11,166 bases of DNA from a virus. The notes beneath the pieces were generated by a model. That model did no database searches and had not been told where the DNA came from. It saw only the letters and a program-made list of their open reading frames with translations. Below, in pieces: positions 1-11,166 of this stretch. A program made the position numbers and the translations under genes. The stretch lies in UHGV virus genome UHGV-1660291; one strand, 5' to 3'. Positions within the stretch are counted from its first letter, which is position 1. The number at the start of each line of letters is the position of its first letter.

Positions 1-314
1 TTACCCATTACCAGCCGCTGGGCAACAGTGACCCGGCTCATACCGCAACCGCGCCCGGCGGGTTGAGTGCGAAAGCGCCTGCAATGACCCCGCTGATGCT
101 GGACACCTCCACCCGTAAGCTGGTTGCGTGGGATGGCACCACCGACGGTGCTGCCGTTGGCATTCTTGCAGTTGCTGCTGACCAGACCAGCACCACACTG
201 ACGTTCTACAAGTCCGGCACGTTCCGTTATGAGGATGTGCTCTGGCCGGAGGCTGCCAGCGACGAGACGAAAAAACGGACCGCGTTTGCCGGAACGGCAA
301 TCAGCATCGTTTAA
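1..314 (+). CDS. D: Head decoration protein gpD, 3' portion (start codon lies upstream of the window)
   Basis: Frame 3 is open from nt 3 to TAA at 312-314. Translation [45 protein letters not shown]...AGTAISIV is recognised from memory as lambda gpD-like. Sits immediately upstream of the major capsid gene. Confidence 0.9.
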
Positions 315-333
315 CCTGACCCTTCATCACTAA

Positions 334-356
334 AGGCCGCCTGTGCGGCTTTTTTT
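334..356 (+). terminator. D/E intergenic GC-rich hairpin followed by a T7 run (terminator-like or RNA-stabilising stem-loop)
   Basis: GCCGC (336-340), loop CTGT (341-344), GCGGC (345-349), then TTTTTTT (350-356); a second T7 run at 363-369 lies directly before the E start codon. Confidence 0.4.
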
Positions 357-369
357 ACGGGATTTTTTT

Positions 370-1395
370 ATGTCGATGTACACAACCGCCCAGCTGCTGG
401 CGGCAAATGAGCAGAAATTTAAGTTTGATCCGCTGTTTCTGCGTCTCTTTTTCCGTGAGAGCTATCCCTTCACCACGGAGAAAGTCTATCTCTCACAAAT
501 TCCTGGACTGGTAAACATGGCGCTGTACGTTTCGCCAATTGTTTCCGGTGAGGTTATCCGTTCCCGTGGCGGCTCCACCTCTGAATTTACGCCGGGTTAT
601 GTCAAGCCGAAGCATGAGGTGAATCCGCAGATGACCCTGCGTCGCCTGCCGGATGAAGATCCGCAGAATCTGGCGGACCCGGCTTACCGCCGCCGTCGCA
701 TCATCCTGCAGAACATGCGTGACGAAGAGCTGGCCATTGCTCAGGTCGAAGAGATGCAGGCAGTTTCTGCCGTGCTCAAGGGCAAATACACCATGACCGG
801 TGAAGCCTTCGATCCGGTTGAGGTGGATATGGGCCGCAGTGCGGCGAACAACATCACGCAGTCCGGCGGCACGGAGTGGAGCAAGCGTGACAAGTCCACG
901 TATGACCCGACCGACGATATCGAAGCCTACGCGCTGAACGCCAGCGGCGTGGTGAATATCATCGTGTTTGACCCGAAAGGCTGGGCGCTGTTCCGTTCCT
1001 TCAAAGCCGTCAGGGAGAAGCTGGATACCCGTCGCGGCTCTAATTCCGAGCTGGAGACAGCGGTAAAAGACCTGGGCGAAGCGGTGTCCTATAAGGGGAT
1101 GTATGGCGATACGGCGATCGTCGTGTATTCCGGACAGTACGTGGAAAACGACGTCAAAAAGAACTTTCTGCCGGACAACACGATGGTGCTGGGGAACACT
1201 CAGGCACGCGGTCTGCGCACCTATGGCTGCATTCAGGATGCGGACGCACAGCGCGAAGGTATTAACGCCTCTGCCCGCTACCCGAAAAACTGGGTGACCA
1301 CCGGCGATCCGGCGCGTGAGTTCACCATGATTCAGTCAGCACCGCTGATGCTGCTGGCTGATCCTGATGCGTTCGTGTCCGTACAACTGGCGTAA
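370..1395 (+). CDS. E: Major capsid protein gpE
   Basis: 341-codon ORF beginning ATG 370 (MSMYTTAQLLAANEQKF...) and ending TAA 1393-1395; recognised as lambda gpE-like; position after D. The six-frame ORF begins at an in-frame GTG at 343, which lies inside the upstream hairpin and was not used. Confidence 0.95.
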   Translation: MSMYTTAQLLAANEQKFKFDPLFLRLFFRESYPFTTEKVYLSQIPGLVNMALYVSPIVSGEVIRSRGGSTSEFTPGYVKPKHEVNPQMTLRRLPDEDPQNLADPAYRRRRIILQNMRDEELAIAQVEEMQAVSAVLKGKYTMTGEAFDPVEVDMGRSAANNITQSGGTEWSKRDKSTYDPTDDIEAYALNASGVVNIIVFDPKGWALFRSFKAVREKLDTRRGSNSELETAVKDLGEAVSYKGMYGDTAIVVYSGQYVENDVKKNFLPDNTMVLGNTQARGLRTYGCIQDADAQREGINASARYPKNWVTTGDPAREFTMIQSAPLMLLADPDAFVSVQLA

Positions 1396-1397
1396 TC

Positions 1398-1420
1398 ATG
1401 GCCCTTCGGGGCCATTTTCT
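1398..1420 (+). other. E/FI intergenic hairpin with UUCG tetraloop and U-rich 3' tail
   Basis: ATGGCCC (1398-1404), loop TTCG (1405-1408), GGGCCAT (1409-1415): perfect 7-bp stem, followed by TTTCTCTCT. Lies between the E stop and the FI ribosome-binding site (GGAGG 1427-1431). Confidence 0.45.
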
Positions 1421-1436
1421 CTCTGTGGAGGAGTCC

Positions 1437-1832
1437 ATGACGAAAGATGAACTGATTGCCCGTCTTCAGGTGCTGGGTGAGCAACTGAACCGTGATGTCA
1501 GCCTGACGGGGACGAAAGAAGAACTGGTGCTCCGTGTGGCAGAGCTGGAAGAGGAGCTTGATGACACGGATGACGCTGCCGGTCAGGACACATCTGTCAG
1601 CCCGGAAAATGCGCTGACCGGACATGAAAATGAGGTGGTATCAGCGCAGCCGGATACCGTGATTGATACGGCTGCTCTGGTCACGGTCGTGGCACTGGTG
1701 ACGCTGCATACTGATGCACTTCACGCCACGCGGGATGAGCCTGTGGCATTTGTGCTGCCGGGAACGGCGTTTCGTGTCTCTGCCGGTGTGGCAGCCGAAA
1801 TGACAGAACATGGCCTGGCCAGAATGCAATAA
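1437..1832 (+). CDS. FI: DNA packaging / head assembly protein gpFI
   Basis: ATG 1437 preceded by GGAGG at 1427-1431; translation MTKDELIARLQVLGEQLNRDVSLTGTKEEL... (132 aa) recognised as lambda FI-like; stop TAA 1830-1832. Confidence 0.92.
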   Translation: MTKDELIARLQVLGEQLNRDVSLTGTKEELVLRVAELEEELDDTDDAAGQDTSVSPENALTGHENEVVSAQPDTVIDTAALVTVVALVTLHTDALHATRDEPVAFVLPGTAFRVSAGVAAEMTEHGLARMQ

Positions 1833-1843
1833 CGGGAGGCGCT

Positions 1844-2197
1844 GTGGCTGATTCCGATAACCTGTTCGATGCTGCCATTGCCCGCGCCGATGAAACGATA
1901 CGCGGGTACATGGGAACGTCAGCCACCATGACATCCGGTGAGCTGTCCGGTGCTGTGATACGTGGTGTTTTTGATGACCCTGAAAATATCAGCTATGCCG
2001 GACAGGGGGTGCGCGTTGAAGGCTCCAGCCCGTCCCTGTTTGTCCGGACTGATGATGTGCGGCAGCTGCGGCGTGGAGACACACTGACCATCGGCGAGGA
2101 AAACTTCTGGGTGGACCGGATTTCGCCGGATGATGGCGGAAGCTGTCATCTCTGGCTTGGGCGTGGCGTGCCGCCTGCCGTTAACCGTCGCCGCTGA
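1844..2197 (+). CDS. FII: Head-tail connector / head completion protein gpFII
   Basis: GTG start at 1844 preceded by GGGAGG at 1834-1839; 117 aa (MADSDNLFDAAIARADETIRGYMG...) recognised as lambda FII-like; stop TGA 2195-2197. Confidence 0.92.
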   Translation: MADSDNLFDAAIARADETIRGYMGTSATMTSGELSGAVIRGVFDDPENISYAGQGVRVEGSSPSLFVRTDDVRQLRRGDTLTIGEENFWVDRISPDDGGSCHLWLGRGVPPAVNRRR

Positions 2198-2208
2198 AAG
2201 GGGGATGT

Positions 2209-2787
2209 ATGGCCATAAAAGGTCTTGAGCAGGCCGTTGAAAACCTCAGCCGTATCAGCAAAACGGCGGTGCCTGGTGCCGCCGCAATGGCCATTAACCG
2301 CGTTGCGTCATCCGCGATATCGCAGTCTGCGTCACAGGTTGCCCGTGAGACAAAGGTACGCCGGAAACTGGTAAAGGAAAGGGCCAGGCTGAAAAGGGCC
2401 ACGGTCAAAAATCCGCAGGCCAGAATCAGGGTTAACCGGGGGGATTTGCCCGTAATCAAGCTGGGTAACGCGCGGGTTGTCCTTTCCCGCCGCAGACGTC
2501 GTAAAAAGGGGCAGCGTTCATCCCTGAAAGGTGGCGGCAGCGTGCTTGTGGTGGGAAACCGTCGTATTCCCGGCGCGTTTATTCAGCAACTGAAAAATGG
2601 CCGGTGGCATGTCATGCAGCGTGTGGTCGGGAAAAACCGTTACCCCATTGATGTGGTGAAAATCCCGATGGCGGTGCCGCTGACCACGGCGTTTAAACAA
2701 AATATTGAGCGGATACGGCGTGAACGTCTTCCGAAAGAGCTGGGCTATGCGCTGCAGCATCAACTGAGGATGGTAATAAAGCGATGA
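2209..2787 (+). CDS. Z: Tail completion protein gpZ
   Basis: ATG 2209 preceded by AAGGGGGA; 192 aa (MAIKGLEQAVENLSRISK...) recognised as lambda Z-like; stop TGA 2785-2787 overlaps the U start (ATGA). Confidence 0.93.
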   Translation: MAIKGLEQAVENLSRISKTAVPGAAAMAINRVASSAISQSASQVARETKVRRKLVKERARLKRATVKNPQARIRVNRGDLPVIKLGNARVVLSRRRRRKKGQRSSLKGGGSVLVVGNRRIPGAFIQQLKNGRWHVMQRVVGKNRYPIDVVKIPMAVPLTTAFKQNIERIRRERLPKELGYALQHQLRMVIKR

Positions 2788-3179
2788 AACATACTGAACT
2801 CCGTGCAGCCGTACTGGATGCACTGGAGAAGCATGACACCGGGGCGACGTTTTTTGATGGTCGCCCCGCTGTTTTTGATGAGGCGGATTTTCCGGCAGTT
2901 GCCGTTTATCTCACCGGCGCTGAATACACGGGCGAAGAGCTGGACAGCGATACATGGCAGGCGGAGCTGCATATTGAAGTTTTCCTGCCTGCTCAGGTGC
3001 CGGATTCAGAGCTGGATGCGTGGATGGAGTCCCGGATTTATCCGGTGATGAGTGATATCCCGGCACTGTCAGATTTGATCACCAGTATGGTGGCCAGCGG
3101 CTATGACTACCGGCGCGACGATGATGCGGGCCTGTGGAGTTCAGCCGATCTGACTTATGTCATTACCTATGAAATGTGA
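2784..3179 (+). CDS. U: Tail tube terminator protein gpU
   Basis: ATG 2784 in an ATGA overlap with the Z stop; 131 aa ([20 protein letters not shown]...) recognised as lambda U-like; stop TGA 3177-3179. Confidence 0.93.
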
Positions 3180-3186
3180 GGACGCT

Positions 3187-3927
3187 ATGCCTGTACCAAA
3201 TCCTGTAATGCCGGTGAAAGGTGCCGGGACCACCCTGTGGGTTTATAAGGGGAGTGGTGACCCTTATGCGAATCCGCTTTCAGACGTTGACTGGTCGCGT
3301 CTGGCAAAAGTTAAAGACCTGACGCCCGGCGAACTGACCGCTGAGTCCTATGACGACAGCTATCTCGATGATGAAGATGCAGACTGGACTGCGACCGGGC
3401 AGGGGCAGAAATCTGCCGGAGATACCAGCTTCACGCTGGCGTGGATGCCCGGAGAGCAGGGGCAGCAGGCGCTGCTGGCGTGGTTTAATGAAGGCGATAC
3501 CCGTGCCTATAAAATCCGCTTCCCGAACGGCACGGTCGATGTGTTCCGTGGCTGGGTCAGCAGTATCGGTAAGGCGGTGACGGCGAAGGAAGTGATCACC
3601 CGCACGGTGAAAGTCACCAATGTGGGACGTCCGTCGATGGCAGAAGATCGCAGCACGGTAACAGCGGCAACCGGTATGACTGTGACGCCTGCCAGCACCT
3701 CGGTGGTGAAAGGGCGGAGCACCACGCTGACCGTGGCATTCCAGCCGGAAGGCGCAACCGACAAGAGCTTCCGTGCGGTGTCTGCAGATAAAACAAAAGC
3801 CACCGTGTCGGTCAGTGGTATGACTATCACCGTGAAAGGTGTTGCTGCAGGCAAGGTCAACATTCCGGTTGTATCCGGTAATGGTGAGTTTGCTGCGGTT
3901 GCAGAAATCAACGTCACCGCCAGTTAA
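3187..3927 (+). CDS. V: Major tail tube protein gpV, with C-terminal Ig-like domain
   Basis: ATG 3187 preceded by GAGGA at 3178-3182; 246 aa ([31 protein letters not shown]...) recognised as lambda V-like; stop TAA 3925-3927. The six-frame ORF starts 10 codons upstream at 3157 inside the U coding region, without a ribosome-binding site. Confidence 0.93.
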
Positions 3928-3942
3928 TCCGGAGAGTCAGCG

Positions 3943-4365
3943 ATGTTCCTGAAAACCGAATCATTTGAACATAACGGTGTGACCGTCACGCTTTCTGAAC
4001 TGTCAGCCCTGCAGCGTATTGAGCATCTCGCCCTGATGAAACGGCAGGCAGAACAGGCGGAGTCAGACAGCAACCGGAAGTTTACTGTGGAAGACGCCAT
4101 CAGAACCGGCGCGTTTCTGGTGGCGATGTCCCTGTGGCATAACCATCCGCAGAAGACGCAGATGCCGTCCATGAATGAAGCCGTTAAACAGATTGAGCAG
4201 GAAGTGCTTACCACCTGGCCCACGGAGGCAATTTCTCATGCTGAAAACGTGGTGTACCGGCTGTCTGGTATGTATGAGTTTGTGGTGAATAATGCCCCTG
4301 AACAGACAGAGGACGCCGGGCCCGCAGAGCCTGTTTCTGCGGGAAAGTGTTCGACGGTGAGCTGA
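3943..4365 (+). CDS. G: Tail assembly chaperone gpG
   Basis: ATG 3943 preceded by GGAGAG at 3931-3936; 140 aa (MFLKTESFEHNGVTVTLSELSALQRIEHL...) recognised as lambda G-like; stop TGA 4363-4365. Confidence 0.93.
   Translation: MFLKTESFEHNGVTVTLSELSALQRIEHLALMKRQAEQAESDSNRKFTVEDAIRTGAFLVAMSLWHNHPQKTQMPSMNEAVKQIEQEVLTTWPTEAISHAENVVYRLSGMYEFVVNNAPEQTEDAGPAEPVSAGKCSTVS
4341..4347 (+). other. Programmed -1 ribosomal frameshift slippery heptamer G GGA AAG (G to GT)
   Basis: GGGAAAG at 4341-4347, with GGA and AAG in the G frame, lies 16 nt upstream of the G stop codon. The -1 frame is open from 4347 to 4781 and has no convincing ribosome-binding site of its own. Confidence 0.85.
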
Positions 4366-4781
4366 GTTTTGCCCTGAAACTGGCGCGTGAGATGGGGCGA
4401 CCCGACTGGCGTGCCATGCTTGCCGGGATGTCATCCACGGAGTATGCCGACTGGCACCGCTTTTACAGTACCCATTATTTTCATGATGTTCTGCTGGATA
4501 TGCACTTTTCCGGGCTGACGTACACCGTGCTCAGCCTGTTTTTCAGCGATCCGGATATGCATCCGCTGGATTTCAGTTTGCTGAACCGGCGTGAGGCTGA
4601 CGAAGAGCCTGAAGATGATGTGCTGATGCAGAAAGCGGCAGGGCTTGCCGGAGGTGTCCGCTTTGGCCCGGACGGGAATGAAGTTATCCCTACTTCCCCG
4701 GATGTGGAGGACATGACGGAGGATGACGTAATGCTGATGACAGTATCAGAAGGGATCGCAGGAGGAGTCCGGTATGGCTGA
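4347..4781 (+). CDS. T: T segment of tail assembly chaperone gpGT, expressed as a G-T fusion by -1 frameshifting (joined product 3943..4346 + 4347..4781)
   Basis: ORF in the -1 frame relative to G, beginning at the slippery site and ending TGA 4779-4781; translation ...FDGELSFALKLAREMGRPDWRAMLAGMSSTEYADW... recognised as the lambda T region. Confidence 0.85.
   Translation: MFDGELSFALKLAREMGRPDWRAMLAGMSSTEYADWHRFYSTHYFHDVLLDMHFSGLTYTVLSLFFSDPDMHPLDFSLLNRREADEEPEDDVLMQKAAGLAGGVRFGPDGNEVIPTSPDVEDMTEDDVMLMTVSEGIAGGVRYG
4641..4667 (+). repeat. Copy 1 of a duplicated 27-nt / 9-aa motif in the T segment (G-L-A-G-G-V-R-F-G)
   Basis: GGGCTTGCCGGAGGTGTCCGCTTTGGC encodes GLAGGVRFG (T residues 99-107); imperfect direct repeat of 4752-4778. 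Confidence 0.7.
4752..4778 (+). repeat. Copy 2 of the duplicated motif (G-I-A-G-G-V-R-Y-G), the last 9 residues of GT
   Basis: GGGATCGCAGGAGGAGTCCGGTATGGC encodes GIAGGVRYG and also contains the H ribosome-binding site (GGAGGA 4761-4766) and the H start codon (ATG 4774-4776). Confidence 0.7.
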
Positions 4782-7335
4782 ACCGGTAGGCGATCTGGTC
4801 GTTGATTTAAGTCTGGATGCGGCCAGATTTGACGAGCAGATGGCCAGAGTCAGGCGTCATTTTTCCGGTACGGAAACTGATGCGAAAAAAACAGCGGCAG
4901 TCGTTGAACAGTCGCTGAGCCGACAGGCGCTGGCTGCACAGAAAGCGGGGATTTCCGTCGGGCAGTATAAAGCCGCCATGCGTATGCTGCCTGCACAGTT
5001 CACCGACGTGGCCACGCAGCTTGCAGGCGGGCAAAGCCCGTGGCTGATCCTGCTGCAACAGGGGGGTCAGGTTAAGGACTCCTTCGGCGGGATGATCCCC
5101 ATGTTCAGGGGGCTTGCCGGTGCGATCACCCTGCCGATGGTGGGGGCCACCTCGCTGGCGGTGGCGACCGGTGCGCTGGCGTATGCCTGGTATCAGGGCA
5201 ACTCAACCCTGTCCGATTTCAACAAAACGCTGGTCCTTTCCGGCAATCAGGCGGGACTGACGGCAGATCGTATGCTGGTCCTGTCCAGAGCCGGGCAGGC
5301 GGCAGGGCTGACGTTTAACCAGACCAGCGAGTCACTCAGCGCACTGGTTAAGGCGGGGGTAAGCGGTGAGGCTCAGATTGCGTCCATCAGCCAGAGTGTG
5401 GCGCGTTTCTCCTCTGCATCCGGCGTGGAGGTGGACAAGGTCGCTGAAGCCTTCGGGAAGCTGACCACAGACCCGACGTCGGGGCTGACGGCGATGGCAC
5501 GCCAGTTCCATAACGTGACGGCGGAGCAGATTGCGTATGTTGCTCAGTTGCAGCGTTCCGGCGATGAAGCCGGGGCATTGCAGGCGGCGAACGAGGCCGC
5601 AACGAAAGGGTTTGATGACCAGACCCGCCGCCTGAAAGAGAACATGGGCACGCTGGAGACCTGGGCAGACAGGACTGCGCGGGCATTCAAATCCATGTGG
5701 GATGCGGTGCTGGATATTGGTCGTCCTGATACCGCGCAGGAGATGCTGATTAAGGCAGAGGCTGCGTTTAAGAAAGCAGACGACATCTGGAATCTGCGCA
5801 AGGATGATTATTTTGTTAACGATGAAGCGCGGGCGCGTTACTGGGATGATCGTGAAAAGGCCCGTCTTGCGCTTGAAGCCGCCCGAAAGAAGGCTGAGCA
5901 GCAGACTCAACAGGACAAAAATGCGCAGCAGCAGAGCGATACCGAAGCGTCACGGCTGAAATATACCGAAGAGGCGCAGAAGGCTTACGAACGGCTGCAG
6001 ACGCCGCTGGAGAAATATACCGCCCGTCAGGAAGAACTGAACAAGGCACTGAAAGACGGGAAAATCCTGCAGGCGGATTACAACACGCTGATGGCGGCGG
6101 CGAAAAAGGATTATGAAGCGACGCTGAAAAAGCCGAAACAGTCCGGCGTGAAGGTGTCTGCGGGCGATCGTCAGGAAGACAGTGCTCATGCTGCCCTGCT
6201 GACGCTTCAGGCAGAACTCCGGACGCTGGAGAAGCATGCCGGAGCGAATGAGAAAATCAGCCAGCAGCGCCGGGATTTGTGGAAGGCGGAGAGCCAGTTC
6301 GCGGTACTGGAGGAGGCGGCGCAACGTCGCCAGCTGTCTGCACAGGAGAAATCCCTGCTGGCGCATAAAGATGAGACGCTGGAGTACAAACGCCAGCTGG
6401 CTGCACTTGGCGACAAGGTTACGTATCAGGAGCGCCTGAACGCGCTGGCGCAGCAGGCGGATAAATTCGCACAGCAGCAACGGGCAAAACGGGCCGCCAT
6501 TGATGCGAAAAGCCGGGGGCTGACTGACCGGCAGGCAGAACGGGAAGCCACGGAACAGCGCCTGAAGGAACAGTATGGCGATAATCCGCTGGCGCTGAAT
6601 AACGTCATGTCAGAGCAGAAAAAGACCTGGGCGGCTGAAGACCAGCTTCGCGGGAACTGGATGGCAGGCCTGAAGTCCGGCTGGAGTGAGTGGGAAGAGA
6701 GCGCCACGGACAGTATGTCGCAGGTAAAAAGTGCAGCCACGCAGACCTTTGATGGTATTGCACAGAATATGGCGGCGATGCTGACCGGCAGTGAGCAGAA
6801 CTGGCGCAGCTTTACCCGTTCCGTGCTGTCCATGATGACAGAAATTCTGCTTAAGCAGGCAATGGTGGGGATTGTCGGGAGTATCGGCAGCGCCATTGGC
6901 GGGGCTGTTGGTGGCGGCGCATCAGCGTCAGGCGGTACAGCCATTCAGGCAGCTGCGGCGAAACTCCATTTTGCGACCGGGGGATTTACGGGAACCGGCG
7001 GCAAATATGAGCCAGCGGGGATTGTTCACCGTGGTGAATTTGTCTTCACGAAGGAGGCAACCAGCCGGATTGGCGTGGGGAATCTCTACCGGCTGATGCG
7101 CGGCTATGCCACCGGTGGTTATGTCGGTGGCACCGGAAGTCCGGCGCAAATGCGGCGTTCAGAGGGTATCAGGTTTGAGCAGAACAACAACGTGGTGATT
7201 CAGAACGACGGTACGAATGGTCTGCCAGGTCCACAGATGATGAAAGCAGTGTATGACATGGCCCGCAAGGGTGCCCGTGATGAAATTCAGACACAGATGC
7301 GTGATGGTGGCCTGTTCTCCGGAGGTGGACGATGA
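4774..7335 (+). CDS. H: Tail tape measure protein gpH
   Basis: 853-codon ORF; ATG 4774 with GGAGGA at 4761-4766; N-terminus MAEPVGDLVVDLSLDAARFDEQMARV... recognised as lambda H-like. Long central Q/A/E/K/R-rich (coiled-coil-like) region and a Gly-rich C-terminal segment. Stop TGA 7333-7335 overlaps the M start. Confidence 0.95.
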   Translation: MAEPVGDLVVDLSLDAARFDEQMARVRRHFSGTETDAKKTAAVVEQSLSRQALAAQKAGISVGQYKAAMRMLPAQFTDVATQLAGGQSPWLILLQQGGQVKDSFGGMIPMFRGLAGAITLPMVGATSLAVATGALAYAWYQGNSTLSDFNKTLVLSGNQAGLTADRMLVLSRAGQAAGLTFNQTSESLSALVKAGVSGEAQIASISQSVARFSSASGVEVDKVAEAFGKLTTDPTSGLTAMARQFHNVTAEQIAYVAQLQRSGDEAGALQAANEAATKGFDDQTRRLKENMGTLETWADRTARAFKSMWDAVLDIGRPDTAQEMLIKAEAAFKKADDIWNLRKDDYFVNDEARARYWDDREKARLALEAARKKAEQQTQQDKNAQQQSDTEASRLKYTEEAQKAYERLQTPLEKYTARQEELNKALKDGKILQADYNTLMAAAKKDYEATLKKPKQSGVKVSAGDRQEDSAHAALLTLQAELRTLEKHAGANEKISQQRRDLWKAESQFAVLEEAAQRRQLSAQEKSLLAHKDETLEYKRQLAALGDKVTYQERLNALAQQADKFAQQQRAKRAAIDAKSRGLTDRQAEREATEQRLKEQYGDNPLALNNVMSEQKKTWAAEDQLRGNWMAGLKSGWSEWEESATDSMSQVKSAATQTFDGIAQNMAAMLTGSEQNWRSFTRSVLSMMTEILLKQAMVGIVGSIGSAIGGAVGGGASASGGTAIQAAAAKLHFATGGFTGTGGKYEPAGIVHRGEFVFTKEATSRIGVGNLYRLMRGYATGGYVGGTGSPAQMRRSEGIRFEQNNNVVIQNDGTNGLPGPQMMKAVYDMARKGARDEIQTQMRDGGLFSGGGR

Positions 7336-7661
7336 AAACCTTCCGCTGGAAAGTGAAACCCGGTATGGATGTGGCTTCGGCCCCTTCTGTAAGAAAGGTG
7401 CGCTTTGGTGATGGCTATTCCCAGCGAGCGCCTGCCGGGCTGAATGCCAACCTGAAAACGTACAGCGTGACGCTTTCTGTCTCCCGTGAGGAGGCCACGG
7501 TACTGGAGTCGTTTCTGGAAGAGCACGGGGGCTGGAAATCCTTTCTGTGGACGCCGCCTTATGAGTGGCGGCAGATAAAGGTGACCTGCGCAAAATGGTC
7601 GTCGCGGGTCAGTATGCTGCGTGTTGAGTTCAGCGCAGAGTTTGAACAGGTGGTGAACTGA
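7332..7661 (+). CDS. M: Tail tip protein gpM
   Basis: ATG 7332 in an ATGA overlap with the H stop; 109 aa (MKTFRWKVKPGMDVAS...) recognised as lambda M-like; stop TGA 7659-7661. Confidence 0.93.
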   Translation: MKTFRWKVKPGMDVASAPSVRKVRFGDGYSQRAPAGLNANLKTYSVTLSVSREEATVLESFLEEHGGWKSFLWTPPYEWRQIKVTCAKWSSRVSMLRVEFSAEFEQVVN

Positions 7662-8359
7662 TGCAGGATATCCGGCAGGAAACACTGAATGAATGCACCC
7701 GTGCGGAGCAGTCGGCCAGCGTGGTGCTCTGGGAAATCGATCTGACAGAGGTCGGTGGAGAACGTTATTTTTTCTGTAATGAGCAGAACGAAAAAGGTGA
7801 GCCGGTCACCTGGCAGGGGAGGCAGTATCAGGCGTATCCCATTCAGGGGAGCGGTTTTGAACTGAATGGCAAAGGCACCAGTACGCGCCCCACACTGACG
7901 GTTTCTAACCTGTACGGTATGGTCACCGGGATGGCGGAAGATCTGCAGAGTCTGGTCGGCGGAACGGTGGTCCGGCGTAAGGTTTACGCCCGTTTTCTGG
8001 ATGCGGTGAACTTCGTCAACGGAAACAGTGACGCCGATCCGGAGCAGGAGGTGATCAGCCGCTGGCGCATCGAGCAGTGCAGCGAACTGAGCGCGGTCAG
8101 TGCCTCCTTTGTGTTGTCCACACCGACGGAAACGGACGGTGCCGTTTTTCCGGGGCGCATCATGCTGGCCAACACCTGCACCTGGATCTACCGCGGCGAT
8201 GAGTGCGGTTATGATGGCCCGGCTGTCGCGGATGAATATGACCAGCCAACGTCCGATATCACGAAGGATAAATGCAGCAAATGCCTGAGCGGTTGTAAGT
8301 TCCGCAATAACGTCGGCAACTTTGGCGGCTTCCTTTCCATTAACAAACTTTCGCAGTAA
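7661..8359 (+). CDS. L: Tail tip protein gpL, with C-terminal cysteine cluster
   Basis: ATG 7661 shares its A with the M stop (TGATG); 232 aa (MQDIRQETLNECTRAEQSASVVLWEIDL...) recognised as lambda L-like. C-terminal cysteines in CTWIYRGDECGYDG and KDKCSKCLSGCKF. Stop TAA 8357-8359. Confidence 0.93.
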   Translation: MQDIRQETLNECTRAEQSASVVLWEIDLTEVGGERYFFCNEQNEKGEPVTWQGRQYQAYPIQGSGFELNGKGTSTRPTLTVSNLYGMVTGMAEDLQSLVGGTVVRRKVYARFLDAVNFVNGNSDADPEQEVISRWRIEQCSELSAVSASFVLSTPTETDGAVFPGRIMLANTCTWIYRGDECGYDGPAVADEYDQPTSDITKDKCSKCLSGCKFRNNVGNFGGFLSINKLSQ

Positions 8360-8364
8360 ATCCC

Positions 8365-9108
8365 ATGACACAGACAGAATCAGCGATTCTGGCGCACGCC
8401 CGGCGATGTGCGCCAGCGGAGTCGTGCGGCTTCGTGGTAAGCACGCCGGAGGGGGAAAGATATTTTCCCTGCGTGAATATCTCCGGTGAGCCGGAGGCGT
8501 ATTTCCGGATGGCTCCGGAGGACTGGCTGCAGGCAGAAATTCAGGGTGAGATTGTGGCGCTGGTCCACAGTCACCCCGGTGGTCTGCCCTGGCTGAGTGA
8601 GGCTGACCGGCGGCTGCAGGTGCAGAGTGATTTGCCGTGGTGGCTGGTCTGCCGGGGGACGATTCATAAGTTCCGCTGTGTGCCGCATCTCACCGGGCGG
8701 CGCTTTGAGCACGGGGTGACGGACTGTTACACGCTGTTCCGGGATGCTTACCATCTGGCGGGGATTGAGATGCCGGATTTTCATCGTGAGGATGACTGGT
8801 GGCGTCACGGTCAGAATCTCTATCTTGACAATATGGAGGCAACGGGTTTTTACCGTGTCGCACTGACAGAGGCACAACCGGGCGATGTGCTGCTGTGCTG
8901 TTTTGGTTCATCGGTGCCGAATCATGCCGCCATTTACTGTGGTGACGGCGAGCTGCTGCACCATATTCCTGAACAACTGAGCAAACGAGAGAGGTATACC
9001 GACAAATGGCAGCGACGCACACACTCCCTCTGGCGTCACCGGGCATGGCACGCATCTGCCTTTACGGGGATTTACAACGATTTGGCCGCCGCATCGATCT
9101 GCGTGTGA
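8365..9108 (+). CDS. K: Tail tip assembly protein gpK (JAB/MPN metallopeptidase plus NlpC/P60 domain); long form from ATG 8365, alternative internal start ATG 8509
   Basis: 247-codon ORF. JAMM motif visible: E19 in AESCGF (nt 8419-8421) and H68-S-H70-x7-S78-x2-D81 (nt 8566-8607). NlpC/P60-like Cys121 in GVTDCYTLF (8725-8727) and His187/His199. Lambda K is annotated from the internal Met in my memory (199 aa), but E19 lies upstream of that Met. Stop TGA 9106-9108. Confidence 0.8.
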   Translation: MTQTESAILAHARRCAPAESCGFVVSTPEGERYFPCVNISGEPEAYFRMAPEDWLQAEIQGEIVALVHSHPGGLPWLSEADRRLQVQSDLPWWLVCRGTIHKFRCVPHLTGRRFEHGVTDCYTLFRDAYHLAGIEMPDFHREDDWWRHGQNLYLDNMEATGFYRVALTEAQPGDVLLCCFGSSVPNHAAIYCGDGELLHHIPEQLSKRERYTDKWQRRTHSLWRHRAWHASAFTGIYNDLAAASICV

Positions 9109-9647
9109 AAACGGGGGCCGAAGCCATCCGGGCGCTGGTCATGCAGATCCCGGCGTTTCGTCAGAAGCTGAGCGACGGCTGGTATCAGGTACGCATTGCC
9201 GGGCGGGATACAGGTGAAACGGAATTATCAGCCCGTCTTAATGAACCGCTGGCAAATGGTGCTGTGATCCACATCGTGCCGCGTCTGGCAGGAGCCAAAA
9301 GTGGCGGTGTGTTTCAGGCTGTGCTGGGGGCGGCTGTTATGGCGGTTGCTATATGGATGCCGGGGGTAGGAATTATGGCGAGTAATCTGCTGTTTTCTCT
9401 CGGTGCCAGTATGACGCTTGGCGGTGTTGCACAGATGCTGGCCCCTAAACCCAAAACCCCCCGCACACAGACAACGGATAACGGCAAACAGAACACCTAT
9501 TTTTCTTCACTGGATAATATGGTTGCCCAGGGCAATGTCCTGCCCGTTCTGTACGGTGAAATGCGTGTGGGGTCACGTGTGGTTTCTCAGGAGATCAGCA
9601 CGGCAGACGAAGGGGACGGTGGTCAGGTTGTGGTGATTGGTCGCTGA
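9006..9647 (+). CDS. I: Tail tip assembly protein gpI (N-terminal ubiquitin-like beta-grasp domain ending in Gly-Gly, then a hydrophobic Gly/Ala-rich segment)
   Basis: ATG 9006 (MAATHTLPLASPGMARICLYGDLQRFGRRIDLRV...), 213 aa, overlaps the K 3' end by 103 nt in another frame; stop TGA 9645-9647. An alternative start is Met14 (ATG 9045). Recognised as lambda I-like. Confidence 0.88.
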   Translation: MAATHTLPLASPGMARICLYGDLQRFGRRIDLRVKTGAEAIRALVMQIPAFRQKLSDGWYQVRIAGRDTGETELSARLNEPLANGAVIHIVPRLAGAKSGGVFQAVLGAAVMAVAIWMPGVGIMASNLLFSLGASMTLGGVAQMLAPKPKTPRTQTTDNGKQNTYFSSLDNMVAQGNVLPVLYGEMRVGSRVVSQEISTADEGDGGQVVVIGR

Positions 9648-9665
9648 TGCAAAACATTTTATGTG

Positions 9666-9687
9666 AAACCGCCTGCGGGCGGTTTTG
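9666..9687 (+). terminator. I/J intergenic hairpin with T-tract (terminator-like)
   Basis: AAACCGCC (9666-9673), loop TGCG (9674-9677), GGCGGTTT (9678-9685): 8-bp stem whose 3' arm runs into TTTT, 20 nt upstream of the J start. Confidence 0.4.
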
Positions 9688-9707
9688 TCGTTTATGGAGC
9701 GTGACGA

Positions 9708-11166
9708 ATGGGTAAAGGCAGCAGTAAGGGGCATACCCCGCGCGAAGCGAAGGACAACCTGAAGTCCACGCAGCTGCTGAGTGTGATCGATGCCATCAGC
9801 GAAGGGCCGGTTGAAGGTCCGGTGGATGGATTAAAAAGCGTGCTGCTGAACAGTACGCCGGTGCTGGACAGTGAGGGGAATACCAATATATCCGGCGTCA
9901 CGGTGGTGTTCCTGGCCGGTGAGCAGGAGCAGACACCGCCGGAGGGATTTGAATCCTCCGGCTCCGAGACGGTGCTCGGTACAGAAGTGAAATATGACAC
10001 GCCGATCACCCGGACCATCACGTCGGCAAACATCGACCGTCTGCGTTTTACTTTCGGCGTGCAGGCACTGGTGGAAACCACCTCAAAGGGGGACAGGAAT
10101 CCATCGGAAGTCCGCCTGCTGGTTCAGATACAACGTAACGGTGGCTGGGTGACGGAAAAAGACATCACCATTAAGGGTAAAACCACTTCACAGTATCTGG
10201 CCTCGGTGGTGGTGGATAACCTGCCGCCGCGCCCGTTTAATATCCGGATGCGCAGGATGACGCCGGACAGCACCACAGACCAGCTGCAGAACAAAACGCT
10301 CTGGTCGTCATACACCGAAATCATCGATGTGAAACAGTGCTACCCGAACACGGCACTGGTCGGCGTACAGGTGGACTCGGAGCAGTTCGGCAGCCAGCAG
10401 GTGAGTCGTAATTATCATCTTCGCGGGCGCATTCTGCAGGTGCCGTCGAACTATAACCCGCAGACGCGGCAATACAGCGGTATCTGGGACGGAACGTTTA
10501 AGCCAGCATACAGCGACAACATGGCCTGGTGTCTGTGGGATATGCTGACCCATCCGCGCTACGGCATGGGGAAACGTCTTGGTGCAGCAGATGTGGACAA
10601 ATGGGCGCTGTACGTTATCGGCCAGTACTGCGACCAGTCTGTACCGAATGGTTTTGGTGGTACGGAGCCGCGCATCACCTGTAATGCGTACCTGACCACG
10701 CAGCGTAAGGCATGGGATGTGCTCAGCGATTTCTGCTCGGCGATGCGCTGTATGCCGGTATGGAACGGACAGACGCTGACGTTCGTGCAGGACCGACCCT
10801 CGGATAAGGTGTGGACCTATAACCGCAGTAATGTGGTGATGCCGGATGATGGTGCGCCGTTCCGCTACAGCTTCAGCGCCCTGAAGGACCGCCATAATGC
10901 CGTTGAGGTGAACTGGATTGACCCGAATAACGGCTGGGAGACGGCGACAGAGCTTGTGGAGGACACGCAGGCCATTGCCCGTTACGGTCGTAACGTCACG
11001 AAGATGGATGCTTTTGGCTGTACCAGCCGGGGGCAGGCACACCGCGCCGGGCTGTGGCTGATTAAAACAGAACTGCTGGAAACGCAGACCGTGGACTTCA
11101 GCGTGGGTGCCGAAGGGCTTCGCCATGTACCGGGCGATGTCATTGAAATCTGCGATGATGACTATG
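9708..11166 (+). CDS. J: Tip attachment protein / central tail fibre gpJ, 5' portion (continues beyond the window end)
   Basis: ATG 9708 preceded by GGAG at 9696-9699; the frame stays open to the window end (486 codons); N-terminus MGKGSSKGHTPREAKDNLKSTQLLSVIDAISEGP... recognised as lambda J-like. Confidence 0.93.
   Translation, partial: MGKGSSKGHTPREAKDNLKSTQLLSVIDAISEGPVEGPVDGLKSVLLNSTPVLDSEGNTNISGVTVVFLAGEQEQTPPEGFESSGSETVLGTEVKYDTPITRTITSANIDRLRFTFGVQALVETTSKGDRNPSEVRLLVQIQRNGGWVTEKDITIKGKTTSQYLASVVVDNLPPRPFNIRMRRMTPDSTTDQLQNKTLWSSYTEIIDVKQCYPNTALVGVQVDSEQFGSQQVSRNYHLRGRILQVPSNYNPQTRQYSGIWDGTFKPAYSDNMAWCLWDMLTHPRYGMGKRLGAADVDKWALYVIGQYCDQSVPNGFGGTEPRITCNAYLTTQRKAWDVLSDFCSAMRCMPVWNGQTLTFVQDRPSDKVWTYNRSNVVMPDDGAPFRYSFSALKDRHNAVEVNWIDPNNGWETATELVEDTQAIARYGRNVTKMDAFGCTSRGQAHRAGLWLIKTELLETQTVDFSVGAEGLRHVPGDVIEICDDDY

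Follow-up and report, generated by a model that had tools for sequence, protein, structure and literature searches.

The late operon of bacteriophage lambda is the textbook example of a single long antiterminated transcript from which proteins are obtained in very unequal yields. Its expression is subject to antitermination by Q, and late transcription already stops at tR' when Q is missing. Among the head proteins, those made in greatest abundance are D and E. In other systems, hairpins protect mRNA 3' ends, as in the malE-malF REP elements, Rhodobacter puf and phiX174, and intercistronic hairpins lie 3' of cistrons whose products are needed in larger amounts, among them the J/F/G/H terminators of phiX174 and the CUUCGG hairpins of T4. 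Loops of the UUCG and GNRA types are common in natural terminators.

A terminator has been predicted directly after capsid gene 13 of SPP1, within the late genes (PMC6316719), and a study based on a terminator-mutation library deals with how terminators raise the stability of upstream mRNA (PMC11696848). Among lambda-like phages, the N15 record contains two stem_loop features (5980-6004 and 7053-7073) labelled as 'putative rho-indep. transcription terminator', whose coordinates coincide exactly with the orthologues of the two hairpins analysed here, located in the spacers between genes D and E (D/E) and between E and FI (E/FI). The D/E element is also annotated as a rho-independent terminator in phages 434 (6100-6120) and mEp237 (5938-5958). 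All these annotations are predictions, and both hairpins are unannotated in the lambda RefSeq record. An earlier note on this DNA had presented the hairpins as an open oddity. Lambda itself has the same elements, and the records of N15, 434 and mEp237 already list them as putative terminators, so the finding is sound but ordinary.

Hairpins in the spacers flanking gene E

The DNA analysed (hereafter the window, 11,166 nt in total) corresponds to the head-tail portion of a late operon of the lambda type and shows approximately 97% identity to lambda, with values of 96-98.6% against lambdoid phages for positions 1-1800, which cover D, E and FI (megablast). According to the list of open reading frames, the gene order is the same as in lambda (D, E, FI, FII, Z, U, V, G/T, H, M, L, K, I, J). 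At the protein level, E is 97.7% identical to its lambda counterpart (tblastn), and the 434 and lambda records have FI at the corresponding place. Given this 97-98% identity and the shared gene order, the question raised by the hairpins is that of the lambda D/E and E/FI spacers. By homology to lambda and its Q system, we also agree with the earlier placement of both hairpins inside an antiterminated operon. The features considered are listed in Table 1.

Table 1. Positions of genes, hairpins and associated signals in the window.
Feature	Position	Strand	Evidence
Gene D, 3' part; head decoration protein	1..314 (stop 312-314)	+	ORF list; megablast matches so annotated
D/E hairpin, canonical intrinsic-terminator architecture	332..356	+	Folding; conservation; orthologue annotations
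Translation-initiation region of E, with a weak Shine-Dalgarno, GGGA, at 359-362 and a U7 spacer at 363-369	357..369	+	434 record places RBS here
Gene E; major capsid protein, 341 aa	370..1395 (ATG 370-372, stop 1393-1395)	+	ORF list; tblastn
E/FI hairpin, perfect 7-bp stem AUGGCCC/GGGCCAU with C(UUCG)G tetraloop	1398..1415	+	Scan; folding; conservation; N15 orthologue annotation
U/C-rich tail UUUCUCUCU 3' of the E/FI hairpin; moderate U-tract	1416..1424	+	Scan; comparison
FI Shine-Dalgarno GGAGGAG (1427-1433) and gene FI (ATG 1437, stop ends 1832)	1427..1832	+	ORF list
Third hairpin, I/J spacer: GAAACCGCC-UGCG-GGCGGUUUU (UNCG loop), then GUCGUUU	9665..9686	+	Folding

In the D/E spacer, the core stem pairs GCCGC (336-340) with GCGGC (345-349) around the loop CUGU (341-344), and is preceded by an A-tract and followed by a U7 (350-356). 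If positions 332-335 also pair with 350-353, through one G·U and three A-U pairs, the stem reaches nine pairs (AAAGGCCGC/GCGGCTTT). The hairpin has a folding energy of -12.2 kcal/mol (z = -3.5 against dinucleotide shuffles), with pair probabilities of 0.94-0.98 in a 400-nt context. Both sequence elements expected of an intrinsic terminator are found: a GC-rich stem of at least 5 bp with a loop of 3-8 nt (here, five G-C pairs and a 4-nt loop), and a U-tract directly 3' of the stem, the U7 being invariant in 28 distinct spacers. A second T7 (363-369) adjoins the ATG of E. In relatives, the corresponding leader spacer is either A-rich (GGGAAAAATCT) or U-rich, indicating that what is kept is AU-richness and not the second U7 as such.

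The E/FI hairpin begins 2 nt 3' of the E stop codon, and consists of the arms ATGGCCC (1398-1404) and GGGCCAT (1409-1415) and the loop TTCG (1405-1408), followed by TTTCTCTCT. Closure of the loop by the C1404-G1409 pair assigns it to the extra-stable C(UUCG)G/UNCG class, and the hairpin also conforms to the stem and loop pattern of intrinsic terminators (seven pairs, five of them G-C, with a 4-nt loop). Its folding energy is -12.9 kcal/mol (z = -3.45), a value matched by none of 200 shuffles, and in a 400-nt context pair probabilities range from 0.83 to 1.0, with 0.45 for the outermost A-U pair. The tail, with five U in eight positions, passes the terminator scan; in lambda it reads UUGUUUCUC, an interrupted U-tract, and it is variable or absent in relatives. 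The 3' ends of the two elements in the window (about 356 and about 1416-1424) correspond to lambda positions 6120-6122 and 7181-7190. A small hairpin predicted over the FI start (1425-1438) was dropped, as it is broken in near-identical relatives.

The structures reported in the earlier note are therefore confirmed to the base: the GCCGC-CTGT-GCGGC hairpin with its T7 at 336-356, the second T7 at 363-369 just before the ATG at 370, and the perfect 7-bp stem with TTCG at 1398-1415. Their resemblance to intrinsic terminators is likewise borne out by stem, loop and tail, and the folding calculation that had been proposed as a check gives two stable structures of about -12 kcal/mol with z values near -3.5, whose pairs mostly have probabilities above 0.95 in the 400-nt context.

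Folding energy was nevertheless rejected as a test of significance, because GC-rich coding sequence yields many hairpins that are equally good or better. Indeed, 137 non-overlapping local hairpins on the + strand of the window reach -8 kcal/mol or better, and among those inside genes, dozens are more stable than the ones at D/E and E/FI. A consensus terminator scan of the window returned 13 sites versus 9.5 +/- 3.4 in shuffles, and thus no enrichment; E/FI ranked first and D/E was missed, probably because greedy stem extension consumes four of its seven T's. A cmscan search of the whole window against Rfam (E <= 1) gave no family match, with one spurious miRNA hit elsewhere.

What goes beyond chance is not energy but placement in untranslated spacers together with conservation. 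Only the D/E, E/FI and I/J spacers of the window are longer than 20 nt (55, 41 and 60 nt, respectively), and in all three a T-rich run comes after a short tetraloop hairpin that is GC-rich and perfectly paired; the I/J hairpin has a pair probability of 0.99 when folded in context. For 20 lineages that span 100-57% E identity, the strongest hairpin within 50 nt on either side of E has a mean energy of -11.65 kcal/mol at D/E and -12.99 kcal/mol at E/FI, compared with -7.25 +/- 3.1 kcal/mol in 240 control coding windows inside E (Mann-Whitney p ~1e-8, a generous value, as the lineages are related and the counts are not fully independent phylogenetically). A hairpin of -11 kcal/mol or better is found in 75% of the spacers versus 11% of the control windows. 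In addition, the + strand folds better than the - strand in 15 of the 20 lineages at D/E, and in the same number at E/FI.

Conservation of the hairpins in lambda-like and distant relatives

A total of 150 loci encoding E relatives were gathered from GenBank phages, GTDB genomes and IMG/VR. The set of E flanks comprised 42 distinct versions per spacer, with E identity of at least 56%, and was supplemented on the E/FI side by the flanks of two loci at 31%. Of about 20 lineages, with E identities as low as 57%, almost all have a hairpin on either side of E; a few relatives lack one of the two, such as L049 on the D/E side and L067 on the E/FI side.

At D/E, the stem GCCGC/GCGGC and its T6-8 are essentially invariant from 100% to 72% E identity, and this constant stem carries 15 different loop sequences. 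Stems in more diverged lineages (CCGCC/GGCGG, GGCCAC/GTGGCC, GGTCGC/GCGGCC and GGCTGCC/GGCGGCC) are each followed by T5-7. In a sequence-only MAFFT alignment, 97% of the D/E cells are paired, and six of the seven one-sided stem changes leave a wobble pair (U·G or G·U), possible in RNA of the + strand alone. No double (covarying) changes were found at D/E on this alignment, since the stem is conserved in sequence and MAFFT forces unlike stems together; support for the D/E structure comes instead from its invariance under loop drift and from diverged lineages folded independently.

The E/FI position shows at least 15 distinct stems between lineages, with both-sided changes in five of the seven pairs. 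Here, 79% of the cells are paired, as opposed to 70% after shuffling, and the covariation score is higher than in any of 500 shuffles or any slid control. RNAalifold recovers the cores of both D/E and E/FI. Thus, the conservation and compensatory substitutions suggested beforehand as a check are indeed found, with hairpins kept at both flanks of E and compensatory changes in the E/FI stems. After the E/FI hairpin, several lineages and most of the distant relatives have a weak U-tract or none.

Loop composition at E/FI also varies among lineages. UUCG or other UNCG loops cap independent stems in L043 (GGGGC-UUCG-GCCCC), L050, Suzuki and Smarc1; UACG is also among the UNCG loops that replace UUCG, and UGCG/UCCG variants occur in L032 and L039. 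GNRA loops (GAAA, GCAA) take its place in other lineages, N15/phi80-type stems have AUUC, UGUC, UGUU or UUUC, and UUAG is found in some near-identical prophages, such as L142. The UUCG cap highlighted in the earlier note is therefore real in this window, but it is not essential, given that both N15/phi80-type phages and near-identical prophages differ. By our own count, UNCG or GNRA loops close about 8 of 22 independent stems at the E/FI position, versus about 5% by chance, an excess that points to selection for thermodynamic stability of the RNA. As judged from these comparisons of sequence, both hairpins are sense-strand RNA structures under purifying selection in the untranslated spacers flanking E.

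Eight phages with capsid proteins that share just 26-35% identity with E (Suzuki, Vibrio K290, Smarc1, iEPS5, AchV4, RcDora, PPF1 and pPM_01) were also examined. All eight have a post-capsid spacer of 55-82 nt with a hairpin of -14.6 to -24.5 kcal/mol, and a good U-tract is absent from most of these hairpins. On the other side of the capsid gene, K290 (33% identity) is the only one of the eight with an A-tract/hairpin/U6 arrangement between the decoration and capsid genes. This spacer is often reduced to 11-12 nt, with no hairpin, in relatives; Smarc1, iEPS5, AchV4 and pPM_01 are cases of this length. The presence of the post-capsid hairpin in all eight phages, and of the D/E type in K290 alone, indicates that the post-capsid hairpin is the deeply conserved feature, and the putative D/E terminator is, on this sampling, a feature of the lambda-like branch. 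The idea that D is a 'moron' with its own terminator was rejected, as every relative examined has its decoration gene ahead of the capsid gene, often with such a short, hairpin-free spacer between them.

Possible roles of the hairpins during late expression

Since the late polymerase, going by the biology of lambda, is Q-modified and terminator-resistant, the D/E and E/FI sites cannot end the operon. We tentatively put forward that they are terminator-type intercistronic hairpins that would act mainly as barriers to 3' exonucleases, with insulation as a second function. During lytic growth, Q-modified RNA polymerase would read through the hairpins, as through all late-operon terminators in lambda, and folding of the hairpins would take place in the transcript all the same. 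Once an endonuclease has cut further downstream, they would halt 3'-to-5' exonucleases such as PNPase and RNase II, so that the mRNA segments ending with D and E would outlast those of neighbouring cistrons, helping to supply two proteins needed at approximately 400 copies per head. In a second, subordinate role, these sites, and above all D/E because of its invariant U7, might stop polymerase lacking the Q modification, and in this way keep the capsid genes silent in the lysogen. Of the functions proposed in the earlier note, mRNA stability or processing and attenuation may well stand, as they fit the comparative data (sense-strand selection, invariant D/E U-tract), and the persistence in distant relatives of the post-capsid hairpin rather than the U-tract is consistent with them.

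The main rival reading, possible although somewhat doubtful, is that the hairpins are primarily working terminators or insulators, any effect on mRNA stability being incidental. Unmodified polymerase arriving from upstream read-through, from spurious or host promoters, or in the prophage state would then be released at D/E, E/FI and I/J, so that capsid and tail-fibre genes would be made only from antiterminated transcripts. The D/E hairpin has all the features of a strong intrinsic terminator (GC stem, 4-nt loop, U7 and upstream A-tract), curators of the N15, 434 and mEp237 records labelled the sites as rho-independent terminators, and the same A-tract/hairpin/U6 design recurs upstream of the capsid gene in Vibrio phage K290 despite only 33% identity. 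Moreover, the D/E U-tract is invariant in 28 distinct spacers while the loop drifts freely, and because an exonuclease barrier needs no U-tract, this invariance argues for selected termination or another function of the U-tract. However, a usable U-tract is often absent at the E/FI position, with tails such as CTGGAGGAA, TGTGGAGAC, CCCTCCCCA and AAATTGAATT in relatives, and blocking of late transcription without Q is a task already carried out by tR'.

A more specific proposal, which we regard as rather unlikely, is that the D/E hairpin with its invariant U-tract, located just ahead of the E ribosome-binding site, and the hairpin behind the gene form a fail-safe by which capsid protein is made only from Q-antiterminated transcripts. 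If true, stray capsid expression would be costly in a lysogen, for example by triggering capsid-sensing host defence systems, and the internal terminators that are 'ignored' by the late polymerase would be a functional layer of lysogen safety instead of leftovers.

A role in translation also seems improbable. Here, the D/E hairpin and U-tract would be part of the E leader, either as a U-rich S1-binding enhancer or standby site or as a hairpin that frees the RBS from long-range pairing, and the E/FI hairpin would uncouple FI translation from that of E. The weak Shine-Dalgarno sequence of E (GGGA), the gene for the most abundant head protein, is compatible with such a role, as are the location of the U7 (ending at 356) 2 nt 5' of this GGGA (starting at 359), the conservation of the entire 3' half of the D/E spacer, and a D2-type lineage with a strong AAGGA Shine-Dalgarno and no U-tract. 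Nevertheless, L050 combines a U-tract with a strong GGAGG, the predicted FI-start hairpin (1425-1438) does not survive in near-identical relatives, and distant phages retain the post-capsid hairpin whatever comes next. The earlier suggestion that the hairpins directly set translational ratios is not supported either, as they overlap neither RBS, and direct occlusion is consequently not the mechanism. Sampson et al. reportedly concluded in 1988 that the ratios of lambda late proteins result mainly from translation-initiation rates on an evenly transcribed operon, a view that leaves less room for control at the mRNA level, including that proposed here.

A further reading, drawn by analogy with lambda PreS and StxS and very improbable, is that the D/E terminator end defines a discrete 3'-end-derived regulatory RNA or binds Hfq on it. 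StxS arises from tR' (PMC7547250), and D/E carries the same module of GC hairpin and U7, but no promoter-like site was found upstream in the window, and a RIL-seq study gives LPR1, LPR2 and 6S as the only lambda sRNAs, with no D.E or E.Fi entries in the portion of its tables covered. Finally, although equally stable hairpins are numerous in the window and terminator-like sites are not enriched over shuffles, chance palindromes or DNA-level elements devoid of RNA function (protein-binding or cruciform sites, recombination linkers) are effectively excluded by the maintenance of position across about 20 lineages with different stem sequences, by one-sided changes that are mostly wobbles, for which the opposite strand would have A·C mismatches, by free loop drift under a fixed stem, and by the usually better folding of the + strand. 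A bidirectional terminator is disfavoured along with DNA-level elements in view of the poor - strand tail at D/E, the predominance of wobbles among one-sided changes and the weaker - strand folding.

The importance of these elements is modest, and no new kind of element is revealed. A full-text literature search, which included CRISPRi, microarray, codon-adaptation, epsilon34 and ONT-cappable-seq studies, returned nothing on the hairpin sites, and in the literature found the three internal terminator-like hairpins seem never to have been functionally tested. They represent a clear and inexpensive experimental target for modelling or re-engineering lambda late expression, as in D-display vectors and refactored phages. 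A hairpin on both sides of the capsid gene survives complete turnover of stem sequence, and the post-capsid one persists down to approximately 30% protein identity.

Comparison with known systems

In 434 and Perceval, the D/E hairpin and its U7 are identical to those of the window, and E/FI differs in the tail alone. The E/FI tail of the window (UUUUCUCUCU) is slightly richer in U than that of lambda (UUGUUUCUCU), with otherwise no difference of substance. In N15 and phi80, the hairpins occupy the same D/E and E/FI positions, with a compensatory change from A-U to G-C and different loops.

With the Rho-independent terminators of E. coli, the elements share a tetraloop on a stem of 5-7 bp rich in G and C, with a U-tract on its 3' side and, at D/E, an A-tract upstream. 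In contrast to those terminators, both hairpins lie inside an operon read by antiterminated polymerase, and the E/FI U-tract is interrupted and missing in several relatives. Lambda PreS/LPR1 (tL2a) and StxS (tR') likewise consist of a terminator hairpin and poly-U in or before an antiterminated operon, but, unlike for these, the RIL-seq tables covered gave no sign at D/E or E/FI of a discrete small RNA or an association with Hfq.

The proposed barrier to 3' exonucleases has its own counterparts. The malE-malF REP elements are far longer than the D/E and E/FI stems. The terminator predicted after SPP1 gene 13 resembles the hairpin following E in being a stable hairpin just 3' of an abundantly needed cistron (PMC6316719). 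In sequence and position, the D/E and E/FI hairpins fit the pattern of putative decay barriers, being stable, untranslated hairpins conserved as RNA structures just 3' of a highly expressed cistron.

Terminator-like hairpins in the I/J and D/E spacers

A third terminator-like hairpin was identified in the spacer between I and J, shortly upstream of the J start (table). Its loop, UGCG, belongs to the UNCG class, and the stem is followed by GUCGUUU; the whole spacer folds with an energy of -20.6 kcal/mol, and the pair probability of the core reaches 0.99. The most canonical terminator of the window is the hairpin in the D/E spacer (334-356), which was not reported by the consensus terminator scan of the window. 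This miss may be explained by G·U and A·U pairing that lengthens the stem and would consume four of the seven T's. Among near-identical prophages, the T-runs of this spacer (350-369) are polymorphic in length, both the terminator run and the run preceding the E ATG varying from T6 to T8, differences that could reflect sequencing noise at homopolymers or else genuine slippage.

Hairpins outside and inside coding sequence
Hairpin	Position	Arms and loop	Location	Energy (kcal/mol)
Terminator-like	9665-9686	GAAACCGCC-UGCG-GGCGGUUUU	I/J spacer (9648-9707)	
Perfect 9-bp arms	2840-2868	CGGGGCGAC/GTCGCCCCG	ORF homologous to lambda U	-18.5
10-bp arms, one G·U included	8389-8416	CTGGCGCACG/TGTGCGCCAG	Coding sequence	-17.0

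FI start codons and the post-capsid hairpin

The first three bases of the 5' arm of the E/FI hairpin form an ATG in the FI frame, and no stop codon intervenes (ORF 1398-1832), so that initiation at 1398 would lengthen FI by 13 codons (1398-1436). Nevertheless, this ATG is probably not used, since it lacks a Shine-Dalgarno sequence and is buried in the stem. In Escherichia phage D2 (OM475427.1; L006 1948 in our set of loci encoding relatives of the capsid protein E), the hairpin that follows the capsid gene, GGGGGC-GAAAUG-CCCCC, carries the annotated FI start codon in its loop. This deposited start is probably wrong, because an ATG further downstream, preceded by GGGGG, matches the conserved FI N-terminus M-A-T-K-E in the alignment.

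Lambda-like contigs in unrelated assemblies

Contigs 95-99% identical to lambda E (loci L010-L025, L037, L047, L053-L059, L062, L065, and L068) are present in genome assemblies from unrelated organisms, including Chromatium, Neobacillus, Kitasatospora, Paenibacillus, Bradyrhizobium, Shewanella, an Akkermansia MAG, and Prevotella, among others. Many of them show ~1x coverage or are ~48.4-48.5 kb long. Similarly, the lambda-sized 'Campylobacter phage CJLB-4' (MW057783.1) exhibits 96.8% identity over window bases 1-1800, a figure equal to that of lambda. Both the contigs and this phage look like contamination with lambda control DNA, and not like real host range.

Strongest local hairpins

The two most stable local hairpins of the window both lie inside coding sequence (table) and form strong hairpins on the - strand as well. 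The one with 10-bp arms is located shortly past the start of ORF 8365-9108, the counterpart of lambda K.

Follow-up and report, generated by a model that had tools for sequence, protein, structure and literature searches.

The locus examined here raises the question of how a reading frame that appears to lack a start of its own is translated. An overlapping pair of open reading frames, G and T, sits between the tail tube gene V and the tape measure gene H, with a slippery heptamer shortly before the G stop codon. We conclude that this heptamer is the programmed -1 ribosomal frameshift site of the lambda-type G/T tail assembly chaperone genes, a reading to which we assign a probability of about 0.97. 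The anatomy of the site, its homology and the conservation of its arrangement come from the present analysis; the production of the fusion, its rate and the chaperone roles of the products rest on published work on lambda, whose site is identical. The features on which the argument turns are given below in coordinates of the window, by which we mean the whole stretch of DNA analyzed (11,166 nucleotides).

3187..3927, plus strand: V, major tail tube protein, upstream neighbor (PF16461 Phage_TTP_12, E = 2.7e-70, plus Big_2; lambda annotation)
3943..4365, plus strand: gene G, tail assembly chaperone gpG (140 aa), the abundant zero-frame product (translation; PF06894; TIGR01674; identity to lambda gpG)
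3943..4781, plus strand: predicted coding path of the GT fusion, comprising G codons 1-135 (3943-4347), a step of one base back, and 4347-4778
4302..4365, plus strand: G/T overlap, in which the 0 and -1 frames are both stop-free (last -1 stop TGA 4299-4301; G stop 4363-4365)
4341..4347, plus strand: slippery heptamer G_GGA_AAG (position and phase read from the sequence; identical to lambda)
4347..4781, plus strand: T segment, 144 codons plus TGA in the -1 frame, predicted to exist only as the C-terminal part of gpGT (translation; PF06223; TIGR01715)
4363..4365, plus strand: G stop codon TGA, which shifted ribosomes would bypass
4774..7335, plus strand: H, tape measure protein, downstream neighbor (PF06791 TMP_2, E = 7e-70; PF09718; list of open reading frames)

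Gene G starts at ATG 3943, and the heptamer extends over its codons GCG (4339-4341), GGA (4342-4344, Gly134) and AAG (4345-4347, Lys135). With its first base in the third position of codon 133, the heptamer is phased G_GGA_AAG in the zero frame; reading and translating the plus strand thus bears out the original prediction, which had placed GGGAAAG at 4341-4347 in the G frame. The site permits tandem re-pairing, of tRNA-Gly from GGA to GGG and of tRNA-Lys from AAG to AAA. Between heptamer and G stop lie 15 nt (4348-4362), so that the TGA begins 16 positions after the last heptamer base, in agreement with the distance of 16 nt given earlier. Translation likewise returns the 144 sense codons that had been claimed to follow a -1 slip, from GTG 4347-4349 to TGA 4779-4781. 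The further claim that the -1 frame is open from exactly the heptamer onward is wrong, however: this frame is stop-free from 4302, 39 nt or 13 codons upstream, its last upstream stop being TGA 4299-4301, and what begins at 4347 is merely its first start-type codon, GTG. The predicted GT product comprises 279 aa (∼31.3 kDa), with a junction at which ...AEPVSAGK is followed by VFDGELSF...

The window corresponds to the structural module of a Lambdavirus, from E to J, and is ∼97% identical to lambda and its relatives across all 11,166 bases. Positions 3900-4800 align with 9668-10568 of lambda (NC_001416), where V, G, T and H are annotated, at 99.1% nucleotide identity. The eight differences in these 901 nt comprise two in V, one synonymous change in G, three synonymous changes in T and two that change T residues, giving the substitutions A116T and A121E relative to lambda T. 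All eight lie more than ∼230 nt from the slip site, whose surroundings are the same as in lambda, and the site is intact, as had been stated.

The G protein is 100% identical to lambda gpG, and both frames match the families expected of this locus. G matches PF06894 Phage_TAC_2 (E = 9e-62) and the TIGR01674 phage_lambda_G equivalog (219 bits, cut-off 74), and T matches PF06223 Phage_tail_T (E = 1.8e-14) and the TIGR01715 phage_lam_T equivalog (190 bits, cut-off 77). A further profile, phrog_32165 (290 positions), aligns with G over its positions 1-142 and with T over positions 140-285, and therefore represents the fused protein. Sequence searches at E ≤ 1 returned no solved structure for G or T, noise apart.

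Upstream, the start of V was placed by homology with lambda V, a further ATG at 3157 being likewise open. Downstream, the Shine-Dalgarno (SD) sequence of H (AGGAGG, 4760-4765) and its ATG at 4774 lie within the last codons of T, so that T and H overlap by 8 nt. Of 5426 complete E. coli genomes, 3704 carry the locus at ≥60% identity. Identity reaches 99.9% in the best matches, which are chromosomal, and the window is therefore most likely DNA from an E. coli prophage. In addition, about 16 near-identical lambda matches come from short or low-coverage contigs in genome assemblies of unrelated bacteria and evidently reflect contamination with lambda DNA.

Taken alone, the heptamer is statistically unremarkable. 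The window holds three copies of GGGAAAG against 1.57 expected, and at least three copies were obtained in 40 of 200 shuffles. One of the other two copies lies on the minus strand, and the second is out of phase inside K. The combination of features at the end of G is far from chance: the heptamer is in phase, it lies near the G stop, and it falls within a -1 frame that is stop-free for 159 codons and has no ribosome-binding site. Among the in-phase X_XXY_YYZ heptamers of the 12 plus-strand genes, only the one at the end of G lies near a gene end and also opens a long -1 frame, which runs for 144 codons, compared with 1-46 codons after all the others. The 159-codon stop-free run of the T frame exceeds all 193 -1-frame runs in these genes (median 10, maximum 80).

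To follow the arrangement beyond lambda, we compared 16 phage loci (28-100% G identity) and 80 loci from species-representative genomes, 60 of these loci being distinct. T lies in the -1 frame of G in every usable locus, with the single exception of a disrupted Shigella copy (L064). The G/T overlap (median 12 codons) contains an in-phase N_NNA_AAR motif in 60 of 60 distinct loci; in the bodies of G genes the same motif occupies 1.8% of in-phase positions, and any nominal probability computed for this retention is overstated because the loci are related. The motif is kept although its sequence takes six forms and its distance to the G stop three values (15, 3 and 0 nt). Over the 52 distinct junction sequences, the heptamer reads GGAAAAG in 40, GGGAAAG in four, GGTAAAG in three, AGAAAAG in two, GGCAAAA in two and GGGAAAA in one. 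The element that is invariant across the relatives is the A-site A_AAR, and this is the signature of tRNA-Lys slippage.

The proteins encoded in the T frame align gap-free from the first residue past the slip, and it is there that conservation begins; in eight diverse T sequences E5, F8, L12, A13, R14, E15, R18, D20, W21 and R22 are invariant. As comparisons of sequence, these data fit frameshifting and argue against independent initiation of T. Together with the family matches, the conservation excludes a chance heptamer beside a dead open reading frame. No observation made here runs counter to the frameshift reading. As far as sequence can test them, all the defining features of a lambda-type G/GT frameshift are present, and the original assignment of the site to the conserved tail assembly chaperone frameshift of long-tailed phages is supported by lambda identity, protein families, synteny and relatives alike.

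The lambda literature suggests how the site would work. GGGAAAG is the lambda G/GT slip site (PMC3296357, Table 1; PMC7618472; both citing the work of Levin et al. 1993 and of Xu et al. 2004/2013/2014). Most ribosomes would stay in frame across GGA-AAG and yield gpG, terminating at TGA 4363-4365. A small fraction (∼4% in lambda) would slip back one base with tRNA-Gly on GGA and tRNA-Lys (anticodon mnm5s2UUU) on AAG; the slipped tRNAs would re-pair with GGG and AAA, respectively, and reading would resume from GTG 4347. The shifted product, gpGT, would join G residues 1-135 to the 144-residue T part, T having no start of its own. For lambda, PMC3296357 gives ∼96% of ribosomes staying in frame and ∼4% shifting. 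The Gly-Lys junction and the G and G-T products are attributed to Levin 1993 and Xu 2013 in PMC3296357 and PMC5009743.

The slip would set the ratio of G to GT at roughly 30:1, the value that PMC5009743, in its treatment of lambda, describes as critical for tail assembly. G parts would form a coat on the tape measure protein H, with the T part recruiting the tail tube protein V, such that V polymerizes around H to the right length and neither G nor GT stays in the virion. The same treatment in PMC5009743 has G binding H and T binding V, and presents G and GT as chaperones on which tail assembly depends but which are absent from virions. Both G and T were essential in a lambda CRISPRi screen (PMC10695390). 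We infer that the copy in this window would behave like the lambda site and that the substitutions A116T and A121E in T probably change nothing.

An elaboration of this reading is that the shift is additionally tuned by a three-way mRNA fold restricted to one lineage, the lambda/N15/phi80 subgroup with the 15-nt gap. The search for RNA structure past the heptamer that had been proposed as a check yielded such a candidate:

4355..4425, plus strand: weak candidate RNA fold, with an outer stem 4355-4362/4418-4425, 7 nt past the heptamer, enclosing a hairpin 4381-4416

The 7-nt spacer is of the right length, and the minimum-free-energy fold agrees with the RNAalifold consensus of eight fairly close relatives, in which both the stem and the hairpin are recovered. 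One stem pair changes from G-C to A-U in three of these eight sequences, all from the HK225/phi80 group, the substitution on the 3' side being synonymous. Nucleotide conservation downstream of the heptamer is high, third codon positions included, and the paired cells and covariation score exceed those of column shuffles. However, nearly all pairs are invariant among the eight close relatives, and the folding energy is modest: z is -1.55 for the 100 nt past the heptamer (minimum free energy -38.7 kcal/mol) and -1.03 for a 60-nt piece.

In the 52 distinct relatives, a gap-free alignment gave no RNAalifold consensus, and 70.5% of cells pair in the candidate fold; shuffles reached the observed number of covarying pairs in 402 of 500 cases and of pair types in 417 of 500, so that neither of these relatedness-robust measures is significant. 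When the comparison is confined to the 34 sequences that have the 15-nt gap, pairing stands at 79.5% of cells, and such measures again fall short of significance. Whole clades break stem 1, even within this 15-nt-gap subgroup, and an E-value search of Rfam with positions 4200-4600 returned no match. The candidate fold thus stands as a candidate, while the evidence that it is a conserved structure is not convincing, and we rejected downstream structure as an established feature of the site for want of support from relatedness-robust measures and of an RNAalifold consensus.

A conserved stimulator could not be demonstrated, in line with the literature, which describes the G-T frameshift class as having no stimulatory signals and not requiring downstream structure (PMC5009743). 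We consider tuning by a lineage-restricted fold unlikely. If it did occur, it could explain the unusually high synonymous-site conservation in the first ∼80 nt of T, and it would contradict the accepted view that G-T shifting proceeds without a stimulator.

Far less probable is that T is an ordinary separate gene, started at GTG 4347 or at an internal ATG (4392, 4416 or 4428), and that the heptamer is incidental. GTG 4347 is a possible start codon, the RefSeq lambda record lists T as a CDS at 10115..10549, other database records place the T start at internal ATGs, and M24 and M28 of T are invariant. None of these four codons, however, is preceded by an SD sequence. In the 20 nt upstream of each, the best pairing with the anti-SD lies between -4.3 and -1.9 kcal/mol, a value matched at 36-76% of window positions, compared with -6.6 kcal/mol for G and -10.3 kcal/mol for H. 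The pairing upstream of the early T-frame starts is therefore ordinary, and the earlier statement that T lacks a credible ribosome-binding site holds. Between 3800 and 4900 no promoter-like site was found, and no terminator was found between G and T; the one terminator-like match, at 4782-4799 inside H, is at chance level.

The start codons themselves are not conserved. A start-type codon, GTG, encodes T residue 1 in only two of the 52 distinct junctions. In the other 50 the earliest in-frame start comes between residues 6 and 24, after invariant residues, and in 29 of the 52 no in-frame ATG precedes that of T residue 24. Because T residues are conserved ahead of any start codon, they are translatable only by ribosomes coming from G. 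Retention of the slip motif in all 60 relatives also stands against an incidental heptamer, as do the passages on the identical lambda site in PMC3296357 and PMC5009743, which report gpG and gpGT rather than free gpT. Independent initiation of T was rejected on the SD energies, the non-conserved start codon and the conserved N terminus upstream of any ATG.

Least probable of all is that the fusion arises from transcriptional slippage, in which RNA polymerase adds or drops a base in a run of A or G: such slippage does yield frameshifted products in some bacterial and phage genes (PMC5009743), and some relatives carry AAAAAAG at the slip position, but the runs here are just three bases long (GGG and AAA), far below known polymerase slippage tracts, conservation falls on a phase-specific codon motif (A_AAG/A_AAA, the first triplet being variable) that has the signature of tRNA-Lys re-pairing and not of homopolymer length, and the efficiency of the lambda site responds to tRNA-Lys modification, namely thiolation of U34 (PMC3296357).

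Ribosomal frameshifting at G/T can be set beside several known systems. The closest is lambda G/G-T itself (Levin, Hendrix & Casjens 1993; Xu, Hendrix & Duda 2004, 2013, 2014), which shares with the window the gene order V-G-T-H, the G_GGA_AAG heptamer 15 nt from the G stop, an identical 140-aa G protein, a T part of 144 codons and an H start that overlaps the T end. It differs at 8 nt in 901, and the window is probably from an E. coli prophage.

Lambdoid phages of the N15/HK225/phi80/cdtI/Gifsy-1 type, together with enterobacterial prophages, have homologous G (28-46% identity) and T proteins in the same position between tube and tape measure genes, with T in the -1 frame of G and a tRNA-Lys slip on A_AAG. 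In contrast to the present site, their first triplet is usually G_GA (G_GAA_AAG), so that re-pairing in the P site is imperfect, and the slip site may lie 3 or 0 nt from the stop. Their T is also shorter (∼113-117 aa), without the duplicated C-terminal segment of lambda-type T.

The dnaX gene of E. coli (A_AAA_AAG) likewise undergoes a tandem -1 slip in which tRNA-Lys reads AAG in the A site, and G_GGA_AAG is itself listed as highly shift-prone in E. coli (PMC5009743). In dnaX, however, an SD-like element upstream and a stem-loop downstream accompany ∼50% shifting, a figure cited in PMC3965066, and the shifted product is the shorter one. At the G/GT site no stimulator is evident, efficiency is low and the shifted product is the longer one. 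Retroviral gag/gag-pol resembles G/GT in its fixed low ratio of extended fusion to abundant short product (PMC3296357, PMC7618472) and in its X_XXY_YYZ heptamer near the end of the upstream open reading frame. It differs in being eukaryotic, in depending on a downstream pseudoknot or stem-loop and in the proteins, which are unrelated.

The site is the lambda G/GT frameshift itself, in a close relative of lambda, and is already known; as the founding example of the tail assembly chaperone frameshift it has little value for discovery. Its value lies in annotation. T should be recorded as a ribosomal-slippage join of G and T (279 aa) and not as a free-standing gene of 144 aa, and many public records still list it as a separate gene or with an internal ATG start. 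For enterobacterial prophages, the A_AAR motif, the six heptamer variants and a spacing of 15, 3 or 0 nt provide a usable rule for calling the G-T join.

A minor observation concerns the C-terminal part of lambda-type T, where 4621-4667 recurs at 4732-4778 as a diverged direct repeat (70% identity, 111 nt apart). The second copy carries the SD sequence of H (AGGAGG, 4760-4765) and its ATG at 4774; the first copy has GGAGG, followed by TTT in place of the ATG. HK225 and phi80 have a single copy of this T-end repeat. The presence of two copies in lambda-type T and one in these relatives points to growth by duplication, such that lambda-type T seems to have been lengthened by copying the junction between the end of T and the start of H.

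The slippery heptamer at the junction between the tail assembly chaperone gene G and the -1 frame segment T takes the perfect X_XXY_YYZ form in only a minority of relatives, as judged from a survey of the G/T junctions of loci L018-L097 and L003-L017, which comprise 52 distinct junctions. The form G_GAA_AAG, for which P-site re-pairing is imperfect, is present in 40 of these, and the less common heptamers include G_GTA_AAG, A_GAA_AAG, G_GCA_AAA, and G_GGA_AAA. Three spacings separate the heptamer from the G stop among the relatives: 15, 3, or 0 nt. The slip motif was not found in the G/T junction of one Shigella flexneri locus (L064, CP182557.1), the sole relative in which the G frame is disrupted upstream of T, with 7 open codons; the prophage copy at this locus has probably decayed or been interrupted. 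The lambda G-T region is also found, at 98% identity, in assembled genomes of organisms that are not related to one another (L019-L033, L046, L052, and L075), including Neobacillus, Kitasatospora, Shewanella, Leeuwenhoekiella, Chromatium, Enterococcus, and others. The contigs bearing these copies are mostly short or have a coverage of ∼1, and the copies are almost certainly contamination of the assemblies with lambda DNA.

Other in-phase heptamers of slippery type within the window include these two:

2553-2559, G_GGA_AAC, in the middle of gene Z

8844-8850, G_GGT_TTT, in the middle of gene K

Their -1 extensions are 30-31 codons long, and both are probably chance occurrences.

We compared the annotation of T in the records of lambda (RefSeq, L001), Turner (L005), Eeyore (L010), VT1-Sakai (L011), and phi80 (L012). 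These public records give T a CDS of its own and do not join it to G by ribosomal slippage. The annotated start in lambda is a GTG at the slip site, while others place it at internal ATGs, 27-50 nt downstream; in the Turner record, G itself is labeled a hypothetical protein.

Comparison of positions 4348-4447 with relatives (alignments A1, A4, and A6) reveals that the T frame is unusually conserved in nucleotide sequence over its initial ∼80 nt, and that many third codon positions share in this, with CTGGCGCG, GACTGGCG, and ATGCT as examples of conserved stretches. The phages compared in this way have G proteins with an identity of only ∼42-45%. The nucleotide conservation may reflect protein constraint together with mosaic exchange, or else a constraint at the level of RNA. 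A PDB sequence search with gpG (3943-4362) and the T part (4347-4778) detected no relative with a solved structure.

The C-terminal end of T and the start of the tape measure gene H contain a diverged direct repeat of 47 nt, with 70% identity and a spacing of 111 nt:

4621-4667, copy 1, with GGAGG followed by TTT where copy 2 has ATG

4732-4778, copy 2, containing the H Shine-Dalgarno sequence AGGAGG (4760-4765) and the H ATG (4774)

Lambda-type T has two copies, whereas the lambdoid phages HK225 and phi80 have only one and a T that is ∼30 amino acids shorter. Considered together, the two-copy repeat here and the single copy in these shorter T segments suggest that lambda-type T was lengthened through duplication of the T-end/H-start junction, as it appears from sequence comparison. 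The translation-initiation region of H occupies the same stretch as the conserved T peptide AGGVR(F/Y)G.

Follow-up and report, generated by a model that had tools for sequence, protein, structure and literature searches.

A duplicated C-terminal module in the T segment of a lambda-like tail assembly chaperone and its overlap with the tape measure initiation region

The G-T-H locus and its repeated module

The window, that is the whole stretch of 11,166 nucleotides analyzed here (UHGV virus genome UHGV-1660291), is 99% identical to phage lambda, the G-T-H locus included. The genes follow the order V, G, T, H, placing T between the genes for the major tail protein and the tape measure protein (TMP).

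3187–3927, plus strand: gene V, major tail tube protein (Pfam Phage_TTP_12, 235 bits, plus Big_2; lambda annotation)
3943–4365, plus strand: gene G, tail assembly chaperone, the G domain of gpG and gpGT (translation; Pfam PF06894 Phage_TAC_2, 206.9 bits; annotated as G in lambda and relatives)
4341–4347, plus strand: slippery heptamer G GGA AAG for the −1 frameshift joining G to T (read directly; the phi80 record annotates the same site as slippery sequence)
4347–4781, plus strand: T segment of gpGT in the −1 frame, 144 codons plus the TGA stop at 4779–4781 (translation; PF06223; TIGR01715)
4774–7335, plus strand: gene H, tape measure protein of 853 aa (ORF; Pfam TMP_2, 235 bits, and Tape_meas_lam_C, 76 bits)

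As evidenced by its position in the −1 frame on the 3' side of a G-type chaperone gene with a slippery heptamer, the frame being open from 4347 and phi80 being annotated alike, the segment is T. This is in accordance with the family models: PF06223 (Phage_tail_T) matches residues 29–104 with 54.3 bits (cut-off 25.9), and the equivalog TIGR01715 (phage_lam_T) matches in two stretches with 189.6 bits (cut-off 77.35). Compared with lambda T, the segment has 97.9% identity and no change in either motif copy; the stretch between the copies reads IPTSPDVED in the window and IPASPDVAD in lambda. The protein is the same as lambda gpGT, with which it shares the −1 frameshift site, the G-T-H order and the 8-nt T/H overlap annotated in J02459, where H is annotated from the equivalent of ATG 4774–4776.

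An earlier note on this DNA had described two nine-residue repeats near the end of T, separated by an acidic linker of 28 residues, the second copy containing the ribosome-binding site GGAGGA (4761–4766) and the ATG (4774–4776) of H. Its coordinates, reading frame and intervening stretch all proved right and the repeats are real, but the repeated unit is longer, about 22 aa. Read in the T (−1) frame, the core of copy 1 (4641–4667, GGGCTTGCCGGAGGTGTCCGCTTTGGC) encodes GLAGGVRFG, and that of copy 2 (4752–4778, GGGATCGCAGGAGGAGTCCGGTATGGC) encodes GIAGGVRYG, the C-terminus of gpGT. The two cores are identical at 21 of 27 nt and 7 of 9 aa; a pair of 9-mers with seven identities arose in only 2 of 1000 shuffles of T. 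The best ungapped self-alignment of T (DEEPEDDVLMQKAAGLAGGVRFG with DMTEDDVMLMTVSEGIAGGVRYG) scores 56, compared with 24 ± 4 for shuffles (maximum 49), and the 18-nt pattern GGAGGNGTCCGNTWTGGC, present at two places in the window, did not arise in any of 200 shuffles. A repeat search extended the similarity to an in-register direct repeat of 47 nt (4621–4667 and 4732–4778; 70% identity) with a spacing of 111 nt or 37 codons. The full unit spans 4602–4667 and 4713–4778. It opens with an acidic run, which leads into a short helix (D-D-x-L-M-x-x-A) and then the core [E/A]-G-[I/L]-x-G-G-[V/I]-R-[Y/F]-[G/V]. Because the unit has about 22 residues, part of the supposed acidic linker (TEDDVMLMTVSE) is in fact the N-terminal half of unit 2.

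4602–4667, plus strand: module 1 (internal), PEDDVLMQKAAGLAGGVRFG and the acidic residues before it, with its core at 4641–4667 (self-alignment and repeat search; profile 38.8 bits)
4668–4712, plus strand: variable linker between the modules, PDGNEVIPTSPDVED (35% mean pairwise aa identity in two-copy lineages)
4713–4778, plus strand: module 2 (terminal), MTEDDVMLMTVSEGIAGGVRYG, with its core at 4752–4778 (self-alignment and repeat search; profile 34.5 bits)

The module profile was built from 46 homologous modules. Searched against all six frames of the window, it matches the two T copies only, with no module-like sequence, and so no hint of mimicry, in V, U, Z, H, M, L, K, I or J, and regular expression scans of the window agree. 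In an AlphaFold2 model of T, helices extend to residue 101 and coil follows from residue 102 with pLDDT values of 56–63. The modules are thus predicted to sit in a disordered C-terminal tail. T has no sequence relative in the PDB and its model gave no Foldseek match, so no solved structure or known fold was found for it.

One module or two in the T family

Both motif copies were expected to be conserved, and an alignment of related T segments bears this out with the invariant columns G102, G103, R105 and G107 in the first copy and G139, G140, R142 and Y143 in the second. Distant loci were gathered by tblastn searches of phage records, from a genome scan and scans with single proteins, and by means of a codon-neutral DNA pattern. 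One protein of 3346 aa with 23 profile matches (P0162) was discarded as a Calx-beta-like repeat protein with the chance string 'VSGGTRF'. These comparisons indicate that the T family (PF06223/TIGR01715) has this module as its C-terminal hallmark.

Duplication is a different matter. A single module is present in phi80, HK225, mEp237, mEp043/mEp213, Fels-1, mEp460, cdtI, Kp4865-4 and Vibrio phage HY01, and among representatives at 50% identity there are 28 single-module T bodies (two of them truncated lambda-type variants) versus two double lineages. Profile matches in distant homologs end directly after module 1, and TIGR01715, a model of 111 positions, has one module and its C-terminal part matches lambda T twice. 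The earlier suggestion of a duplicated motif therefore does not extend to the family: phi80, HK225, mEp237, mEp043 and mEp460 are viable with one copy, and this together with the single-module TIGR01715 shows that T function in the family does not depend on two copies. One module is the usual and probably also the ancestral state, and two modules arose later, in the lambda/Stx-phage clade.

The single-module T segments of phi80, HK225, mEp237, mEp043/mEp213, Fels-1, mEp460, cdtI and HY01 share with lambda the T body, the C-terminal module and a TMP Shine-Dalgarno (SD) sequence and start within it. They differ in their single module and in the short tails of variable sequence that follow R-Y-G (PAD, PDGSG, PDSEPGH). 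Vibrio phage HY01 has L-E (CTT GAG) in the module and a TTG start.

Constraints on the codons of the two copies

In phage and bacterial operons the 3' end of an ORF can contain the SD sequence and start of the next gene, as in ATGA or TGATG stop-start overlaps. H resembles such overlapping genes in that its SD and ATG lie within the last six codons of T, whose stop follows 5 nt past the H ATG.

4760–4765, plus strand: SD of H, AGGAGG, formed by the Ala-Gly-Gly codons GCA GGA GGA of module 2 (read directly)
4774–4776, plus strand: start ATG of H, formed by the last two bases of the Tyr codon TAT and the first base of the Gly codon GGC of module 2 (read directly; geometry conserved)

An 8-nt spacer separates GGAGG from the ATG, which opens the 853-aa ORF with the TMP domains. 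The overlap differs from the classical ones in two respects. The overlapped codons encode the most conserved peptide motif of T, with a geometry fixed down to ~32% identity, and the upstream frame is read by few ribosomes, about 1 in 30, given the G:GT ratio of ~30:1 (PMC5009743). At this ratio, coupling of termination and reinitiation cannot supply H, so the site must initiate strongly in its own right. With about 29 ribosomes in 30 stopping at the end of G, ~410 nt upstream, H would be initiated de novo at the strong SD. The predicted local RNA fold at this region is no more stable than those of shuffled sequences (z −0.26) and leaves the SD unpaired.

We measured the co-encoding on 156 unique junction DNAs, which fall into 43 clusters at 90% and 21 clusters at 70% identity. 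The TMP start lies within the last module, at +13 from the first Gly codon, in 42 of the 43 lineages. Of the 21 broader clusters, 19 have ATG and two TTG, and the start always opens the long TMP ORF; these embedded starts are the annotated TMP starts in phi80, mEp237, Fels-1, mEp460, HY01, mEp043 and lambda. The synonymous codons of the terminal module are strongly biased. Its first Gly codon is GGA in 19 of 21 clusters (70% identity) compared with a background of 12% (P ~7e-16), and its Tyr codon is TAT in 18/18 compared with 57%. The codon after the aromatic residue begins with G in all 21 clusters, although the amino acid differs (G, V, D, E), and wherever F, V or L takes the aromatic position, it is encoded by TTT, GTT or CTT, with TTG as the TMP start. 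A codon-neutral search for EGIxGGxRYGP likewise returned GGA in 66/67 and TAT in 67/67 cases. This bias indicates that the nucleotide-level constraint exceeds the needs of the peptide at the terminal module. The DNA of the last module would double as the tape measure initiation region, with GGA-GGN kept to provide the SD GGAGG and with the aromatic codon and the next base held as TAT-G to give ATG, or as NTT-G to give TTG.

Could the peptide then be without a function of its own, conserved only as the T-frame reading of the TMP SD and start, and copy 1 be a young duplicate still to decay? In favor of this, the TMP start falls inside the last module in nearly every lineage, and the most conserved residues map on initiation elements (GG on GGAGG, Y-G on TATG). 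The aromatic position (Y, H, F, V, L) follows the NAT/NTT codons that give ATG or TTG, and the residues after it are united only by their G-initial codons. Yet the Arg sits in the spacer between SD and start, which has no sequence requirement, and is invariant in 21/21 clusters via all six of its codons; in the T family few features are more conserved than GG-x-R (G102, G103, R105 at ≥90%, that is at least 90%). Upstream of the initiation region, L-M and E-G-I are conserved as well. The internal copies, which carry no tape measure start, keep GGVR[FY]G through many synonymous changes: the copy 1 core shows 123 synonymous versus 18 nonsynonymous pairwise codon differences, the latter all F/Y, compared with 44 versus 23 in the copy 2 core. 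This comparison covers 9 loci representing 7 lineages, which are few and related to each other; in five of the seven the internal copy has no GGAGG. Since the flanking linker has diverged to a mean of 35% aa identity in two-copy lineages (range 13–80%), the duplication is old. The converse case is found in CP-1639 and 1720a-02, where a stop ends T after module 1 and leaves module 2 untranslated. There the untranslated copy reads ISGGDHDG, retaining GGAGG, the 8-nt spacer and ATG but losing V, R and Y.

Phages of the CP-1639 type may be defective prophages, so their single translated module is weak evidence that one module suffices. Overall, the comparative data have already largely refuted a purely nucleotide-level explanation, which we regard as very unlikely. 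The codon bias, the codon-varied Arg, the internal copies and the untranslated copy of the CP-1639 type indicate that the peptide and initiation constraints are both real and separable, and the double constraint that had been proposed for copy 2 is thereby borne out across the family.

Module 1 carries an initiation-like signal of its own.

4650–4665, plus strand: SD-like GGAGG (4650–4654) and TTG (4663–4665) within module 1 (ORF check; comparison of two-copy lineages)

It does not start an N-terminally extended H, which is ruled out by the closure of the frame: TTG 4663 opens only a 17-codon ORF ending at TGA 4714–4716. The copy might nevertheless act as a second functional initiation or ribosome-loading site, either for this small ORF or as a standby or pause site tuning H expression or the folding of gpGT. 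Such a role would agree with the 8-nt spacing between GGAGG and TTG in the window and in lambda, and with the first Gly codon, which is GGA in 40/40 unique lambda/Stx-type internal copies while other synonymous sites vary. The retained GGA can, however, have been inherited in two related lineages from an ancestral terminal module. The small ORF is not conserved, the same offset in Stx types giving 21–24 codons of different sequence. In other two-copy lineages either the start is lost (TTC-G, in Stx1-type and E. albertii copies) or the SD (GGT-GGT, GGT-GGC, GGT-GGA), which is missing in CP-1639 and in loci L274, L276, L277 and L279. A predicted local fold pairs part of the copy 1 SD, although this fold is not significant (z +0.80 versus shuffles). 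We therefore consider a second working initiation site most improbable. The sequence past module 1, GGCCCGGACGG, resembles the T end and H start of the single-copy phage mEp237, GGCCCAGACGG. Taken together, the GGAGG and TTG of module 1 are most likely a fossil of an ancestral tape measure initiation region, to judge from the sequence comparison. The lambda- and Stx-type internal copies still carry GGAGG, and there copy 1 may have a residual nucleotide-level role.

Possible binding partner and significance of the module

Assembly chaperones can carry short linear motifs in disordered tails, duplicated for valency. The T module is like such motifs in being short and conserved, in lying in a tail predicted to be disordered, and in its variable linkers and lineage-varying copy number. 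This is offered as an analogy, with a putative partner drawn from domain-level data. According to PMC5009743 and PMC4493119, which cite Xu, Hendrix and Duda 2014, V is bound by the T domain, which is absent from mature tails, whereas H is bound by the G domain. This assignment makes V a likelier partner of the module than H.

In our likely reading, the two motifs are the cores of a duplicated module, the DNA of the last module is the tape measure initiation region, and the peptide is selected separately, plausibly for docking gpV. The domain-level literature suggests that docking to gpV is probably the role of the module. It would then act as a short linear motif, used by the T domain to attach gpV to the gpG/gpH complex, and the second module of lambda would provide a second docking site. 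Alternatively, the modules could bind another partner (H, the G-domain spiral for autoinhibition or release, the tail terminator U or a host factor), leaving V to the helical body of T. The modeled separation of the module, in a flexible tail, from the folded helical body (residues 1–85) would allow this, and we found no residue-level mapping of the T–V contact in the accessible literature. The published division of V and H between the two domains speaks against it, as does, indirectly, the conservation of GG-x-R, which is as expected for the defining interaction of the family. We consider another partner unlikely.

A further version of the gpV-docking reading can be offered only tentatively, and we think it somewhat improbable as a whole. 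Here the module would be the actual gpV-docking element and its duplication would make gpGT bivalent, holding two gpV side by side to nucleate the first tube ring on gpH/gpG. The same 18 nt would set TMP translation, so that a docking motif and an expression signal would have been linked in evolution from a time before enterobacterial and Vibrio phages diverged, G-G and Y-G having been recruited either out of the SD and the ATG or into them.

In the literature searched we found no description of the C-terminal module, its duplication in lambda or the family-wide co-encoding with TMP initiation, and the motif strings returned zero matches. Lambda T appears in the accessible literature and in the family models as one domain binding gpV, with neither module nor duplication. 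The finding is a new detail of a well-known system and overturns nothing known about lambda.

Nucleation of the siphophage tail tube on the tape measure has so far been described at the level of domains (G domain with H, T domain with V), and the 22-residue module, highly conserved and probably disordered, is an obvious candidate for the V-docking element. Natural variation supplies a mutational map in which the peptide role holds L-M, E-G-I, V, R and the aromatic residue, while the initiation role holds the GGA codon, the TAT codon and a G-initial next codon. As an example of dual coding the overlap is clean and quantifiable, and nature provides controls by which the two constraints can be told apart. 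It also bears on the engineering of lambda and on the interpretation of T mutants, as changes made to the 3' end of T by mutagenesis or recoding would alter H expression too, and vice versa.

A 22-residue repeat at the end of T

The tail-gene region examined is close to that of phage lambda, lambda 9668-10768 being 99% identical to window 3900-5000 (lambda coordinate = window coordinate + 5768), and many lambdoid phages also match. The relevant features are listed below.

Features around the T/H junction, in window coordinates
3187-3927: V, major tail tube protein gpV (Pfam Phage_TTP_12 and Big_2)
3943-4365: G, tail assembly chaperone (Pfam Phage_TAC_2)
4341-4347: -1 slippery site G GGA AAG, entry into T
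4347-4781: T frame, C-terminal domain of gpGT (Pfam Phage_tail_T; NCBIfam TIGR01715 'phage tail assembly protein T')
4774-7335: H, tape measure protein, TMP (Pfam TMP_2 and Tape_meas_lam_C)

G and H share one reading frame (4774 - 3943 = 831 = 277 x 3), so T is the sole -1-frame segment between them. Lambda T and window T differ only in the linker between the two repeat copies (IPASPDVAD in lambda, IPTSPDVED in the window). Matches of about 98% to lambda G-T-H also turned up in contigs (loci L014-L028, L039, L045, L057) of assemblies labelled Neobacillus, Oceanobacillus, Kitasatospora, Chromatium, Shewanella, Pseudomonas, Leeuwenhoekiella, Tardiphaga and others, several with a coverage of about 1x stated in their titles. 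Like the record MW057783 'Campylobacter phage CJLB-4', whose sequence matches lambda at 99%, they appear to stem from contaminating lambda DNA and not from real prophages.

Re-reading the sequence confirmed both motif copies described in the earlier note, GLAGGVRFG at 4641-4667 and GIAGGVRYG at 4752-4778, as well as the H initiation elements within the second, GGAGGA at 4761-4766 and the ATG at 4774-4776; the T stop codon occupies 4779-4781. The copies share 21 of 27 nucleotides and 7 of 9 residues. This repetition is beyond chance: just 2 of 1000 shuffled T sequences held a 9-mer pair with 7 identities, extended self-alignment of T scored 56 against 24 ± 4 for shuffles (maximum 49), and the 18-nt motif consensus occurs twice in the window and never in 200 shuffles. 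The extent of nine residues, on the other hand, proved too short. A repeat search returned a 47-nt in-register direct repeat, 4621-4667 and 4732-4778, with 70% identity and a spacing of exactly 37 codons (111 nt); it corresponds to a protein unit of about 22 residues, [P/T]EDDV(M)LM-x4-G[L/I]AGGVR[F/Y]G. The 'acidic linker', previously taken as a mere separator, thus holds the first half of unit 2. We refer to this unit as the module, copy 1 being internal and copy 2 terminal. A search of the other window proteins for resemblance to the module found none.

Copy number across the T family

Aligning related T segments, the check asked for earlier, showed both copies conserved in close homologues (at least 62% identity), while the stretch between them varies. 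Invariant columns include L93, K96, G102, G103, R105 and G107 in copy 1 and L130, S134, I137, G139, G140, R142 and Y143 in copy 2. A profile search over 1.8 billion representatives yielded 108 relatives of T. In distant relatives the match reaches only to the end of copy 1, and these proteins carry a single terminal unit (e.g. ...DDEPDDDSLMAVAEGITGGIRYGPAD, ...SDEQLMSIAESIPGGVRYVPASW or ...TDEELMHLGEGISGGVRYGPDSQPGH). Residues at least 90% conserved in the broad alignment include G102, G103, R105, M28, E32, D51, F54, F76 and L78; W36 is the only fully invariant one. Of the 50%-identity representatives in which a T body is joined to a terminal module, 28 have a single module (two truncated lambda-type variants included); two modules are confined to the lambda group and one further protein, P0144. 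One module is found in isolated lambdoid phages including phi80, HK225, mEp237, mEp043, mEp213 and mEp460, in the prophage-derived Fels-1 and cdtI, and in Klebsiella Kp4865-4 and Vibrio HY01. The curated TIGR01715 model (111 positions) likewise contains one module, and its last 23 positions are matched twice by lambda T.

Given this single-module majority and the single-module TIGR01715, sequence comparison makes the duplication a derived character of the lambda/Stx clade and two copies unnecessary for T function in the family. Functional homologues with a single copy, which the earlier note had named as counting against the motif pair, are represented by viable phages such as phi80, HK225, mEp237 and mEp460. 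With one copy as the norm, the possession of two carries less weight.

P0144 is a distant T (42% identity to window T) with two modules (EGIAGGTRFV ... CNIAGGVRYG) spaced 28 residues apart, and its linker is shorter than and unrelated to the lambda type; its duplication may be independent of lambda's. Another profile-matched protein, P0162 (3346 aa), was rejected as a T relative, its 23 matches coming from a repeated VSGGTRFATD in Calx-beta-like repeats, a chance resemblance.

Copy 1 of the window itself carries GGAGG (4650-4654) and, 8 nt further on, TTG (4663), spaced as in copy 2 and in the H frame. The TTG opens a 17-codon ORF, LARTGMKLSLLPRMWRT, in the G/H reading frame with its stop at 4714-4716. 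Copy 1 is followed by GGCCCGGACGG, which encodes G-P-D-G and is similar to GGCCCAGACGG, where T ends and H starts in single-copy mEp237. The simplest reading would take copy 1 for the ancestral terminal module, its start codon lost by TAT to TTT, and its SD for a fossil since erased in other lineages. A present-day role for this SD in lambda is unlikely. Several database 'T' proteins end in ...ARTGMKLSPLPRMWRT, frameshifted into the frame of the 17-codon ORF.

Tape-measure initiation and peptide constraint in the module

It is common for the initiation region of a gene to sit within the end of the ORF upstream of it. In all ten checked phage loci where the module comes last in the translated T frame, the TMP start, whether annotated or taken from the longest ORF, falls within the module, the Gly-Gly codons read GGAGG, and the aromatic codon plus the next base supply ATG. 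For a broader view, 274 loci were assembled and searched with a T HMM on six-frame translations, giving 156 unique junction DNAs; by T identity these form 43 clusters at the 90% level and 21 at the 70% level. Across the latter, the first Gly codon is GGA in 19 of 21, whereas these genes use GGA for 12% of their Gly codons (P ~7e-16), and Tyr is TAT in 18/18 against a background of 57%. The codon after the aromatic position begins with G in 21/21, whichever of G, V, D or E it specifies. The +13 triplet is ATG in 19 clusters and TTG in 2, opening a long TMP ORF in every one. Where the aromatic residue is replaced, His CAT-G still gives ATG in Pantoea prophages, and TTG starts are supplied by Phe TTT-G, Val GTT-G and Leu CTT-G. 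A pattern search for EGIxGGxRYGP that left Gly and Tyr codons free returned GGA in 66/67 and TAT in 67/67. These codon preferences amount to a clear signature at the nucleotide level.

In the window, 8 nt separate the SD AGGAGG from the H ATG; local fold prediction leaves this SD unpaired, and the fold itself does not exceed shuffled sequences in stability. The share of ribosomes that shift into the T frame is reported as only about 1 in 30 (PMC5009743), so H would need an autonomous site and would be initiated at the T-end SD rather than by coupling to T translation. The mEp460 record carries an annotated rho-independent terminator within the T gene (L004 1707-1724), some 80 nt before the TMP start. 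At prophage loci including L094, L129, L071 and L155 the TMP ORF that begins within the module is cut short (161, 350, 400 and 211 aa), which suggests decaying prophages, and such loci were left out of the evidence for function.

Could the motif be a mere shadow of this initiation region? The spacer between SD and start has no sequence requirement, yet the Arg encoded there is kept in 21/21 lineages with all six Arg codons in use, and the upstream L-M and E-G-I residues are conserved though outside the initiation region. Internal copies tell the same story: pairwise codon comparison of the GGVR[F/Y]G core in 9 loci from seven lineages counts 123 synonymous and 18 nonsynonymous differences, all 18 being F/Y, while linker identity is just 35%. 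The internal Gly-Gly is GGT-GGT, GGT-GGC or GGT-GGA in 5/7 lineages, leaving no SD, and Stx1-type internal copies read TTC-G, leaving no start codon. CP-1639, 1720a-02 and related Stx2 phages provide a natural experiment, as their T frame stops right after module 1 (...GLAGGVRFGEEGRRL), with TGA directly following GEEGRRL within 1840-1900 of both L009 (CP-1639) and L010 (1720a-02). The untranslated module 2 reads LLMVSEDISGGDHDG (ISGGDHDG); GGAGG, the 8-nt spacer and the annotated-TMP ATG are retained and V, R and Y are lost. Module 2 survives here only as the TMP initiation region. The six-codon Arg, the conservation of internal copies and the CP-1639-type decay exclude the shadow explanation. 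The invariant Arg, the SD-less internal copies and the CP-1639-type phages together show that peptide and initiation constraints are both real and separable. The dual constraint, proposed for lambda alone, is thereby supported and extended across the T family.

Candidate role of the module

Textbook lambda biology already covers the T/H overlap, the G-T frameshift and the roles that G and T play as domains. AlphaFold2, run on T with 28 homologues, predicts a helical body (3-16, 21-26, 30-42, 46-65 and 73-76; pLDDT up to 95) and a short helix (90-101) spanning DDVLMQKAAGL of module 1. From residue 102 on the model is coil with pLDDT 56-63, save a three-residue helical turn at 125-127, which gives the modules the look of short linear motifs on a flexible tail. 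No relative with a solved structure was found, and the T model matched no known fold. Two papers assign TMP binding to the G domain and major-tail-protein binding to the T domain (PMC5009743, PMC4493119). Because few features of the T family are conserved as strongly as GG-x-R, the best guess for the module is a gpV-docking element, the second module of lambda adding a second docking site; we rate the chances of this as about even.

Our literature search found no description of the C-terminal module or its lambda/Stx-clade duplication, and no account of the module being co-encoded, in a fixed arrangement throughout the family, with the SD and start codon of the TMP gene; motif strings gave zero matches in the texts of the papers searched. 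Within a very well-known system, the T/H junction adds a well-documented new example of dual coding at a gene overlap, and the lambda T modules add one of a duplicated linear motif. The result is unsurprising in kind, useful to anyone mutating or recoding the junction, and, with a gpV-binding role of the module plausible from its conservation, sharpens the question of how gpGT recruits gpV.

What the first reader, a model, noticed from the sequence alone, without database searches (positions are those of the whole stretch)
8365..8607. K start codon: the complete JAB/MPN active site requires the long ORF from ATG 8365
In the long ORF the JAMM signature is complete: a glutamate in an E-x-C-G context (E19, AESCGFVV, nt 8419-8421), then H68-S-H70, S78 and D81 (HSHPGGLPWLSEAD, nt 8566-8607). 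As I remember the lambda annotation, K begins at the internal Met49 (ATG 8509, 199 aa), which would cut off E19 and the first part of the MPN fold. The frame is open from 8365, 5 nt after the L stop, so the 247-aa form is the biologically sensible product, although 8365 has no strong Shine-Dalgarno sequence and may depend on coupling to L.
Basis: partly seen in the sequence, partly recalled or inferred. Interest (0 to 1): 0.55.

Follow-up and report, generated by a model that had tools for sequence, protein, structure and literature searches.

The report
Full-length phage tail assembly gene K

Summary
Window 8365-9108 (+) is a 247-codon ORF that starts 5 nt after the L stop. E19, H68-S-H70, S78 and D81 fit the JAMM motif E-Xn-H-S/T-H-X7-S-X2-D at the stated coordinates.

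- The first 48 residues carry about half of the Prok-JAB Pfam score (51.5 bits for the long form, 22.8 bits for the short form, below the 25-bit cut-off).
- In a high-confidence AlphaFold2 model (pLDDT 97.3) these residues form a helix and two strands of the MPN-like domain.
- Their substitutions are mostly synonymous (pN/pS 0.27).
- E19 is kept in 86 of 87 cluster representatives that are 33-59% identical to K. Met49 is Ile, Leu or Val in most relatives.

The new point is why lambda's K is short. J02459/NC_001416 lacks a G after position 14266, which puts the first 45 codons in another frame. Independently sequenced lambdas have the G. The deletion allele has 0 exact matches in IMG/VR, GTDB genomes and JGI metagenomes.

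PGAP and recent phage annotations already call the 744-nt gene, and the JAB + NlpC/P60 architecture was published in 2006. The verdict is correct but already known, with low interest. The practical value is a flag on a stale reference annotation that is still copied.

The parts
7661..8359 (+). Gene L (minor tail protein L), with its TAA stop at 8357-8359
   Evidence: ORF list. Pfam Phage_tail_L, E = 1e-100.
8360..8364 (+). 5-nt spacer ATCCC between the L stop and the K start, with no Shine-Dalgarno sequence
   Evidence: Sequence. Best anti-SD duplex +0.6 kcal/mol. TAAATCCCATG is the dominant junction in 53 of 82 related sequences (window, three phage records and IMG/VR loci).
8365..9108 (+). 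Gene K, full length: 247 codons plus a TGA stop, predicted mass 28.3 kDa
   Evidence: It is 95% identical to K of resequenced lambda PV340536. The same 744-nt gene is annotated in relatives.
8371..8676 (+). JAB/MPN (JAMM) metallopeptidase domain, residues 3-104
   Evidence: Pfam PF14464, 51.5 bits against a cut-off of 25, profile positions 3-112 of 114. AF2 model pLDDT 97.3. Foldseek matches PfJAMM1 5ld9/5lda, CSN5 and AMSH.
8419..8421 (+). Codon for E19, the JAMM glutamate, in the context A-E-S-C-G
   Evidence: E in 86 of 87 cluster representatives that are 33-59% identical to K. Invariant in 10 phage homologues. Aligns to E of N-E-A-C-G in solved structure 2kks.
8499..8499 (+). The G that is absent from the lambda reference J02459/NC_001416 (after lambda 14266); its absence there breaks the K frame
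   Evidence: Alignment A1. ORF lists of the lambda reference.
8493..8497 (+). GGAGG inside the codons for E43-P44-E45-A46; SD-like, 11 nt before ATG 8509
   Evidence: The motif is kept in a Stx1a phage whose codon 49 is ATT, so it most likely reflects the amino-acid coding.
8509..8511 (+). Internal Met49 codon, the position of the start annotated in the lambda reference
   Evidence: The column is I59/M12/L9/V5 in 87 representatives. It is Ile in large E. coli clusters.
8566..8607 (+). H68-S-H70 ... S78 ... D81, the zinc-binding part of the JAMM motif
   Evidence: H68, H70 and D81 are present in 87 of 87 representatives; S69 and S78 are S or T in 87 of 87.
8695..9036 (+). NlpC/P60 (C40) cysteine peptidase domain, residues 111-224, with C121 (8725-8727), H187 (8923-8925) and H199 (8959-8961)
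   Evidence: Pfam PF00877, 49.5 bits against a cut-off of 23. C121, H187 and H199 are each present in 86 of 87 representatives. Foldseek matches MepS/Spr.
9006..9647 (+). Gene I (ubiquitin-like tail assembly protein I) as the longest ORF; it overlaps the 3' end of K by 103 nt, and its true start is uncertain
   Evidence: ORF list. Pfam Lambda_tail_I matches residues 14-97. Relatives carry different annotated starts.

Best explanation
Window 8365-9108 is the intact gene K of a lambda-like prophage or phage. Its product is a 247-residue, non-virion tail-tip assembly factor made of two peptidase domains. The N-terminal domain is a JAB/MPN (JAMM) zinc metallopeptidase (E19, H68, H70, S78, D81). 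The C-terminal domain is an NlpC/P60 cysteine peptidase (C121, H187, H199).

Translation starts at ATG 8365. This start has no Shine-Dalgarno sequence and lies 5 nt after the L stop. It is therefore most likely served by ribosomes that have just terminated on L (translational coupling; inferred, not shown).

The 199-residue K of the lambda reference is an artefact. J02459/NC_001416 lacks one G after position 14266, which throws the first 45 codons into another frame. The 1982 annotators were left with only the internal, SD-preceded ATG.

The substrate of K is not shown here. The published hypothesis (Iyer et al. 2006) is that K processes the ubiquitin-like protein I encoded just downstream.
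For: Shown by tools:
1. Domain completeness. The long form scores 51.5 bits on Prok-JAB over profile positions 3-112 of 114. The 199-aa form scores 22.8 bits, below the 25-bit cut-off, and covers only profile positions 65-112.
2. Structure. An AF2 model built from an 87-sequence alignment has pLDDT 97.3 and pTM 0.91. Residues 1-48 form helix 3-15 and strands 21-27 and 30-36 of the N-terminal domain. The model matches solved JAMM enzymes: PfJAMM1 5ld9/5lda (TM 0.67-0.69 normalised by target length, rmsd 2.5-2.6 A over 107-109 columns), CSN5 and AMSH. It also matches the NlpC/P60 enzymes MepS/Spr.
3. Conservation. E19 is present in 86 of 87, G22 in 87 of 87, and H68, H70 and D81 in 87 of 87 cluster representatives that are 33-59% identical to K. 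In these relatives the glutamate lies a median of 20 residues from the predicted N-terminus. In 1,721 of 1,760 phage records the tblastn match covers at least 80% of the 247 aa, and in nearly all of the 60 sampled rows, down to 27% identity, it starts at residue 1-8.
4. Coding constraint on codons 2-48. pN/pS is 0.27, and variable sites by codon position are 10/4/16 in 70 unique close relatives. Against a Stx1a phage there are 11 synonymous and 4 non-synonymous codon changes.
5. Met49 is not a conserved start. The column is I59/M12/L9/V5 in the representatives. It is Ile in E. coli clusters with thousands of members. GGAGG persists where codon 49 is ATT.
6. Tight L-K junction. In seven phages 28-53% identical at protein level, the annotated K start lies from 4 nt of overlap to 3 nt after the L stop. 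In mEp021 the reading frame is open from the L stop.
7. Lambda indel. Only J02459, NC_001416 and two records identical to them in this region lack the G. PV340536, LC730321, KT232076, DE3 and lambda imm21 were aligned and have it, and 20 further records give the 402-base match that implies it. The deletion-allele 25-mer has 0 exact matches in IMG/VR, GTDB genomes and JGI metagenomes.
8. Literature. TAPK is described as JAB + NlpC/P60 next to ubiquitin-like TAPI (PMC1779556). gpK is not found in virions by mass spectrometry (PMC10721106).
Against: There is no direct evidence (protein N-terminus, ribosome footprints) for initiation at 8365 in this element or in lambda.

ATG 8365 has no SD, whereas ATG 8509 has a good one at a long but usable spacing.

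Several expert annotations still keep the short start even though the frame is open: DE3 and lambda imm21, the latter with an RBS feature. KT232076 uses another internal start.

Four 199-aa clusters of about 1,700-4,900 members each exist in the protein collection.

Two non-reference lambda records, OR974322 and OR474059, share the deletion allele. I could not establish whether they are independent of the reference.
Confidence: 0.9

Rival explanations
1. Dual initiation. In the lambda/21/434 subgroup, which has ATG at codon 49 behind GGAGG, ribosomes also start internally. This would give a 199-aa NlpC/P60-only isoform alongside the full-length protein.
For: GGAGG lies 11 nt upstream of ATG 8509 with a duplex energy of -9.5 kcal/mol, comparable with bona fide starts in this window. 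Met49 is present in 75 of 82 close relatives. Some phages are reported to carry K versions with only the NlpC/P60 domain (PMC1779556).
Against: The Met49 column is I/L/V in 73 of 87 representatives. It is Ile in very large E. coli prophage clusters 85-91% identical to K. GGAGG is retained with ATT at codon 49, so it is explained by the E-P-E-A codons. The 199-aa product would carry a half MPN domain (residues 49-106) that lacks its first helix and two strands.
Confidence: 0.07
2. Met49 is the only real start, as in the lambda reference, and the upstream 48 codons are untranslated spacer.
For: SD strength favours 8509 over 8365. The historical annotation is repeated in DE3 and lambda imm21.
Against: The upstream codons are under purifying selection in the K frame. 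They are homologous to the N-terminal half of JAB domains across more than 1,700 phage records. They contain the near-invariant E19/C21/G22/N38. They also form core elements of a confidently predicted fold.
Confidence: 0.02
3. For lambda itself: the missing G in J02459 is real in the sequenced stock. K would then be made either as a truncated protein or by a programmed +1/-2 frameshift.
For: Two further records, OR974322 and OR474059, carry the same allele. Lambda does use programmed frameshifting elsewhere, at the G-T site GGGAAAG at 4341-4347 in this window.
Against: The five independently sequenced lambdas and derivatives I aligned all have the G, and 20 further records give the 402-base match that implies it. 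The deletion allele has 0 exact matches in three large collections, against at least 120 for the intact allele. Feiss et al. [quoted passage not shown] The GGGAAAG inside K (8453-8459) is out of phase for -1 slippage.
Confidence: 0.03

Closest known systems
Bacteriophage lambda gpK (tail tip assembly protein K), in its corrected 247-aa form (e.g. XSB40720.1 of PV340536)
   Same: 95% protein identity, the same length, the same L-K-I-J synteny and the same 5-nt L-K spacer.
   Different: About 5% amino-acid divergence. The window is a different lambdoid mosaic: its best phage match is 95% at DNA level and its best complete E. coli genome match is 97.5%. The RefSeq lambda protein NP_040598.1 is the 199-aa truncated version.
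[quoted passage not shown]
   Same: The same two-domain architecture, and the same neighbourhood with ubiquitin-like TAPI and TAPJ.
   Different: None found. This is a typical member.
Prokaryotic JAMM/MPN+ enzymes that act on ubiquitin-like proteins (PfJAMM1 5ld9/5lda; Haloferax desampylase NF041370)
   Same: The same fold and the full E-Xn-HSH-X7-S-X2-D motif.
   Different: Only 21-23% identity. K scores far below the desampylase equivalog cut-off (29.6 against 130 bits). K is fused to a second peptidase. Its substrate is unknown.
NlpC/P60 (C40) peptidases MepS/Spr
   Same: The fold and the Cys-His-His catalytic residues of the C-terminal domain.
   Different: K was not detected in virions by mass spectrometry and acts in tail assembly. 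Cell-wall hydrolysis is not established for it.

Membership tests
JAMM/MPN+ metallopeptidase (Pfam Prok-JAB PF14464) | Sequence motif E-Xn-H-S/T-H-X7-S-X2-D | tested here: met
   E19, H68-S69-H70, seven residues, S78, two residues, D81. The motif definition is from PMC300881. The residues are invariant or nearly invariant in 87 representatives.
JAMM/MPN+ metallopeptidase (Pfam Prok-JAB PF14464) | Profile match above the curated cut-off, covering the whole domain | tested here: met
   51.5 bits against a cut-off of 25; residues 3-104 match profile positions 3-112 of 114. The 199-aa form fails, at 22.8 bits.
JAMM/MPN+ metallopeptidase (Pfam Prok-JAB PF14464) | MPN fold | tested here: met
   AF2 pLDDT 97.3. 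Foldseek probability 1.00 to PfJAMM1, CSN5, AMSH and 2kks.
JAMM/MPN+ metallopeptidase (Pfam Prok-JAB PF14464) | Zinc binding and (iso)peptidase activity | not testable with these tools
   This needs biochemistry. I found no paper reporting it for gpK.
NlpC/P60 (C40) cysteine peptidase (PF00877) | Profile match above the cut-off, with a conserved catalytic Cys and His residues | tested here: met
   49.5 bits against a cut-off of 23, residues 111-224. C121, H187 and H199 are each present in 86 of 87 representatives. The fold matches MepS/Spr.
Lambda-type tail tip assembly protein K (TAPK) | Gene order L-K-I-J in a lambda-like tail module | tested here: met
   Pfam assignments run E, FI, FII, Z, U, V, G, H, M, L, K, I, J across the window.
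Lambda-type tail tip assembly protein K (TAPK) | Start codon adjacent to the L stop, with the N-terminus aligned to those of homologues | tested here: met
   The spacer here is 5 nt. In seven diverged phages the K start lies from a 4-nt overlap to 3 nt after the L stop. Homologues have a median of 20 residues before the E19 column.
Lambda-type tail tip assembly protein K (TAPK) | Required for tail assembly but absent from the virion | not testable with these tools
   Known for lambda from the literature (PMC10721106 and PMC12617516). Not tested for this element.

The most novel reading that the evidence does not exclude
In the lambda/21/434 subgroup only, the GGAGG-ATG at codon 49 is a working internal start. 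The phage would then make two K proteins: the full JAB + NlpC/P60 enzyme, and a 199-aa form carrying only a remnant of the JAB domain before an intact NlpC/P60 domain.
Probability: 0.07. Interest if true: 0.3.

Novelty: already known. Interest (0 to 1): 0.15.

Why it matters
It matters mainly as a curation point. The lambda RefSeq record is among the most used phage references. It still encodes a K protein that lacks 48 residues, including the catalytic glutamate and part of the MPN fold.

That truncated protein is still in use:
- A 2020 review describes gpK as 199 residues with one peptidase domain (PMC7291167).
- A 2025 expression screen lists NP_040598.1 as gpK (PMC12236752).
- One PHROG family, phrog_7305, appears to consist of the orphan 76-aa N-terminal fragment.

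Anyone who clones or models gpK, or tests the long-standing hypothesis that its JAB domain processes ubiquitin-like gpI, should use the 247-aa sequence. For this window itself nothing is unusual.

Tried and rejected
1. I looked for an explicit published statement of the 14266 G discrepancy. Full-text searches for '14266', J02459, 'sequencing error' and 'frameshift' found none. The nearest is Feiss et al. [quoted passage not shown] From memory only, a commercial supplier's notes on lambda DNA list a G insertion at 14266. I could not verify this with these tools, so it is a lead and not evidence.
2. Casjens and Hendrix 2015 and the lambda ribosome-profiling paper (Liu et al. 2013) are not held in the library. 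I therefore found no direct translation evidence.
3. The MutaMouse lambda-gt10 paper and the lambda interaction-map paper say nothing on K's start.
4. Model coordinates are not exposed to scripts. I could not measure distances from E19 to the His/Asp zinc ligands and rely on motif and fold matches instead.
5. I considered GGGAAAG at 8453-8459 as a slippery site. It is rejected because it is out of phase for -1 slippage, and three copies in the window are not more than chance (40 of 200 shuffles reach three).
6. I considered that the open upstream frame alone proves coding. This is rejected because P is about 0.14 by chance. The case rests on homology and substitution pattern.

Full report
**What is in the window**

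The 11.2-kb window is a lambda-type head-tail module. Pfam assigns, in order, major capsid E, FI, FII, Z, U, V, G, tape measure H, M, L, K, I and the start of J. The known G-T slippery heptamer GGGAAAG lies at 4341-4347.

The window is not lambda itself. The best phage record is 95% identical over the K region and the best complete E. coli genome is 97.5% identical. The module is very common: 4,416 of 5,426 complete E. coli genomes have a match, with a median of three places per genome.

**The observation**

- ORF 8365-9108 (+) encodes 247 aa.
- L ends with TAA at 8357-8359, so 5 nt (ATCCC) separate the two genes.
- Their spacing is that of the JAMM motif EXnHS/THX7SXXD (PMC300881).
- ATG 8365 has no Shine-Dalgarno sequence (best duplex +0.6 kcal/mol).
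- ATG 8509 sits 11 nt after GGAGG (-9.5 kcal/mol).

**Are the first 48 codons coding?**

Five independent lines say yes.

1. Profile coverage. The long protein matches Prok-JAB over profile positions 3-112 of 114 at 51.5 bits. The Met49 form keeps only positions 65-112 and drops to 22.8 bits, below the 25-bit cut-off. The 48 residues alone hit phage protein families at E = 3e-32 to 4e-22.

2. Homologue N-termini. tblastn finds 1,760 phage records, and 1,721 of them cover at least 80% of the 247 aa. In nearly all of the 60 sampled rows, down to 27% identity (HK97, T1-like, Webervirus), the match starts at residue 1-8. An exhaustive HMMER scan of 1.84 billion cluster representatives finds 2,779 relatives. 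The full-length ones at 35-60% identity align from query residues 1-15.

3. Residue conservation. In 87 such representatives, E19 is present in 86, G22 and N38 in 87, and H68, H70 and D81 in 87. The NlpC/P60 residues C121, H187 and H199 are each present in 86. The glutamate lies a median of 20 residues from the predicted N-terminus.

4. Substitution pattern. In 70 unique close relatives, codons 2-48 have pN/pS 0.27, with variable sites 10/4/16 by codon position. Against a Stx1a phage there are 11 synonymous and 4 non-synonymous codon changes.

5. Structure. An AlphaFold2 model from the 87-sequence alignment has pLDDT 97.3 and pTM 0.91. Residues 1-48 form helix 3-15 and strands 21-27 and 30-36 of the N-terminal domain. 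Foldseek matches that domain to PfJAMM1 with and without its ubiquitin-like substrate SAMP2 (5lda, 5ld9; TM 0.67-0.69 normalised by target length), and to CSN5 and AMSH. It matches the C-terminal domain to MepS/Spr. By sequence, the solved JAB protein 2kks aligns from residue 7, with N-E-A-C-G opposite A-E-S-C-G.

**Is Met49 a start?**

The column is Ile in 59, Met in 12, Leu in 9 and Val in 5 of 87 representatives. It is Ile in E. coli prophage clusters with thousands of members that are 85-91% identical to this protein.

In a Stx1a phage the sequence reads GAGCCGGAGGCGTATTTTCGTATT. GGAGG is kept there although codon 49 is ATT. The SD-like motif is therefore most simply a by-product of the E-P-E-A codons. 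Internal initiation in the lambda subgroup cannot be excluded, but nothing requires it.

**How ATG 8365 is used**

In seven phages whose K is 28-53% identical to this one, the annotated K start lies from a 4-nt overlap to 3 nt after the L stop: Mannheimia 535AP2, HK97, Vibrio pVa-4, Pseudomonas PP9W2, LL5 and FairDinkum. In mEp021 the frame is open from the L stop.

Among close relatives, TAAATCCCATG is the dominant junction. This step is inferred, not shown.

**Why lambda's K is short**

NC_001416 annotates K at 14276..14875, 199 aa, leaving 148 nt after L. In that record the codons MTQTESAILAHARRCAPAESCGFVV... are present from 14133 but in a different frame. They form a 76-aa ORF that runs into a stop.

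The alignment shows a single difference. The reference reads CCGGAGGC-TATTTCCG where the window and other phages read CCGGAGGCGTATTTCCG. A G is missing after 14266.

- Of the 35 records with at least 99% identity to this lambda region, only J02459, NC_001416, OR474059 and OR974322 give a gap-free 401-base match.
- Twenty-one records listed at 99.8% identity, and others below, give a 402-base match. They include lambda PV340536, LC730321 (48,503 bp), KT232076, DE3, lambda imm21, imm434 and h434 imm21, HK629 and HK630.
- The alignment confirms the extra G in the five of these that I aligned: PV340536, LC730321, KT232076, DE3 and lambda imm21.
- A 25-mer spanning the deletion allele has 0 exact matches in IMG/VR (2.9 million contigs), in one genome for each of 185,579 species, and in 241 million metagenome records.

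[quoted passage not shown] They do not list them. The short K is thus an artefact of one base in the 1982 record, either a reading error or a private mutation. It is not evidence for a short protein.

**State of annotation**

- PGAP calls the 744-nt gene in E. coli chromosomes, as 'C40 family peptidase'.
- PV340536 (lambda), phage 21, vB_EcoS-689R5 and a Stx1a phage also carry the 744-nt gene.
- Most close relatives in the protein collection are called at 247 aa, in clusters of up to 12,883 members.
- The short form persists by copying. DE3 and lambda imm21 (the latter with an RBS feature) keep it although their frame is open, and KT232076 uses another internal start.
- Four 199-aa clusters of about 1,700-4,900 members each exist.
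- PHROG 7305 has a 76-position profile that matches residues 1-76, which is exactly the orphan fragment of the reference.
- Recent papers still describe or use the 199-aa gpK (PMC7291167; PMC12236752).

**Function**

The JAB + NlpC/P60 architecture of K (TAPK) was described in 2006, together with its conserved position next to the ubiquitin-like protein I and J. The same paper proposed that the JAB domain cleaves I after the C-terminal glycine of its ubiquitin-like domain (PMC1779556). Lambda K had been listed among JAMM-motif proteins as early as 2003 (PMC300881).

Later structural work is compatible with that proposal but does not test it. gpK is not detected in virions by mass spectrometry. 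Only residues 135-223 of gpI are resolved in the tail tip lumen (PMC10721106). The role of K is still called unknown in 2025-2026 papers.

What this analysis adds is that both catalytic sites are almost universally conserved. That argues for real enzymatic roles for both domains.

**Verdict**

The thing described is the normal, already annotated, already published form of a very common phage gene. The only point worth carrying forward is the stale lambda reference annotation and its cause.

Noticed in passing
window 9006-9647 (alternative starts at 9045 and 9105): The start of gene I is annotated inconsistently among relatives. There are three versions: the lambda-reference style ATG, which overlaps K by 103 nt (213 aa here); the PGAP choice at Met14 (ATG 9045, 200 aa); and a GTG that overlaps the K stop (9105, 190 aa). 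The Pfam ubiquitin-like domain begins at residue 14 of the long form, so the GTG start would truncate it.
   Followed up: partly
window 9666-9690: A G+C-rich hairpin (CCGCCTGCGGGCGG) followed by TTTTGTCGTTT lies between the I stop and the J start. The phage 21 record annotates a terminator at the equivalent place.
   Followed up: no
window 4341-4347 and 8453-8459: GGGAAAG occurs at the G-T junction, which is the known lambda -1 frameshift site. A second copy lies inside K codons 30-32. The second copy is out of phase for -1 slippage, and three copies in the window are not more than chance.
   Followed up: yes
L001 1134-1364 (lambda NC_001416 14133-14363): The lambda reference holds an unannotated 76-aa ORF, which is the frameshifted N-terminus of K. 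PHROG family 7305 (unknown function, 76 positions) matches K residues 1-76 and appears to be built from such fragments.
   Followed up: partly
Protein collection hits P0060, P0066, P0073, P0075: Four clusters of 199-aa K proteins, each with about 1,700-4,900 members, start at Met49. I did not check whether their DNA has the open upstream frame (a gene-caller preference for the SD-preceded ATG) or a real frameshift.
   Followed up: no
Protein collection hits P0008, P0027, P0037, P0039, P0044, P0056; three 972-nt ORFs in IMG/VR loci: Some relatives are called as L-K fusion proteins (Phage_tail_L + JAB + NlpC/P60). Others are K-I fusions (P0015, P0026, P0098). These may be frameshifts in degenerate prophages or assembly errors.
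   Followed up: no
L009 (OR974322) and OR474059: Two lambda records other than J02459/NC_001416 carry the one-base deletion allele and are identical to the reference over the 401 bases compared. One is described as an isolate from chicken cloacal swabs. I could not tell whether they are independent assemblies.
   Followed up: no
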